Part shown: positions 1 to 64,000 of the stretch, piece after piece
How the letters are laid out: each line of letters starts with the position of its first letter
How positions within the stretch are numbered: the first letter of the stretch is position 1
DNA from: Candidatus Hydrogenedentota bacterium
Lineage (GTDB): Bacteria > Hydrogenedentota > Hydrogenedentia > Hydrogenedentales > SLHB01
DNA: 64,000 nt
Assembly (NCBI GenBank): GCA_045863335.1
Contig: BTVY01000020.1
Location: 1-64,000, forward strand
Direction: 5' to 3'
Notes under the pieces: model-generated
The model's database searches: none
The model's input: the letters and a program-made list of their open reading frames with translations, nothing else
Told to the model about the DNA's origin: nothing
Made by a program: the position numbers and the translations under genes

Positions 1-9
1 GAGCTACCT

Positions 10-62
10 AAGAGGACATTTCTAATGAGTTCAAAAGAGGACATTATCAGCAAGTCTTGACC
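10..62. mobile_element. Probable terminal repeat (one end) of an IS1202/ISNCY-like insertion sequence whose body lies upstream of the window
   Basis: AAGAGGACATT occurs twice (10-20, 35-45), 25 bp apart, followed by TTGAC at 57-61. This resembles the repeated GGACATT transposase-binding sites and TGTCAA-type terminus of IS1202-like ends. The context is AT-rich and no transposase is in the window. Confidence 0.5.
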
Positions 63-146
63 TTCGGATAGATACTGAATTTGGGGTGAGCATATCAATC
101 GGTTTGCACTTGCTAGTAGAATCATATAAACCAATGGAGATGCTGT

Positions 147-359
147 GTGATGAAAATCACCAAGATCATTCCTGAAAGTGATTTGCGCCAGATCACCGCG
201 GCCAATCAAAGTCTCGAGAATTGTGAGATGCCGGAACACGAGAGGGAACTGTTTCGCCAGATCGCCCTCGGGGATCTTGAAATCGAACCGGGTAAGGGGT
301 ACCCGCTGGAAAGCGTAATGAGAGAAGCTGATACACTGCTGCGAGATGGGTCGTCGTGA
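147..359 (+). pseudogene. Internally deleted Phd/YefM-family antitoxin (70 aa)
   Basis: N-terminal KIIPESDLRQ and C-terminal EHERELFRQIALGDLEIEPGKGYPLESVMREADTLL resemble, from memory, Phd/YefM antitoxins. The central P-x-x-I-T-x-x-G-R segment is missing. GGAG RBS at 136-139. Confidence 0.55.
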
Positions 360-1735
360 AGATCGCGCATTCTCGTCAAGCGCGCGCTAGCGCCATCTGT
401 GCCGCAGCCTTGATGCTTATCCTTTTGCCCTGGTGTAAATCGGCAGCGGAAGAATCCCCCGCCGGGATGGTTACCTTGGACGGGAACGCGCTACAGGCCA
501 ACGGCCGCCACTTCCTCGGCCTTGGCGCGACGTATTTCCGCGCACTGGAACGCGCTCGCAACGACCGGGAACGCTTTCGCAGGGACCTGGCCTTCCTTTC
601 CGAACAGAAGTTCGATTACATCCGCATCCTTTCGATGGTGGGATGGTATGAAGCGTGGAAGGGGCTTGAAATCGCCCCAGTGCGTTTTGCGAACCGTTCC
701 GGCGAACGCGTGGAGGCATGGCCGGACTACTGGGAACAGCTTTGCGACCTCATTGATATCGCCTACGACGATTACGGCATCCGCACGCAGATCACCATCT
801 TTGCAGACGCGCAACTCATGCCGGAGAAATCCGACCGCATCCGGCACGCCCAAACCCTGCTGGACCATCTGAAGACGCGCGAGCACAAAGTTATCCTCCT
901 GGAAGTGGCAAACGAATCCTGGCAGAACGGATTCCCCGGCGAAGAAGGCATGGAAGAGGTCCGCGAGCTGGGCCGGTACCTTTCCGACTGCACGGACATC
1001 CTGGTCGCCTTGTCCGATTCGATTGATGCCGACAACGCGAGCCTCTTCGCCATGAACCGCGGGGGTGTAGCCGATATTGCCACGGAACATTTCGAGCGGG
1101 ATCGCGATCCCGTGGAAGGCACGTGGCGCCACGTGCGTGCGCCGTGGCGGGTGCGGTCGGTCGACGGTATCCCGCCCGTGAGTAACAACGAGCCGATGGG
1201 ACCCGGCTCCTCCGTGACAACCGAGGACGACCCGATCAAGATTGTCTCGGCAGCGGCCTTTTCGTACATCGCGCAACTGCCCATGTACGTCTACCACTGC
1301 GAGGCAGGCGTGTTCGGCCGGACGCGATTCGAAGATCAACCGGGCATCCGGGAATGCCGACACCTCAAGCAGATCCTCCCGCCCGATCTTCCCAACTGGA
1401 CACCAAACGACGGTCTCGAAGCTGCTGCCCCGTTTACGGTCTTCGCCGACGAACAGCCGAATACCTACTGGCCCGATGCGCCCGAGTCCCAAAGCGGCGT
1501 TGTGAGAAACATCGGCGCCACACGGGACACCGAATTTGTAGCGTTGCTCATGGGGATACTTCCGGGCGGCGTCGTGCTCGAAGCGCGGCGCGCCATGGAA
1601 CTAACCGTGTACAATCCGTTGTCGGGGACTGCCGTGCTCGAAAGTCGGTTGGAGAAAGGCGAGCAGTTTCACTTGGCGCAAGGCGCGGGGGCTAACGTCA
1701 TCCGCGGTCGGTTCACCGGCTATACGCTGCCTTGA
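356..1735 (+). CDS. Secreted putative glycoside hydrolase (clan GH-A-like TIM barrel)
   Basis: Signal-like N-terminus, YIRI strand, LLEVANE acid/base-like motif and SNNEP nucleophile-like motif. GTGA overlap with the upstream ORF. Confidence 0.5.
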   Translation: MKIAHSRQARASAICAAALMLILLPWCKSAAEESPAGMVTLDGNALQANGRHFLGLGATYFRALERARNDRERFRRDLAFLSEQKFDYIRILSMVGWYEAWKGLEIAPVRFANRSGERVEAWPDYWEQLCDLIDIAYDDYGIRTQITIFADAQLMPEKSDRIRHAQTLLDHLKTREHKVILLEVANESWQNGFPGEEGMEEVRELGRYLSDCTDILVALSDSIDADNASLFAMNRGGVADIATEHFERDRDPVEGTWRHVRAPWRVRSVDGIPPVSNNEPMGPGSSVTTEDDPIKIVSAAAFSYIAQLPMYVYHCEAGVFGRTRFEDQPGIRECRHLKQILPPDLPNWTPNDGLEAAAPFTVFADEQPNTYWPDAPESQSGVVRNIGATRDTEFVALLMGILPGGVVLEARRAMELTVYNPLSGTAVLESRLEKGEQFHLAQGAGANVIRGRFTGYTLP

Positions 1736-1768
1736 CTTCCCTCCACCTGCCCGTCAATATCGCTTTCC

Positions 1769-2992
1769 ATGAATCTCATCCAACAGTTCTTCAAGCGTTT
1801 GGGTCCTGGGTTGATTACGGCTTCGGTCGTGCTGGGGCCGGGGAGCATCATTGCATCCAGCCGGGCCGGTGCGGAGGCGGGCTACGGCCTCATCTGGGTC
1901 GTTGTTGCCGCAGGCATCTTGATGGCCACCTATACCGCCATGGGCGCGCGGCTGGGTTGCGCATTGGATACGACTCCCCTCGCGTATCTCTCCGTACACC
2001 GGGGGCGAATCTTGTCCGTGCTGGTCGGATTGTCGGCCTTTTTCGTGTGCGCGGGCTTCCAGTTCGGGAACAACCTGGGCGTGTCGTTTGCCGTGAGCGG
2101 CGTGACCGGCACGCCCCTGTGGATTTGGCCCATCGTGTTCACGGGCCTGTCCCTGGCGTTCCTCTTCTTCGCGCGGCACGTCTACGTGGTGCTGGAACGC
2201 CTGATGATGCTGCTCGTTGCAGTGATGATTATCTGCTTTGTCACCAACCTCTTCTTCACCGGATTGAGTGTGCCGAAGCTGGTCACCGGGCTCGTGCCGA
2301 GACTCGGTCCCGGTCAGGCCACGATTGCCGCGGCCATGCTGGCCACGAACTTCTCGATCATCGCCGCCTTGTACCAGGCCTACCTCGTGCGTGCGAAAGG
2401 CTGGAACCGGGACAATCTGGGCAACGCCGTCGGCGACGCCTGGACCGGGATCGCCATCCTGGCAACCATCGTCGTCGTCATTATGATCGGCGCGGCCCAG
2501 ACCCTTTTTGGAACCGGCGCGGATTTTCAATCCGGGGGCGATCTGGCAAATCAGTTCGGCGAACTGCTCGGACCCTTCGCCAACGTCGTCTTCTGCCTGG
2601 GACTCGGCGCGGCATCATTCTCGTCGTTCATCGTCAACGCCTGCGCTGGCGGCGCGATCCTGGCCGACGGCCTTGGTCTCGATTCCCGCATGGAAGGCAA
2701 ACCCACACGCCTGCTTGCCGCGGTTTGTATGATCATCGGCTGTATCGTCGGAATCACGACGCTCCTCTACAGCGCCGGCACAACTACTTCGGTTTTGCTG
2801 GCACAGGCCTCAACGCTGATCGCGGCGCCGCTGGCGGGGATCATCCTGCTGGTCATCACGTCCAGCAAGAAGACGATGGGCGATTTGCGAAATGGCCCTG
2901 TTAGCATCGGCCTGGGGATCATTGGGCTGGCGATGCTGGGATTTCTGTTCTGGCGAACGCTAACCTCGATTGCGGGGTCTCTGTTCGGTTAG
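1769..2992 (+). CDS. Nramp-related (APC-fold) membrane transporter
   Basis: LGPGLITASVVLGPGSI N-terminus, about 11 hydrophobic segments and a C-terminal KKTMGDLRNG motif typical of Nramp-like proteins. The canonical DPGN is replaced by GPGS. Confidence 0.8.
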   Translation: MNLIQQFFKRLGPGLITASVVLGPGSIIASSRAGAEAGYGLIWVVVAAGILMATYTAMGARLGCALDTTPLAYLSVHRGRILSVLVGLSAFFVCAGFQFGNNLGVSFAVSGVTGTPLWIWPIVFTGLSLAFLFFARHVYVVLERLMMLLVAVMIICFVTNLFFTGLSVPKLVTGLVPRLGPGQATIAAAMLATNFSIIAALYQAYLVRAKGWNRDNLGNAVGDAWTGIAILATIVVVIMIGAAQTLFGTGADFQSGGDLANQFGELLGPFANVVFCLGLGAASFSSFIVNACAGGAILADGLGLDSRMEGKPTRLLAAVCMIIGCIVGITTLLYSAGTTTSVLLAQASTLIAAPLAGIILLVITSSKKTMGDLRNGPVSIGLGIIGLAMLGFLFWRTLTSIAGSLFG

Positions 2993-3011
2993 CTGCTGTC
3001 TCTGCCGTCCC

Positions 3012-3923
3012 TCAAAGTTCGATCGATGGATCCATGATCCCGATAAACCGCTTCGCCTGGGCGGAGAGCACCTTCCCCTTGCGCAACACGACCCCATAGG
3101 TTCGGTTCGGGAAATACTTGCCCACGGGGATCACGGCGAGGTTTTCGTCGCCGGTGATACAGATGCTCATGACGATCGATATTCCCAGCCCCAGCTCCAC
3201 ATAGGTCTTGATGACTTCCCAGCCCCCCACTTCGAGTTTCACTTCGTACTTGAGACCGCGCTGGGCGAACACGCTCTCCACGATGCGCCACGTGCTCAAA
3301 TGCCGGGGCGGCAGGATGAGCGGGTACTTGGAAATGTCCTTCAACGTCACCCGTTCTTTCGTCGCGAGCGGGTGATCGCGCGGCGCGATGAGCACCGGCT
3401 CGTACGAGAGGATCGGGTAAAACACGACGTCATCCGGCGTATCCAGCAAGGGCCCGACGGCGAAATCGACTTCGCCTTCGCGCAACAGCGCCAAGCCGTC
3501 CCGCCCGGTGACATTCTGAATCTTCAGTTCGATCCCCGGATACGCCTTCACGAAGGCCTCCACGAACCGCGGCAACACATAGAGTATCGTCGAACCGCCG
3601 GCAGCCAGGTCCACGCGCCCGTGATCCACCTGATCGCGACGGGCGATGAAGTCGTCTTCCAGCGAGTCGATCCCGTCAACCAGGGGTTGCGCCAACTCCA
3701 TCAGCAACTGCCCATCCGGCGTAAGGTCGATCTTGGGCCCGCGCCGTTCAAAGAGCGTCGTCTTGAGTTCCCGTTCGAGAGCCTGAATCTGGAGGGAGAC
3801 CGACGGCTGGCTGAGCCCCATGCGTTCGGCGGCTTTGGAGATACTCTTCTCGCGCGCCGCGTAATAGAAACCACGCAGTTGTTGAAGACGGTTCTGTTTA
3901 TATCGAATCGGATGTTTCGCCAT
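3012..3923 (-). CDS. LysR-family transcriptional regulator (CysB/Cbl-like)
   Basis: HTH region SISKAAERMGLSQPSVSLQIQALERELKTTLFER, LTPDG, and VELGLGISI in the substrate-binding domain. Start moved to the ATG at 3923. Confidence 0.93.
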   Translation of the reverse strand: MAKHPIRYKQNRLQQLRGFYYAAREKSISKAAERMGLSQPSVSLQIQALERELKTTLFERRGPKIDLTPDGQLLMELAQPLVDGIDSLEDDFIARRDQVDHGRVDLAAGGSTILYVLPRFVEAFVKAYPGIELKIQNVTGRDGLALLREGEVDFAVGPLLDTPDDVVFYPILSYEPVLIAPRDHPLATKERVTLKDISKYPLILPPRHLSTWRIVESVFAQRGLKYEVKLEVGGWEVIKTYVELGLGISIVMSICITGDENLAVIPVGKYFPNRTYGVVLRKGKVLSAQAKRFIGIMDPSIEL

Positions 3924-3939
3924 AGTACCGCCACCGTGT

Positions 3940-3954
3940 ATTGACAAAGTCAAT
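3940..3954. promoter_or_regulatory. Candidate LysR binding site (T-N11-A dyad) in the divergent promoter region
   Basis: ATTGAC-AAA-GTCAAT has perfect arms. The core TTGACAAAGTCAA fits T-N11-A and lies just upstream of the LysR start. Confidence 0.5.
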
Positions 3955-4104
3955 TCTATACCTCGTGTCCATTGCATTGCGAATCGGCTGCACAACCCCG
4001 CGCCAATTTGGCGTGGGGTTATCCCGCGCGGTAGGATGTGCGGCGCACGTGCATCTCTGACAACAGCAAACGCGTTATCCTTATACTTGGGGAGTGTCTA
4101 CTTC

Positions 4105-5283
4105 ATGACCGCAAGCTTCTATCCGCCTGAGCGCACCCTCATGGGTCCCGGACCCTCGGACCTGAACCCTCGCGTTCTCGCCGCGCTGTCCCGCCCAACA
4201 ATCGGTCATCTCGATCCGGAGTTTATCCGCATGATGGACGAGGTGAAGTCGCTGCTTCAGTACGCGTTCCAGTCGAAGAACACCGTGACCTTCCCGGTAT
4301 CCGCTCCGGGGTCCGCCGGGATGGAATGCTGTTTCGTCAATCTCGTGGAACCCGGCGACAAGGTCATCGTCTGCCAGAACGGCGTCTTCGGCGGACGCAT
4401 GAAAGAGAACGTGGAACGCTGCGGCGGAACGGCCATCATGGTCCAGGACGAGTGGGGCGCGCCCGTCGATCCAGGCAAGGCGGCGGACGCGCTGAAGGCG
4501 AATCCTGACGCGAAAATCCTCGCCTTTGTGCAGGCGGAAACGTCGACCGGCGCCGAGTCGGACGTGAAAACCCTCGTGGAACTTGCCCACAGATACGATT
4601 GCCTCACCATCGTGGACGCCGTGACCGCGTTGGGGGGAACCCCGGTCAAAGTCGATGAGTGGGGTGTGGACGCCATCTACTCGGGCACGCAGAAATGCCT
4701 CTCCGCGCCCCCCGGAATCGCACCCGTCAGTTTCGGCGACCGGGCGGTCGAAGCGATCACGGCGCGCAAGACCAAAGTGCAGTCCTGGTTTCTGGACCTG
4801 CAATTGGTGCTTTCGTACTGGGGCGGCGAGGGCAAGCGCGCGTACCATCACACCGCACCCATCAATCAGCTCTACGCCTTGCACGAGGCGCTGGTCATCC
4901 TCCGGGAAGAAGGCCTTGAGGCGGCGTGGGCGCGGCACGCGCTGAACCACCGGGCCTTACGAGCCGGGTTCGAGGCCATGGGACTGTCTTTTGTGGTTGC
5001 GGAACACTGTCGGCTGCCCCAATTGAATGCCGTTTCCGTGCCCGAGGGAGTCGATGAGGCGAAGGTGCGGTCGGCATTGCTCCGCGAATACAGTCTGGAA
5101 ATCGGCGCAGGCCTGGGCACGATGGCCGGCAAGATCTGGCGCATTGGCCTCATGGGTCACGCCTCCAGCCAAAGAAACGTACTGCTGTGCCTCGGTGCCA
5201 TGGATGCCGTGCTTGGAAGCATGGGCGCACCCATCGAGCGTGGCGTCGCTGTGGCCGCGGCCAATGCCGTGTACGCGGCTTGA
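4105..5283 (+). CDS. Alanine-glyoxylate/serine-pyruvate aminotransferase (class V PLP enzyme)
   Basis: RTLMGPGPS, AETSTG, IVDAVT, the SGTQKCLSAPPG PLP-lysine motif, YHHTAP and WRIGLMG. GGGGAG RBS before ATG 4105. Confidence 0.93.
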   Translation: MTASFYPPERTLMGPGPSDLNPRVLAALSRPTIGHLDPEFIRMMDEVKSLLQYAFQSKNTVTFPVSAPGSAGMECCFVNLVEPGDKVIVCQNGVFGGRMKENVERCGGTAIMVQDEWGAPVDPGKAADALKANPDAKILAFVQAETSTGAESDVKTLVELAHRYDCLTIVDAVTALGGTPVKVDEWGVDAIYSGTQKCLSAPPGIAPVSFGDRAVEAITARKTKVQSWFLDLQLVLSYWGGEGKRAYHHTAPINQLYALHEALVILREEGLEAAWARHALNHRALRAGFEAMGLSFVVAEHCRLPQLNAVSVPEGVDEAKVRSALLREYSLEIGAGLGTMAGKIWRIGLMGHASSQRNVLLCLGAMDAVLGSMGAPIERGVAVAAANAVYAA

Positions 5284-5395
5284 CCTCATGGAGGGGTGTA
5301 AGTAGTATCATCCGGGCTTTGGCTGCGGCAGGGTTACGCAGCGCAGGCACATCATCAAGGGGTGTAATCGACGCACGGGCCGGAGGGAGCAGACC

Positions 5396-6715
5396 ATGAA
5401 TCGACGGATCTTGTTTTGGGCGAGCAACATTGCCCTGATTGCGACCGCAATGTCGTTCGCCATTCGCGGCGATATTATGACGGACTTTGAGTCCGAGTTC
5501 GTGCAACCCTATGTGGACGCGCAACACGAAAGCGGCGTTGCCTCGTCGTTGCCGGACTGGGCAAACACCATCCTGGGCATCAGCGAAGAGACAGACCTCG
5601 TCAAGCAGAATCTGGGGATCATTGCCGGCATCGCGTTTCTCTCGTTTGGCTTCGCAATCATTTTCGGAGGGCCGCTAGTCGATCTTCTGGGCATGGGCAA
5701 CCTGCTGCGACTCGCGGCCGCATGCCATATCGGGGGCGTTCTGCTTACCATATTCGCCCCGAGCTTCTGGGTTGTGGTGTTTGCGACATTCGTAGTGGGG
5801 GCCGGCAACGGATTAGTGGAAGCGGTCTGTAACCCCTTGATCGCGACACTCTATCCTGAAGAAAAGACCCACAAACTGACCCTGTTCCATGCCTGGTTCC
5901 CCGGCGGTATCGTAATCGGCGGTGTGTTGGCCTGGCTCTTGTCCGAAGATCAGATTGGGCTTGCGCCCGAAATCGGTTGGAAAATCAAGATGGCGCTGAT
6001 CCTGATTCCGGCCGTGATTTACACATTCATGATCATGGGCCAGAAATTCCCCGCCACCGAGCGCGTGGCTTCGGGCGTCCCCTTCAGCGAGATGTTCTCA
6101 GAGGCGCTACGACGACCCCTCTTCTATATTCTGTTCGTCGTCATGTGGCTTACCGCTGCGACGGAGTTGGGCACGGGCCAATGGATCGCCAACATCTACA
6201 ACGACCTTCTTGGCGGTCGCGGCGGAATTCTGGCGCTGGTTTGGGGGAGCATTCTCATGTACATTCTGCGCCAATTCTTCAGCAAACCCGTCCACGCATT
6301 CCTGACGCCCGTGGCACTGATGATGGTGACCGCGCCGGTGGCTGCGTTGGGACTGTTCCTCTTCTACTATGCGAACAGCGCGCCCATGTTCTTCTTCGCC
6401 GCGACCCTGGTGTATGTTGGCGTGTGTTTCTGGTGGCCAACCATGCTCGGAATTACGAGCGAGCGCTGCCCGAAGACCGGCGCGCTTGGCCTCGCCATCA
6501 TCGGTGGTGTGGGAAGTTTTTCGACGTCCATCGCCGGCCCGATCATCGGCCGCATCAACGACAACTTTGGCGCGGCCCGCGCCTTGCAGATTTGGGCTAT
6601 CCTGCCGGTTATCGTCACAGTCGTCTTCCTCCTGGTCTACCTCTCCGACAAAGCCAAAGGCGGCTACCAGAAGGAGAAGTTGGAGGCCCTGAAAGAAGCC
6701 GAAGCCGCGGAATAG
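5396..6715 (+). CDS. MFS transporter (sugar-type)
   Basis: About 12 hydrophobic helices. GAGNGLVEAVCNPLIATLYP, HAWFPGG and WPTMLG motifs. Confidence 0.88.
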   Translation: MNRRILFWASNIALIATAMSFAIRGDIMTDFESEFVQPYVDAQHESGVASSLPDWANTILGISEETDLVKQNLGIIAGIAFLSFGFAIIFGGPLVDLLGMGNLLRLAAACHIGGVLLTIFAPSFWVVVFATFVVGAGNGLVEAVCNPLIATLYPEEKTHKLTLFHAWFPGGIVIGGVLAWLLSEDQIGLAPEIGWKIKMALILIPAVIYTFMIMGQKFPATERVASGVPFSEMFSEALRRPLFYILFVVMWLTAATELGTGQWIANIYNDLLGGRGGILALVWGSILMYILRQFFSKPVHAFLTPVALMMVTAPVAALGLFLFYYANSAPMFFFAATLVYVGVCFWWPTMLGITSERCPKTGALGLAIIGGVGSFSTSIAGPIIGRINDNFGAARALQIWAILPVIVTVVFLLVYLSDKAKGGYQKEKLEALKEAEAAE

Positions 6716-6728
6716 CGAATCCTTACGG

Positions 6729-6770
6729 CAGCGCGGAGACCGGAAAAAGGGTCTCCGCGCTGTCTTGCTT
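6729..6770 (+). terminator. Probable intrinsic terminator
   Basis: 13-bp stem CAGCGCGGAGACC (6729-6741) / GGTCTCCGCGCTG (6750-6762) right after the MFS stop, with a weak T-rich tail. Confidence 0.6.
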
Positions 6771-6794
6771 ATGAAGCAACGGTATTGCTAGAAT
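6765..6794 (+). promoter_or_regulatory. Candidate sigma70 promoter for bamD-lptE-holA
   Basis: TTGCTT (6765-6770), an 18-nt spacer, and an extended -10 TG-C-TAGAAT (6786-6794). Confidence 0.45.
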
Positions 6795-6879
6795 CGCTCT
6801 TGTTGTCAGTGGCCGTTGGACTTACCGTCCACGGGCTACGTCCAATCGCGAACACGGTGAACCTGCTGGAGGCGTGAGA

Positions 6880-7863
6880 ATGCGCACATCCCTTTCCTGG
6901 GCCGTAGCGGCTCTGGTCCCGTTCCTACTCTTTCAAACCATTGCGGAAGCGCAATGGACCTGGTCGCCCCAGACGGGCCGCTTCATCAACGTGAAGCGCC
7001 TGCCCAAAGAGACCCCCGAGTTGCAGGTCGAGTTCGCGCGAAGCCTCATGATGCAGGGCGACTACAAGCGTGCGCTGCGGGAAACCGAGAAGTTCGAGAA
7101 TTATTACGCAGACACCGATTTCGCGGACGACAACCAGTTCCTTCGCGGCGAAATCAAAATGGCCCAAGGGGATCACCTCGCCGCCGCGCGGGAATTCCAG
7201 CAGGTGGTCACGACCTATCCAGAAAGCGAGCTATTCGACGACGTCATCGCCAAGCAGTACGAGATCGGCGATTTGTTCTACGACAAAGGCCAGGCAAACT
7301 TGGCAAAACGCTTCTGGCGCCCCTTTAAGAAGCGCCCCTTGCGCCGCGCGATTGACGTATACGCCATGGTGATCGACAATCAGCCGTTCACGGCTTCCGC
7401 CGCGGAAGCCCAGTACAAGGTCGGCCTGTGCCACTTCACGCTTGAGGAATACACCGAAGCGGCATACGAATACCGGCGCGTCATCGAAGACTACGCCGGC
7501 TCCGACTGGGTGGATGAAGCCAGTTATTCGCTCGCCATCACGTACTACAAAGCCTCCCTGCCTCCCGCCTACGATCAATCGCCGAGCCTGCTGGCGGTCA
7601 CCGCCATCGACGACTTTAAAGCCCGCTTCCCCGAGGACAGCCGCGTGGCTGAATTGGAAGGGATTCGGGGCGAAATGCTGAACAAGGTCGCCGAGCAGCG
7701 GCTCATGACGGCGAAATTCTACGAGAAACGCCGGAAGTTCGACTCCGCGGCGATTTACTATGAAGTGGTCGTGGAGCAATTCCCGAATACGCCCGCCGCC
7801 ACCGAAGCGGCAGCGTGGCTGGCCGAGCACGGCCACAGCAAACGGTGGACAGCCTCTTCATGA
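6880..7863 (+). CDS. bamD: Outer membrane protein assembly factor BamD
   Basis: Signal peptide, TPR-like repeats, YDQSP...F..RFPDS and AKFYEK...AAIYYE motifs. Conserved bamD-lptE-holA neighbourhood. Confidence 0.8.
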   Translation: MRTSLSWAVAALVPFLLFQTIAEAQWTWSPQTGRFINVKRLPKETPELQVEFARSLMMQGDYKRALRETEKFENYYADTDFADDNQFLRGEIKMAQGDHLAAAREFQQVVTTYPESELFDDVIAKQYEIGDLFYDKGQANLAKRFWRPFKKRPLRRAIDVYAMVIDNQPFTASAAEAQYKVGLCHFTLEEYTEAAYEYRRVIEDYAGSDWVDEASYSLAITYYKASLPPAYDQSPSLLAVTAIDDFKARFPEDSRVAELEGIRGEMLNKVAEQRLMTAKFYEKRRKFDSAAIYYEVVVEQFPNTPAATEAAAWLAEHGHSKRWTASS

Positions 7864-8426
7864 AGACCCGTTGGATAGCCTTTTCCGGGCTGGCACTCGC
7901 GATCGTCGCCGGGTCCGGCTGCGGGTACACGACTCACAGTTCGCTGGATGAGAAGTACCAGACGGTCTTTGTCTCCGCCTTTCAGAACATGAGCCGCGAG
8001 TATGACCTGCAAGCGCCGCTTACCAATGCGGTCACGCGCAAGTTCATCACCGACGGCCGGCTCCAGGTGGTCAATCGCGATGAGGCCGACCTCATCCTCG
8101 AAGGTGTCATTCTCGACTATCAGCTCAAGGGCGTCACCTACGACGAAGAAGACGAAGTCACCCAATTTCTCTGCGTCGTCATCGCGGGCGCACGCCTGAC
8201 GGACGGACACACCGGATCGGTTCTCTGGGAAGAACCGCGGATGGCCGGCGAAACCAGTTTCTATACGCGGGCTTCCGGCCAGTCATCGGATCGGCTTCGC
8301 GGAAACGCCGAGGTCTACTTGCCGACCGTTCGCTCCTTCGCGAGCGAGGAAGAAAACCGGGGCGCGTCAGAAGCCCTCGAACAATTGGCCTCGGATATCT
8401 TTTACCGCACCGTCGAGCCGTGGTAG
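7860..8426 (+). CDS. lptE: LPS assembly lipoprotein LptE family
   Basis: Lipobox-like GSGC-GY, TVFVSAFQN and ADLILEG motifs. ATGA overlap with bamD and located upstream of holA. Confidence 0.8.
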   Translation: MKTRWIAFSGLALAIVAGSGCGYTTHSSLDEKYQTVFVSAFQNMSREYDLQAPLTNAVTRKFITDGRLQVVNRDEADLILEGVILDYQLKGVTYDEEDEVTQFLCVVIAGARLTDGHTGSVLWEEPRMAGETSFYTRASGQSSDRLRGNAEVYLPTVRSFASEEENRGASEALEQLASDIFYRTVEPW

Positions 8427-8430
8427 CCCC

Positions 8431-9441
8431 TTGGAAGTCCAGGAGTTTCTGAAGAGCGTAGACAAGCAGGCTCCGGCCCCCGTTTACCTGTTCTGCCCAT
8501 ACAAAGCCCCCAACGCCCGGGAAGCCTCCTTTGAGCCCGTGCTGGCACAGCGCACCGTCGACCGGCTGGTTGCCCTTTATGTCGACCCCAGTACGCGGGA
8601 TCTGGCGTATACAACCTACTACGCCGACGAAGCCGATCCCGGAGAAATTGTGTCGGTTTGCCAGACCCTTCCCTTCCTGAGCGAGCGGCAGGTCGTCGTG
8701 ATTCACGGGGCGGAGCGCTACGAATCAGAGTCCGCAGCCGGCGCGCTTCTGAACTATCTGGAGAACCCCGCCGAATCCACCATTCTGATCCTGGTCGCGA
8801 CCCGGATTGACAAACGCTCAAAGCTATACAAAGTCTGTTCAAAAAACGCCACGGTCGTCGAATGCCCGGAACTGCGGGATCGAGACGCCATGACCTGGGC
8901 TAGCCAGGAATTCACACGACTCGGCAAGAACATCGACGGATCCGCCTTGAAGGAACTCATCGACCGCACCGGCACCCATCTCAGTGACGTGACAAACGCC
9001 ATCAATCTACTGGTCAACTTCGTTGGAACAAGCGAAACGGTCACCGCGTTGGACGTGGCCACCGCCTGCGCCGATGTGGCGGAAGAGGAAATCTGGTCGC
9101 TTACGGACGCCATTGCTTCCTCAGATACGGACAAAGCGGTGCGCGTATTGCGGGAAATCCTGGACCTCGGCAAGAACGAGTTCGAAATCCTGGGTTCCAT
9201 TAACTGGCTGCTGAAGACCGCGTACTTCGCGGCGCCCCCTTCCAATAACCGCCTGAAGCCCTTTCTCGCGAACAAAGTCCGGCCTCTGGCGGCGAAACTG
9301 GGTAAAGAGAAGTTCCGGGACGCCTTCTCATTGTGCATGGATACGGAAATCCTACTGCGGTCCACCGGAGTCGATCGTACGCTGGCTCTGGAACTTCTCG
9401 TCATCAAGCTGGCGGCGCCCCGGCGTACTGCGCGAGTGTGA
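8431..9441 (+). CDS. holA: DNA polymerase III delta subunit
   Basis: PVYLF, QTLPFLSERQVVVI, YLENP, IDKRSKLYK and IWSLTDAI motifs, plus a C-terminal LELLVIKL. Confidence 0.9.
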   Translation: MEVQEFLKSVDKQAPAPVYLFCPYKAPNAREASFEPVLAQRTVDRLVALYVDPSTRDLAYTTYYADEADPGEIVSVCQTLPFLSERQVVVIHGAERYESESAAGALLNYLENPAESTILILVATRIDKRSKLYKVCSKNATVVECPELRDRDAMTWASQEFTRLGKNIDGSALKELIDRTGTHLSDVTNAINLLVNFVGTSETVTALDVATACADVAEEEIWSLTDAIASSDTDKAVRVLREILDLGKNEFEILGSINWLLKTAYFAAPPSNNRLKPFLANKVRPLAAKLGKEKFRDAFSLCMDTEILLRSTGVDRTLALELLVIKLAAPRRTARV

Positions 9442-9570
9442 CGGTAATTGGTTCTCGTTGCAATACGGCGAGATTCGGCACTACAATACGGCCATAATGA
9501 CTCGCCAGAACGGGCAAAGACGAGCCAGTGGAACCAACGCTACCGTTCCACCGGTATGGGTTTTGATTAG

Positions 9571-10476
9571 ATGGCAGTAATCGCACATACCCACACCGGA
9601 CCGGAAAAGGGCGGCAATTACGAGTACCACTGGTCCGGTGCATATCTCGAAGCGCATCTCATCTCGGATGTCGGGAAAAAACGCTCCCGCAACGAGGACA
9701 GTTGCGCGATGTGCGCCCCTGACGATCCACGGATCGTTCAGGACCGGGGCCTGCTCTTCGCCGTGGCCGACGGCATGGGCGGCGTCAGTGGCGGCGATTT
9801 TGCCAGCCGCCTCGCTCTCCAGACGCTCGCGGAAGAGTACTACGCGCGCCGCGAATCCAATATTCCGATCCGCCTGAATGAGTCCATCAGTCAGGCGAAC
9901 CGGCGCATTTATCAGGAAGCCGAAAACCACCCGGAATACTACGGCATGGGAACGACGGTCTCCGCGTTGCTGATTGACGGCGATCACGCCTACATTGCCC
10001 AAGTCGGCGATAGCCGGGTCTACCTCTTGCGAAAAGGCGAACCCATCTGGCAGATCACCGACGACCATTCCCTCGTTGCCGAGCAAGTCCGCAACGGCTA
10101 TATCTCCGAGCAAGAGGCGCGCACCCATTCCCTCAAGAATCTCATCACTCGGGCGGTCGGCACCAAAGAAGCCGTAAACGTGGATTTGTTCGCCGTGCAG
10201 CTTCGGACCGGCGACACCCTCCTCATCTGTTCCGATGGGTTGTCGAACGTGGTCGAAAACGATCAACTTGCGACCGCGATGGCCGGCGAAAATCTGCAAG
10301 GAGCCGGTCGTGTGCTCGTGGGACGCGCGTTGAGCGCCGGAGCCCCGGACAACGTGACAGCGGTGCTGGTTCGCGCTACCGGCGCCCTTCCCCGGACCAG
10401 GTTCCACGAAGGTGCGCAGAAAGTCAGTCTAACCCGCAGCGGCCTCTTGGGCGCCTTGCGACGCCTCATCTCCTGA
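9571..10476 (+). CDS. PP2C-family Ser/Thr protein phosphatase (Stp1/PrpC-like)
   Basis: SDVGKKRSRNED, VADGMGG, MGTT, VGDSRVY, DHSLV, ICSDGL and DNVT motifs. Confidence 0.95.
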   Translation: MAVIAHTHTGPEKGGNYEYHWSGAYLEAHLISDVGKKRSRNEDSCAMCAPDDPRIVQDRGLLFAVADGMGGVSGGDFASRLALQTLAEEYYARRESNIPIRLNESISQANRRIYQEAENHPEYYGMGTTVSALLIDGDHAYIAQVGDSRVYLLRKGEPIWQITDDHSLVAEQVRNGYISEQEARTHSLKNLITRAVGTKEAVNVDLFAVQLRTGDTLLICSDGLSNVVENDQLATAMAGENLQGAGRVLVGRALSAGAPDNVTAVLVRATGALPRTRFHEGAQKVSLTRSGLLGALRRLIS

Positions 10477-10728
10477 CCGCGCCAAACCACGCACGCAGCG
10501 CAATCGCAACAAATTACATGGTAGTTTGTTGTCTGAGAAACGCATTCCGCCGGTTTGACAGTTATGGCCGGTTCCTGCCCGGTTGCAGGCGGCAAACCCC
10601 AACGCGCTGCGCCAGCGCCATGCGATGCGACGATTCTCAAGGGCGGGGCGTGTTCCGGGCCCATCGCCCGGTATCTCGATAGGCCGCACCCGTGACGCCA
10701 AGTGACCGTTCCCCGGCTTCCCTCGGAA

Positions 10729-10757
10729 TTGATTGATATTCAGGCGGGGCATAGAAT
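10729..10757 (+). promoter_or_regulatory. Candidate sigma70 promoter of the nfeD/floA operon
   Basis: TTGATT (10729-10734), a 17-nt spacer, and TAGAAT (10752-10757), about 70 nt upstream of ATG 10829. Confidence 0.45.
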
Positions 10758-10828
10758 GACGTACGGGACTATTGGGCAGCTGGCGCGCGTTATGCTCTCG
10801 GACAGCGCGCAAGATGGCGGGAAGAGGT

Positions 10829-12469
10829 ATGCGTAACATGTGCAGCGTATTCAGAGTCGCAAGCCTGCTTCTGGTTGTTTCGTGCCTGGCACTGGCACAG
10901 GCTCCTGAAGAAGCCGCCAACGACGGCCCATTCGTCGTCATTTGCCCCATCGTTACCGAACAGGGGACCATGATCGACGACGGTATCCTCGTGCTCGTCA
11001 ATCGCGCCATCGCCGAGGCAGAAGGCGCCGAGGCAATAATCTTCATCATCGACACTCCAGGCGGCCGGCTGGACTCCGCAATCGAGATCACGAATTCCAT
11101 CATGGACGCGCCGTGCAAGACCATCGCCTATATCAAAGGCACCGGCGCCATCTCCGCGGGCGCCCTGATCAGCTACTCGTGCGATGTCATTACGATGGGG
11201 CCCGGCAGCAACATCGGCGCCTCGCAAGTCGTCTATTTCACGGGCGAAGGCATGACGCCCGCCGGCGAGAAAGAAACCTCCTTCCTCCGGTCGAAATTTG
11301 CCGCCCTCGGTGAAGAGAAGGGGCACAATCCCGATATCGGCATGGCCATGGTCGACAAAGATATCGAGTTAATCGCCGTGCCGCGCGAGGAAGGCGGTTA
11401 CGACGTCTACGCCACGAACGCGGGACAGTCCAGCGGTTCGAGCGCTTCCGGCGCTGTGAACGAAATCCTGGAGGGTATTGAGGAAAACTCGGAAATCGAC
11501 CTGGGCCCCTTGAAGGAACTCGTCGAAAGCATCGCCGGCGGCGACGAGGAAGGCCCCACATCCGGCGAACAGGCCGTGCAGGCCGCCATTCAGTCCGGCT
11601 TGGCCGGGACCCATATCGTCGTAGGACCCGACAAACTGTTAACCCTCACGCCGGACGAAGCGGTGAAGTACAACCTCGCCACGGGGGAGTTCCGCACGTT
11701 GGAAAACCTGCTGCGCAGCGAAGGTCTGGAAAACGCGCGGCGAGTAGAACTCGAATTGACATGGTCGGAGGAGCTGTTCCGCTGGCTCACGAGTCCCACC
11801 GTTTCCGGAATCCTGCTCATGCTGGGAATCGGCGGACTGTACCTCGAGATCCGCACGCCGGGCTTCGGGTTGCCGGGGATTATCGGCATCGTTGCCCTGG
11901 CTTTGTACTTTGGCGCGCGAAGCGTCATCGGATTGGCGGATTGGGTCGATCTCCTGCTGGTACTGACCGGCCTTGTGCTCATCGCCATTGAAGCGTTCGT
12001 ACTGCCCGGGTTCGGAATCGCAGGTGTTGCCGGGATCCTGTGTTTGCTCGCGGGGCTGTATCTGTCGTTCACCTTCTCGGATTTCTACCTGCCGGACTAC
12101 TCCTGGTCGGTCGACCGCTTGCAGGACGCCGGAAAAACCGTGACCCTCACCACCGTAGGCCTAATTGTATTCACGGTGATTTTGTGGAAGGTGTTTCCAC
12201 GCACACCCATTTATGGAAGGCTTGTACTGGCCGACGCCCAAGACGTGGCCATGGGATATTCCGTGCAATCCGAACAGGATCGGTCTTCCGCGATTGGCCT
12301 GAAAGGAGTCGCGACCAGCATGCTTCGCCCCGCCGGGCGGGGACGATTCGGCGACAAGACGTACCAAGTGGTGAGCCGGGCCGAGTTCATTGAAGAAGGG
12401 ACACCCATTACGATCGTTGAAGTAGAAGGCAACCGCTACGTAGTCGATCGCGTGAAAGAAAACGCGTAA
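10829..12469 (+). CDS. nfeD: Long-form NfeD: ClpP-class serine protease domain, TM bundle and C-terminal OB-fold (YqeZ-like)
   Basis: Signal peptide, IDTPGG, AISAGALI (catalytic Ser region), KLLTLT, EIRTPGFGLPG and LPGFGIAG. C-terminal G...LRPAG...EFIEEG...VEGNRYVV. Confidence 0.92.
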   Translation: MRNMCSVFRVASLLLVVSCLALAQAPEEAANDGPFVVICPIVTEQGTMIDDGILVLVNRAIAEAEGAEAIIFIIDTPGGRLDSAIEITNSIMDAPCKTIAYIKGTGAISAGALISYSCDVITMGPGSNIGASQVVYFTGEGMTPAGEKETSFLRSKFAALGEEKGHNPDIGMAMVDKDIELIAVPREEGGYDVYATNAGQSSGSSASGAVNEILEGIEENSEIDLGPLKELVESIAGGDEEGPTSGEQAVQAAIQSGLAGTHIVVGPDKLLTLTPDEAVKYNLATGEFRTLENLLRSEGLENARRVELELTWSEELFRWLTSPTVSGILLMLGIGGLYLEIRTPGFGLPGIIGIVALALYFGARSVIGLADWVDLLLVLTGLVLIAIEAFVLPGFGIAGVAGILCLLAGLYLSFTFSDFYLPDYSWSVDRLQDAGKTVTLTTVGLIVFTVILWKVFPRTPIYGRLVLADAQDVAMGYSVQSEQDRSSAIGLKGVATSMLRPAGRGRFGDKTYQVVSRAEFIEEGTPITIVEVEGNRYVVDRVKENA

Positions 12470-12497
12470 GCGGTTAAGGGGGAAGGGACACACAGCC

Positions 12498-12797
12498 ATG
12501 GATGTTCGCACGTCGTTGATTCACATGCTGAAAGGACTGCGCGAGGAAATGCTCGCCATCCAGCAGCAAGGCGCCGGGTACTACAGTTGCACGCCTATGG
12601 CCCGGCGATACAACCGCTTGCTCGAACAGGCGCGCCATCTGTTCCCCGAAACGGACGGATTAATCGGGACTTTCGAGGCCCTCGAGGAAACCGACCCCAA
12701 GGATCCGGCGGACAAGATGAAGGTCGTTCAGGGTATCCGGCTCGAGATCGGTCAGCTCCTCACGCTGCTCGAATCCGCCGAGGAGCAGAAGAAATGA
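12498..12797 (+). CDS. Small soluble hypothetical protein (99 aa)
   Basis: Purine-rich RBS, genome-typical codon usage and an ATGA overlap with the next gene. Confidence 0.7.
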   Translation: MDVRTSLIHMLKGLREEMLAIQQQGAGYYSCTPMARRYNRLLEQARHLFPETDGLIGTFEALEETDPKDPADKMKVVQGIRLEIGQLLTLLESAEEQKK

Positions 12798-13273
12798 TCT
12801 GGTGGGTCGGATTCTTCTTCGCAGCGGGAATTGCACTGATTCTCGTGGAGTTCATCCTTCCAGGTCTGGTCTGCGGAATCTTGGGCGGCACATTCCTCGT
12901 CGTGAGCTGTGGTATCGCATTATACAATTTCCCCCAGCACGGTATGTTCATCATTTTCGGCGAGGGCCTCGCGGCCGCGCTTTGCATCGGACTCGGATTC
13001 TACTTCTTCCCCCGCTCTGTCGTCGGCAGAGCAATGATTCTGGAAGATAGCCAACAGCAGGAGGCCGGCTGGGTTTCCGACACGTCCAACGCCGCGCTAA
13101 TGGGTAAGTTGGGTGAGGTATTCACCGATCTCAGGCCCGCCGGGACCGTGATGATTAATGGCGAGCGCGTCAACGCGGTGTCCTCAGGCGAATACATTGC
13201 CAGCGGTGTTGCCGTTCGCGTTATCGAAGTACACGGTAACCGCGTGGTCGTCGAGGAAGTTGCAAAGGCTTAG
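12794..13273 (+). CDS. Short-form NfeD family protein (TM helices plus OB-fold)
   Basis: Three hydrophobic segments including VEFILPG, then GKLGEVFTDLRPAGTVMINGERVNAVSSGEYI...VIEVHGNRVVV. Confidence 0.9.
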   Translation: MIWWVGFFFAAGIALILVEFILPGLVCGILGGTFLVVSCGIALYNFPQHGMFIIFGEGLAAALCIGLGFYFFPRSVVGRAMILEDSQQQEAGWVSDTSNAALMGKLGEVFTDLRPAGTVMINGERVNAVSSGEYIASGVAVRVIEVHGNRVVVEEVAKA

Positions 13274-13292
13274 CTTCATTCCGGGAGTGCTG

Positions 13293-13913
13293 ATGCCGAA
13301 TCTCGTCATCGCGGTAGCGCTATTCCTTGGATCGATTGTAGCCTTCGCGATCGGAGTCATGGTCTTTACCGTTTTTGGGCCATGGCTGCGCGCACGAGCG
13401 GGCCGCGCTCCCATAGCGTGGTTGCGGCTGTGCACGATGGCGATGCGGCGCGTAAACCTCGGTACCGTGGTCAACGTGTATATCCTGGCAAAGCAAGCTG
13501 GCGTGAACGCGTCGATTGACGAAATCGAATCGCACATGCTCGCGGGTGGCAATGTGAATCGCGTCATGGTGGCCGCGGCGGTGGCTCGAAGGGCCGACGT
13601 ATCGTTTTCGTTTCGCATGGCGGCCGGCTTCGATCTCTCCGGGCGCGATGTCGTTTCCATCGCGCAAGATCTTGTCCATGCAAAAGAAACCGGGCTGCGG
13701 GAGCAGGCTGAAAAGGCAAACCGCGAAGCCCTTGCCGCTCGGGTGGGCAGGACCGCGGAGGTAGTGCATGCCATCGGTCCGCCGGGGCTGGTTACGGTGG
13801 ACGGTGAATTGGTACAGGCGGTCTCGGTTGGCGGTTACCTCCCGAAAGGTGCTACCGTAGAAATAGTGGGAACAAAAGATAACATGGTCGTGGTTAAGGC
13901 GGCCGCGGATTAG
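13293..13913 (+). CDS. Chimeric protein: FloA-like N-terminal region fused to an NfeD-type C-terminal OB-fold
   Basis: IESHMLAGGNVNRV...AAGFDLSGRDV aligns by eye with [14 protein letters not shown]...[11 protein letters not shown] of the next gene. The C-terminal VGRTAEV...GPPGLVTVDGELVQAVSVGGYLPKGATVEIVG aligns with the OB-fold of the previous gene. Confidence 0.8.
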   Translation: MPNLVIAVALFLGSIVAFAIGVMVFTVFGPWLRARAGRAPIAWLRLCTMAMRRVNLGTVVNVYILAKQAGVNASIDEIESHMLAGGNVNRVMVAAAVARRADVSFSFRMAAGFDLSGRDVVSIAQDLVHAKETGLREQAEKANREALAARVGRTAEVVHAIGPPGLVTVDGELVQAVSVGGYLPKGATVEIVGTKDNMVVVKAAAD

Positions 13914-13928
13914 GAAAGGACCCAGCTA

Positions 13929-14951
13929 ATGTTAGGAACCTTCTACACGATTCTTGGCGTGGCAGCGGCCATCGTTGTACTCATCTTTCTGGTCATTGTC
14001 CTTACCTTCTTCAAACTGTATATCCAGGCCTTGCTTTCGGGCGCGCGGGTCAGCCTGCTGAGTTTGGTGGCCATGCGGCTCCGTAAGGTCAACCCTTCCG
14101 TAATCGTGGAAAGCCGCATTAACGCCGTGAAAGCCGGCCTCAACATTTCCACCAACGAACTGGAGGCCCACTACCTCGCGGGCGGCAACGTCGTGCGCGT
14201 CGTGCAGGCGCTTATCGCAGCTAACAAAGCCAATATTGAGCTGAACTTCCAGCGCGCCACGGCCATCGACCTCGCAGGCCGCGACATTCTCGACGCCGTG
14301 CAAACTTCCGTGAATCCGAAGGTCATCGACTGCCCGGATCCCCGGCAGGGTCAATCTACGGTGGCCGCCGTAGCCATGGACGGTATTCAGCTCAAAGCAA
14401 AAGCCCGCGTGACCGTGCGCACGAACATCAATAGCCTCGTCGGCGGCGCTACGGAAGAAACCATCATCGCGCGCGTGGGCGAAGGTATCGTGACGACCAT
14501 CGGCTCCTCCCCGACGCACAAGCAGGTGCTGGAGAATCCCGACCGCATTTCGAAAGTTGTGTTGCAGCGCGGCCTCGACGCGGGAACGGCGTTTGAAATC
14601 TTGTCGATCGATATCGCCGACGTGGACGTGGGCGAAAACATCGGCGCTCAGTTGCAGACGTCGCAGGCCGAAGCCGACAAGCAGATCGCCCAGGCCCGCG
14701 CGGAAGAGCGCCGCGCCATGGCCTACGCCCGCGAACAGGAAATGCGCGCCCAGGTGATCGAAATGCGCGCCCGCGTAGTCGAGGCGGAAGCCGAAGTGCC
14801 CAAGGCCATGGCAGAGGCCTTCCGGAGCGGTAACTTGGGCATCATGGACTACTACCGCATGAAGAACGTCATGGCCGACACGAGCATGCGTGAATCCATC
14901 TCGAAGACGGAAGGACGCCCGGACGACGACAGCACCAATCCGCGGACCTAA
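13929..14951 (+). CDS. floA: Flotillin-like protein FloA (YqfA/UPF0365)
   Basis: [70 protein letters not shown] and GIMDYY. Confidence 0.96.
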
Positions 14952-14969
14952 GGTTCGAGGGAGCGGACG

Positions 14970-15725
14970 ATGAATAACATCGAGGATCTGATCTATCTCC
15001 TCTTCTTCGTGATCTTCGTGATCGTCGCGATCGCGCGAAAGTTCACGGAACAGCGAGAGATCACCAAGCACCAGGAGGAGATGCGTCGCAAGAAGCCGCA
15101 GGAAATGCCGGAGACGACGCGCCGCATGCTCTACGGTGACGACGTGCCCACGGCGCGTCCGCGTTTCGGCGATGATGACGAAGAGGGGCCGGTTATCGCG
15201 CCTTCGCGCCGGGAACCGCAGATCCCCACAGCCCAGCCGCGGCAACAACAGCGCCGGGTGCCGCCTCCCGTTGCGCCTCGCCAATCGACGCAGCGCTCGG
15301 CAACGGCAGCGCCGCAACGGCCTGTGCCGCCGCCCGTCCGGCCCGTTGCCCCTGCCCCCCGTGTGGAATCTGCACGGGAAAGGGCGGCTGGTGCGTCGAC
15401 TCCGTTCCGGCCGCAAGAGCAGCAACGGCGGTTAGCGCCGGAGCAACGTCGCGCGGCGCCCCCCATGCGGCAGACGCCACAGCGCACACAGCAAGCACAG
15501 CGTCCGGCTTCACCGCCTCCGGTGGTCGTTCAGCCGACGCAACAAACGCGTCGCCGGCCCGCTCAGGCTCCCGGACTTCCCGCGCCGCCGCAGCGCCCGG
15601 CAGCGCGCAAGGCGCAGCATGCACCTGCCGCATCCCGCTTCTTCGAGCACCGCGGCGAGTTGCGGCGCGCAATCCTGTTGCGGGAAATCCTCGGCCCGCC
15701 AAAGGCATTCGAGGGCCTGGACTAG
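14970..15725 (+). CDS. YqfB-like protein: N-terminal membrane anchor, Pro/Arg/Gln-rich disordered linker and conserved C-terminal motif
   Basis: N-terminal TM segment, a low-complexity middle and C-terminal LRRAILLREILGPPKA, typical of genes following floA. Confidence 0.7.
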   Translation: MNNIEDLIYLLFFVIFVIVAIARKFTEQREITKHQEEMRRKKPQEMPETTRRMLYGDDVPTARPRFGDDDEEGPVIAPSRREPQIPTAQPRQQQRRVPPPVAPRQSTQRSATAAPQRPVPPPVRPVAPAPRVESARERAAGASTPFRPQEQQRRLAPEQRRAAPPMRQTPQRTQQAQRPASPPPVVVQPTQQTRRRPAQAPGLPAPPQRPAARKAQHAPAASRFFEHRGELRRAILLREILGPPKAFEGLD

Positions 15726-15748
15726 CCCCAGTCCATCTGCATAAACAC

Positions 15749-15785
15749 ACGGGCGTCGTCACCCGACGGCGCCCGTTTCCCTTTC
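15749..15785 (+). terminator. Intrinsic terminator of the flotillin operon
   Basis: Stem ACGGGCGTCGTC / GACGGCGCCCGT (15749-15776, one G-U pair) followed by TTCCCTTT. Confidence 0.65.
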
Positions 15786-15901
15786 ACGTCTCCACCCCCA
15801 ATCGGGATCGGTATCGAAATCACTTTGCTTCAAAGCCTACACAATCAACAGTATCCGAAATGGTAGAAGCGCCATGGCGCAAGCTGTTAAACTGTTCGCT
15901 T

Positions 15902-17584
15902 ATGAGTGACGAGAACAAGCCCATCATCGTGCAATCCGACCGATCTGTATTGCTGGAAACGGACGGACCCAAATTTGAAGACGCGCGGGACAGCATTGCG
16001 GCCTTTGCCGAGTTGGTGAAATCCCCCGAACACATTCACACCTACCGGATTACGCCGCTCTCCCTGTGGAATGCCGCCGCGTCGGGCATGACGGCCGGCG
16101 AAATCGTCGATCATCTCAAGGCCTTCAGCCGCTACGAGATTCCTGAAAATGTCATCGTCGATATCGAGGATAACGTCGCCCGCTACGGACGTCTGAAATT
16201 GTACAAACAGGAAGACGGCGGCGACCTCGTCCTCCATTCCGAAGACAGCCTGCTCATTATGCAGTTGCTGAATCAGAAGGATCTGAAACCCTATGTAGCG
16301 GGATCGCCGGACGGACACCGCATCTTCGTCAAACCGGCCGACCGCGGCAACGTCAAGAGTGCGCTCATCAAGATCGGATTCCCGGTCGAAGACTTGGCCG
16401 GCTATATCGAAGGCGCGCCCCTGAAGCTGAGCTTCCGCGAGACCACCCTCTCCGGCACGCCCTTTGGCCTGCGCAAGTACCAGAAAGAGTCGGTCGACGC
16501 CTTCTACGCGAGCGGCTCGAACCACGGCGGAAGCGGCGTGGTCGTCCTTCCCTGCGGCGCGGGCAAGACCGTCGTCGGCATCGCGACCATCGAGCGGTTG
16601 CAGACACAGACTCTCGTCTTGACGACCAATACCGTTGCCCTTCGGCAATGGAAGAACGAACTCATCGACAAGACAACGATTTCCGAAGACCAATGCGGCG
16701 AATACAGCGGCGACTCCAAGGAAATTCGGCCGGTCACCTTCGCCACGTATCAGGTATTGACCTACCGCAAATCCAAGGACAGCCCCTTCGTCCATTTCAG
16801 TCTGTTCGACGAGGGCAATTGGGGCCTCATCGTGTACGACGAGGTCCATCTGCTCCCCGCGCCCGTGTTTCGCGCCACGGCGGCCTTGCAGGCGCGCCGC
16901 AGATTGGGACTCACCGCGACGCTCGTGCGCGAGGACGCCCGCGAGGACGACGTCTTCAGCCTCATCGGCCCGAAGAAATACGATATGCCTTGGAAAGTGC
17001 TGGAAAAGCAGGGCTGGATTGCGCAGGCCTTGTGCACGGAAGTGCGCGCACCGCTCTCTCAGGACGAACGCTACCGCTACGCCATCGCGGACAAGCGTGG
17101 GAAGTTCCGCATCGCCTCTACCAACCCCGTCAAAACGAGCGTCTGCGAGACATTGGTCAAGAAGCACAAGGAGGACAATGTCCTCATCATCGGCCAGTAC
17201 CTCGATCAGTTGAAGGTACTTGCCAAGCATTTCAAAGCGCCTATCATCACCGGGCAAACGGCGAACAAGAAGCGCGAGGAATTGTACGCGAAATTCCGCA
17301 CGGGCGAATGCAAGCTCCTCATCGTATCGAAGGTGGCCAACTTCGCCATCGATTTGCCGGACGCCAACGTGGCGATCCAGGTCTCTGGAACCTTCGGCTC
17401 CCGGCAGGAAGAAGCGCAGCGGCTGGGCCGAATCCTGCGACCTAAAAGCGAGGGCACTATCGCGCGGTTCTATTCCCTCGTATCCCGCGATACCTGCGAT
17501 CAGGACTACAGCGTCAAGCGCCAACTCTTTCTCACCGAGCAGGGCTACCGGTACGAGATCAAGAACTCCGACGATCTGAATTGA
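15902..17584 (+). CDS. Bacterial XPB/Ssl2-like SF2 DNA helicase
   Basis: PIIVQSDRSVLLE, KSPEHIHTYRITPLSLWNA, Walker A PCGAGKT, DEVH, GLTAT and QRLGRILR. Confidence 0.95.
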   Translation: MSDENKPIIVQSDRSVLLETDGPKFEDARDSIAAFAELVKSPEHIHTYRITPLSLWNAAASGMTAGEIVDHLKAFSRYEIPENVIVDIEDNVARYGRLKLYKQEDGGDLVLHSEDSLLIMQLLNQKDLKPYVAGSPDGHRIFVKPADRGNVKSALIKIGFPVEDLAGYIEGAPLKLSFRETTLSGTPFGLRKYQKESVDAFYASGSNHGGSGVVVLPCGAGKTVVGIATIERLQTQTLVLTTNTVALRQWKNELIDKTTISEDQCGEYSGDSKEIRPVTFATYQVLTYRKSKDSPFVHFSLFDEGNWGLIVYDEVHLLPAPVFRATAALQARRRLGLTATLVREDAREDDVFSLIGPKKYDMPWKVLEKQGWIAQALCTEVRAPLSQDERYRYAIADKRGKFRIASTNPVKTSVCETLVKKHKEDNVLIIGQYLDQLKVLAKHFKAPIITGQTANKKREELYAKFRTGECKLLIVSKVANFAIDLPDANVAIQVSGTFGSRQEEAQRLGRILRPKSEGTIARFYSLVSRDTCDQDYSVKRQLFLTEQGYRYEIKNSDDLN

Positions 17585-17697
17585 ACCTCCAGATCATCGC
17601 GATCGTAATCGCCGCTTCCGTTTCAAATCCGTGCGCACTCGAAACAGCAGACCGGGATCGCTATGCTTGTGGCTGGCGGCAGTCACGGAATCGCATC

Positions 17698-20600
17698 ATG
17701 GCAAACGTAAAACTCTATACAGGCACCTCATCATCATCGCGCACGCTGACAATCGATCGCATCATGCGCGAGCGCTGGGGGAAAGCCCTCCTTGTCGTGC
17801 CGACCCGTACCGAGGCCCGACAACGCCTTGAAAGACTCCTCCTTGACAGCGAACTGCCCGGCGCGTGGGGCGCGCCTGTACTCACGCTGGAAGATCTCGC
17901 GGCGCAGATACTCACAGATGCAGGCATCCGCGCGCATCGCATCGGCGCTATGGAACGGCGCATGCTCGTGGAAGGCGTGGTCCGCCGCCTCACCGACGAA
18001 GGCAAACTGACGGACCTAGGCGACGCGGCCACCTCTCCCGGATTCATCAATCACATCTTGGGCGTTATCACGCAACTCAAACAGGCGGCCGCCGAACCGG
18101 AACATTTCAGAAACGTGATCGGAACGCGCCGGCGGGCATCGTGGCTAGATCCCATCGTCGCCGCAGTATACGAAGGTTATCAGGAAGCGTTGATCCGCAG
18201 CCTCAGCTACGACCGCGTGGGCATCTACTGGCGGGCCGAACTCGCAGCACGAGAAACGCGTCCTCCACGACTTATCGGCATCGATACGCTCATTCTGGAT
18301 GATTTCGAAGACTTTACCCTGTCCGAGTTCCGGCTCCTTCAGGCCTTGGAGCCCCTGGTCAGCGACATGATCCTGGGACTCGATGCAGACCTGGAGGAAC
18401 CGAGCCGGCAGGACCTCTTCGAAATACAGCGAGACACGCTCAAAGCGATCCGAAAAGTGTGGCCGTCCGTAGAAATTGAGAATTTGCCAACGCCCCCTCC
18501 AACAACGTTCACCGAGTATCTCGCCCACGATATCTTCTGGAGACAACAGCCCGCCTCGCCCGAAGGGCTGCGCGCGAACGCGGAGATCGTGGCGTGCCCT
18601 GACCTGCGGCAGGAGATCGAATACGTCGGTCGTCGCATCAAGACCCTCGTGAACGAACAGAAGACGCCCTTGGACCGAATCGCGATAGTGTTTCGGGATA
18701 TCCAATCCGTAGCAACGGAGGTCCGTACCGTATTCGCAGAATTCGGTGTGCCGATTCGTGTCGACTGTCCAGATTCACTCGAAGCCACGCCGCTCGCCGC
18801 ATTTGTCCTGAATCTCTTCGAAGCCTGCCGGTCTTGGGCGCGCGAAGCCGTGCTCGACGTCATAACATCGCCGTGGTTCGCCGCCGGTGCCGCACCCCAA
18901 GCCCAGATCGATCTCTTCTCGCTCCTTGCCCGGCGGGCCGGGATTATCGAAGGACGAAATGAATGGATGGACGGTTTGGACCGGCTCCATAAGCAAATCC
19001 GCAACCTCGAAGACGACGGAGAATCCAGTTTTCGCATCCTGCCTCGCATGGAGGAAGCGCTGCTTGTACTCCGCGCACGCCTCGACACGCTGGACGCGAT
19101 AGCGCAGGCCCTGCCCCGACGCGACACGATCGCGGCGTTTATCGCGGCGCTGGCGGAGTGCCTTCGCCGTTGCGGATGCGGCCAGGAAGCAACGGTCCAT
19201 ATGCCACCGTGGGATCGCGAACGTGCGGACTCGTCGTGGCGAGCGTTGAATGCGGCACTCGGCCGCGTGGACGCGTGGTATCGTCGCACCGGAAGCGCCG
19301 CTTCCATTAGACTGGACGAGTTCGTCGTCGTGTTGCAGAATGCTTTATGCGATTCCGAACTCGATCTCAATGGACTCGGCGGCGTTGCATGCCGCGGCGC
19401 GGATGCCCTCCGAAGCACAACCTACGATTACATATTTCTCTGCGGCATGAACGAAGGCGAGTTCCCGCGCCCGCCGTCCATCGGCGCAATCTACACGGAT
19501 GACGATGTATCGGATCTCGAGGAACACAGCATTCAATTAGACACGAAGCAACGCCATGCGTCTCGCGAGATGCTCGCTTTTCATCACGTCCTCCGCGCGG
19601 CGAAGGAACACCTCGTGATGACCTGGCACGGACAAATCCAGGACGGCCGAGCCGCCAGTCCGAGCCCTTTTCTCGCGGACGCGTTGGAAATGCTCAACGA
19701 CTTGGGAGTGGAGTGCGCCAGGCCGGATCCCCCTGTATTCGTACCAATGCCGGAGTGCGTTGCAAGCGAGCGTGACGTCCGCAATGCCGCCTTTGCGCGG
19801 AGTGCGACACTTCGGGATCGCCACAGGAGCGACTTCAAGTATGCAATCGACGCGCTCTCCGTAGAGACCGCGCGGCAGGAAAGCGGCGGGTTCGACGTAT
19901 ACGACGGCGTTCTGGCGGACAAGAAGCTAATCGAACTCATTGCAGAACAATTCGGCTCAGACCATGAGTTCAGCGTCAATCAATTGGAGATGTACGCAAA
20001 CTGCCCCTTCCAATTCTTCCTGGCGCGAATACTCAATGTGTCCGTCGAGGAGGAACCCGGCACGGGTTTCGATCCTCTCGTGCGCGGCAGCATCCTTCAT
20101 GATGTGCTCCAAGCCTTTCACCGCGAGTTCACCGGACTACCCGTTTCGGACATTGCGGAAGCAGACGCCGAAGCCGCTATGCTGCGTCATCTCGACGACG
20201 TCTTTGCCCACCGCGCCTACCAGAGCACGAATACGCCCCCAAAAGCAGCCGAAGTGGAGCGGGCGCGTTTGACCGTGCTACTCGAACGTTACCTCACGAT
20301 CGCGCGTGATTCCGATGAAGCGATCTGGGCGCCAAGCCATTTCGAGGTGTCCTTCGGGAGTGGACGCGGAACGAGCGAAGACCCCTTGAGCACGGCAGAG
20401 CCCTTCGAACTCTCCACGAAAATCGGTCCGGTTCTCTTCAGCGGACGAATTGACCGGATTGATCGGCACGGAAACGACACGCGTATCGTCGATTACAAGA
20501 CCTCGGTCTACGCCCAGCAGTCGGATATCGAAGCCGGCGTCTCGATTCAGTTGCCCTTGTACGCGTTGGCCCTCGAAGAACACCTCGCTCCGGACACCAC

Positions 20601-20844
20601 CTGCACGGACGCGCGGTTCGTCCAGATTGGCGCTAAGAAATCCCTGCAAGGACTGTATTCAAAAACGGTAACCTGGGAAGAACGCCGGGAGAAGATTCGA
20701 GAGCAAGTCGCCGCGCTGGTGCAGGGTATCCGCGATGGCCGTTTCCCCCCTACGCCCTATCGTGAGATGTGCCGCGACTGCCAGGACCATCGGGCCTGCC
20801 GCTACGAGTCATCGCGCATCGAGCGTAAGGAGTCCAGCGAATGA
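17698..20844 (+). CDS. addB: AddB/RexB-like subunit with C-terminal PD-(D/E)xK nuclease and Fe-S staple
   Basis: Degenerate helicase domains, SVNQLEMYANCPFQFF, RGSILH, GRIDRID...IVDYKT, QLPLYA and C-terminal CRDCQDHRAC. The start is uncertain (17581 or 17698). Confidence 0.85.
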   Translation: MANVKLYTGTSSSSRTLTIDRIMRERWGKALLVVPTRTEARQRLERLLLDSELPGAWGAPVLTLEDLAAQILTDAGIRAHRIGAMERRMLVEGVVRRLTDEGKLTDLGDAATSPGFINHILGVITQLKQAAAEPEHFRNVIGTRRRASWLDPIVAAVYEGYQEALIRSLSYDRVGIYWRAELAARETRPPRLIGIDTLILDDFEDFTLSEFRLLQALEPLVSDMILGLDADLEEPSRQDLFEIQRDTLKAIRKVWPSVEIENLPTPPPTTFTEYLAHDIFWRQQPASPEGLRANAEIVACPDLRQEIEYVGRRIKTLVNEQKTPLDRIAIVFRDIQSVATEVRTVFAEFGVPIRVDCPDSLEATPLAAFVLNLFEACRSWAREAVLDVITSPWFAAGAAPQAQIDLFSLLARRAGIIEGRNEWMDGLDRLHKQIRNLEDDGESSFRILPRMEEALLVLRARLDTLDAIAQALPRRDTIAAFIAALAECLRRCGCGQEATVHMPPWDRERADSSWRALNAALGRVDAWYRRTGSAASIRLDEFVVVLQNALCDSELDLNGLGGVACRGADALRSTTYDYIFLCGMNEGEFPRPPSIGAIYTDDDVSDLEEHSIQLDTKQRHASREMLAFHHVLRAAKEHLVMTWHGQIQDGRAASPSPFLADALEMLNDLGVECARPDPPVFVPMPECVASERDVRNAAFARSATLRDRHRSDFKYAIDALSVETARQESGGFDVYDGVLADKKLIELIAEQFGSDHEFSVNQLEMYANCPFQFFLARILNVSVEEEPGTGFDPLVRGSILHDVLQAFHREFTGLPVSDIAEADAEAAMLRHLDDVFAHRAYQSTNTPPKAAEVERARLTVLLERYLTIARDSDEAIWAPSHFEVSFGSGRGTSEDPLSTAEPFELSTKIGPVLFSGRIDRIDRHGNDTRIVDYKTSVYAQQSDIEAGVSIQLPLYALALEEHLAPDTTCTDARFVQIGAKKSLQGLYSKTVTWEERREKIREQVAALVQGIRDGRFPPTPYREMCRDCQDHRACRYESSRIERKESSE

Positions 20845-23800
20845 CGCGCACAAAGGAACAACGGCGCGCCATCGAGACCTACGACAAGAGCCTGTGTGTC
20901 GACGCGGGCGCGGGGTCAGGCAAGACCAGCGTGCTCGTGGACCGCATTCTCTATTTGCTCGAGCACCGCCATGCGACGCTCGATCAGATCGTGGCGATTA
21001 CCTTCACCGACAAAGCCGCGGCGGAGATGAAAGAGCGTCTACGAAGCGCGTGCCGCAAAAAGGCGCTGGACGCCGATCCCGAAACGCTGACCTTCTGGCG
21101 TCGCATCGAACGCCGTCTCGAATCGGCGCGCATTTCGACCATCCATTCCTTCTGCATGGGGCTGCTCAAGGTACATGCCCTAAGCCTCAAGCAGGATCCC
21201 GACTTCGGGATACTCACCGAACCCGAATCGCACTTGCTGCGATTGGAAGTCGTCGAACAAACCTTTCACACCCTCATCGAGGACGGCGATCCCGCCATAA
21301 TCCGGCTGGCAACGGAGTGCCGCCAGACGGAACTATTCGACATGTTGCGCATGATGCTGAACGACCGGAGCGTCCTCGCCCGCATTACGGAAGAACACGA
21401 TGTTTCCGGCGCGGACACCCTTCTCGCTGATTGGAATCGCGTCGTCCAGGCGCACGTGGAGAAGCAGAACGCAACGTTGGCGGCATCGTCCATGTTTACG
21501 GAAGCCGCCCGCGAGCTGGAAGCGCTGGCGGGACAGTGCCCGGATCCGACGGAGCGCCGCGAGACCCTGAGAAGCTCCTTAGTCGCCGAGTTGAATCGTG
21601 CAACGCAGGCAGCATCCAACGACGTGCGCGAATCGGCGTTCGCAGCCATATCCGCGCTGAACGCCATCGGTGGAAGCAAGAAGAAGTGGGCGTCGGAAGA
21701 CGCGTATGATCGCGTTCGCGACATCATGAACGACGTTAAGAAGGCGATCGGCTCGCAATACCTCACGCCGGTCGATGAAAAACACACCGAACGCGCGGCC
21801 GCGCTCACGGCAGACCTGTTCCGCGTATACAGGAGTATTGCCGATGCGCTTCAAGAGGCAAAACAGGCTCGCAACGCCTACGACTTCGAAGACCTCATTG
21901 CGCAGACACTGCAGGTTTTGCGCGATGACCGCCGAGGCGATGATTCAGTTCGCGCGCGCGTGGCACGGACTATTAAATTCTTGCTCATCGACGAGTTTCA
22001 GGATACCGATTCCGTTCAACTCGAAATCGCGCGCTTACTCGGTGACGTGGACGGCGGTCCACAGCTCTTTATCGTCGGCGACGCGAAGCAGTCCATCTAC
22101 TACTTCCGCGGCGCCGAAGTTGAGGTGTTCCGGTCCGCCCGGGAGGGGGCCGACGAGATCATCCGCATGGATCAGAACTTTCGCTCCTTGCCAGACGTTC
22201 TCACCTTCGTGAATGACTTCTTCAGCCGGTCGTGTCTCCTCAAGGATGTGGAAGACCCCTATGGCCCCATGCGCTGGCACCGGAACTCGGACGGCGGCTG
22301 CCACATCGAGTTCCTGATTCCTGATACAATCGAAAACGCGAAGGCCCCCGATTATCGCGATGCCGAAGCCGCGCTTCTCGCGAACCGGTTACTGAATATG
22401 TGCTCGGGTCCGTCGCCGGTACAAGTTTCCGACAAGGACACGTATCGCAACGCTTCCTTTGGCGATGCGGCCATTCTTTTGCGGTCATTTAGCGACGTGT
22501 ACCGCTATGAGCGGGCCCTTCGTCAGGCCGGCGTCCCCTATGTCGTCGTGTCCGGCACTGGTTTCTACGAGCGCCAGGAAGTCCTCGATCTGCGAAACCT
22601 GCTGACCGTCCTCGTCGACCCCTGGAATGAAATGGCGCTGCTCGCCGTCCTCCGGGGCCCCGTCGCTGCGCTGTCCGACGAAGCGCTGGTGCGCCTGTCC
22701 GGCTTTCCCGCGCGAGGCCATGGTCTGGCGGCGGCATTCTACAGCACAGCCTTGACCGGTGACGCCGAGCAGGATGAGCGTCTCACGCGGACACGCAAGC
22801 TTCTCGCCGAGCTACGCGATTCGCGCGACTTGCCGTTGAATACCCTCGTTCATCACGTGCTCGACCGTTCGGGATTGGAGGCCGTAGTTCTCGGACAGTT
22901 TCTGGGCGTCCAACGAGCCATGAATCTGCGTAAGGTTGCCAATCTCGCGTCTGCATTCGCGCGGACTCAGAACCCGACCTTGGCTTCCTTCGTGCGCTAC
23001 CTGGGCGACGTCGCGTCGACCGCCATTCGCGAAGGCGAAGCGGACGCCGGTGCGGAGGCAGGCAATGCAGTGTCCATCATGACGGTGCACAAGTCCAAAG
23101 GGTTGGAGTTCCCCATCGTCGCCATAGCGGACATGGGCCGCGATACCCGGGGTGGCAATCGTGGCGCCCTGGCCCACCACCGCGCCATGGGCATTGCCCT
23201 CAAGGTAACCGATGACCAGGGTGAACGAGTCGCGCCGCCCATTCACCAATGCATCGTGCAGATGAAGACCTCCGAAGAACTCGCCGAACAGGCGCGCGTG
23301 CTGTACGTGGCCATGACGCGCGCGCGCGATTACCTCCTGCTATGCGGACCTCCGGATGCAAAGAAGGAGACACAATGGTTGACCGCGTTTGACAAGGAGT
23401 ATGCGCTCTTCAACCGCGAGGACGGCGCGGAATTCGCCGGCACGGGCTGGCGGGCCCAGGTGCGGCGTCGCGGGACACCCGTCCATGTCCAAGCGGACCG
23501 CGCCGAGGAACCGCACGTCCCGGAACCGTCGGTGATCGCGGCGCGCATCGCTGCCGTTCCCATACCGGAGTCGACAGGGATCTCTCTCGCCGTAACGACT
23601 GCGCTGGGAGCGCTCGACGACCGCGAGCATGACCAGGACGAGCACCTTGCGGCGGGTCGAGGTGATGCCGCAGCACGAGGGACTCTGATCCACCGCTTTC
23701 TGGAACTCTGGGATTTTGCAGCAACCCCGAACGACCTCATCGAGGAACTGCTTCTCGCGGAATGTCCGGAACGCGAGCTACGCGCGCGTCTCCATGAGGA

Positions 23801-24209
23801 ACTCCCGATTCTCGCGTCCCGGATTGTAGAATCCGAGGTTGGCATGTTGATACGTGAAAGCGCTACGCGCCTCCGGGAAGTGCCTTTCGCCCTGCGCATG
23901 GAGAGCCGCCTGTTACGCGGTACCGTCGATCTTATCCTCGACGACGGCACAATCATTGACTACAAGACCGGACGCCGGACTCCGGAGAACCACGCAAAGT
24001 ACGAGCGGCAACTGCGCATCTATGCCGCCGCGTCGCGTGGCCTGGGGAATCATGCCCCAACGCGCGCTTATCTGCTCTACCTTGATGACGCCTCGAACGA
24101 TTGGCTGGCCGAAGTGGACATCGCCCTACCTCTGGTCGAGGCGACAATTCAGGAACTCCGTTCAGACTGGCGCGATCTCCAAACCGGCGTTGTGGCTCAA
24201 TCCTCATGA
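20841..24209 (+). CDS. addA: AddA/RexA-like UvrD-family helicase-nuclease
   Basis: AGAGSGKT, AITFTDKAAAEMKER, TIHSFC, IDEFQDT, VGDAKQSIYYFRGA, MTVHKSKGLEF and LYVAMTRA. C-terminal RecB-type nuclease GTVDL...IIDYKTG...QLRIYA. Confidence 0.92.
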   Translation: MTRTKEQRRAIETYDKSLCVDAGAGSGKTSVLVDRILYLLEHRHATLDQIVAITFTDKAAAEMKERLRSACRKKALDADPETLTFWRRIERRLESARISTIHSFCMGLLKVHALSLKQDPDFGILTEPESHLLRLEVVEQTFHTLIEDGDPAIIRLATECRQTELFDMLRMMLNDRSVLARITEEHDVSGADTLLADWNRVVQAHVEKQNATLAASSMFTEAARELEALAGQCPDPTERRETLRSSLVAELNRATQAASNDVRESAFAAISALNAIGGSKKKWASEDAYDRVRDIMNDVKKAIGSQYLTPVDEKHTERAAALTADLFRVYRSIADALQEAKQARNAYDFEDLIAQTLQVLRDDRRGDDSVRARVARTIKFLLIDEFQDTDSVQLEIARLLGDVDGGPQLFIVGDAKQSIYYFRGAEVEVFRSAREGADEIIRMDQNFRSLPDVLTFVNDFFSRSCLLKDVEDPYGPMRWHRNSDGGCHIEFLIPDTIENAKAPDYRDAEAALLANRLLNMCSGPSPVQVSDKDTYRNASFGDAAILLRSFSDVYRYERALRQAGVPYVVVSGTGFYERQEVLDLRNLLTVLVDPWNEMALLAVLRGPVAALSDEALVRLSGFPARGHGLAAAFYSTALTGDAEQDERLTRTRKLLAELRDSRDLPLNTLVHHVLDRSGLEAVVLGQFLGVQRAMNLRKVANLASAFARTQNPTLASFVRYLGDVASTAIREGEADAGAEAGNAVSIMTVHKSKGLEFPIVAIADMGRDTRGGNRGALAHHRAMGIALKVTDDQGERVAPPIHQCIVQMKTSEELAEQARVLYVAMTRARDYLLLCGPPDAKKETQWLTAFDKEYALFNREDGAEFAGTGWRAQVRRRGTPVHVQADRAEEPHVPEPSVIAARIAAVPIPESTGISLAVTTALGALDDREHDQDEHLAAGRGDAAARGTLIHRFLELWDFAATPNDLIEELLLAECPERELRARLHEELPILASRIVESEVGMLIRESATRLREVPFALRMESRLLRGTVDLILDDGTIIDYKTGRRTPENHAKYERQLRIYAAASRGLGNHAPTRAYLLYLDDASNDWLAEVDIALPLVEATIQELRSDWRDLQTGVVAQSS

Positions 24210-25171
24210 GGCGGCTTCCCGCAGCGCTCGTGTTTGCAAGCATCGTCTTGTGTTCCATCACCGGCGCGGCCGTGATTGAATCGCCCCCTTTCCGCATCAC
24301 CTTTCCCGAGGAATGGAGCGAGCTTGCCCACGAAAGCCTCGCGACCCTCGAAGGAAGCTTGAACCAGTACGGTGACCGGTTGCCCGCGAACAATGCGCCG
24401 ATCCTCGTTCATATCTGCGGCACGCACGGCGAATTCGCGCGCTTCGCAGGCAGCCTCAGCCAATCTTCCGTCTCCGGCGTGGCCCTGCCGGAATCGGGCG
24501 TCATCGCCGTCAAAACGCCGGATATCACACGCGGCGGCTCAGACTATATGGGCACGCTGCGCCACGAGTTGATCCACGTATTGCTGGCGCGGAACTCCGG
24601 GGGCGACAATCTGCCGCGCTGGCTCAACGAGGGAATCGCCATGATGGTTTCCGGCGAACACCGCATTGGAAGCGCGATCCACGTGGGTCAGATGTACGTG
24701 CAGGGCCGGCTCATCCCCTACAAAGATCTCTTCTTCGTATTTTTGGAGCCGGGCAAGGAACTCGAGTTCGGCGATGCCTACGCCCAAGCGCTATCCATGA
24801 CGCGCTTCCTCCACGAACGCTTGGGCGATGACGCGTTCTGGCGTGTGGTGCATGCCACAAAGACAATGACTTTTGGCGATGCCCTTCGCGCCGAAGCAGG
24901 CATCTCGCCAACAGACTTCTACGACGACTGGGTCCGATCCCTGTGGCGGGTCGCCCTGGTCTTCTCGCTCATCTCCGGGTTCTCCGTGTTTCAGCTCATG
25001 GCGATCTTGACCGTTGTCGCGTATCTCCGCAAGCGCCGGAGGGGACAGCAAACCCTTCGCGATTGGGAGGAGGAAGACGAAGACGACGCTTTGGAGGAAC
25101 CGGACCCGGACCTCACACCCTGGGACGAAGAGGAACTGCGCCTCGAAGAGGAGGACGACGAGTGGCGCTAG
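24206..25171 (+). CDS. Peptidase MA-like zinc metallopeptidase with signal peptide, C-terminal TM and acidic tail
   Basis: HELIH (HExxH) followed by LPRWLNEGIA. ATGA overlap with addA. Confidence 0.82.
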   Translation: MRRLPAALVFASIVLCSITGAAVIESPPFRITFPEEWSELAHESLATLEGSLNQYGDRLPANNAPILVHICGTHGEFARFAGSLSQSSVSGVALPESGVIAVKTPDITRGGSDYMGTLRHELIHVLLARNSGGDNLPRWLNEGIAMMVSGEHRIGSAIHVGQMYVQGRLIPYKDLFFVFLEPGKELEFGDAYAQALSMTRFLHERLGDDAFWRVVHATKTMTFGDALRAEAGISPTDFYDDWVRSLWRVALVFSLISGFSVFQLMAILTVVAYLRKRRRGQQTLRDWEEEDEDDALEEPDPDLTPWDEEELRLEEEDDEWR

Positions 25172-26136
25172 GACCCGGTAGACCGCGCGTCGCGATCGTC
25201 GGTGCAAGCGGGATCGGCAAGCACCACGCCAAGTGGTGGGATCTCGAAGGCGCTGACGTGTGCGCATTCGCAGGTACTTCGGCTGCCCGCACCGCACAGA
25301 CCGGCAACACCCTTCGCGATTTGTTCGGATTCAACGGCCGCGGATACCGCGACATCGATGCGATGCTCCGCGAAGAGCATCCGGACATCGTGGATATCTG
25401 CTCCCCGCCGCACCTGCACGCCGGCCACTGCGCAAAAGCTTTGGATGCCGGCGCCCACGTTCTCTGCGAAAAGCCGTTCGTCTACGATCCCGCCGTACCC
25501 ACAGACAAGTTACTGGAACAAGCCGCTACCCTGGCCAAACGCGCGGACCGGCTCGGGCTTCGCCTCGGCGTCTGCACCCAGTACAGCGCCGGTGCCCGTA
25601 CGTTTCGAGACCTGTGGCGCCGGGAGTCCGGATCAGAACCACTCCGGAGGTTTCGCGGGCATCTTGAAACACCCGCGCGAGGACGACCTCCCAACCCCAT
25701 CGAGACGTGGATCGATCTGGCCCCCCACCCCATCAGCATGCTGCTCGAAGTCGCGCCGGGCTGCCGTATCGACTGGAACAGTTTGGATGTCGCGTTCGAG
25801 GGACGTACCGCGTGTGCGCGCTTTCGCGCAGACGTGCCGGACGGCGGCCGCGTCGACTGTGAACTCGTGACGCGAAACACGGATTCGGAGCACCTGCGTC
25901 AGTGCCACCTGAATGATTGGGAGGTGCGAGTCGAGGGATGTCCCGGAGCCGACGGTGTGTACCGAGCGAAACTGGTCACACAACACGGCCAGACGGAAAC
26001 AGACGATTTCATGCACGCGTTGATTCGCGAATTTCGCAATGGAACCGTTTTACCCGACCTTCGCGTATCCTTGGTAAACCTTACTATTACGCTGCGAATC
26101 CTGCAATTTGCCGTCGAACGGCCAGTAAAGGGATAA
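25162..26136 (+). CDS. Gfo/Idh/MocA-family oxidoreductase
   Basis: VAIVGASGIGKHHA Rossmann motif, DIVDICSPPHLH and HVLCEKP. GTG start after GAGGAG. Confidence 0.85.
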   Translation: MALGPGRPRVAIVGASGIGKHHAKWWDLEGADVCAFAGTSAARTAQTGNTLRDLFGFNGRGYRDIDAMLREEHPDIVDICSPPHLHAGHCAKALDAGAHVLCEKPFVYDPAVPTDKLLEQAATLAKRADRLGLRLGVCTQYSAGARTFRDLWRRESGSEPLRRFRGHLETPARGRPPNPIETWIDLAPHPISMLLEVAPGCRIDWNSLDVAFEGRTACARFRADVPDGGRVDCELVTRNTDSEHLRQCHLNDWEVRVEGCPGADGVYRAKLVTQHGQTETDDFMHALIREFRNGTVLPDLRVSLVNLTITLRILQFAVERPVKG

Positions 26137-26193
26137 TCTTTGTCTTGACACGCGGGTGGTGTTGAACGTGCACGGTAGAAAGAACGGGGCCGA

Positions 26194-28239
26194 ATGAATT
26201 GGTCAGAGTTGAAGGTAAGGCCCGGAAAAGGGCTACCGCTCGGGGCGGTTGTTGACGCTTCCGGAATCCAGTTCTCCATATTCAGCAGAAACGCCACGCG
26301 CGTCTGGCTCTCCCTGTTTGAAAGCCCCGAAGATGAAGCGCCCGCTTATGAATTCATATTCGACCGGAACGCGCACCGTGTCGGCGATGTATGGACGATT
26401 CACATTGAAGGGTTAAGGGCAGGCACGATGTACGCCTACCGCATGGACGGCCCCAAACGGCCCTCGCGCGGGTACCGCTTCAACCAGTCGGATCGCCTCC
26501 TCGATCCCTACGCGCGGGGCTACACGGAGAATCCTGCCCACGGCCGCGCCAAATGCGTAGTCGTCGACGGAGCGCCCTCATGGCAAACCACGGCCCGGCC
26601 GCAGAAGCCCATGAGCCAGAGCATTATTTACGAAGTCCACGTACGCGGGTTCACGGCACACTCCGCCGACGGACAAGTTCAGGGTGGTACATACCGAGAA
26701 GTAATTGAGAAGATCCCCTACCTCCAGGAGCTCGGCGTTACCGCAGTCGAACTCTTGCCCGTTCAGGCCTGCGGAGAAAACACGCTCGCGTGGGTAAATC
26801 CAATAACGAAGAACCCGCTGAACAATTACTGGGGGTACAATACCATCGGCTTCTTTGCACCAAACCCGCGTTACGCAGGGACGCAGAACGCCGCCGAAGT
26901 CATCGCGGAATTCCGCGCGATGGTCGACGCGCTGCACGAAGCCGGCATCGAGGTGATCCTTGACGTCGTATACAACCACACCTCGGAAAAAGGCGGCCCG
27001 GAGCCATCCCAAAGTTTTCGCGGCATCGACAACACCATCTACTATCTCGTCGACGACCACGGCCGATACCGCGATCTCACCGGCTGCGGAAACACGCTGA
27101 ACTGCAACCATCCCGTCGTGCGCGACCTGATTATGGACAGCCTCCGGTATTGGGTCACCGAGATGGGCGTCGATGGGTTCCGTTTTGACCTGGCGTCCAT
27201 CCTGCGCCGCGACCGCGCGGGGCACATGATGTATACAGGTCCATTGGTCGAGCACATGTCGGAATGTCCGATCTTGCGCGACGTAAAGTTGATCGCCGAA
27301 CCCTGGGATATCGCGGGTGGATACCTGGTCGGTTCCTTCGGAGACGAGCAATGGGCCGAGTGGAATGGCCAGTACCGCGACGACGTGCGCAGGTTTTGGC
27401 GGGGCGACAAGGGCATCAAAGGCAATTTCGCCTTACGCCTGACCGGCAGCCCGGATCTCTACGGCGACGACGGCCGAACCCCCTTGCACAGCATCAATTT
27501 CATCACCTGCCACGACGGGTTTACCCTGCGCGATCTCGTGTCCTACAACGAGAAACAGAACGAAGACAACGGCGAAGATAACCGGGACGGAACGAACGAG
27601 AATTTCAGTTGGAACTGCGGCAAGGAAGGCGAAGTCGACGATCCTGCCGTAAACGCGTTGCGCTTGCGCATGCAGAAGAACTATCTCGCCACGCTCTTCC
27701 TCTCCCTCGGCGTTCCCATGCTGCTCGGGGGCGACGAATTCGGGCGCACGCAACGGGGCAACAACAACGCCTACTGCCAGGACAACCCCATCTCCTGGTT
27801 CGATTGGGCGCTACTCGAAAAGAACCGCGAACTGTTCGAGTTCTGCAAACGGCTAATTCGTTTCCGTCACGAGAACCCAGTGTTCGCGCGACGGACCTAT
27901 TTCACCGGCCGCCCCAGTAAACCGGGCGCGGACGCCGACCTGCTCTGGTTCGACGCGGAAGGTACGCCCCAGATGTGGACGCCCGAGGACCCGTCCCTCG
28001 CGTGCATGATTAACGGAACGGAAAACGGCGGCGTATGCCTGTACCTCATGTTCAACCCCTCTTCCAAGGTCATCCCGTTTACCGTGCCCGAGCGGCACTG
28101 GCGGGTGCGGATCGATACCGCTACGACAGGTCCCGGCGACATTGTGGAGGCGGAAGAAGCGCGACGCCTTCAGGCAGGACGGAAGATGGTCGTGGAGAAA
28201 AAGTCGTTACGCGTGTTGTCGTGCCACCCCGACGGATGA
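26194..28239 (+). CDS. glgX: Glycogen debranching enzyme (GH13 isoamylase)
   Basis: IIYEVHVRGFT, NYWGYNT, DVVYNH, GFRFDLA, AEPWD, TCHDGFTL and GNNNAYCQDN. Confidence 0.96.
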   Translation: MNWSELKVRPGKGLPLGAVVDASGIQFSIFSRNATRVWLSLFESPEDEAPAYEFIFDRNAHRVGDVWTIHIEGLRAGTMYAYRMDGPKRPSRGYRFNQSDRLLDPYARGYTENPAHGRAKCVVVDGAPSWQTTARPQKPMSQSIIYEVHVRGFTAHSADGQVQGGTYREVIEKIPYLQELGVTAVELLPVQACGENTLAWVNPITKNPLNNYWGYNTIGFFAPNPRYAGTQNAAEVIAEFRAMVDALHEAGIEVILDVVYNHTSEKGGPEPSQSFRGIDNTIYYLVDDHGRYRDLTGCGNTLNCNHPVVRDLIMDSLRYWVTEMGVDGFRFDLASILRRDRAGHMMYTGPLVEHMSECPILRDVKLIAEPWDIAGGYLVGSFGDEQWAEWNGQYRDDVRRFWRGDKGIKGNFALRLTGSPDLYGDDGRTPLHSINFITCHDGFTLRDLVSYNEKQNEDNGEDNRDGTNENFSWNCGKEGEVDDPAVNALRLRMQKNYLATLFLSLGVPMLLGGDEFGRTQRGNNNAYCQDNPISWFDWALLEKNRELFEFCKRLIRFRHENPVFARRTYFTGRPSKPGADADLLWFDAEGTPQMWTPEDPSLACMINGTENGGVCLYLMFNPSSKVIPFTVPERHWRVRIDTATTGPGDIVEAEEARRLQAGRKMVVEKKSLRVLSCHPDG

Positions 28240-28248
28240 CGCGCTGGA

Positions 28249-29118
28249 TTACCGGATCAGCGAGAAGAGGGCATCCGTCCCTTCGGTCCCGGAGAATTGA
28301 TCGACTCCAGAAAGCACGATACCGGCAATAACGCTGGCCAGCCCGTAACACAACCAAACCGCGTAAATCGCCAATCCTGCGTGCACCGTCTTCCGCAGCG
28401 TCCCGGACCATACCTTCGGCACGGGCAGTGCTGACAACGCGGCCAGCGGCAACCCCACCGCGAGCACCCAGAAAAACCATGAGCCGGCGTCCTGCATGAG
28501 CCAACTCCAGCGCCGCTCCAGCATCAGCGGTTGGGCCGCAATCGCCTCGTACCCGCGGGCAATGAAGACCAGTAGAAGCCAAGCGCCATAGTGCAGCGCA
28601 AGCGCCACCCCAAAGGTTGCCCCCAACGTCTTCGCGATCTTCAAGGGCTCAAGGGGCTCGATGCCACGGCGTTCGCCAAAGAAGTAGTCCCAGAAGAAGA
28701 CTCCCAGGTAGGCCAGTAAAAGCACCGGCAGCAGCGGCAGCACCAGTCCCATAAGCACGACGATCACCCGCACGATACTCGCATCAATATCCAGCTTCCG
28801 CGCGATTCCCGAACAAACCCCGAGCCAGACCCGGTCCGGCCAGGAAACGAAGGTAGTTGTCGGGAATTTGTCCGCAGGAACCAGACGGGAAGCCTGACGC
28901 GCCGGACTGCCGAGATTTCCCAGCAGATTCTCCAGGTCGATATCCGCAATGCCGTTCGGAAACTTCTTGAGTTCCGTCTCAATCCGGGTATTCAGCTTGG
29001 CCAGCGCGGCTTCACGGTCGCGGGAAGGGACATCGTTGAGCTGATCCCCGACTTCCTTGAGATACTGCGTGATTCGGCGCTCCTGGCGCTCGGTCAGTTT
29101 TGGTGCGTCGCTTGGCAT
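28249..29118 (-). CDS. PspC-domain membrane protein with N-terminal helical extension
   Basis: DRVWLGVCSGIARKLDIDASIVRVIVV PspC motif, an N-terminal YL..V...L...LGSP segment and several C-terminal TMs. Confidence 0.8.
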   Translation of the reverse strand: MPSDAPKLTERQERRITQYLKEVGDQLNDVPSRDREAALAKLNTRIETELKKFPNGIADIDLENLLGNLGSPARQASRLVPADKFPTTTFVSWPDRVWLGVCSGIARKLDIDASIVRVIVVLMGLVLPLLPVLLLAYLGVFFWDYFFGERRGIEPLEPLKIAKTLGATFGVALALHYGAWLLLVFIARGYEAIAAQPLMLERRWSWLMQDAGSWFFWVLAVGLPLAALSALPVPKVWSGTLRKTVHAGLAIYAVWLCYGLASVIAGIVLSGVDQFSGTEGTDALFSLIR

Positions 29119-29194
29119 GGGCGAAGTATAGACCGAAGGTTGGCTGGAAGGTCAAGGACGGCGTGCCATTCGCGCACCCCAATGCCCGAGACAT

Positions 29195-31204
29195 TCATTC
29201 GGTACCGTCTTCACTCGTGTAGAACCGAAACGCGGCGACCGGCTGTCCCGCAACGCCGAAATCGCCCGCAACCCGCACCCACGACGGCTCGGCATCGTCT
29301 GACCACGGATCGAGGGTCAAGGTAGTCGCGCAAACCGCTCGCTCCAGTGGCGGCACCGATACGGTCCATTCGCGCGTTCCAAGCACCCAGCCCTGCGGCG
29401 GATCTTTGAACGCGACCTTCCCTACGACTGGCGCGTCGGAAAAGTTGTAGACCAAGAGGCGCAGGTCCGCGGGAACGCCCGGTTCCAGCGCGCGCTCGTA
29501 CTGTGGCGTCCAGCCTTGGGTCTTGTCGACCACAACCCGCTCCGCCATTTCAAGCTGCAACACCACGGGCGATGGCTTACCAACTTGCCGTTCTACGCTT
29601 CGAGGTGCTTCCAGGTTTAGTTTGCCGGTTTCATTCTTCGGGAGCACGAGGAAGATGGCGTTTGACTCAAGCGTTGCAGGCACTCCAGATGGAATTGGGC
29701 GGCCAAGATAATCGTACACCGCCGTTGCCTTAACGTCGGACGGCAATGACCAGTCCAGGGTCGCCGTGCCGCGCCGATCCCAATCGCCCGGATGTTCGAA
29801 CCACGCGATCAGTACATCATGATGCTCGCCATCGGGAACGCCTCGAAACGCGTAAATGTGGGCATCGGGCTGGTTCTCGAAGTGCCAGCGTCCCAGACAC
29901 GTGGCCCCCGCGAGAAAGCGCCCCAACGCCGCCGTCGCAACGTAACTGGGACGCGGCGTGAGATCCTTGCGCAACAATCCGAACTGAACCGCGCCGTTCT
30001 GCTCCATGTAATGTCCGAGAATGAAATGAAAGTGCCGCTCTGCCCCGTTGAACAGGCTTGTCGCATACGAGTGCGCCATGAACGCCGCCTTCTTGAGGGC
30101 ATCCTCTCGGGTAAAGTCGCCCCACTCCGACTCCGGATCGGGACGCATCCCCCGGTCGCACTCCGTCACCCAGATCGGCCTGCCGGCGGATGCCCGGCGC
30201 GCGGGCTCCCACAGCCGATCGTACGAATCCGGCCAGTCGTAGGAGTGAATGCCGTAGGTTTCGTAGTATGGCCACGTCTCGTTTGCCAGAATTCCGTCGG
30301 CCATGCTCGCCGCGTTCACGCCCGCGATGGGTTGCCAGCAGACCGTCACGTCCGGGTTCCCTGCCTTGAACCCCAGGTAGGCGGCCTTCTGGTTCGCGCA
30401 CATCTCGTCGATCGTCTGGCCGCCGAAGTTGCCGGAATTCGCCTCGTTCCAAGGCTCCCACGCGTCCACGGAACTGCCGAAGCGATGCGCCACGTTTTCC
30501 GAAAATCGATAGACATCGCGCAGGTCCGGCGCGAAACGGCCATGGTCGCGCTTCGAATCGGTAGCCCATTGGGGCGTGTCGTGCCACACCTGCAAAACCT
30601 GCAATCCGTAGTCTTTTTGAATCTGCGCGGCCTTGTCATACTGCGTAGGCGGTGCGAAACTTCCCCGCTCCGGCTCGATCTCGCGCCACCGCAGCCGGTC
30701 GCGAATCCAGTTGGCACCCGCCAGACTCGCCAGCGAGGCGTACGCATCCTGCGTCACGGGATCGCCGGTTGCAAACCAGGAAACGGCTCCATCAAGACAA
30801 ACCGGAGAATCGTCGGGAATTGGAGTGCTCCACGGAGCGAGAACCGCCGCCGTCGTGCGAGCGACCTCTTGATGGCCCGCGTCCAGGAACTCTACTTCAT
30901 ACCAACCGATTCCTATCGACCCGAGCGCCACGGAGTCTTTGATCATTCCCTCGGCGACGACACCGCCGCGATCGTCGAGCGCGCGCCAATGCGTTGCCGC
31001 CGAATCCAGGTTTTCGGGAAGGGCGACAACGACCACCTCTCCCTCCACGAATGTGTTGCCCGGATGGTTCGGCATCGGCGCCGGCGGCGTGCGATCTTGC
31101 GCGTTCGCACTGAATGCGACTAGCACAGCCGCCAATATCTCAGGCCAAACAGACGAACGTCTACGCGCGGCGCCTCGTCGCAGGTCGCTTTTCCCCAGAC
31201 GCAT
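29195..31204 (-). CDS. Secreted putative glycoside hydrolase (clan GH-A, GH39/GH5-like)
   Basis: Signal peptide, GANWIRD..W..IEPERG, WEPWNEAN (acid/base), IHSY, IWVTE (nucleophile) and FGLL...TPRPSYVA. Confidence 0.7.
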   Translation of the reverse strand: MRLGKSDLRRGAARRRSSVWPEILAAVLVAFSANAQDRTPPAPMPNHPGNTFVEGEVVVVALPENLDSAATHWRALDDRGGVVAEGMIKDSVALGSIGIGWYEVEFLDAGHQEVARTTAAVLAPWSTPIPDDSPVCLDGAVSWFATGDPVTQDAYASLASLAGANWIRDRLRWREIEPERGSFAPPTQYDKAAQIQKDYGLQVLQVWHDTPQWATDSKRDHGRFAPDLRDVYRFSENVAHRFGSSVDAWEPWNEANSGNFGGQTIDEMCANQKAAYLGFKAGNPDVTVCWQPIAGVNAASMADGILANETWPYYETYGIHSYDWPDSYDRLWEPARRASAGRPIWVTECDRGMRPDPESEWGDFTREDALKKAAFMAHSYATSLFNGAERHFHFILGHYMEQNGAVQFGLLRKDLTPRPSYVATAALGRFLAGATCLGRWHFENQPDAHIYAFRGVPDGEHHDVLIAWFEHPGDWDRRGTATLDWSLPSDVKATAVYDYLGRPIPSGVPATLESNAIFLVLPKNETGKLNLEAPRSVERQVGKPSPVVLQLEMAERVVVDKTQGWTPQYERALEPGVPADLRLLVYNFSDAPVVGKVAFKDPPQGWVLGTREWTVSVPPLERAVCATTLTLDPWSDDAEPSWVRVAGDFGVAGQPVAAFRFYTSEDGTE

Positions 31205-31207
31205 GGT

Positions 31208-34141
31208 TTACTCCCCCGTTTGCTCTCCTTTCAGATACCCGATCAGGTCGCGAAGTTGCTGCTTCGTCATGGCCTTCTCGAGTTCCTCCGGCATGAGCGA
31301 AAGACTCGCGGTATACATAGTTTCGATCGCGTCGCGCTGGATGGTGTCCTCCACCCCCAGGGGACCGCGGATCGTGATCGTCGATTCGGTCTGCGAAGTG
31401 ATGATACCGGAATAGGTCTGAAAATCCAGGGTTTCGACGACGTAGTTCTCGTAGCCCTCCACAAGAAGACTGTTCGGCATGATGATGTGCAGCAAAATCG
31501 ATTCGATGGGCTGGCTGCGAATGTCGGTGAGATCCGGACCAACCGCGAAACCCTCTCCCTTGAAGGTGTGGCACGACGAGCACAGTTCTTTGAAGACACC
31601 GTGGCCTTCGGCGGGATGAGGAGCCAACGCCAGGGCGGACTTGAACTCCTCATACACCATCGCTCGGTCAGTCGTCTTCACAGCGGCGAACGCGGCATCC
31701 GCCCGCTGCTTGATGGTTTCGTCTTTGCTGCGCTGCAACCGGCTGCGCGTGGCCGGGTCGATTGCCCACGCCTCGATCGCGCCGGCATCGATGGCATCCA
31801 TCAGCGTGAGGATACGCTCCTTGTTAGTTAGCATCGCGCCGAGTACCGCCGTGCGCGAAGGTTTGGTCAGCGGACGCCACGTATTCGCGTCGACGAGCAA
31901 TGGACCGACGCGTTCGTCCTGGATCGTGCCCAAGGCTTGTACCGCAGCCACTTGCAACTCCTGCGCCTCGTGAGGCGTCAAAAGCGCGGCGAGCGGAATT
32001 GCCGCCGTATCGTAGTTGGTGTATCCGAGCATCCGCACCGCCGCAAGCCGGTCGGGCAGCGGCGCATCGCCATCCCCCGCCACTTCGGCCGCCGCCTGGA
32101 CCATGGATCTGATGTGCTGAATACCGGCCTCGTCTAATCTCTCCGACCCCTTCAATCGCGCCAGCGCGGAGCCGCCGGGTTCAAACTGTTTCCCCTGATG
32201 AATGCCTTCCAAAACGCCGGTCACTCCCGCGACCTGCCAAGAGGGCGCGGGAACTGCGGCGGACTCGCTCAACAGATCGGTGACGAATGCGCCCGTCGCC
32301 GTGGCGTCTTGGCCCAGCGCGAAGGTACGGCCAAGGGTGCTCAACATGTCAGGGAGAGACTCGGCATCCCGTGGCATAACGGCGAGAAAGGCCTCCGCAA
32401 AGGCGGGCATGCCTCCGCCAGCACTGCTGAGCGCAGCGGCACGCATCCACTCGTCGTCGATGCCTTTGGCCGCGATGGTAGCCAGCGCCTGTGGAACACG
32501 TGTGTCCTCCGCATCGCCAAGCGCCAATGCCGCCGCAAAACGCACGTTGGCCTCGGGATCATCAGCCAGTGCAATCAGTTGGTCCACGATCGCCTCCGAC
32601 CCCAACACCCGCCACCACGCGAGATGAACCGCCGTCTCCCGCAGGTCGGGAGACGGGTCTATCATACCCGCGATCATCTCTTCGTCGTCCAGTTCCTGAA
32701 AGGCTTGCAGGAGATGCATGGCGTGCGCCTTCGCTTGGGGTAAGGCCGCATTCGCGAGTACGCGATGAAGCGGCCCGGCGATGGCAGGATCTTCACGCTC
32801 AATCAAGAGCCGATGCGCCGTGTCGCGGGTCCACCCGTTCGGCTGCTGCAACGCTTTGCAGAGCGCCTCGACGCTGGTATCACCGAACCGCGCCTTGGCT
32901 AGCGCCTCCCCCGCGGAAGGCGCATCCGCCGAAGCGATGCGATAGATGCGGCCATGTTGTTTCCCGCTGTCGAAGTCTGTCACCGCGGCGACCTCCGGCG
33001 GCAGATAGGTGGGGTGCTCGATGGTCTTGCGATACATGTCGCAAAGGTAGAGCGCGCCGTCGGGACCGTTGCACAAGAACACCGGACGTGACCAGTTATC
33101 TGTCGTCGCGAGGAACTCGACCCCATCGCGCACGCGCTCGGCCACGAAGGTGCCGCCTTCGCGCACCAGCCGATCCGTATGCACGAGGTTCGCCGTCGGT
33201 TCGCACACGAAACTGTTGCCACGGTATTCCACCGGCAACGCCGTCCCGCGGAAGATCGTCAAACCGCAGGCCGCTGTGAACGTACCCGCGTGCGCGTACG
33301 CCGTAGTAGGCGCTTCACTCAACGCATAGATCTTCGCCGCAGCGCCGTGGTCCGGGATGTCGCAATACGTCTGGGTAGATCCAAGATTCGGGTTGCGCGA
33401 CAACCACTGCGGTTGCATCACCACATGCGCGACGTGCCGCCGGTTGCTGCAAAAGAACTTGCGTCCATAGTCGTCGAAAGCCTGCCCAAACTGGGCCTGT
33501 CCGGCCGTCGTTTCGAAGGATCCTGTCAACGGAAAAAACCGGAAATCATAGCTGCCCATCGTGATCGGCCCGATCTCGGGATAGTCCGGCGACGTGACCT
33601 CTCCCCCACTCAACCCATTCGTGAGGTAGATCCAGTTGTCGATGTTCAACGTGGGATGGCTGACGCGGAGCTGCGTCGACCCGCCGAGCGAGAAGCCGGA
33701 AAGCATCGACTCCTTTACGTCCGCTTTCTTGTCCCCATCCGTATCCTTGAAAAAGAGCACGTCCGGCGCGCAGGTCACGATGATCCCGCCTTTCCAGGGC
33801 ATGACCCCGTTGGGGAACGTGAGCTTGTCCGCGAACACCGACCGCGTTTCGAAGTAGCCGTCTTCGTCCGTGTCCTCCAACAGCGCCACACTGCCGACAG
33901 AATCGCTTTCGTCCTGCGTCGGGTAGCCACGATTCTCGACCACGTACAACCGCCCTGCTTCGTCAAAGCACAGGGCAACGGGATCGAACACCTCCGGCTC
34001 GGCCGCAATCAACTCGATCCGGACATCGGGTGCCAGTTGAAATAACTCAACAGCTTCCTTTGCAGGGATCGGGTCAAGCTGTTCGGCCCAGGCCAAGGGA
34101 AAGCATAAACTCATCACAAGCAAACAAAGAACGGACCGCAT
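31208..34141 (-). CDS. PVC-type membrane-bound dehydrogenase domain protein (beta-propeller, HEAT repeats and c-type haem)
   Basis: AAEPEVFDPVA..FDE.GRLYVVE.RGYP, EDTDEDG, CEPTANLVH, GPDGALYLCDMYR, HEAT-like repeats, CSSCH, VGPDLT and SLMPEEL. Confidence 0.9.
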   Translation of the reverse strand: MRSVLCLLVMSLCFPLAWAEQLDPIPAKEAVELFQLAPDVRIELIAAEPEVFDPVALCFDEAGRLYVVENRGYPTQDESDSVGSVALLEDTDEDGYFETRSVFADKLTFPNGVMPWKGGIIVTCAPDVLFFKDTDGDKKADVKESMLSGFSLGGSTQLRVSHPTLNIDNWIYLTNGLSGGEVTSPDYPEIGPITMGSYDFRFFPLTGSFETTAGQAQFGQAFDDYGRKFFCSNRRHVAHVVMQPQWLSRNPNLGSTQTYCDIPDHGAAAKIYALSEAPTTAYAHAGTFTAACGLTIFRGTALPVEYRGNSFVCEPTANLVHTDRLVREGGTFVAERVRDGVEFLATTDNWSRPVFLCNGPDGALYLCDMYRKTIEHPTYLPPEVAAVTDFDSGKQHGRIYRIASADAPSAGEALAKARFGDTSVEALCKALQQPNGWTRDTAHRLLIEREDPAIAGPLHRVLANAALPQAKAHAMHLLQAFQELDDEEMIAGMIDPSPDLRETAVHLAWWRVLGSEAIVDQLIALADDPEANVRFAAALALGDAEDTRVPQALATIAAKGIDDEWMRAAALSSAGGGMPAFAEAFLAVMPRDAESLPDMLSTLGRTFALGQDATATGAFVTDLLSESAAVPAPSWQVAGVTGVLEGIHQGKQFEPGGSALARLKGSERLDEAGIQHIRSMVQAAAEVAGDGDAPLPDRLAAVRMLGYTNYDTAAIPLAALLTPHEAQELQVAAVQALGTIQDERVGPLLVDANTWRPLTKPSRTAVLGAMLTNKERILTLMDAIDAGAIEAWAIDPATRSRLQRSKDETIKQRADAAFAAVKTTDRAMVYEEFKSALALAPHPAEGHGVFKELCSSCHTFKGEGFAVGPDLTDIRSQPIESILLHIIMPNSLLVEGYENYVVETLDFQTYSGIITSQTESTITIRGPLGVEDTIQRDAIETMYTASLSLMPEELEKAMTKQQLRDLIGYLKGEQTGE

Positions 34142-34327
34142 ACATCTCTCCTTGGGGATTCACCAGACAGTCCGCGTAGCATACCGAATCGCAGGTCCCT
34201 GTGAGAAACGCCGGATTTGCCGGATTTGATCGGGATTCGCTGCTTCGGTACCGTTTAAACGCGGATCGGGGCAGGACCGCCTGTCCCGCTTGGGCCGCAA
34301 TGAAACCACACGAGGTGCAGTACAATC

Positions 34328-35704
34328 ATGATATCGATTTGGCGGATACTCGGAATTTGCGCAGGAGTAGGACTCATGACCGCGTTACCGGTTTGTGCGG
34401 ACGGTATGAAGATTGGCGCGGGCCGGTGCATCATCACGCCGGAAAAGCCTATGTGGATGTCCGGCTATGCCAGCCGGACCGAGCCGTCGGACGGCAAGCT
34501 GCATGACCTCTGGACGAAAGCCCTCGTGATCGAAGATGAAGGCGGCGCCCGCGGCGTCATTGTGACGACCGATCTCGTCGGTTTGCCCGCTAGCATCTCC
34601 GGTCCGACCGCCGAAAAGATCGCGCAGGAGTTCGACATCCCTCGGGAACGCGTCATGCTTACGGCATCCCACACACACAGCGGTCCCGTGCTACGGGACA
34701 ACTTGTTCGACATGTACGGGCTGACCGAAGAACAGTGGGCGCTCGTCGAAGAGTACACCGAGCTGTTACCGGAACTAATCCTCACCGCAGTGCGGCAAGG
34801 CGTGGAAAACCTGGAACCCGGCACCTTGCACTGGGGCATTGGCGAAGCAGGCTTCGCGAAGAATCGCCGCAAGTACACCATTGACGGCGTCACCAACGAT
34901 TTCAACCCCATCGGCCCCGTTGACCACGACGTACCCGTGCTCTCGGCGCGCGCGGCCGATGGTTCGTTGAAAGCGGTCCTGTTCGGGTACGCCTGCCATT
35001 GCACCGTGCTTGGAATTCAACAGTGGAACGGCGACTACGCCGGTTTCGCGCAAGTCTACCTTGAGGAACAACTCCCCGGGACCACGGCGTTGTTCGTCGC
35101 GGGTTGCGGCGGCGACCAGAATCCGCTGCCGCGCCGCGAGATCGAACTCGCGGAAAAATACGGCAAGGAGTTGGGCCAATCGGTGGAGGCAGTGTTGAAC
35201 GGCACGATGGCCGACGTGCACGGCCCCCTTTGCGCGGCGTACAAGGAAATCCCGCTGGCGCTGAGCGAACCGCCGACCCGCGAAGAAGTCGAGAAGCAGT
35301 TGGAAGACCCGAACGTCTATATCCAGCGCCGGGCCAAGGGACTCCTGCGCAAGTTCGACGCAAAGGGCGCCCTGGACACGACGTACCCCTACCCGGTGCA
35401 GGTCTGGAAACTGGGCGACACGCTTCAGTTCACCGTGCTTGGCGGCGAGGCGACTGTCGACTACTCCCTGCGGCTCAAGTATGAACTTGGCCGCGAAAAG
35501 CATTTCGTCATTGCCTATGCCAACGACGTGTGCTCGTACATCCCCTCGTTACGCGTGTTGCGCGAAGGCGGGTACGAGGGCGAATCTTCTATGATCTATT
35601 ACGGATTCTACGGCCCGTGGGCGCCTCCCATCGAGGAGCATATCGTGGCCGCGGTGCATGAGTTGACAGAACAAACGGGTGCGGCCGTCGCCAACGGTGG
35701 CTAA
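34328..35704 (+). CDS. Secreted neutral/alkaline ceramidase-family protein
   Basis: ITP...MSGYASR, HDLWTKAL, ASHTHSGP, GPVDHDVPVL, YACHCT, GCGGDQNP, YANDV..YIPS and EGGYEG. Confidence 0.85.
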   Translation: MISIWRILGICAGVGLMTALPVCADGMKIGAGRCIITPEKPMWMSGYASRTEPSDGKLHDLWTKALVIEDEGGARGVIVTTDLVGLPASISGPTAEKIAQEFDIPRERVMLTASHTHSGPVLRDNLFDMYGLTEEQWALVEEYTELLPELILTAVRQGVENLEPGTLHWGIGEAGFAKNRRKYTIDGVTNDFNPIGPVDHDVPVLSARAADGSLKAVLFGYACHCTVLGIQQWNGDYAGFAQVYLEEQLPGTTALFVAGCGGDQNPLPRREIELAEKYGKELGQSVEAVLNGTMADVHGPLCAAYKEIPLALSEPPTREEVEKQLEDPNVYIQRRAKGLLRKFDAKGALDTTYPYPVQVWKLGDTLQFTVLGGEATVDYSLRLKYELGREKHFVIAYANDVCSYIPSLRVLREGGYEGESSMIYYGFYGPWAPPIEEHIVAAVHELTEQTGAAVANGG

Positions 35705-35730
35705 CGCCGCAAACGAGGGGAACTCGAACG

Positions 35731-37191
35731 ATGTGTGGTGCGCTTCGTAGTATGATGCTTGCAGTGGCAGCCGTTCTGGCCTTGGGCGCAGGGCCGGCCA
35801 TGGCGCAGGAGGAAAAAGCGGTGGAATTCAAAGCGGGGGCGGCGGTCAGCAACATATCGCCGTGGATGGGATTGTCATTGGCCGGCCACATGCAGGACCG
35901 CGTCGTCGATAACGTGCACGACCAACTGCACGTGCGAAGTCTCGTGCTCGATGACGGAACAACGCGATTGGCCTTTGCCGTCGTGGACAGTTGCATGGTG
36001 CCGAAAGAAATCATCGACGCGGCAAAGAAAACGATCGAAGAGTCGACGGGCCTGCCCGCGAGCCACATACTCGTATCGGCGACCCACACGCACACGGCGC
36101 CCTGTTCCACGCCGGTATTCCAAACGGACCCGAGCGAGGACTACCAGCGCTTCCTGACCGCGCGCATCGTGGATGCGGTGCAATGCGCCATCAACAATCT
36201 TGCCCCGGCGCGGATCGGGTTCGGGCAGGGCAGTCTGCCCGACGAAGTCTTCAACCGACGCTGGCGCATGAAACCTGGCACCATCGGCCCCGACCCCTTT
36301 GGGAACGACGATGAACTTGTGAAGATGAATCCGCCCCGCGCCAGCGAGGATCTCATCGAACCGGCCGGACCCATCGATCCGTCCATTCCGTTCCTCGCCG
36401 TGGAAACCGCGGACGGCGAACCCCTCGCGTTGCTCGCGAACTACTCCCTCCACTATATCGGCGGGACCGGCGGCGGCGATGCCTCCGCCGACTATTTCGG
36501 CATGTTTGCGGACCGCATCCAGGAGCTGCTGAAAGCCGACCGGCGCGATCCCGCCTTCGTGGGCATTATGACCAACGGCACCAGCGGCGACATCAACAAC
36601 ATCAACTTCCGCGTGCCCGCCGAAGCGCAGCAACCGTTCGAGCAAATGCGGAAAGTGGCGAACAAAGTCGCCGCGGAAGTGTTCCAGGCGTACCAAGACG
36701 TGCAGTTCCAGGACTGGGTGCAATTGTCCGCCGCCCAGGAGCAGATCGAACTGGGCGTGCGCAAACCGGACGAAGCCGAACTGGTCCGGGCCAAGGAAAT
36801 CATCGCTCAGGCCGAAGGGCCCGAAATGAAGACCATGCCGGAGATTTATGCCCGCGAGTCGGTGCTCATCGCCGAGTACCCTGACACCGTGCCGGTCCTC
36901 CTCCAGGCCTTCCGCATTGGTGACGTGTTGATTTCCGCAGTCCCCTGCGAAGTGTTCGTCGAGATCGGTCTCCACCTGAAAGAGCAAAGCCCTCTCGACA
37001 AGAGCTTCACCATCGAACTCGCCAACGGCTATAACGGCTACCTCCCCACGACGGAGCAGCACTCCTGGGGTGGCTACGAAACCTGGCGCGCCCGTTCCAG
37101 CTACCTCGAAGTCGAGGCCGACCAGAAGATCGCCGAAACCGTTTTGAACCTGTACGGGCAGGTCACCGCCGGTATGGAGCAGGGCGGATAA
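35731..37191 (+). CDS. Second secreted ceramidase-family protein (divergent paralogue)
   Basis: VHDQLHVRSLVLDDG, SATHTHTAP, FNRRW, GPIDP, ANYSLHY, SADYFG, NGTSGDINN and ELANGYNGYLPT...GGYET. Confidence 0.85.
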   Translation: MCGALRSMMLAVAAVLALGAGPAMAQEEKAVEFKAGAAVSNISPWMGLSLAGHMQDRVVDNVHDQLHVRSLVLDDGTTRLAFAVVDSCMVPKEIIDAAKKTIEESTGLPASHILVSATHTHTAPCSTPVFQTDPSEDYQRFLTARIVDAVQCAINNLAPARIGFGQGSLPDEVFNRRWRMKPGTIGPDPFGNDDELVKMNPPRASEDLIEPAGPIDPSIPFLAVETADGEPLALLANYSLHYIGGTGGGDASADYFGMFADRIQELLKADRRDPAFVGIMTNGTSGDINNINFRVPAEAQQPFEQMRKVANKVAAEVFQAYQDVQFQDWVQLSAAQEQIELGVRKPDEAELVRAKEIIAQAEGPEMKTMPEIYARESVLIAEYPDTVPVLLQAFRIGDVLISAVPCEVFVEIGLHLKEQSPLDKSFTIELANGYNGYLPTTEQHSWGGYETWRARSSYLEVEADQKIAETVLNLYGQVTAGMEQGG

Positions 37192-37245
37192 TACGACAAA
37201 GCTGGAGTCTGGACAGTCTGACGCAACCATGCGGCCAAAAATGAA

Positions 37246-37279
37246 CGCGCCGGTAACGGACTTCTCCGTTACCGGCGCG
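37246..37279. terminator. Hairpin between convergent genes (probable bidirectional terminator)
   Basis: Perfect 15-bp stem CGCGCCGGTAACGGA / TCCGTTACCGGCGCG with a CTTC loop. Confidence 0.65.
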
Positions 37280-37304
37280 CCAACGTTCTACGGACGACGA
37301 TCGC

Positions 37305-38069
37305 CTAATCCAGCTTCTTCACATACACATTCCGGAACTGCACGAGGCTTGAAGCCGAATTCCACTCGTCTTTGCTCGCGTTGTATCCGCCGTGATGCTG
37401 GAGCGCGAGGGCGCCCTTCTCGGGCACGCCCGGCAATTGCGCGTTGTCGAGGACCTTTTCGCCGTTCAACTCGACCGTGAGTTTGTCACCGTCCATCGTG
37501 ATGAGGAACGTGTTCCACTCGCCGACGGGTTTGTCCATGTTCTTCGACGGCGTCACTCCCGCGCGCACCGACGCCGGCATCTCCTTGTCCATGCGATAGC
37601 CATACACTTCACCGGAACCAACCGGCCAGCACCAGATGTTCACCTGCGCCTTGGAGGTTCCCCGCAGGTAGATACCGGAATCGGCGTTCGGGAGGTTCTC
37701 GATGATTTCCTTCCCGTTCTCATCGGTCTTGTGGGAACCATCCGGCAGCACCACCGGCACTGGATATTCGCCCTTGGTTTCCTTGATACGCCACTCGACG
37801 TAGATCTGAACATCGCCGAACTCCTCTTCAGACCAGAGACTGTTGTCCCCCTCCTTCGGCGCATCGGCGCGGGGCATGCAGTCGATCACGCCATCCTGAA
37901 CCGTCCAGATCCCTTCGTTGCCCGAAGGAACCGTCCATCCACTCAAATCCTCCCCATTGAACAGGGGCTCCCACCCCTCGCCCTCCGGTGGCGCGGCATA
38001 TGCGGCTGCAGCGGTCATCATCGTGATACCGCAAATGGCCAAAAACCTCTTTGCTGTAGTCGTACGCAT
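37305..38069 (-). CDS. Secreted DUF1080 (3-keto-disaccharide hydrolase family) protein
   Basis: GWEPLFNGEDLSGW, ADSGIYLRG, KPVGEWNTFLI, LALQHHG and VQFRNVYVKKL. Confidence 0.92.
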   Translation of the reverse strand: MRTTTAKRFLAICGITMMTAAAAYAAPPEGEGWEPLFNGEDLSGWTVPSGNEGIWTVQDGVIDCMPRADAPKEGDNSLWSEEEFGDVQIYVEWRIKETKGEYPVPVVLPDGSHKTDENGKEIIENLPNADSGIYLRGTSKAQVNIWCWPVGSGEVYGYRMDKEMPASVRAGVTPSKNMDKPVGEWNTFLITMDGDKLTVELNGEKVLDNAQLPGVPEKGALALQHHGGYNASKDEWNSASSLVQFRNVYVKKLD

Positions 38070-38098
38070 TTAACATTTCTCCTCGTCAGCGTGACGCG

Positions 38099-38956
38099 TT
38101 AAATATCCAGCACCCGGTCCATGCGCGCCGCAATGTCCGCGAGCCGGGCACGGTCGCCCCCGCCCACTTCAGCCGTTGCCCAGCCACTGTAGTTGATGGC
38201 GAGCAGCTCCCGGCGCACGCCGGCCCAATCAATCTCGCCGTCGCCGATCTCCACTTCAAACCCTTTCCAGGGACCTTCGTCCATCTGTTTCGTGCGGCTA
38301 TACTCTTTGATGTCGAGCTTGTGGATGCGATCCCCCAGCACCGGGACCCAATGCTCCGGCCATCCGAATCGCGCCACGTTGCCCACATCGAAATACACCT
38401 TGACCCAGTCGCTCTCGAGTTCGTCGATATACCGCGCCATCTCCAGTGGCGACAGCAGGAAATTGTTCCACACGTTCTCCACGAGCAACAGGATGCCCTG
38501 TTCTTCCGCATACGGAATCGCATCGCGAATCGTCGCCTGCGTCTCTTCGTAGTTCTTCGCGTAGGGCATCTCTTCGTTGACCCGCCCCGCCACGAGCAGC
38601 ACGCTGGTCGCGCCGTAGAACTTCGCCAGGTCAATCGCGCCGGGAATGTCGTCAACGGATCCATTCACGACACCGTGGATCGGCAGCCCGGTCGATTCGC
38701 TCGCCGCCTTGACCGCGTCCCGGTCGACTTTGTCGCGCACGCCAATCTCGACGCCGTCGTATCCGATCTCTTTCAACATCGCCAGCTTCTCGGCCGGCGA
38801 CGCGTCTCCGGATATCATGGCGTACTTCACCGCCTTCTTGATCTTCCCCGTAAACTCGCCCGCCGCAGCCTTGGGCGCACCCTGGATCAGGGCCGCGCCG
38901 GCCACCGCAGCGCCCGCGAGTCGCACAAAAGAACGGCGACTGATGTTCTCTGCCAT
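38099..38956 (-). CDS. Tat-exported sugar-phosphate isomerase/epimerase-family (xylose-isomerase-like TIM barrel) protein
   Basis: SRRSFVR twin-arginine signal, GYDGVE, LVENVWNNFL, YFDVGN, KLDIKEY and WATAEV. Confidence 0.9.
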   Translation of the reverse strand: MAENISRRSFVRLAGAAVAGAALIQGAPKAAAGEFTGKIKKAVKYAMISGDASPAEKLAMLKEIGYDGVEIGVRDKVDRDAVKAASESTGLPIHGVVNGSVDDIPGAIDLAKFYGATSVLLVAGRVNEEMPYAKNYEETQATIRDAIPYAEEQGILLLVENVWNNFLLSPLEMARYIDELESDWVKVYFDVGNVARFGWPEHWVPVLGDRIHKLDIKEYSRTKQMDEGPWKGFEVEIGDGEIDWAGVRRELLAINYSGWATAEVGGGDRARLADIAARMDRVLDI

Positions 38957-39157
38957 CGTGATTCCTCCAATACAGAAGAGTTTGCCTCTGAATCATTCAA
39001 AACGCATCCGCCGATTATGGCGAATGACCGGGAAAGGGTCAACCGGTTTCTGGTCGAAAATCCCAAACTACGTGGACTATGATGACAATGGGAATGCAAT
39101 TTCGGGGGGGGAACCGCCACGCCGTAACCTCCCCACTCGCTACAGGAGTCATGAATA

Positions 39158-41788
39158 ATGAATGTGCTTTTGCGCTTGGGAAAAGTGATGCCGCTGGCCT
39201 GTCTTTTGGTTTCGGCGATTGCGGGTGCGGAGCCGACCACGTTTCGCGATGTCGTCGTCCACATGGCCAGCGACGTGCCGGAGGTACAGAAACGGATCGG
39301 AGATCTGCTTGTCGACCGACTTGCGGAAGTCCTCGATACGGAGGTCCGAGTGCAATCCGGCGCGTATAGCCCCGGCAACGAAGACGCTGAGACGCTCCAA
39401 ATACTATTTGGAACCATCGACACGAATCCCGACTTGGCAGCCTGGTTCGACGCAAACCGCGTCAAGCCGCTTACCTGGCTCGATCCCGGCCTGGAGGGTT
39501 ATCTCGTCCATTTCGATTCCGCTGCGGATTCAAAGTTATTGATCGCGGCCGGGCACGACGACCGGGGAACGCTCTACGCAGTTGGCGAGATTCTTCGCCA
39601 GGCCGTACTGACCCCCAATTCCATAACGCTGCCCGGCCAACTGAATACGCGTACCGCCCCTGCCTTCGAAATCCGCGGCACCCAATATGGGCAAAGTCAT
39701 ATCGCCAAGTCCAAGGCAAACGTGCGCGACTGGACCGATGCGGAAACCCAACGCTGTATTCTGGACTACGCGCTGGCCGGCGCCAACGTCTTCTCTACCG
39801 ACGCCGGTCCCATGTTCGATTTCATCAAGTCCTACGGATTGATGACGCAAGGTGGCTTTGGCGCGAACACAGGATCCGGGCCGACGGAATGGGAGGCACA
39901 GGAATCCATCGGCCGCACCGGTTATTTGTGTTTGTCAGTCCCGGAAGCGGTACAGGCGCAGGTCGAGCGATGCGAGGAGGAGTTCAAGAACGGTCCCGCC
40001 TTCGATCTCGTCAAGTTCCATGGCGGCGACGGTGGCGGCTGTGAATGCGACCGCTGCGATCCCTATGGATTGACCTTCATCAAGGTCGTCGAGCAGATGG
40101 CCAGCGCCATCCACAAGTACCATCCGGAGACACGCGTCTACATCACGAACCAGAAGTTTGACGATGCCGATGATCAAGCCATCTTCAAGTATCTACAAGA
40201 ACAGCCGAGGGAGTGGCTCTGGGCCTGGGGCTATGGGCCGGGCTCGGATGCCATGAGCTGGCAGCCCGGGCATCGTCAGACCCACGCCATGGACCTGTTC
40301 CGCTATCCCGGCTACGGCCCCTTCGACCGCTACAATCAGGAAATCGTCCATCAGTTGCCGCCGCAACAGGTCCTCGTCCATTACAACGAAATCACCCACT
40401 GGCGCTACTCGCAGCATGGCTACATCCAGATGTATCCCCGCGCCGATCGCAACGGCGACCTGCCGCCGCCCTGGAATCACTGGATCTACGAACGGCGTCC
40501 CGATCAGGCCTTGACCATGGTCTACGACCGGCTCACGTTCTACGCGTGGCCGAAGTTCTACCACTGGCTCTTCGGTGAGGTGAACCGCTACGGCGTCGGA
40601 GACATCACCCACTCCAGCGGCCATCACGATCATTTCAACCAGTGGATGTGGCAGCGGCTCCTGTGGAACCCCCACGTTAGCGTCGAGGCCGTCGTGGACG
40701 AGTATTGCCGAACCTGGTTCGGACCCGAAGCCTCGCCGTACATGGCCAAAGCGCTCTTCCTGTTGGAAGAGAATCTGGAAGAGGATCCCGAAACGCCCAT
40801 CGTGGACAAATCCGGTATCGACGAGTACTACGCATTGGTGAAGGAAGCCGGCGAGCGCATTCCCGCCCATCAGTTGGAATCGAATTGGATCTGGCGCGAG
40901 TACATGCAGAAAGGCGCGCTGGATTGGTACATCAAGCAGGACGTGCAACAGCAGGTGGTCTTGCAAGAACGGATCGAAAAACGTACCACAAAGGTCCTCG
41001 AAAGCAACAACGCTGAAAAATCGATTTCCGAAATGCTGTCCTGGTTTGACGATCTCGGCGAAACGCCGGATATGGCCGTCCTGCGTGAAGAGGCGGGACG
41101 ACTTGGCGAGGAGAGCAACGCCCTCTACGGCGTGCGCAGCGAAGGCTATTTCAATCTCGACCACGACTACATCGGACTGGGCTGGCTCAAGCGCCAGTTG
41201 GAACGCGCGCGCGATACAAGCGGCGAAGAGCGCAACGAACTGTTACGCATGATTGTCGCATACGAAGACCCGGGCGAGGGCGGTTTCTACGACAACCTGG
41301 GCACGGCAAATCCTGCGCCCAACGTGGTATTCGGCTACCCCTACGACCATGGCCAACCTTATGTGGAAGGCATGCTCGACGAAGGCAATCGCCCCAGTCA
41401 GAGGTCCATGCACTTCACGCAGAACGAAGACCAGGGTGTCACGCTCGAATACCGCGGACTCGATCCCGATGCTGCGTACCGCATCCGGTTTACCCTGGTG
41501 CGTCCCTGGTTCCAGGAACGCTACGCTCATCGCATGAACCAGAAATCGGAATCGATCTACGCCGATGACATCCTGCTGGTTCGCGAACTGGAGTTGCCGT
41601 ACATGATGAGCGACTTTTTCACCTTCGACATTCCGAGAGAAGCGACGCAGGACGGCAACGTCATCATCCGTTTTGAAAAGGCCCACGACGTTGCGACCGG
41701 AGACCGCGTGACCGTCGAACAATGGCGCAACTCCGGCGGGTGGGGCACCCTCCTGTCCGAGGCATGGCTGATGAAATCCAAAGGCTAA
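39158..41788 (+). CDS. Large secreted hypothetical protein, probable glycoside-hydrolase-like
   Basis: Signal peptide. EGY...IAAGHDDRGTLYAVGEILR resembles the GH20/GH67-type N-terminal domain. GDGGGCECDRC motif and a C-terminal beta-rich domain. Confidence 0.6.
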   Translation: MNVLLRLGKVMPLACLLVSAIAGAEPTTFRDVVVHMASDVPEVQKRIGDLLVDRLAEVLDTEVRVQSGAYSPGNEDAETLQILFGTIDTNPDLAAWFDANRVKPLTWLDPGLEGYLVHFDSAADSKLLIAAGHDDRGTLYAVGEILRQAVLTPNSITLPGQLNTRTAPAFEIRGTQYGQSHIAKSKANVRDWTDAETQRCILDYALAGANVFSTDAGPMFDFIKSYGLMTQGGFGANTGSGPTEWEAQESIGRTGYLCLSVPEAVQAQVERCEEEFKNGPAFDLVKFHGGDGGGCECDRCDPYGLTFIKVVEQMASAIHKYHPETRVYITNQKFDDADDQAIFKYLQEQPREWLWAWGYGPGSDAMSWQPGHRQTHAMDLFRYPGYGPFDRYNQEIVHQLPPQQVLVHYNEITHWRYSQHGYIQMYPRADRNGDLPPPWNHWIYERRPDQALTMVYDRLTFYAWPKFYHWLFGEVNRYGVGDITHSSGHHDHFNQWMWQRLLWNPHVSVEAVVDEYCRTWFGPEASPYMAKALFLLEENLEEDPETPIVDKSGIDEYYALVKEAGERIPAHQLESNWIWREYMQKGALDWYIKQDVQQQVVLQERIEKRTTKVLESNNAEKSISEMLSWFDDLGETPDMAVLREEAGRLGEESNALYGVRSEGYFNLDHDYIGLGWLKRQLERARDTSGEERNELLRMIVAYEDPGEGGFYDNLGTANPAPNVVFGYPYDHGQPYVEGMLDEGNRPSQRSMHFTQNEDQGVTLEYRGLDPDAAYRIRFTLVRPWFQERYAHRMNQKSESIYADDILLVRELELPYMMSDFFTFDIPREATQDGNVIIRFEKAHDVATGDRVTVEQWRNSGGWGTLLSEAWLMKSKG

Positions 41789-42516
41789 CGTTCGGCAAGC
41801 ACAGACGGAAGAACTTTAATGAGGGCATCGGCAATAAGCCGGTGCCCTCGTTCGTTCGGATGCATGCCGTCCAGCAGCAGCGACTCGTCCGGATACTCTC
41901 TCTGGCGCTTCTTGAACAATTGCCACACGTCAACCAGCGGCACTTCTTCCTCAACTGCGACATTCCGGACAACCTCCGCATAGTCGGAGAGCAGCACGTT
42001 AAAGCCCTCGGAATCGTCTGGATCGTACGGCGGCTTGCCGTAGAGTTCGATCAACTTGGGCGTCCACGCAAGCGGATTCGGCGTCATCAGGATGGGCCGG
42101 CTTCCCTGTTTCTTCAGCGTCTCCACGAAGTGCCGGAGATTGGCGCGGTAAATCTCAATCGGCACCCGCGGGTCGGTATCCCCCTTCCAGACATCGATTG
42201 CCGCATCATTTATGCCGAAAGCCACCGTCACGACATCGGCCTCCCGCCCCAACACGTCCTGCTCAAATCGCAAGCGAGCGTCGGCGGTCGAATTGCCGCC
42301 CACCCCGGCGTTGACCACCGCCACACCCGGCAATTGCTCTTGAAGCAACGTTCCAAAAATCACCAGATCGCCACGTGGTGCGGTCGTGGAATCGCCGAAC
42401 AGTACGATGGTCATGCCCTGCTGCGGGTTCGCGCGAGACGGCTCATCCGCGCCGCCTACCACTGCAGCAGCCGCCACTGCACACACGAGCAAAACGAATC
42501 GGAAACGGCTCTTCAT
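41785..42516 (-). CDS. Secreted SGNH/GDSL hydrolase
   Basis: Blocks FGDSTT, NAGVGG, FGIND and DGMHPN. Confidence 0.93.
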   Translation of the reverse strand: MKSRFRFVLLVCAVAAAAVVGGADEPSRANPQQGMTIVLFGDSTTAPRGDLVIFGTLLQEQLPGVAVVNAGVGGNSTADARLRFEQDVLGREADVVTVAFGINDAAIDVWKGDTDPRVPIEIYRANLRHFVETLKKQGSRPILMTPNPLAWTPKLIELYGKPPYDPDDSEGFNVLLSDYAEVVRNVAVEEEVPLVDVWQLFKKRQREYPDESLLLDGMHPNERGHRLIADALIKVLPSVLAER

Positions 42517-42624
42517 CGCGTGTGTCTCACCCCTTACGTTCGTGCCGCCTGCATCGGTTTGCTGGCAGCGTCAAAATATCCTATGCTCTGATGCGGGGCG
42601 GACACAACGGGCAGGGGGAATGCC

Positions 42625-44505
42625 ATGATTCGAGTTAGTATCGCGCTGATGTTGGCGGCACTACCGTCGGCTACGGGGCAAAGTGATGAATTCCCGCCGA
42701 CGTCGCCCTCCCTGCGGCTCACCATGGACCTGAATGGCGTGTGGAAATTCTATCCCGCATTCAAGGAAGTCGAAGTGAGCCATGAATTCCTGCAAGAAGG
42801 GCTCGCCCATGCCCCGTCCTATGACGATACCGCCGAGGACCGCCATTTCGGTTGGATGGAACCGGATTTCGACGACGCCGCGTGGTGGGACATCCCGGTG
42901 CCGGCCAGTTGGAACGCGCACTTCGACGATCTCTGGAGCTATGAAGGGCAAGCGTGGTACCGGAAACGAATCGCGATCCCTGCCGAGTGGCAAAGCAAAG
43001 CAGTCGCCTTCCAGTCTGACGGAAGCAACTACCGGACCGTGCTCTACGTGAATGGCGCCAAGGCCGGCGTGCATGAGGGCGGCTATACGCAGTTCACGAT
43101 TCCGATTCACGAGTATCTACGGTACGGCGAAGACAACGGCATCGCCGTCGCCGTGGACAACGAGTCCAAGCTCGAGCGCGTGCCCATGGAGCGCCATGAC
43201 TGGTGGAACCACGGCGGCCTCTATCGTCCCGTGCGGCTGTTGGCAACGAACCCGGAGCGATTTGACGATGTGATTGTCACAACGGACGCGCTGAGTGCGC
43301 CTCCATCCATCACGGTACAGGCGACGGTCTCCGCGTCATTCAAGGGCTACGCCGTCGCGCGCGTCTTGGACGCCGGTGGCGCGGAAGTTGCCTCGCAGAG
43401 ATTCGATGCTTCATCAAACTCCACTGCGGAGGCAGCGCTATCGATCCCGGATGCTCGACTATGGTATCCCGAATCGCCGTACCTGTACACGCTCCACCTG
43501 GGACTCGTTGACGCCGACTCCAACGCGTGCGTTGATACATGGCAGTCGGCCGTTGGCATACGCACCATATCCATCGACGGTGTGAAGCTGCTGCTGAACG
43601 GAAAGCCCTATCTGATCAAGGGTGTGAATCGATATGAGAATTATCCCGACACCGGCATGACCACCACGGGGCAATCACTGGAGCAGGATATCGCTTTGAT
43701 CAAAGGCCTCGGCGCCAACGCGGTCCGCTGTCACTACCCCTACGCAAACGCCACCTACGACGCATTGGACCGGGCAGGTATGCTCGCCGTCTGCGAGGTC
43801 CCGCTGTACCAATGGGGACGCATCGGCCACTCGGAAAAGAACCTCGAAGCCGCCAAGGCGCAACTCACGGAGATGGTCCGCACCTTGCGCAACCATCCCT
43901 CGGTGATGATGTGGAGCGTCAGCAACGAGAACCGGATCCATCCTCGCGAGAAGGGCGAAGAGTACGCGCGCATCTCCGAAATGGTCGCCGCGGGCAATCT
44001 CGCACTTGTGGAACTCGCGCACCAACTCGACCCCTCGCGCCCTATCATTGAACCCAGCAACGAGTGGCCCCGCGACATCGTGTTGGAAGAAACCGACCTG
44101 AATTCCGTCAACGTCTACATGGGCATTTCCGCCCCCCACGTAAAAAACCTGCCGGAGTTGCCGGGCGGCATTCGCGAGAAACTCGCGACGCTTCGTGAGA
44201 CCCACCCGGGCAAGCCGTTGCTGGTCACCGAGTTCGGATCCTGGGCCTTGTACGGTTTGAAAACGCACTACTTCCCCGGTGAGATTTACCAGGCGGAACT
44301 GTTGCGGACGGAGTGGGAGACCTTCATGAAAGAGCCCGATTTCGTCGGCGGTTTCGTGTGGTGCTTCGCGGACTCCGATGTGCACCGCCACTACTCGCGG
44401 ATCTACGAGATGCGCTGCGCCTACGGGCTGTTCGATCTCCATCGGCGCCCCAAGGAAGCGGCATCGGTCATGCGCGGACTTTGGACCAAGAGCAACGACA
44501 ACTGA
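42625..44505 (+). CDS. GH2 glycoside hydrolase (beta-glucuronidase/galactosidase-like)
   Basis: DLNGVWKF, IPVPASWN, WNHGGLYRPV, LW.PESPYLY, KGVNRYE, ANAVRCHYP, WSVSNE and VTEFG. Confidence 0.92.
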   Translation: MIRVSIALMLAALPSATGQSDEFPPTSPSLRLTMDLNGVWKFYPAFKEVEVSHEFLQEGLAHAPSYDDTAEDRHFGWMEPDFDDAAWWDIPVPASWNAHFDDLWSYEGQAWYRKRIAIPAEWQSKAVAFQSDGSNYRTVLYVNGAKAGVHEGGYTQFTIPIHEYLRYGEDNGIAVAVDNESKLERVPMERHDWWNHGGLYRPVRLLATNPERFDDVIVTTDALSAPPSITVQATVSASFKGYAVARVLDAGGAEVASQRFDASSNSTAEAALSIPDARLWYPESPYLYTLHLGLVDADSNACVDTWQSAVGIRTISIDGVKLLLNGKPYLIKGVNRYENYPDTGMTTTGQSLEQDIALIKGLGANAVRCHYPYANATYDALDRAGMLAVCEVPLYQWGRIGHSEKNLEAAKAQLTEMVRTLRNHPSVMMWSVSNENRIHPREKGEEYARISEMVAAGNLALVELAHQLDPSRPIIEPSNEWPRDIVLEETDLNSVNVYMGISAPHVKNLPELPGGIREKLATLRETHPGKPLLVTEFGSWALYGLKTHYFPGEIYQAELLRTEWETFMKEPDFVGGFVWCFADSDVHRHYSRIYEMRCAYGLFDLHRRPKEAASVMRGLWTKSNDN

Positions 44506-44538
44506 ACTATGCGTTCTCGTCAATAAGGAGAGTATCCA

Positions 44539-46833
44539 ATGTACAGCCATGGAGCGGTTCGTATCTTGACGTGGATTCTTGCGGCCGTGATCGCGGCTCC
44601 CCTCTTCGCCGAAGAGTCGAGCTTCGCCCCGCTCGTGAAAGACGGCCGTCCCACGGTCTATCTGGACCGAACCAACGCCGACGATACGATTGCGGTCGCG
44701 CTGGATGACTTCATCGCCACGATTGCCCGGATAAGCGGCGCGAAGATTCCCGCGGAACCCGGTGACGGATTAACACCGCTCTACGTCGGCGAAGCGGACC
44801 ACTTCGAGTCGCTGGAGTTCGATGTACCGAAGCTGGACCCCGAAAGCTTTGTGATCCACGTTGCGCCCGATGCCATTCACCTCATCGGCGGATCGCCCCT
44901 GGGTACGCAGCATGCCCTCTACACCGTGCTCCGCGATCTCGGGTGCCGCTGGATTATGCCCGGCGCCATCGGCGAGTGCATTCCGGAATCGAAGGATTTG
45001 GTTCTTCCGGTACAACACATGGTCGACGAACCGGACTTCCTTTTCCGCGACATCTGGTACGCCTACGGCTGTTCGCCGGAGGGGTCGCAACGCCGGGCCG
45101 AATGGCTGCGGCGCAACCGGATGAACCGTCCCGCCATCCAGCACGGGCACAATCTCACCAACACGCTCGCCGTCTTCGCGCCCTTCGAGGAACGGCCCGA
45201 ACTATACTCGTTGAACGACGGCGAGCGAAAGAAGTCGCAGATCTGCACGTCAAATCCGGAGGTAGTCGAGTTGGTGGCCAAGGCCATCGCGCAGCATCTC
45301 GATGCCCACCCCGAAACCATTGCCTACTCACTGTGTCCTGACGACAACACGGATTTCTGCGAATGCGACAACTGCACCGCGCTGGATTCCGGACGTATCG
45401 ACAGCGGCGGCAAGCCCAGCATCTCCGACCGTTATCAGGTCTTTCTGAACGGCGTGTCTGAACATCTGAAAAGCAGTCATCCGAACGTCTGGCTGACCCA
45501 CTACGCCTACAACGAGAACCATACCGATCCGCCGGTCAACACCGCCGTCGATCCAAACACGTGCATCTTCGCCACCACGAGCGTGTACTGCTCCGCGCAC
45601 GGAATCGGCGACGCCTTCTGCCCCTCGCGCGTGGCCTTCAAAGAGCTGCTGGCCCAATGGACGTCGCTGACAGACCACGTGTTCATTTACGAGTACGACC
45701 CGGTTCCCTACAGCGGCGGACTCCCCTGGCCCATGTGGGAATCGCACGCCACGGAGATGGCGGCATACAAGGCGCTCGGCGTCAAAGGCGTTTCTTTCGA
45801 AGGCCAGAACTCCTGGGCCGCCTACTTCCCGAATTACTGGCTCGCCGCGCAGTGCATGTGGGACTCCACGCTCGATGGCGATGCGCTATTCGAAGACCTC
45901 ATGCAATCGTTCTTCCGGGAAGCGGCCCCCGAGATGAGCGAGTATTACGACGCGCTCGCAGAACCGTTCCGAGGCCTTGAACGCAAGGTGGAGTGGGGTC
46001 TGTCGGAGTATCCCAAGTTTTTCACCCGTGATGTTGTGACCACCGCCGGCGAGGCCTTGGCGCGCGCGCAGGCGAGAGCCACGACGCCCGTGGTTCAGCA
46101 GCGGCTGGAAATGGTCGGTTTGTCCCATGAGGAAATGGACGCCTACGTCACGCTCCGCACCGCGGACGACTCCGTCACCTTCGAGGAATACCAGCAAGCC
46201 ATCGGCCGCCTGAACGCGGCCATCGACCGCATGGAAGCCATCAACGAGGACTACCTCCTCGCGGACATCGCCCGCGAGAAGACCGCCGTGGGAATCGCCG
46301 ATCGCTTCGCACAGGAACAAGGTTTCGTCAACCGCTGGCTCCTCTGCGGTCCCTTCGATAACCTCGGGATGGACGGCCACGACAAGGCATACCCGCCGGA
46401 ACAAGCGATCGATCTGGACGCGACCTACGAAGGTAAAGACGGCGCGCCGGTGAAGTGGCGCCCCAACCACACGCCGGAGTGGACGGGCTACGTCGACTTG
46501 TTGCCCGAGTACGACCAGACCGATTGGGTATGTGTCTATGCCCTATGCTGGGTAACACTCGACGATGGGCCCCGCGATGTCATGTTCCGAATCGGGAGCA
46601 ACGATTCCGTGAAAGCGTTCCTGAACGGCGAGGAGGTCTGGGACAACAAGATCAGCCGGCCCGCCGCGGCAGACGACGATCTCGTGCCGGTAACGCTTCC
46701 CGAGGGAACGTCCACCGTCCTCCTGAAGATCGGTCAAACCGGCAAAGATTGGGGACTCTACTTCCGCATCACCGAACGGGACTCAGACGCCATCCCCCCA
46801 GGCCTGCAAATAACCGACGAACTGGTCAACTGA
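44539..46833 (+). CDS. DUF4838-domain secreted protein with C-terminal PA14-like domain
   Basis: LGCRWIMPG, QICTSNPEVV, PDDNTDFCECDNC and YWLAAQCMWD. C-terminal RWLLCGPF...GSNDSVKAFLNG. Confidence 0.75.
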   Translation: MYSHGAVRILTWILAAVIAAPLFAEESSFAPLVKDGRPTVYLDRTNADDTIAVALDDFIATIARISGAKIPAEPGDGLTPLYVGEADHFESLEFDVPKLDPESFVIHVAPDAIHLIGGSPLGTQHALYTVLRDLGCRWIMPGAIGECIPESKDLVLPVQHMVDEPDFLFRDIWYAYGCSPEGSQRRAEWLRRNRMNRPAIQHGHNLTNTLAVFAPFEERPELYSLNDGERKKSQICTSNPEVVELVAKAIAQHLDAHPETIAYSLCPDDNTDFCECDNCTALDSGRIDSGGKPSISDRYQVFLNGVSEHLKSSHPNVWLTHYAYNENHTDPPVNTAVDPNTCIFATTSVYCSAHGIGDAFCPSRVAFKELLAQWTSLTDHVFIYEYDPVPYSGGLPWPMWESHATEMAAYKALGVKGVSFEGQNSWAAYFPNYWLAAQCMWDSTLDGDALFEDLMQSFFREAAPEMSEYYDALAEPFRGLERKVEWGLSEYPKFFTRDVVTTAGEALARAQARATTPVVQQRLEMVGLSHEEMDAYVTLRTADDSVTFEEYQQAIGRLNAAIDRMEAINEDYLLADIAREKTAVGIADRFAQEQGFVNRWLLCGPFDNLGMDGHDKAYPPEQAIDLDATYEGKDGAPVKWRPNHTPEWTGYVDLLPEYDQTDWVCVYALCWVTLDDGPRDVMFRIGSNDSVKAFLNGEEVWDNKISRPAAADDDLVPVTLPEGTSTVLLKIGQTGKDWGLYFRITERDSDAIPPGLQITDELVN

Positions 46834-46840
46834 ATTGCAT

Positions 46841-46930
46841 TCAAGGAGCACAGGCTTCCAGCCTGTGCTCCGAGGTGCCATGGCCTTCCAGGCCATGATT
46901 CGAGGTGCCACGGGCTTCCAGCCCGTGAAC
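46841..46930. repeat. Three tandem 30-bp REP-like hairpin units
   Basis: CACAGGC-TTCCA-GCCTGTG, CATGGCC-TTCCA-GGCCATG and CACGGGC-TTCCA-GCCCGTG at an exact 30-bp period between convergent genes. Confidence 0.85.
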
Positions 46931-46965
46931 CATTCATGTGCATCCTGCACATGGACTCTTCAACT

Positions 46966-48006
46966 TCACCCAAGCTTATTCCCAACCCCCACAATAATCG
47001 TCGACAGAATCAGCACCGCAATCCCCGCCGCGATCCATCTGCGCGTCACGCTGCTGCTCCCCTTCCACTCCCGAAATGCCAGCGCCCAAAGATTGCTGAA
47101 CACGATGATAAACGCCATGTGCAGCGTCCAACTGGAAAAATCGTAGCGCCCCATCTGGGTCGTGCCCATGCCGTAGAACATGAACTGGAAGTACCAGATC
47201 GTGCCGGCCAGCGCCGAGAGCACGTAGTTCCGCAGCGCCGGAGTACCGGCGAAGTTGAGATAGTCCCCCGCGCTGCGGTTTTTCCAGTTAAGATACACGC
47301 ACCAGATGCAATTCGTTTTGAATCCCCCCGCGAAGATTACGATGAGGACGGGCGTGTTCTGCCAAAGCGCGGGGGTGCCGTGCTCTACCGCAATCGCCGC
47401 GATAGGCTTCCCCGCTGCGAGCGCAAAGGCCATGCACGCGCTCATGACACCGGCAAAAATGGCGACCCACACGCCCTTTTTGAAGTTAAACTCCTGAATC
47501 GATGCCGACTTCTCGTCGTCGGATAATTCGCGCTCCTTGCGTATCCCCGCTTTACCGCACACGGCGATTCCTGCAAGGCACACACCCACACCGGCCAACA
47601 CGGTGAGCCCGGAGACGTTCGTGAACATGGGCAGCAGCGTACCATCAAAAAGCGGCGGGATGAGCGTTCCGAAAGCCGCGCAAAACCCCAACGCCAGCGC
47701 ATAGCCTAGCGACAAGCCGAGATACCGCATGGACAAGCCGAAAGTGAGTCCTCCGACTCCCCACAACACCCCGAACACATAGCTCCAGAACAGACTCGAA
47801 CCCGGCGATGCGCTTAGAATTGCCGCCGTATCCGGCGCTGCGAGCATTGCAACGATCCACGGCGCGATGATCCAACTGAATACGCCGCCTACGAGCCAGT
47901 AGCTTTCCCACGCCCAGTTGCGCACACCCTTAAACGGAATGTAGAAACTGCCCGCGGCAAATCCCCCCACCGCATGCAAGAATACCCCAAAGAATGGATT
48001 GACCAC
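46966..48006 (-). CDS. rhaT: RhaT-family L-rhamnose/proton symporter
   Basis: GSFYIPFK..RNWAWESYWL, LWGVGGLTFGLSMRYLGLSLG, GVMSACM, QFMFYGMG, SWTLHM and FREWKG. Confidence 0.9.
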   Translation of the reverse strand: MVNPFFGVFLHAVGGFAAGSFYIPFKGVRNWAWESYWLVGGVFSWIIAPWIVAMLAAPDTAAILSASPGSSLFWSYVFGVLWGVGGLTFGLSMRYLGLSLGYALALGFCAAFGTLIPPLFDGTLLPMFTNVSGLTVLAGVGVCLAGIAVCGKAGIRKERELSDDEKSASIQEFNFKKGVWVAIFAGVMSACMAFALAAGKPIAAIAVEHGTPALWQNTPVLIVIFAGGFKTNCIWCVYLNWKNRSAGDYLNFAGTPALRNYVLSALAGTIWYFQFMFYGMGTTQMGRYDFSSWTLHMAFIIVFSNLWALAFREWKGSSSVTRRWIAAGIAVLILSTIIVGVGNKLG

Positions 48007-48065
48007 GATGTCCCTCTCCCCTTCTGGACCTCAGTTCACAGAAAATGACCCTCTTGACAGTCGTA

Positions 48066-48225
48066 AGAACATCCCCCTTGATCCCCTTCAAAGGGGGAAT
48101 TATACGTAACTACACTGATCTGTATATGCGGCGTAATCTGCTCTGAAACTATGCTATTGCCGGTTTCAAACGCAACGCGAAGCGTTGCGCAAATTCCCCC
48201 TTCGAAGGGGGATCAAGGGGGATGT
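48066..48225. repeat. About 160-bp MITE/REPIN-like element, copy 1
   Basis: About 33-bp inverted arms ACATCCCCCTTGATCCCCTTCAAAGGGGGAATT (48069-48101) and AATTCCCCCTTCGAAGGGGGATCAAGGGGGATGT (48192-48225). Internal palindrome CGCAACGCGAAGCGTTGCG. Confidence 0.85.
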
Positions 48226-48246
48226 AAGGCAAAGCGCCAAGGACGA

Positions 48247-49755
48247 CTATAAACAAACCGTCTCGAAAGGCCAATCCAACAACGTGGCGACCTTTCGAAA
48301 AACTCCCGCGTTCCTCCCAACGGACATGGCCACGTGATGGGTCGGTCCCAAAGCAAACCATTCGTTCATGAACTGCGACGGTCCTTTCGCGAACCGCACC
48401 GGCGTCATCGTATTGCCGATGCGCAGGATCTCCCCGTCGGTCGCCTCGCCCTGGTTGACGATCATCTTCAGCCGCCCATCCACCGTTTGCGTGACCCCCA
48501 GAATCGTGATGGACCCCGTCTTCACCTTCGCTTCCACGGATACGCCCGCGCCCCACTTTCCGTGGTACAAGCCCATGCCGCGCAGGATCGGCTTCCGATC
48601 GGAAATATTGATATGGAAAGGCCCGTCGTGCCCCATCAGGATGGTCTGGTCCACGAAGTCCGTCGCCACAATTTCGCTGTAACTGCCGCCCACGCCCAGG
48701 ATGTCCGAGATTTTCATGGCGATAGCGGTCTTCATGTCGCCCTCGCCGGAACAGGGGATCCCGCGCGCGGTCAACAGCGAATGCCCGAGGATGAACCCCG
48801 CCTGCAACCGTTCGTACTCATTGCCCGGCGCGCCGCGGTAGTAATAGGTCAACGCATCAAGATCGAACTCGCGCACGAGTTTCTCCTGCGCTACCGCCAC
48901 CGTGCACGACCAGTTCAACTGTTCCGGAGTCGGTTTCTTGGCGAGCGGGTCCGACGGCGAATCCTCGCTGATGATAAAAAGCTCTTCGATCTCCCGCAGC
49001 TTTACCTTCTTCTCCGCCTCGGTGACCTCGGCCACAAGGCGCGCCAAGTCGCACATCTCCAGGATCTCCACGTGCAGTCCGGTCTGCGCCTGGATCATCG
49101 TGAAGTCGCTGTACATGTCGAGCATGCCGGGGTACGTGTGCCCGAGGAATCCCATGCGGCCGCACTGCAAGGTCCGCGCCACCGACGCCGCCCGCACCCA
49201 CGCGTCGATCTCCTCCCACGCCGCGATGGCGTCGGGATGCTTCGCCGTGGCCTCGTTCGCCACCGAAATCTCCGGAGTCTTTTCGAGCCCCAGCAGTCCG
49301 CTCACGACGTGAAACGGAATGCCCGACCGCGTGTAGGCGTTTGCGATCTCCGGAACGCAACACGCGCAACAATGCGCCAGCCACTCCCCGGTCGCGGTCT
49401 TCGCATAGTTCATCCGCTCGGACGGTTGCAGGTTCAGGACGATGGTAGGCCGTTTGCAGATCTGCTGAATCGGCAGGTGCGTCGCGCTCATCGCATAGGT
49501 GGCCGCGTGACAGACCAGCAGGTCGACGTTCTGAGCGTTGAAGAACTCCCCCGCCGCGTGCGCCTTCGCTTCCGTGTCGACCATGCCGAAGTTGTGGACC
49601 TCGCCATGCGCCGCCAGCCGCCCCTCGACGAACTTGCCGTAATCGATCAGCCGATCGAGCAGCCCTTCAAACTGATTCCAGTAGTGGGCATGACCAATGG
49701 AGTAGAGCCCGATGCGGCCCTTCAAGGCAGGCTTTATTGCAGACATCTCCGGCAT
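48247..49755 (-). CDS. L-fucose/L-arabinose isomerase-family protein
   Basis: YWNQFEGL, CCVPEIA, YPGMLDMYSD, SGEGDMKTA, GHDGPFH and GPTHHVAMSVG metal-binding motifs. Start taken at ATG 49755 (GGGGTG RBS). Confidence 0.88.
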   Translation of the reverse strand: MPEMSAIKPALKGRIGLYSIGHAHYWNQFEGLLDRLIDYGKFVEGRLAAHGEVHNFGMVDTEAKAHAAGEFFNAQNVDLLVCHAATYAMSATHLPIQQICKRPTIVLNLQPSERMNYAKTATGEWLAHCCACCVPEIANAYTRSGIPFHVVSGLLGLEKTPEISVANEATAKHPDAIAAWEEIDAWVRAASVARTLQCGRMGFLGHTYPGMLDMYSDFTMIQAQTGLHVEILEMCDLARLVAEVTEAEKKVKLREIEELFIISEDSPSDPLAKKPTPEQLNWSCTVAVAQEKLVREFDLDALTYYYRGAPGNEYERLQAGFILGHSLLTARGIPCSGEGDMKTAIAMKISDILGVGGSYSEIVATDFVDQTILMGHDGPFHINISDRKPILRGMGLYHGKWGAGVSVEAKVKTGSITILGVTQTVDGRLKMIVNQGEATDGEILRIGNTMTPVRFAKGPSQFMNEWFALGPTHHVAMSVGRNAGVFRKVATLLDWPFETVCL

Positions 49756-49806
49756 CGAAATCACCCCAGTTTGCACCAACCGTTCAGACGGCCCTAGGCG
49801 ACGGCC

Positions 49807-50844
49807 CTACAGCATCACGGCCACGCCTGTATTCGCGGATTCATAGCACGCGGCCAACACCTTCTGACTGTGCAATCCCGCGTCCGCGCCGGCCGATGGT
49901 TCGGTTCCCTTCAACACGGCTTCGGAGAACGCCTCGATCTCGGCGCGGTACATGTTCACCGGCGTTGGCGCGATGTCGATTCCGCCTGCGGCGTCGCGCG
50001 ACTGCTGTGCATCGTATCCGGCATCATCGCCTTCCAGGATGGCCGTCATGACGCCCGCTTCGCCCTGTCCAATGGTGCCCTCGGCGAGGATGCTGCCCTT
50101 GGATCCATACAGTTCGAGCCGGTTCTTGGAACTCGCATCGGGCACGTTGAACAGCGTGTCAACAACGCCCGTCGCGCCGTTCTCGAAATCCAGCAACACA
50201 ACCGAGCTGTCCTCGCTCTTGTAACTGTGTACGAGGTTACGCGTCACGCAATGCACACTGCGCACGGGGCCGAGAATCATCTCCAGCAGATCGATGCAGT
50301 GACTGCCAAGGTCCACCAGAGTGCCGCCGCCGCCGCTGGCCGGGTCCTGTCGCCACGCGCCCTCGATCGGCGGATACCAACAGGACAATTGCGCGCGCGC
50401 GAAGACCGGCTTCCCCAGCTTGCCCGACTGCACCAGGTCGCGCGCCGCCTGGTGTTGCGCGTGGAACCGCATCATCAGTCCGACGCCGAACTTCACGCCG
50501 TTCTTCCTACAGGCATCGACCATGCGCTCAGCTTCCGCCACGTTGAGTCCGAGCGGTTTTTCGCACAACACATGTTTTCCCGATTCCGCCGCGCGTATCA
50601 CCTGATCGCAGTGCACGTTTACCGGCGTAGCGATATAAACCGCATCGCAAGCTCCGGCCAGCAATTCGCCATAATCCGCGTACGCCTCCGCGCCGAATTC
50701 CTTCGCCACGTCAACGGTCGCATCTTCGGTGCGATCGTGCACCCCGGCCAGTTCCGCGTTCGCCGCGGGCATGATTCCTTCCGGGATAGTCCGCCGCCGT
50801 GCGATCCCGCCGCACCCGCAGACGCCCCATTTCACCTTGCTCAT
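49807..50844 (-). CDS. Gfo/Idh/MocA-family oxidoreductase
   Basis: VKWGVCGCGGIA, DAVYIATP, KHVLCEKP and GGGTLVDLGSHCID. Start at MSKVKWG. Confidence 0.93.
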   Translation of the reverse strand: MSKVKWGVCGCGGIARRRTIPEGIMPAANAELAGVHDRTEDATVDVAKEFGAEAYADYGELLAGACDAVYIATPVNVHCDQVIRAAESGKHVLCEKPLGLNVAEAERMVDACRKNGVKFGVGLMMRFHAQHQAARDLVQSGKLGKPVFARAQLSCWYPPIEGAWRQDPASGGGGTLVDLGSHCIDLLEMILGPVRSVHCVTRNLVHSYKSEDSSVVLLDFENGATGVVDTLFNVPDASSKNRLELYGSKGSILAEGTIGQGEAGVMTAILEGDDAGYDAQQSRDAAGGIDIAPTPVNMYRAEIEAFSEAVLKGTEPSAGADAGLHSQKVLAACYESANTGVAVML

Positions 50845-50855
50845 GGCAATCCTCT

Positions 50856-52130
50856 CTACTTCGCGTAAGCCGCGATGACTTTCTTGATCCCGGCGGCAAT
50901 ACCGCGCATGTGCTCTTCTTCGTAGGTCGGGAAGATAAACGTAATAAATGTCCGGCTCTGGTGCCACACCGCGTTCGGTACTTCTACTTTGCTGTAGTCC
51001 ACCGACGCCGGGTCCGCGTACTCCTTGCTCGTGAAGGGAAACCCGGTGTCGCCATAGGAATTGTGCTTCGTAAAAGCCTCTTCCGTGTGACACTGGGGCC
51101 AGAACACCTTCCAACACGGCGCGCCTTCCGCGCCCAACGCCTCCAGGAACGTGCCCATGTCACACGACATCTGATCGATGTCGAGCGTAATCGGAAACAC
51201 GTACCAGCCGTTCTGGCGCTCCGGCGTGTCCACCGGCAAATACAGGATCTGCGGCACGTCGGCCAGCGCGTCCATCAGGATCTGCGCGTTGCGCTTGCGC
51301 CGCGGCATGTTCCACGTGTCGATCCGGTTCAACTCGTGGATGCCGATGACGGATTGCATCTCCGTCATGCGGTAGTTCCAGCCGACCTGCGTATGCACGT
51401 AGGAGAGTTTCTGCTCCATTTCCAGCAGCTTAAGCCGCTCCTGCACGTTGTACCCGTGGTCGCGGAAACTCCGGCAGCGCCAGGCCACGTCCTCGTTGTC
51501 CGTCGTCACCATTCCGCCTTCGCCGCCCGTCGTGAAGGTCTTGTTCTGACAGAAGCTGCACGCCGCGATGTCGCCCAGCGAACCGGTCTTCTTGCCCTTG
51601 TACACCCCGCCGTAAGCCTCGGCATTGTCCTCAATCACGAAGAGGCCATGCTTCTTGGCCAACGCTTTGATGGGGTCCATATCGGCCACGTTGCCATACA
51701 GATGCACCGGCATGATCGCCCTCGTCCGGGGACCAATCAGCTTCTCGATGGATTCCACGCTGATACAGTGGTCTTCCTTGTTCACATCCGCGAATCGCGG
51801 AATCGCGCCCGCCTGCAACACGGAAAACGAGCTGGCAATAAAGGTGTAGCTTGGGACAATCACCTCATCCCCGGGGCCAATCCCCAGTCCGGCCAGCGCC
51901 GTGTGGAGCGCGCTCGTGCCGTTCGTCGTGCTGATGGCGTACTTGCTCCCCTGCCACGCCGCAAATTTCTTTTCGAACTCCATCCCCTTCGGACCGGTCC
52001 AGTAGTTCACCTTCCCGTTCTTCAACGGCTCCGATACCGCCGCAATCGTCGCGTCGTCAAACGCCGGCCAATGGGGAAGCGGCCCGCTTACACTCTTGGG
52101 TCCGCCATTAATCGCAAGGTCACTGCTCAT
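50856..52130 (-). CDS. DegT/DnrJ/EryC1/StrS-family PLP sugar aminotransferase
   Basis: NGTSALH, GDEVIVPSYTF, PVHLYG, IEDNAEAYG, SFCQNKTFTTGGEGG (PLP Lys) and GWNYRM. Confidence 0.94.
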   Translation of the reverse strand: MSSDLAINGGPKSVSGPLPHWPAFDDATIAAVSEPLKNGKVNYWTGPKGMEFEKKFAAWQGSKYAISTTNGTSALHTALAGLGIGPGDEVIVPSYTFIASSFSVLQAGAIPRFADVNKEDHCISVESIEKLIGPRTRAIMPVHLYGNVADMDPIKALAKKHGLFVIEDNAEAYGGVYKGKKTGSLGDIAACSFCQNKTFTTGGEGGMVTTDNEDVAWRCRSFRDHGYNVQERLKLLEMEQKLSYVHTQVGWNYRMTEMQSVIGIHELNRIDTWNMPRRKRNAQILMDALADVPQILYLPVDTPERQNGWYVFPITLDIDQMSCDMGTFLEALGAEGAPCWKVFWPQCHTEEAFTKHNSYGDTGFPFTSKEYADPASVDYSKVEVPNAVWHQSRTFITFIFPTYEEEHMRGIAAGIKKVIAAYAK

Positions 52131-52195
52131 GAATTACCCCTCCTTATTTCATACCCTGATGATCTACGCTGGACTGTCGGTTTTTCAAGGAGAAA

Positions 52196-52224
52196 CCGGA
52201 AATCATATCCGGATGTGGTACGAT
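52196..52224 (+). promoter_or_regulatory. Candidate extended -10 promoter and short dyad in the divergent intergenic region
   Basis: TG-G-TACGAT at 52216-52224, immediately preceded by CCGGA-N7-TCCGG at 52196-52212. Confidence 0.35.
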
Positions 52225-52261
52225 GGCCGCCAGCACGTATTTTCTGGAGTGTGTAAAACGG

Positions 52262-52690
52262 ATGGCAAACGTTCACAAAGATTTTCATGGCGCGCTCAGC
52301 TACGCCTTCGAGTTTCTGGAATCCAATTACGGCGAGGATGGCCTGCGAGATTTCCTGGACCGGCTCGGGGATACCGTCTACAAACCCCTCGTACTGGACC
52401 TTAAAGCGCGCGGACTTCCCGCCCTGGAGGACCATTGGCGGCGCATCATGGACCTGGAAGGCGGGGAGTATACGCTGCGCATGGACGGCGATACGCTCGT
52501 ACTCGATCTCCGCGCCTGCCCCGCCGTCCATCACATGCGCGCCCATGACTACCGGGTTTCCGAACATTTCTGCGAGCACACCCGCATCGTCAACGAGGCC
52601 ATCTGCCGGCGCGCCGGTTATCAAGCCACGGTTGAATACGACCAGGACAAGGGACGTTGCGTGCAGCGGTTCCGAAAGGCGGACGCATGA
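52262..52690 (+). CDS. Small Cys-motif hypothetical protein (V4R/ATC-hydrolase-like fold suspected), paralogue A
   Basis: GGAG RBS, helical N-half, then ACPA...FCEHT...GRCVQRF. Confidence 0.65.
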   Translation: MANVHKDFHGALSYAFEFLESNYGEDGLRDFLDRLGDTVYKPLVLDLKARGLPALEDHWRRIMDLEGGEYTLRMDGDTLVLDLRACPAVHHMRAHDYRVSEHFCEHTRIVNEAICRRAGYQATVEYDQDKGRCVQRFRKADA

Positions 52691-53130
52691 TCTCGTGCAC
52701 GGAATTCATCTGGGTCTACAACGAACTATTCCGCTATCTCGAAGAACGGGGCGGCGAAGAGAAAGTCCGTGAGTTCTGGCAGGGGATCGCCGACAACTTC
52801 CTGCAGAATCTCCGCGAGTACATCGAGCAGGACGGCCTGGAAGGCATGCACAAGTACTGGACCCACACGTTGACCGAAGAAGGCGGGCGCCACAAGCTCA
52901 CTCTCTACGACGACATGTTCATTATCGACATGCACGATTGCCCTTCGGCGAAGCTGGTTCATCACGGCGGCCGCGTGGAGCCGTACACGAAGTACTGCGA
53001 ACACTGCCAGTGGCTGTATCCTCCGCTCATTCGCGAGTACGGATACGAGGTGGACTACGAGATCATCAGTTGCGAGAAGGGCCAGTGCCGGATGACCGTG
53101 CGAAAGCCGCCCGCCGGTATGGATGGGTAA
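52687..53130 (+). CDS. Small Cys-motif hypothetical protein (V4R/ATC-hydrolase-like fold suspected), paralogue B
   Basis: ATGA overlap with paralogue A and the same layout: GLEGMHKYW...EGG...DCPS...YCEHC...GQCRMTV. Confidence 0.65.
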   Translation: MISCTEFIWVYNELFRYLEERGGEEKVREFWQGIADNFLQNLREYIEQDGLEGMHKYWTHTLTEEGGRHKLTLYDDMFIIDMHDCPSAKLVHHGGRVEPYTKYCEHCQWLYPPLIREYGYEVDYEIISCEKGQCRMTVRKPPAGMDG

Positions 53131-54052
53131 TCAGGTAGACGTGTAGCGCGAGGGCCAGCAGGATCAGTCCCGCGCCGGCGATTTGAATCGCGTCCATGCG
53201 CTCGGTCAACAACACGTATCCCATCGCGGCGCCCACCAGGGGTTGCACGAATAACGAAAACGCCGCGGCGTTCACGGGGATCACCCGAAGACTCGCCAGC
53301 CAGAAGTAGTAACACGCGACCGTCGTAACCGGTCCCGCCCAGGCCAGTCCAATCGCGCTCACGGCGGTGAAGTTGCGCAGATTTGGTAACGCGCCGGTGA
53401 ACGCCAGGTACGCGGTAAGCAATACGAATCCGGTCGCTAAACACGTAAGCAGAATCGTCCCCGGCCGCGCGCGCTGCACGAGACGGCCGCCCATGATGCT
53501 GAACATGGATTCGCCCACCATGCCGGAAAGCAAGAGAAGGTTCCCAAACAAGTGACCGCTGGCAACGAGGCCCAGCCACGTATTCGCCATGCCGCTCAAC
53601 AACACGAACCCGCCAAAGGCGATCCCCAACACCAGCCAGCGCGATGCGCGCATGCGCTCGTGAAGCACCAGCCACGCCAGTAAGATGGTGATCACCGGTT
53701 CGAGACCCGTGATAAAGGAGTTGTGAACCGCGAGCGAACGGTCGAGTCCGACCGTGACCACAATCGGCGTCACAAAATACACAATCGCGCCAGCGATTAT
53801 GGCCTCCGTCCACGGAAACCGCGACGCGTGCGTCAGTTTCGGCCGGTGCCGCACCAACACGAAGGGCGCGAGAACGAGCACGCTCACCGCAATCCGGAGC
53901 CAGGCCACCTGGATCGGCGCGAAGTCCCGGAGGATGAACTTCGTCATCACGGGGTTTCCCGCCCAGAGCAGATTGATGCCGACGAGTCCCAGGAATAACA
54001 GGATCGGCGTATGCTTCAACGGTCGCGCAGACGATTCGGCGGAGCGCTTCAC
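53066..54052 (-). CDS. DMT/EamA-family transporter
   Basis: LLWAGN, PIQVAWLR, EPVITILLAWLVLHER, QPLVG...LLTER and about 10 TMs. GTGA overlap with the upstream hydrolase. Confidence 0.92.
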   Translation of the reverse strand: MKRSAESSARPLKHTPILLFLGLVGINLLWAGNPVMTKFILRDFAPIQVAWLRIAVSVLVLAPFVLVRHRPKLTHASRFPWTEAIIAGAIVYFVTPIVVTVGLDRSLAVHNSFITGLEPVITILLAWLVLHERMRASRWLVLGIAFGGFVLLSGMANTWLGLVASGHLFGNLLLLSGMVGESMFSIMGGRLVQRARPGTILLTCLATGFVLLTAYLAFTGALPNLRNFTAVSAIGLAWAGPVTTVACYYFWLASLRVIPVNAAAFSLFVQPLVGAAMGYVLLTERMDAIQIAGAGLILLALALHVYLITHPYRRAAFARSSGTGPSRN

Positions 54053-54978
54053 TTCAGATACTGCTCGATCCACGCCAAGGCATCGGGCACGTAGACCTCT
54101 GTCAGTTTATGGCCCTGGTCGTACCAGATAATGTTCGTGTTCGGCCCTTTGATGTAGGCATGGTACGTCGCGTTCATCGTTGTCTTGTCGTACATGTCGT
54201 CCTGACTGCCCATGAGCATGAGGAATGGCGTATCGCAGACGCCCCACGAGTAATCCACGGGCGACGCGGGATTATAGTTCTCGTTGATCAGCGGCGGCAC
54301 GCACGCGACCACCGCCTTGATGCGCGGTTCCACCGACACGAGAAAGAAAGCGTCCATCCCGCCCATGCTGTATCCCACCAACCCGATCCGGTTGGCGTCG
54401 ATATCGTCCCGCTGCGTGATGTAGTCCAACCCGCGCCGGTAATCCTTCACGGTTTGAATGGATATTTCAGCGAACGTGAAGTAGTTCACCTTTCCCGGCG
54501 CATTCGGGTCATTGAAGGCGTTCACGTGCTGGTAATCAATCTCGTTGCTGCGTTCTCCGTGCGTCGCCGCGTCCAGCGCCATCACCGCGTACCCTGCGCC
54601 GAGCAACGCTTTCCGCATATTGCCGCCACTCATGATGTTGCCGTCTTCCCACCAGCCCTCCTTGTTTCCGGACCAGCCGTGCAGCAGCAAAACGAGCGGG
54701 CATGGTTTCGCCGCGTTCTTGGGCAGTTCGATGTACCCCGGAACGATGAACCCCTGCGCGCCGCGAAACACAAACTTCTGACGCAGCGTTTCTTCGCCAT
54801 CCCATTCGCGCACGATCCGCCCTTCCAGCGGCATCGACGGATTGATATCAAAGAACGGCAGCCGCGCCCTAAACGCTTCCTCGCTGATCCGCGGATACGG
54901 CGTCGCCTCCTGCGCCGCAGCCCCAATCGCAAGGATCGCCAAAGTCAACGCAAGTACACAAGATCGATTGCCAGTCAT
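54049..54978 (-). CDS. Secreted alpha/beta-fold hydrolase (esterase-like)
   Basis: VLLLHG, RIGLVGYSMGG nucleophile elbow, MGSQDD and QGH. Confidence 0.88.
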   Translation of the reverse strand: MTGNRSCVLALTLAILAIGAAAQEATPYPRISEEAFRARLPFFDINPSMPLEGRIVREWDGEETLRQKFVFRGAQGFIVPGYIELPKNAAKPCPLVLLLHGWSGNKEGWWEDGNIMSGGNMRKALLGAGYAVMALDAATHGERSNEIDYQHVNAFNDPNAPGKVNYFTFAEISIQTVKDYRRGLDYITQRDDIDANRIGLVGYSMGGMDAFFLVSVEPRIKAVVACVPPLINENYNPASPVDYSWGVCDTPFLMLMGSQDDMYDKTTMNATYHAYIKGPNTNIIWYDQGHKLTEVYVPDALAWIEQYLK

Positions 54979-54997
54979 TAGCAAGACAACCTCCCAA

Positions 54998-55147
54998 GGA
55001 GGGCGGGGTTTCCAACCCGCCAAACCCATCGCTCGTTAACCGGATCACATTCATAACAAAAGAGTCATAACATCGCGCTTGATAACTCACGGCGTAACCG
55101 CTTCGAATCGCAATTGTTCGCGGGGCGGGTTGGAAAACCCGCTCTCC
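54998..55147. repeat. Inverted REP pair (REPIN-like)
   Basis: GGAGGGCGGGGTTTCCAACCCGCC (54998-55021) and the near-perfect inverse GGCGGGTTGGAAAACCCGCTCTCC (55124-55147). Confidence 0.8.
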
Positions 55148-57585
55148 TATTTCCACAACGTCCCACCCACATCAACCGTCACTTCCGGTCGCGGCCGTGG
55201 ATAATTCTCCCCCCGGTACGTGTCGAACTGAATCGACGGGAAAGTCTCCACCTCCGCCCTGCTGGGACCTCGCGTCACTGTGCACGTAACGCGTTCTTCA
55301 GCTGCGACCGCGACCGTCCCATCCGGGAACGTCACCGTCGCATTCTGTCCGCCAACGATCGTAACGGCCTCCGCATCCCGCACTGCGGTGAACGCCGCAT
55401 CTGTGGTTATGGAAACGCCATCATCGAACTGCACTATCCCCGGCCCGAAACAAACGTAGTACGTATGGGACTCCGTAGCAATGAAGACCCCATTCGTCCC
55501 CGCGAATTGAAACTCCCGCGCCGATGCCTCATCTTTCCATGCGTCCCACACCGCCAGAAACGGTACGTCGTCGCGGCGCCGCACGCACAGCGTCTGGCAT
55601 GGCGGGTCGTCCTTCGTAATGACAGCGTTCGCAATCGGATACGTCTCCAAGGCAAACACTTCCGTTCCCTCTGCCCCCGCCATCGTCAGACGTGCCTGCG
55701 CGTCACCCACCTGCCACCGCGCTTCCCAGTCCGAATCGGTCATCACTGACTTAACGTTCCCGCTACCGTTGTACAACCAGTCCGCGGGCTCAAAGCTGCC
55801 CTCGGCCATGGGGATCGAAAGCTCCGTCGACGCACCGCCGTGGTGCAGCATCCAATCGTGCGTCTCACCGCCCGCGACCACGAAGCAATCGATAACCACA
55901 TCCTCGATCAATGCAACACTGCGGCGGTACGCGTTCGTTTGCGGGTACAGGTTGTCAGCATGAAGTTCTGCAAACTGCAACCAATCGCTCGAAAAGAAAT
56001 GCTCGACCTTCGGTAACTGCTCCTCCGTCAAGGCCTCGCCCTGCGTCTGCGACTCGCCGTCGACCGTCACGGTGTTATGCATGGGCGACAAGGTCCCTAA
56101 CACACGCGTCACGCTCTCGTTGTACGGCGTCGCCTTCTCCAGCGCCAGCAACTCGCCCTGCGAATAGAACAGGAGCCCCAACCGGTCCGCGTGTTGATGG
56201 CCACCCCCGGGGATCAGTGCGTTCAGTCCGACCCAGGCGCGGTTCCCTTCCCACGTATTACGCAGCGACACCCACCCACTGGACAGATACGAACTCGTTT
56301 CCGCCAACTCGTGTTGCTCGATCCGATCCGCGCCGTACAAGAGTGCTACCCAATTCCGGTCGCCCTCGCGATACGCCGGATAATCGCCTACCCCTTTCAA
56401 ACCGTAGAAGCGATACCCCACCTCGGCGGTCACGTAGTAATCGTCCATGCCCGCGATGGGCTGCGTCGAATCGCCAATAGTCGGCATCTTCCGGTTCGGC
56501 ATGGCCATGGACATGAACCAGTGCAGTGCGCGCGCAATAACCGCGCCCCCTTCGCTCGCCGGATTGGTCAGGTCGTACTGCTCAGGAGGAAACCGGACCG
56601 GGTCCATGGCCGAAAGACTGCGCGACAGGACCGCGAACTCACAGAGATGAGAAACAGGATACAGATGATATCCGGAGCACATCTCCCAATACGCGCCGTC
56701 CGGTTTGAAGTGCGTGGCCAGCAACCGGCGCATGCTCCGGTGCTCGGATTGATGCTCCGCGTCGTATGCGCCGAACCCGAAACTCCAGTCGATGAGATCG
56801 TCCCGCTCCAACGCGAGCGCCGTCTGCACGATTGCGCGATGCCATTGATACACGTTGTTGTGGTCGTACGTGTAGATGGGCTCCAGCAGGATGTCGTCCA
56901 GCATGCGCTGTAACACCGCCGTTTCGACCCGTGCTCGTTGCTCCTCCGTCATCGTGTCGCGCACCACCTCGTACGCACACGCCAGGTCGTACAGGATCTT
57001 ATTGTCCCCTTCCCGATGGTAGGTGAGGAGTTTTCGCATCTGCGGATCGGGGTCGGAAGTCACGGTCAACCCGTCCAACGTATCCGCGAAGAGCAGCAGA
57101 ATTTCTACGCTCCGCCCGGTGTATGCCTCGTCTCCGTCCACCGCGCCAATTACCGCGAACTCGCTCGCCACCGTCGCCGCCATCTGGTAGAAGAGGCAGA
57201 CCCACCCCTCGTACATGGTCCCGTGGTAACGGTGGGACGCCTCGTACACGCCGGGGTCCGTGTCCGACGTAAAGGTCTTACCGCAGGTGGGACAGGTGAA
57301 GGTCTCCGGTTCCAGCGGGTCAAAGGTCAGCCGCGTGCGATCCGTGGGACACGAGAAGTTGTGGTACACGTTTCCGCGCACGGTGGGAAACACACGCCGG
57401 AGATCCTCCGTCGACGTATCCCGCCATACGCTGCGTCCCCGCTTCTCCGATTCGAAAAGCGCCTTCGCCCAGTCCTGCGTACCGACCTTGGTGCGTACTT
57501 CGTGAAGCGTATCCGCCGTGATGAGACCGGCGGGATGCTGCCATTGGACGGCGGCGACGAAACAAAGAGTCCAGAGTGCATTCAT
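55147..57585 (-). CDS. Heparinase II/III-like / oligo-alginate-lyase-like polysaccharide lyase
   Basis: N-terminal alpha-helical region with DHNN and DGAYWE..GYHLY. C-terminal GGHQHADRLG and MHNTVTVDG motifs. Confidence 0.8.
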   Translation of the reverse strand: MNALWTLCFVAAVQWQHPAGLITADTLHEVRTKVGTQDWAKALFESEKRGRSVWRDTSTEDLRRVFPTVRGNVYHNFSCPTDRTRLTFDPLEPETFTCPTCGKTFTSDTDPGVYEASHRYHGTMYEGWVCLFYQMAATVASEFAVIGAVDGDEAYTGRSVEILLLFADTLDGLTVTSDPDPQMRKLLTYHREGDNKILYDLACAYEVVRDTMTEEQRARVETAVLQRMLDDILLEPIYTYDHNNVYQWHRAIVQTALALERDDLIDWSFGFGAYDAEHQSEHRSMRRLLATHFKPDGAYWEMCSGYHLYPVSHLCEFAVLSRSLSAMDPVRFPPEQYDLTNPASEGGAVIARALHWFMSMAMPNRKMPTIGDSTQPIAGMDDYYVTAEVGYRFYGLKGVGDYPAYREGDRNWVALLYGADRIEQHELAETSSYLSSGWVSLRNTWEGNRAWVGLNALIPGGGHQHADRLGLLFYSQGELLALEKATPYNESVTRVLGTLSPMHNTVTVDGESQTQGEALTEEQLPKVEHFFSSDWLQFAELHADNLYPQTNAYRRSVALIEDVVIDCFVVAGGETHDWMLHHGGASTELSIPMAEGSFEPADWLYNGSGNVKSVMTDSDWEARWQVGDAQARLTMAGAEGTEVFALETYPIANAVITKDDPPCQTLCVRRRDDVPFLAVWDAWKDEASAREFQFAGTNGVFIATESHTYYVCFGPGIVQFDDGVSITTDAAFTAVRDAEAVTIVGGQNATVTFPDGTVAVAAEERVTCTVTRGPSRAEVETFPSIQFDTYRGENYPRPRPEVTVDVGGTLWK

Positions 57586-57676
57586 GCCATGGCACCTCCC
57601 AAGACCTTTGGTAAAACCTCCCCCAAACAAGATGACAATATGGCGGTCACACCAAACGCATCAACAAGGCAGCCCC

Positions 57677-57834
57677 TATGGAGTGCGGCCCCTTGGGGCT
57701 GCTTTCCTCGAGCAGGCTTGCCTGCGACTCGATGAGAGAGATTTCGTCCTTATCCCTGAAACTAACCGGCTCGATGCTCTTAGGTCCTTCACAATCGACT
57801 GAAGAAAAGCAGCCCCAAGGGGCCGCACTCCATA
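57677..57834. repeat. Inverted REP pair (REPIN-like) with perfect 29-bp arms
   Basis: TATGGAGTGCGGCCCCTTGGGGCTGCTTT (57677-57705) and AAAGCAGCCCCAAGGGGCCGCACTCCATA (57806-57834). Each arm is itself a hairpin. Confidence 0.85.
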
Positions 57835-57989
57835 TACTGTCTACACGAAAATATTCCCGTTGTTGAGGAGAGCTGTATTAAGCCTACCATCCCGGACTAC
57901 GCGCCGCTACCCTCCGTGCTATACTGCCTCGCGCGCGCTTCCCTGCGGAGTTGGAAGCGCGGCAATGGGGCGCAACCGGGGAAGTATCC

Positions 57990-59306
57990 ATGTATAAGAT
58001 AACGACCACGTCCATACAACGACCACGCCACGATAGCAATAGGATGGTTCGCGCGGGCATCGCGATGATTCCACTCCTGGTCATGCTCGCCCTCTTGGCC
58101 ATGCCGGCATCAGCACAATCCGGCCGTGCACGGATCTCCCCCTCCCTGGTAACGCTCGCGCCCAGGGCCGAGCAGCCGTTCAAAGTTATCCTGATGGCCC
58201 AGCGGCTGAACGGCGCCCGCCTGGCCGATGAAGTCCGCTGGTCCGTGAACAACATCGCGGGCGGCAACGAAGAACTTGGCACCATCACCGCCGAAGGAAT
58301 CTACACCGCGCCGGCCGTCGCACCGGCGATACGCGAAATTCACATCTGCGCCGAAGCGCCGGAAGCGGCTAACCGCTACCTCTTTGCAACGGTGCTTATG
58401 GAAAGGGAAGGTCCCGCCTACGAATTCGTCAACACCTGGGGCGAGACGAAAGCCGAGGCCAAGTACTTCAACGATCCTCACTGTATCGTGGTCGATAGCG
58501 AAGGCAACCTGGTCATCGCCGACTACGGCGGCGACCGTGTGCTCCGCTTCACCCCCGAAGGCGAATACCTCGGCGACGTCGGCCTCGGACCGGGCGAAGG
58601 GCCGGGCCAGACCAAGAAGCCCCGTGTGGTGGCCGTCGACGCCGCGGGCCGCATCTTTGTCACGGACGAGAAGAGCGACAAGCCGCGCGTGCAGGTCTTC
58701 GACCCGAGCGGCCAGTTCATCCAGATCTTCGCGCCCAAGGGCACGCGTCCCGGCGACATTCTCCGCGCTCACGGCATGGATTTCGACAGCAGTCAACGAC
58801 TCTTCATCACCGACGTGGACAACATGCGGATCTCGGTCTTCAGCAGTTCCGGCGATTTTCTCTACACCTTCGGAAAGGACGGCGATGAAGTCTACGACTT
58901 CAACGCGCCCCACGGCCTCGTCGTGGATCCGGCCGGCGAAGTCTTTGTCACGGGATACTACGGCCCCTGCAAGAAGTTCACGCCGGAAGGCCGCTACATC
59001 TTCTCCTTCGCCCACGGCAACCCACCCGACGGCCACGTCTACGTCCACAGCATGGCCGACGACCAATGGGGCAACGTCTACCTCATGGTCCGCGGCCAGC
59101 GCGGCTACGGCGGCGCCATGCAGGACAACGAAGGCAACACTATCAGCATCATGAAATACAACAACAACGGCGACTACATCACCGGCATCAGCCTCGCCGT
59201 CTCCGAACACAAAGAGAACTGGGCCACCGTCGACAAGAACGGCAAAGTCTACGCCCTCTTCGAATCCGACGACCGCTTCGGCGTACAAATCTACGAGCCG
59301 CGATAG
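57990..59306 (+). CDS. Secreted NHL-repeat beta-propeller protein with N-terminal Ig-like domain
   Basis: Hydrophobic signal, WSVN...GTITAEGIYTAP Ig-like motif and repeated F..P..I.VD..G.L.I.D....RV..F NHL units. Start uncertain (57990 or 58044). TG-C-TATACT at 57917-57925 upstream. Confidence 0.85.
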   Translation: MYKITTTSIQRPRHDSNRMVRAGIAMIPLLVMLALLAMPASAQSGRARISPSLVTLAPRAEQPFKVILMAQRLNGARLADEVRWSVNNIAGGNEELGTITAEGIYTAPAVAPAIREIHICAEAPEAANRYLFATVLMEREGPAYEFVNTWGETKAEAKYFNDPHCIVVDSEGNLVIADYGGDRVLRFTPEGEYLGDVGLGPGEGPGQTKKPRVVAVDAAGRIFVTDEKSDKPRVQVFDPSGQFIQIFAPKGTRPGDILRAHGMDFDSSQRLFITDVDNMRISVFSSSGDFLYTFGKDGDEVYDFNAPHGLVVDPAGEVFVTGYYGPCKKFTPEGRYIFSFAHGNPPDGHVYVHSMADDQWGNVYLMVRGQRGYGGAMQDNEGNTISIMKYNNNGDYITGISLAVSEHKENWATVDKNGKVYALFESDDRFGVQIYEPR

Positions 59307-59432
59307 ACGGAGCCGTCCTCATGCAAGCGCGAGACAAACACCAAGCAAAGTCGACGCTATGGACTGCGAGGGCTCGCCCTCGCCATAACGGCGCGATCCC
59401 GTATGAAAGCCAAACACCCATAATCAACCCAG

Positions 59433-59560
59433 ACCGTCATCCCCGCGAAGGCGGGGACCCATCTTCACCCATAGCCATCCACCAACGAGGAACCATCATG
59501 GTTCAAACAGTTTCGTCCTCTCCCAAACCGTCATCCCCGCGAAAGCGGGGACCCATCTTC
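59433..59560. repeat. Two direct copies of a 34-bp palindromic repeat (GTCATCCCCGCGAA(A/G)GCGGGGACCCA type)
   Basis: Copies at 59433-59466 and 59527-59560 differ at one base and are separated by a 60-bp spacer. Confidence 0.85.
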
Positions 59561-59580
59561 TCTCAAGGGATCGAAGCATC

Positions 59581-60963
59581 ATGCCGACCAAATCCCTCAA
59601 TGACCTGATCGCTGAGATCCTCGATCGCGGCGAACCCATAGACTACGAGTCCCTGCTCTCGTGGCCCAAACCGCCAGCCACATCGGATTCCTACGAGTCC
59701 GCACGGTCTGCGCTGGAAGCCTTCGATTCCGCCCAAAAGGAATGGGAGTCGACAGACGATGCTAACCGCACAAACGCCACAGAAAAACCAGCGCCAACCG
59801 TTGATACTGATAGATTCCCACGTTGGTTCTGGTCGCTAAAACCCGATCGGATTTCACGTGGACTTCCTGGAGTCCCATTCATTGATAACGAGCTGGATTT
59901 GGCGCACGAACTAAGCCCCGGCGACTGGTGTCTCGCCGAAACTTACGTGAAGCACTTCGCCGAACCGATTGAACGCTGTGTCACCGTGCAGTCACCAGTC
60001 GATTGGCGACATGGTATTCGGCCGAAATGCTTCTCCGACGATGTGTCGATGTTTTACCAATCGTATTACGTCGTGAAGCTGCTTAGCCTTTCGGCGATAT
60101 TTCACAGCCTCAATCGAACAAACACCGGCTGGACTACATATCTAACAAGTGCCGCCCACATCGGTAGTGCTTCAGCGAGCATCCATTTGTTGATGGGTCA
60201 CGCAATACACGTAGGCTGTGCTCGACGACTCTTGGATACGGTCGCGTACATCCTGAATCGCGTACCCGTGTCGCCTGAGGCATTGACTCGACTTTTGTCA
60301 GTGCTCGAATACTTTGATGACGAAGACGTGCTTAAGAATGCATTTGTCGGCGAACGAGTCTTTGCGCTCGCCGATTTTCGTACACACGTTTCAGAAGGCC
60401 AACAAGCCGACAATTGGTGGCTCTGGTTGGACGAGCGCAAACAGATCGAACTCCATTACTATTTGGAGAATATGGCCGAACTAGTTGCGATTGCGCGACT
60501 GCCGCTACAAGAGCGATTCTCAATATGGTTGGATTACATTCAACGATCCATGAGACGGCCAAAGTCCAAGGAATTGCACAAGGCAATCAACGAGGCCGCG
60601 AAATCTGCGCTACCACTCAATCTCAACACACTGACGCGGCTTCGGCTTATGAAAGTTGCGCTGCGCGCGATCAAAGACGGGCCCCGGTCACTCGCCAATG
60701 AAGGTTTTCTTCCTCAAGATCCATTCGATCCCGACGGAGCGCCTCTACGGTTCCGCCATTGCGGAGATCAATTCTTTGCGTATAGCGTCGGCGTCAACCA
60801 GGCCGACGATGGCGGCTCAACGGAGCAGCTCGATGAGTACGGCCCACTTTGGGGGCTGGTTCAACATCGATTCCTGACGAAAGACATACTTATCGCAGGC
60901 ACACCGAGAAACAACGGAACCGTTTCAATCGAGTGGCCGTGGGATGTCGCGATAGAGCAATAA
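59581..60963 (+). CDS. Hypothetical protein with a pseudopilin-like C-terminal motif
   Basis: 460-aa ORF with N-terminal I..RGEP..YESL and C-terminal LPQDPFDPDGAPLRF...YSVGVNQADDGG. Codon usage is visibly less GC3-biased than in neighbouring genes. Confidence 0.65.
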   Translation: MPTKSLNDLIAEILDRGEPIDYESLLSWPKPPATSDSYESARSALEAFDSAQKEWESTDDANRTNATEKPAPTVDTDRFPRWFWSLKPDRISRGLPGVPFIDNELDLAHELSPGDWCLAETYVKHFAEPIERCVTVQSPVDWRHGIRPKCFSDDVSMFYQSYYVVKLLSLSAIFHSLNRTNTGWTTYLTSAAHIGSASASIHLLMGHAIHVGCARRLLDTVAYILNRVPVSPEALTRLLSVLEYFDDEDVLKNAFVGERVFALADFRTHVSEGQQADNWWLWLDERKQIELHYYLENMAELVAIARLPLQERFSIWLDYIQRSMRRPKSKELHKAINEAAKSALPLNLNTLTRLRLMKVALRAIKDGPRSLANEGFLPQDPFDPDGAPLRFRHCGDQFFAYSVGVNQADDGGSTEQLDEYGPLWGLVQHRFLTKDILIAGTPRNNGTVSIEWPWDVAIEQ

Positions 60964-60983
60964 CAGGAGACTTCGTGCAAGTG

Positions 60984-61063
60984 GTCCTTCTGAACGCGTC
61001 GAAAGACCTCTAAACGGTTCTTGCGCAGGCCCTGATAAGATCCATCGCTGCGCTCTGGATGAC
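60984..61063. repeat. Degenerate inverted pair of the GTCATCCTGAGCGCAGCGAAGGATCT-type repeat
   Basis: AGATCCATCGCTGCGCTCTGGATGAC (61038-61063) with a decayed partner GTCCTTCTGAACGCGTCGAAAGACCT (60984-61009). Confidence 0.5.
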
Positions 61064-61105
61064 GTTAGGGCATTCTGTCGACGTAACGGAAACGGAGGTT
61101 GAGAG

Positions 61106-62506
61106 ATGTTGAAGAGTTGTTTAGCCGGAATTCTGGCGATTATCCTGCTCCCGCTCGCCGCCCACGCCCAACACATCAAAGTCGAGAAAACCACCATTCC
61201 CTTCTTCTCCATCGATGAAACCATCACCGCCGACCTCTTCCCCATTAATTTCCTGCTTGGCGACAGCAACTACCATTCCATGGTATCCGCGTCCGACGGC
61301 AACCTCTATTTCAGCGTGGACACCCATAACATCGAGTACGCCTGCCGCATCTACAAGTTCGATCCGCGCACGGAGGAGATGACGCTGGTCGCGAAGATGG
61401 ACGAAGTCCTCGGCGAAGACACGGCGACCCACGTCGCGCAGGGCAAGATCCACACGCCCTTCTTCGAGGACGAAGGCAAGCTGTGGTTCGGCACCCACAT
61501 CTCCTTCTATGAAGGTGACCTGCCTGGGTTCAAATCGGAAGTCCGCATCCCCTACCAGGGAGGCCACTTCATGTCGTATGACCTGAAGACCGGCGCCTTT
61601 GAAGACCTGGCGAAGACCTTCCCCGGCGAAGGCATCATCACCACCGCCATGGACACGGAGCGCGACGTGCTCTACGGATTGACCTGGCCGTCGGGCATTC
61701 TCGTTTCCTACGATCGCGCGGAGGGTCATCCACGTTTCTGGGGCGCGGTGCAAGACCGCGGCGAATGGGGGCAACGTCCCCACGAATGGGATCGCATCTG
61801 CCGCACCCTCGGCATTGCGCCCGACGGCAAGGTCTACGGGTCCACCATGGACGGCCGTATCTGGGAGTACGACCCCACCGCCACGCGCCGCGTGACGTAT
61901 ATCGACGGACTCGACCTGAAACGCCTGCCGCTATCGCAGTCCGCCGAGGAAACACTTAAAGGCGAGTTCCAGTACAACTGGCGCGTCGTTGAGTGGAATC
62001 CCAAGACGGAGAGCTTCTGGGGCATCCAGTGGGAGACGACCACGCTCTTCGAGTTCCAGCCGGCCACCCGCTACCTGCGTACCGTGGCCGAACTGCGCCA
62101 CGACGCGTACAAAGGCATGCCGCGCAACCCCGAGATCAGCCAGCTCGGGTTCTTGCTAGGGCCGCAAGACACCATTTTCTATCTCGCGAACGGTCCCGCG
62201 GTCGCCATGGAAAACCACCCCGATGTGCAATCGACGGTGTATCTCTTCACCTTCGACACGGAATCGGAGCAGATGACCAATCATGGACCGCTGATCTCCG
62301 CCGACGGCCGGCGCGTCTTTTTCACGGAAAGCCTCTGCATCGGCGCGGACGATCGCCTGTATTCCGTGGCCTGGGTGGAAGTCACCGATCCTGCGCGCCG
62401 CGAAGAAATCGGACAGGCCCGAAAGACCGGCCCCGTGGAAACGGAAAAGATGGTCTACGAAGTCATGCTCGTGCGCTTGCCGAAATGGCGGAAGTTCGTT
62501 GATTAG
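61106..62506 (+). CDS. Secreted hypothetical beta-propeller protein
   Basis: GGAGG RBS, signal peptide and repeated blade-like motifs (ASDGNLYF, YKFDP, QGKIHT, APDGKVYG, GADDRLY). Confidence 0.7.
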   Translation: MLKSCLAGILAIILLPLAAHAQHIKVEKTTIPFFSIDETITADLFPINFLLGDSNYHSMVSASDGNLYFSVDTHNIEYACRIYKFDPRTEEMTLVAKMDEVLGEDTATHVAQGKIHTPFFEDEGKLWFGTHISFYEGDLPGFKSEVRIPYQGGHFMSYDLKTGAFEDLAKTFPGEGIITTAMDTERDVLYGLTWPSGILVSYDRAEGHPRFWGAVQDRGEWGQRPHEWDRICRTLGIAPDGKVYGSTMDGRIWEYDPTATRRVTYIDGLDLKRLPLSQSAEETLKGEFQYNWRVVEWNPKTESFWGIQWETTTLFEFQPATRYLRTVAELRHDAYKGMPRNPEISQLGFLLGPQDTIFYLANGPAVAMENHPDVQSTVYLFTFDTESEQMTNHGPLISADGRRVFFTESLCIGADDRLYSVAWVEVTDPARREEIGQARKTGPVETEKMVYEVMLVRLPKWRKFVD

Positions 62507-62562
62507 CGATAAACCACCCGCGCATTTGGAGACGTCCTTCAACATAACGGCGTAACGATAGC

Positions 62563-62725
62563 AAGAACATCCCCCTCGCCCCCTTCAAAGGGGGAATGTT
62601 CGCAACGCGTAGCGTTGCGCTTGTTTGGCCAATTGACATGACGTCAACGCGTGCGACGCCGTGTTGTAAAGAACGTTGCGTCGCGCAATTCCCTCTTTGA
62701 AGGGGGATTCAAGGGGGATGTTCTT
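62563..62725. repeat. About 160-bp MITE/REPIN-like element, copy 2
   Basis: AAGAACATCCCCCTCGCCCCCTTCAAAGGGGGAAT ... AATTCCCTCTTTGAAGGGGGATTCAAGGGGGATGTTCTT, with internal CGCAACGCGTAGCGTTGCG. Same family as 48066-48225. Confidence 0.85.
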
Positions 62726-62774
62726 CCGTTTCGCTGGACAAACGGCGTACTACAGTTCTTACCTCGGCGTGCGT

Positions 62775-63998
62775 TCACTCCGTAGCGAGTCGCAAGTACT
62801 CCGCATAAAGCGAGGCCATGTCAGGTTCGTCTTCACCGGTCGCGCGGAAGATGTACACGCCAAACCCAAGTCGCAACGCCTCGCCCGCTTCAACCCGGGT
62901 CTGGTCCGATTCAACACCCGCGTTATCCGGTCCCGTCATCGCCTTTCGTCCAAACGGATTCGCCACGATCAACCCGTAGTCCCGCGAATGAAACCACGAC
63001 GGCCGAAAATTGCCGGGGTCGGTCATGACGCACATCCCCGTCCACGCGCCGCCGATACGAGCGAATCCCGCGCACCAATCCGCACTTTTGCCCCAGGTAC
63101 CTGCTTCGTTCCGGCCGTCTTCGCTATTCATGAGGACACCGCCGCCATGACGCACGCTGATCGGCGTCGCCACACGCACGCCAAATCCCATCTCTTCCTG
63201 ATCGCCGAACGCAAACGCTCCGCTCGCTGGCATGAACGTAGACTGCGCGGTGAGCAAATACCCCAGCGGCGTCACGTGAAACGCGTACTCACAACGCTCT
63301 TCGCACACGACATCCCCGTCGTTCGACTCATACACATTCCGCACGGCGAAGCGCCCAACTCCATTGTCACTATCCGGCCCTTCAAGAAACTCCACATGGC
63401 GCACCCGCGCGCGGTTGCGCCAGAAGTCCTGCCCACTGATATCGCCGAAGGCCAGCCAAACGCCGGGATGGAACTCCGGGTGATCGTCATTGTCCGCATC
63501 CGCCACCAGGTCCGGCGGATGGTTGCGCGTAACCTGCATGCCATTCGGCGCGACGACATTGCAGAAGTACGGCCGCGGGATCGCCTCGTCCTGCCAGACG
63601 TAGGTCGCCACGCGCGCGCCGTCCACCAGGATCTCCATGCGTCCCTCGTGCATGGCAAACGACACTGTGTCCGGCCCTGCCGAAGCATAGCGCGCCACCC
63701 ACTCAGCGGTGCGCTCCAGGTAATACTCCGGCTCACGCGGCGCGTAATCGAGGTACGTGTATGTCGGAGTCGTCTTGGGAACGGCCGGTTCAATCTGCGT
63801 GCCCTCGTGCCATTCGTTAAACGAAGTAATCGATACGTACGGCGGATCGACGGCCAGCGCCGCCTCCCACATGCGATCGTAATACGCGCCCTCTTCACGA
63901 TCCCGCTGGTTGACCGTGTTCCAGGGCCGAATCCGCGTGTCGTCGTATCCTGGCGCGACGCTCGGGACAAACAGAAGCTGGTGTTCGTCGGCAAAGGC
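62775..63998 (-). CDS. GH99-like endo-alpha-mannosidase domain fused to a DUF6807/PmoA-like domain (5' end outside the window)
   Basis: The frame is open to the window edge: LFVPSVAPGYDDTRIRPWN...YYDRMW, then SITSFNEWHEGTQIEPA (GH99 ExxE). C-terminal RPYF...DHPEFHPGVW...DFW and WFHSRDYGLIVANPFG. Confidence 0.78.
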   Translation of the reverse strand, partial: AFADEHQLLFVPSVAPGYDDTRIRPWNTVNQRDREEGAYYDRMWEAALAVDPPYVSITSFNEWHEGTQIEPAVPKTTPTYTYLDYAPREPEYYLERTAEWVARYASAGPDTVSFAMHEGRMEILVDGARVATYVWQDEAIPRPYFCNVVAPNGMQVTRNHPPDLVADADNDDHPEFHPGVWLAFGDISGQDFWRNRARVRHVEFLEGPDSDNGVGRFAVRNVYESNDGDVVCEERCEYAFHVTPLGYLLTAQSTFMPASGAFAFGDQEEMGFGVRVATPISVRHGGGVLMNSEDGRNEAGTWGKSADWCAGFARIGGAWTGMCVMTDPGNFRPSWFHSRDYGLIVANPFGRKAMTGPDNAGVESDQTRVEAGEALRLGFGVYIFRATGEDEPDMASLYAEYLRLATE

Positions 63999-64000
63999 CT

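Follow-up and report, generated by a model that had tools for sequence, protein, structure and literature searches.

A gene joining the N-terminal part of FloA to an NfeD OB-fold within the flotillin operon of Candidatus Hydrogenedentota

The window analyzed here, a 64,000-nucleotide stretch of a Candidatus Hydrogenedentota genome, carries a six-gene operon in the order long nfeD, a 99-aa open reading frame (ORF), short nfeD, a gene combining parts of floA and nfeD (the fusion), floA itself, and a gene for a Pro-rich membrane protein (Table 1). The fusion ends 15 bp upstream of floA, and the true start of the long NfeD may lie further inside its ORF. The 99-aa ORF encodes a soluble protein, is translationally coupled to the short nfeD and is under strong purifying selection (dN/dS about 0.05). 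Each of the 59 operon loci examined, from across the phylum, contains it (42 to 100% identity), and two Atlas clusters without a name, one with 73 members and one with 146, correspond to it. Judged from the sequences, it is an uncharacterized core member of the flotillin operon. Conservation of the Pro/Gln/Arg-rich low-complexity protein encoded after floA is limited in relatives to the first 60 residues; the position of its gene is presumably that of B. subtilis yqfB. A promoter and terminator scan performed at chance level (3 sites, against a shuffle mean of 5.6). Directly downstream of the operon (15860-20844, forward strand) are genes for an XPB/Rad25-like helicase and then an AddB-like helicase-nuclease.

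Table 1. Operon genes, elements of the fusion gene, and loci with related subdomain-1-only genes
Feature	Position or locus	Strand	Basis or remark
Long NfeD	10772..12469	+	Pfam PF25145 (NfeD1b N-terminal Clp-like), PF24961 membrane domain, PF01957 OB
99-aa conserved ORF	12498..12797	+	No Pfam match
Short NfeD, 159 aa; nearest source of fused OB	12794..13273	+	Pfam, pairwise identity
GGGAG ribosome-binding site	13283..13287	+	5 nt 5' of ATG; read from sequence
Fusion gene, 206 aa	13293..13913	+	FloA TM + PHB subdomain-1 joined to NfeD OB-fold
N-terminal helix, residues 2-36, one membrane span then basic stretch	13296..13400	+	AF2 helix; hydropathy, charge
Subdomain-1 hairpin repeat 1, residues 40-71	13410..13505	+	AF2 helices 43-51, 56-69; repeat HMM
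Subdomain-1 hairpin repeat 2, residues 72-103, ExHxxAGG motif	13506..13601	+	AF2 helices 75-83, 88-100; repeat HMM
Subdomain-1 hairpin repeat 3, residues 104-135, ends AKxxGL	13602..13697	+	AF2 helices 107-115, 120-140; repeat-end profile
Helical linker, residues 136-149	13698..13739	+	AF2 model
NfeD-type OB-fold, residues 150-203; G180/Y182 retained	13740..13901	+	Pfam, Foldseek, VIA-align
Intact floA, 340 aa	13929..14951	+	PF12127 533 bits; NCBIfam NF010186 543 bits, cut-off 393; AF2
Membrane-anchored Pro/Gln/Arg-rich protein	14970..15725	+	No Pfam match above cut-off
Terminator-like hairpin after last gene, 12-pair stem	15749..15776	+	Scan
Subdomain-1-only genes between short nfeD and floA	L056, L057, L058, L059, L060, L061, L062, L066, L067, L091, L092 (f3); L063 (G106)		

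As given in a preliminary description of this DNA, the fusion gene is an intact, stop-free frame with its own ribosome-binding site; the same GGGAG lies ahead of the start chosen for genomes G004 and G028. An upstream ATG at 13158 (251-aa frame) was rejected as the start because that frame overlaps the short nfeD and database homologues begin at the 13293 position. A partial FloA match at about residues 20 to 125 and an NfeD match at about 148 to 205 had been expected, and Pfam placed both above cut-off: residues 16-130 match positions 9-123 of the 314 in PF12127 (83 bits, cut-off 34) and residues 150-202 match PF01957 (43.9 bits, cut-off 29.1). On the FloA equivalog NF010186 the fusion scored 89.6 bits, below the cut-off of 393. 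It aligns with the adjacent FloA without gaps at 38% identity over 118 residues (E 6e-23), the similarity stopping at SVNPK of FloA, which bears out the proposal of a FloA-like part (about residues 1 to 125) that stops before SVNPKVI. The likeness of the C-terminal part to the upstream NfeD was traced to the short NfeD (34% identity over 95 residues, E 2e-10), as pairwise comparison with the long NfeD gave no significant match. All 27 aligned fusions scored as FloA and 26 of them as NfeD. No second copy of either part was found outside the operon in this genome, and the GC and GC3 of the fusion are near those of the neighboring genes.

That the gene is a singleton or an assembly chimera, as the preliminary description had allowed, was excluded. 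The junction is bridged by contigs from two DNA runs that belong to separate studies (X7 record 29, spanning 13323-14062, a strain with 65 differences in 746 bases, and X4 record 21, spanning 13517-13768), and the fusion occurs in 12 further genomes. Parts of the gene are also represented in RNA-library contigs (X3 record 13; X15 records 4 and 5), although such contigs are not proof of transcription. The joining of a FloA part to an NfeD OB-fold is real.

An AF2 model built on 16 sequences (pLDDT 87, pTM 0.68) consists of a helix at residues 2-36, six helices within 43-140 and five strands within 154-203. Residues 29-56, after the membrane span, include six K/R and no D/E, and by the positive-inside rule the rest of the fusion is predicted to be cytoplasmic. 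The model of the adjacent FloA has the same six helices (residues 43-128), followed by subdomain-2 strands (131-237) and a coiled-coil helix (238-299). Two marks of FloA membership, the N-terminal membrane helix and a PHB subdomain-1 of six helices, are thus present in the fusion. PHB subdomain-2 (the SPFH core) has no counterpart, the FloA similarity ending at model position 123 of 314, and the C-terminal coiled coil is missing; both absences had been proposed earlier. Matches of ABC-ATPase PDB entries to HMLAGGNVNRV (E 7e-4 and weaker) were set aside as an LSGGQ look-alike, since this stretch is FloA hairpin 2. A fold search with subdomain-1 as part of the whole fold gave generic helical-repeat matches only, the best being a designed filament (Z 7.8, rmsd 3.5 Å), and a Z of 7.8 is below a meaningful level for helical bundles.

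The six helices of subdomain-1 form three hairpins. On a repeat HMM that derives from the hairpin-2 unit, hairpin 1 scored 8.8 bits and hairpin 2 itself 25.4 bits, neither being equaled in 200 shuffles, and the whole unit of hairpin 3 scored weakly (1.5 bits, equaled by 6 of 200). A second profile, made from the ends of FloA hairpins 1 and 2, gave a mean of -10.3 over 27 sequences for fusion residues 123-135, compared with -22.0 for the corresponding end in FloA, -27 to -43 for 18 other registers and at most -28.4 for 1,000 shuffles. Hairpin 3 is complete in the fusion, whereas in FloA it is truncated and runs into subdomain-2. What had been described as a charged helix after the FloA part is indeed a helix, but its start (residues 123-135) belongs to this completed third repeat. 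A profile of the middle 32-residue hairpin found two to four units in every one of 10 expanded FloA-like proteins, which had been picked for showing several matched stretches; the units so found supplied the repeat HMM. On these profiles, FloA subdomain-1 here is best read as three 32-residue hairpin repeats; this reading was not encountered in the available text of the flotillin and NfeD literature consulted for the fusion. FloA-like proteins of up to 838 aa with many such repeats (P0035, P0036, P0047, P0069, P0145, P0042, P0160, P0025, P0051 and P0039) show what appears to be an expandable solenoid.

In the C-terminal half, the barrel superimposes on 3wwv with a Z of 12.7 and an rmsd of 1.4 Å over 63 residues; Foldseek and VIA-align also matched it to 3cp0, 2k5h, 2k14 and 8z5g. 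A sequence search of the PDB found no FloA structure. The multi-helix membrane domain of NfeD is missing before the barrel (no PF24961 match, a single membrane span, and a region that scores as FloA), as is the Clp-like N-terminal domain of NfeD1b (no PF25145 match). The linker motif G[WY]x[SA], scored by eye, was seen in 12 of the 13 short NfeDs compared and in none of 27 fusions. Two arginines, that of LRPxG (invariant among the NfeDs of the phylum, though not a curated family criterion) and that between beta4 and beta5, are each present in all 42 ordinary NfeDs and in none of 12 genome-derived fusions; they were found in 2 and 4, respectively, of 36 database fusions. Small or hydrophobic residues replace both. 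An aromatic F/Y in the beta3-beta4 loop is better retained (38/42 ordinary NfeDs, 9/12 genome-derived fusions, 14/36 database fusions). The 36 database fusions are not independent events, as 13 of them fall in an f1-like group. Four OB positions, G165, A176, G181 and V201, are invariant in 27 of 27 fusions.

Among 135 genomes from the phylum, many of them incomplete, at least 13 gave a full-length match to a profile of 27 fusions, up to 23 candidates being scored in each genome. All carriers belong to family f1 (at least 13 of 54 f1 genomes) and represent seven genera. In all 13 the fusion occupies the 617 to 784 bp between short nfeD and floA, which are at most 181 bp apart in the 10 f1 noncarriers checked. 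A tree of the four neighboring genes from the 59 genomes with both short nfeD and floA sequences united the 13 carriers in a single clade (SH-aLRT 99), which implies that the gene was gained once and lost twice, in G002 and in G120. These losses, together with the lack of a match in 122 of the 135 genomes, indicate that the gene is dispensable. The frame is intact in every carrier, at 202 to 215 aa and 28 to 100% identity.

By the Nei-Gojobori method, dN/dS of the fusion was 0.179 for the closest informative pair, G000 and G005 (40 synonymous and 23 nonsynonymous differences), and 0.153 for G000 and G004, for which a dS of 1.5 is near saturation. G000 and G003 are too close for an estimate (0 synonymous, 1 nonsynonymous difference), and six g11 pairs were saturated (0.07 to 0.46). 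The neighbors have lower ratios (short nfeD, 0.04 to 0.09; floA, 0.02 to 0.04). Within the fusion, from few codons, subdomain-1 gave 0.10 to 0.13 and the OB 0.23 to 0.31. The ratios of 0.15 to 0.18, the spread over at least 13 genomes and the single gain in the operon tree support the earlier view of an old, retained fusion, under purifying selection, and argue against neutral evolution of the gene.

In family f3, 11 of 12 loci have in the slot of the fusion a gene of 114 to 138 aa that comprises the membrane helix and subdomain-1 alone, and the same holds for G106 of family f5. No OB remnant was detected after 10 of these ORFs or in 2 control spacers (best E 0.92). A subdomain-1-only ORF in G050 (L064:2284-2694) lies off the operon contig, apparently lacks the membrane helix and has a complete third hairpin. 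FloA paralogues off the operon in G133 (L087:3449-4165) and G134 (L089:3041-3772) have the membrane helix and subdomain-1, no coiled coil, and about 100 more residues that by eye resemble a decayed subdomain-2.

Beyond the phylum, 3,975 matches were obtained among 50%-identity representatives; 148 scanned sequences drawn from the best 150 included 32 with subdomain-1 followed by an NfeD match, 22 of these above the NfeD cut-off. Named organisms accompany the clusters of three of 30 fusion representatives: Planctomycetaceae (MBT4866841.1), Phycisphaerae (MGB2821234.1) and a Planctomycetes bin (OQB87672.1). Many of the other database fusions are each represented by one contig, and misassembly could account for some of them. 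A metagenome scan with P0070 returned one fusion locus and eight ordinary floA loci. One Planctomycetaceae fusion, on a 2.2-kb contig, has a long, unrelated ORF after it instead of floA. Proteins combining the FloA N terminus with HATPase, ApbE, gyrase or ABC2 (P0067, P0077, P0117 and P0126) were excluded as probable assembly chimeras, and P0076, with the OB before FloA, as probable read-through. In P0057, FloA extends through subdomain-2 and the OB replaces the coiled coil, and P0026, P0028, P0041 and P0058 have two tandem copies of subdomain-1. Two ESM Atlas clusters are related: one of 434 members holds 144-aa FloA-domain proteins, most commonly from Planctomycetota, and one of 65 members, labeled 'Flotillin-like protein FloA/NfeD-like C-terminal...', has FloA in 100% and NfeD in 69%, with Ca. 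Hydrogenedentota the commonest source.

A single origin of all 31 fusions was rejected (AU p 0.0008; LG+G4, no mixture), a test weakened by long branches and few columns (98 subdomain-1 columns, with 64 of 157 rows chosen via a quick tree of 139). Three small fusion groups cluster with intact FloA-like rows on starred branches, and an unstarred branch (78/96) separates the f1 fusions from all other rows. A common origin of the f1 fusions and the f3 subdomain-1-only genes was not rejected (p 0.56). The fused OB is nearer to short NfeD (mean identity 0.24 to 0.43) than to long NfeD (0.18 to 0.30) in 11 of 12 genome-derived fusions, the remaining one being tied; a tree of the OB (57 columns) was mostly without resolution. 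Linkers range from almost none (P0070) to more than 20 residues (P0037), and junctions vary as well, P0052 retaining SVNPKV and P0057 the whole of subdomain-2.

The fusion probably arose by duplication across the nfeD/floA join. A tandem duplication running from the OB half of short nfeD into the first third of floA would give nfeD, then floA-N::OB, then floA, and would account for the position of the gene, for a domain order that reverses the gene order, and for recurrence. It would have been a single event in the common ancestor of one clade of a Ca. Hydrogenedentota family, with comparable events elsewhere. The completed hairpin 3 suggests a later adjustment or recombination between repeats. 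The Planctomycetaceae copy without a following floA counts against generality, and the duplication model would need a later relocation for it.

What is reported for S. aureus bears on possible functions. In the accessible part of PMC11222466, the NfeD OB binds the start of the FloA coiled coil via beta3-beta4, which variant V1 abolishes; OB-OB binding occurs via beta1-beta2, which variant V2 abolishes; and OB-OB contacts may link FloA dimers into rings. The basis is maps of about 8 Å and two-hybrid assays, and the authors want better maps. In the supplement V1 reads as 202GNF204, in a figure whose scrambled layout leaves this ambiguous, and V2 seems to lie just before beta1; the F/Y counted above in the beta3-beta4 loop is the aromatic equivalent to that of V1. 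The same source assigns the FloA dimer contact to subdomain-2 and multimerization to the coiled coil, and describes helices 1 and 2 of subdomain-1 as binding microdomain lipid and localizing FloA. In PH1510-C, a beta1-beta2 proline makes a crystal contact, according to the portion of PMC4208085 available. When FloA (residues 5-328, alignment A5) and the fusion (alignment A6) were co-folded, both runs scored 0.00, which was counted neither for nor against binding.

The explanation that best fits these observations, to which we give close to an even chance, is that the fusion is an accessory subunit of the FloA/NfeD scaffold: a FloA-anchored OB carrier that still binds FloA, has its other face changed and modulates FloA assemblies. 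The FloA-derived membrane helix and subdomain-1 would take it to the membrane patch of FloA, the completed third hairpin would let subdomain-1 fold without subdomain-2, and the protein would be unable to polymerize in the manner of FloA. Its OB appears to retain the beta3-beta4 loop tied to FloA binding, with the beta1-beta2 side remodeled, so that it is possibly a monovalent OB carrier. As a third such carrier it would bind or compete at the NfeD site of FloA and alter the size or linkage of assemblies. The roles suggested earlier, adaptor or capping subunit, are both possible; if it caps, an OB that binds FloA but no other OB is likelier than insertion as a ring subunit, because the dimerizing and multimerizing parts of FloA (subdomain-2 contact and coiled coil) are absent. 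Several points count against the accessory-subunit explanation: selection is weaker than on the neighbors and weakest on the OB, the gene is dispensable, and 3 of 12 genome-derived fusions have lost the loop aromatic, which a minority of database fusions keep. The S. aureus model moreover comes from a distant phylum, and staphyloxanthin in the Ca. Hydrogenedentota lineage would be an assumption.

An OB-centered role may also miss the point, given the subdomain-1-only genes in the same slot. It is conceivable, if on balance unlikely, that the membrane helix and subdomain-1 are the working part, a free 'mini-flotillin' that would bind lipid or pack against FloA at the membrane, with the OB a passenger or of minor use and drifting. 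The subdomain-1-only ORFs of f3 and G106, the shared origin with the f1 fusions that was not rejected, the Atlas cluster of 144-aa FloA-domain proteins, the lower dN/dS of subdomain-1 and the loss from the OB of two invariant arginines and the linker motif all fit this. However, all 13 carriers have an intact OB, even at 28% identity, and its four positions are invariant; its dN/dS is still far under 1, and fusions to an OB were retained more than once. A bolder form of the accessory-subunit explanation, which we consider doubtful, holds that subdomain-1 is a detachable, expandable module of 32-residue helical repeats that has more than once been made into a regulator of flotillin assemblies, here a monovalent hybrid whose OB would bind the FloA coiled coil without pairing with a second OB and would thereby end the OB-OB links joining FloA dimers into rings.

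The preliminary description had taken the fusion to point to the N-terminal region of FloA as the NfeD contact, in the strict Rosetta stone sense that the OB normally docks on subdomain-1 and the fusion freezes this contact in one chain. This is improbable. The same domain order has been repeatedly retained, the replacement of the arginines by small or hydrophobic residues is what a newly buried face might show, and a related SPFH-NfeD cage is described as 26 heterodimers (PMC13086221, from the part available). Against this, the S. aureus data, the only direct ones, locate the OB where the coiled coil begins (PMC11222466), and the differing linkers and junctions of the fusion families argue against one fixed subdomain-1/OB interface. 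The order of FloA first and OB second is a mechanical result of tandem duplication, which makes the Rosetta stone inference weak; the contact site does not follow from the fusion. That the gene is a slowly decaying by-product of duplication with no selected function is very improbable and already largely refuted: relaxed rates relative to the neighbors, two losses among 15 genomes, an easy mechanical origin and lost invariant residues would agree with decay, but the frame is intact across 13 genomes and seven genera, synonymous differences exceed nonsynonymous ones, and the repeat has a new, conserved end.

On the comparative evidence, the fusion is a real, selected and recurrent domain rearrangement within a known operon. 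The role of NfeD for bacterial flotillins and its binding site are unsettled, the available S. aureus maps being at about 8 Å, and the fusion would be a natural dissection in which one OB face is kept and the other changed. It also suggests, from models and repeat profiles, that the lipid-targeting subdomain-1 of FloA, a repeat of three units, folds independently and is under selection by itself; elsewhere it is expanded or alone. If the hybrid does terminate OB-OB links, bacterial flotillin microdomains would have a natural control of their size that is genetically encoded, and the hybrid would be a ready tool for separating the functions of the two OB faces of NfeD. The hosts are uncultured, the gene is accessory and dispensable, and both domains are known, which limits the significance. 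The architecture had been held to be undescribed, and full-text literature searches, seen as titles and abstract openings, returned no description of the chimera; a 2009 NfeD survey and a 2020 review could mention such fusions. It is already visible in automatic annotation, the label of the 65-member Atlas cluster, which is not a description. The available text of PMC2636767 mentions SPFH gene duplications and uses 'fusion' for NfeD with a protease; no SPFH5-NfeD chimera was found in it.

Compared with known systems, the fusion resembles FloA/YqfA (SPFH5, PF12127, UPF0365; B. subtilis and S. aureus) in its membrane helix and six-helix PHB subdomain-1, which are colinear with those of FloA, and differs in lacking subdomain-2, the coiled coil and the C-terminal helix, in its complete third hairpin and in ending with an OB-fold. 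Like short NfeD/STOPP proteins (PF01957; YuaF, YbbJ, PH0471 and S. aureus NfeD), it has a membrane-anchored C-terminal OB of five strands and an adjacent SPFH gene. Unlike them, it is anchored by a FloA module instead of three to six NfeD helices, has lost both arginines and the G[WY]xS linker motif, and adds a third OB gene to an operon with two ordinary nfeD genes. The surrounding operon is like the nfeD-SPFH5 operon yqeZ-yqfA, as presented in the available part of PMC2636767, in having a long NfeD with a Clp-like domain upstream of the SPFH5 gene, and unlike it in comprising six genes. The fusion thus resembles a short NfeD with its anchor swapped, and is a full member of neither parent family.
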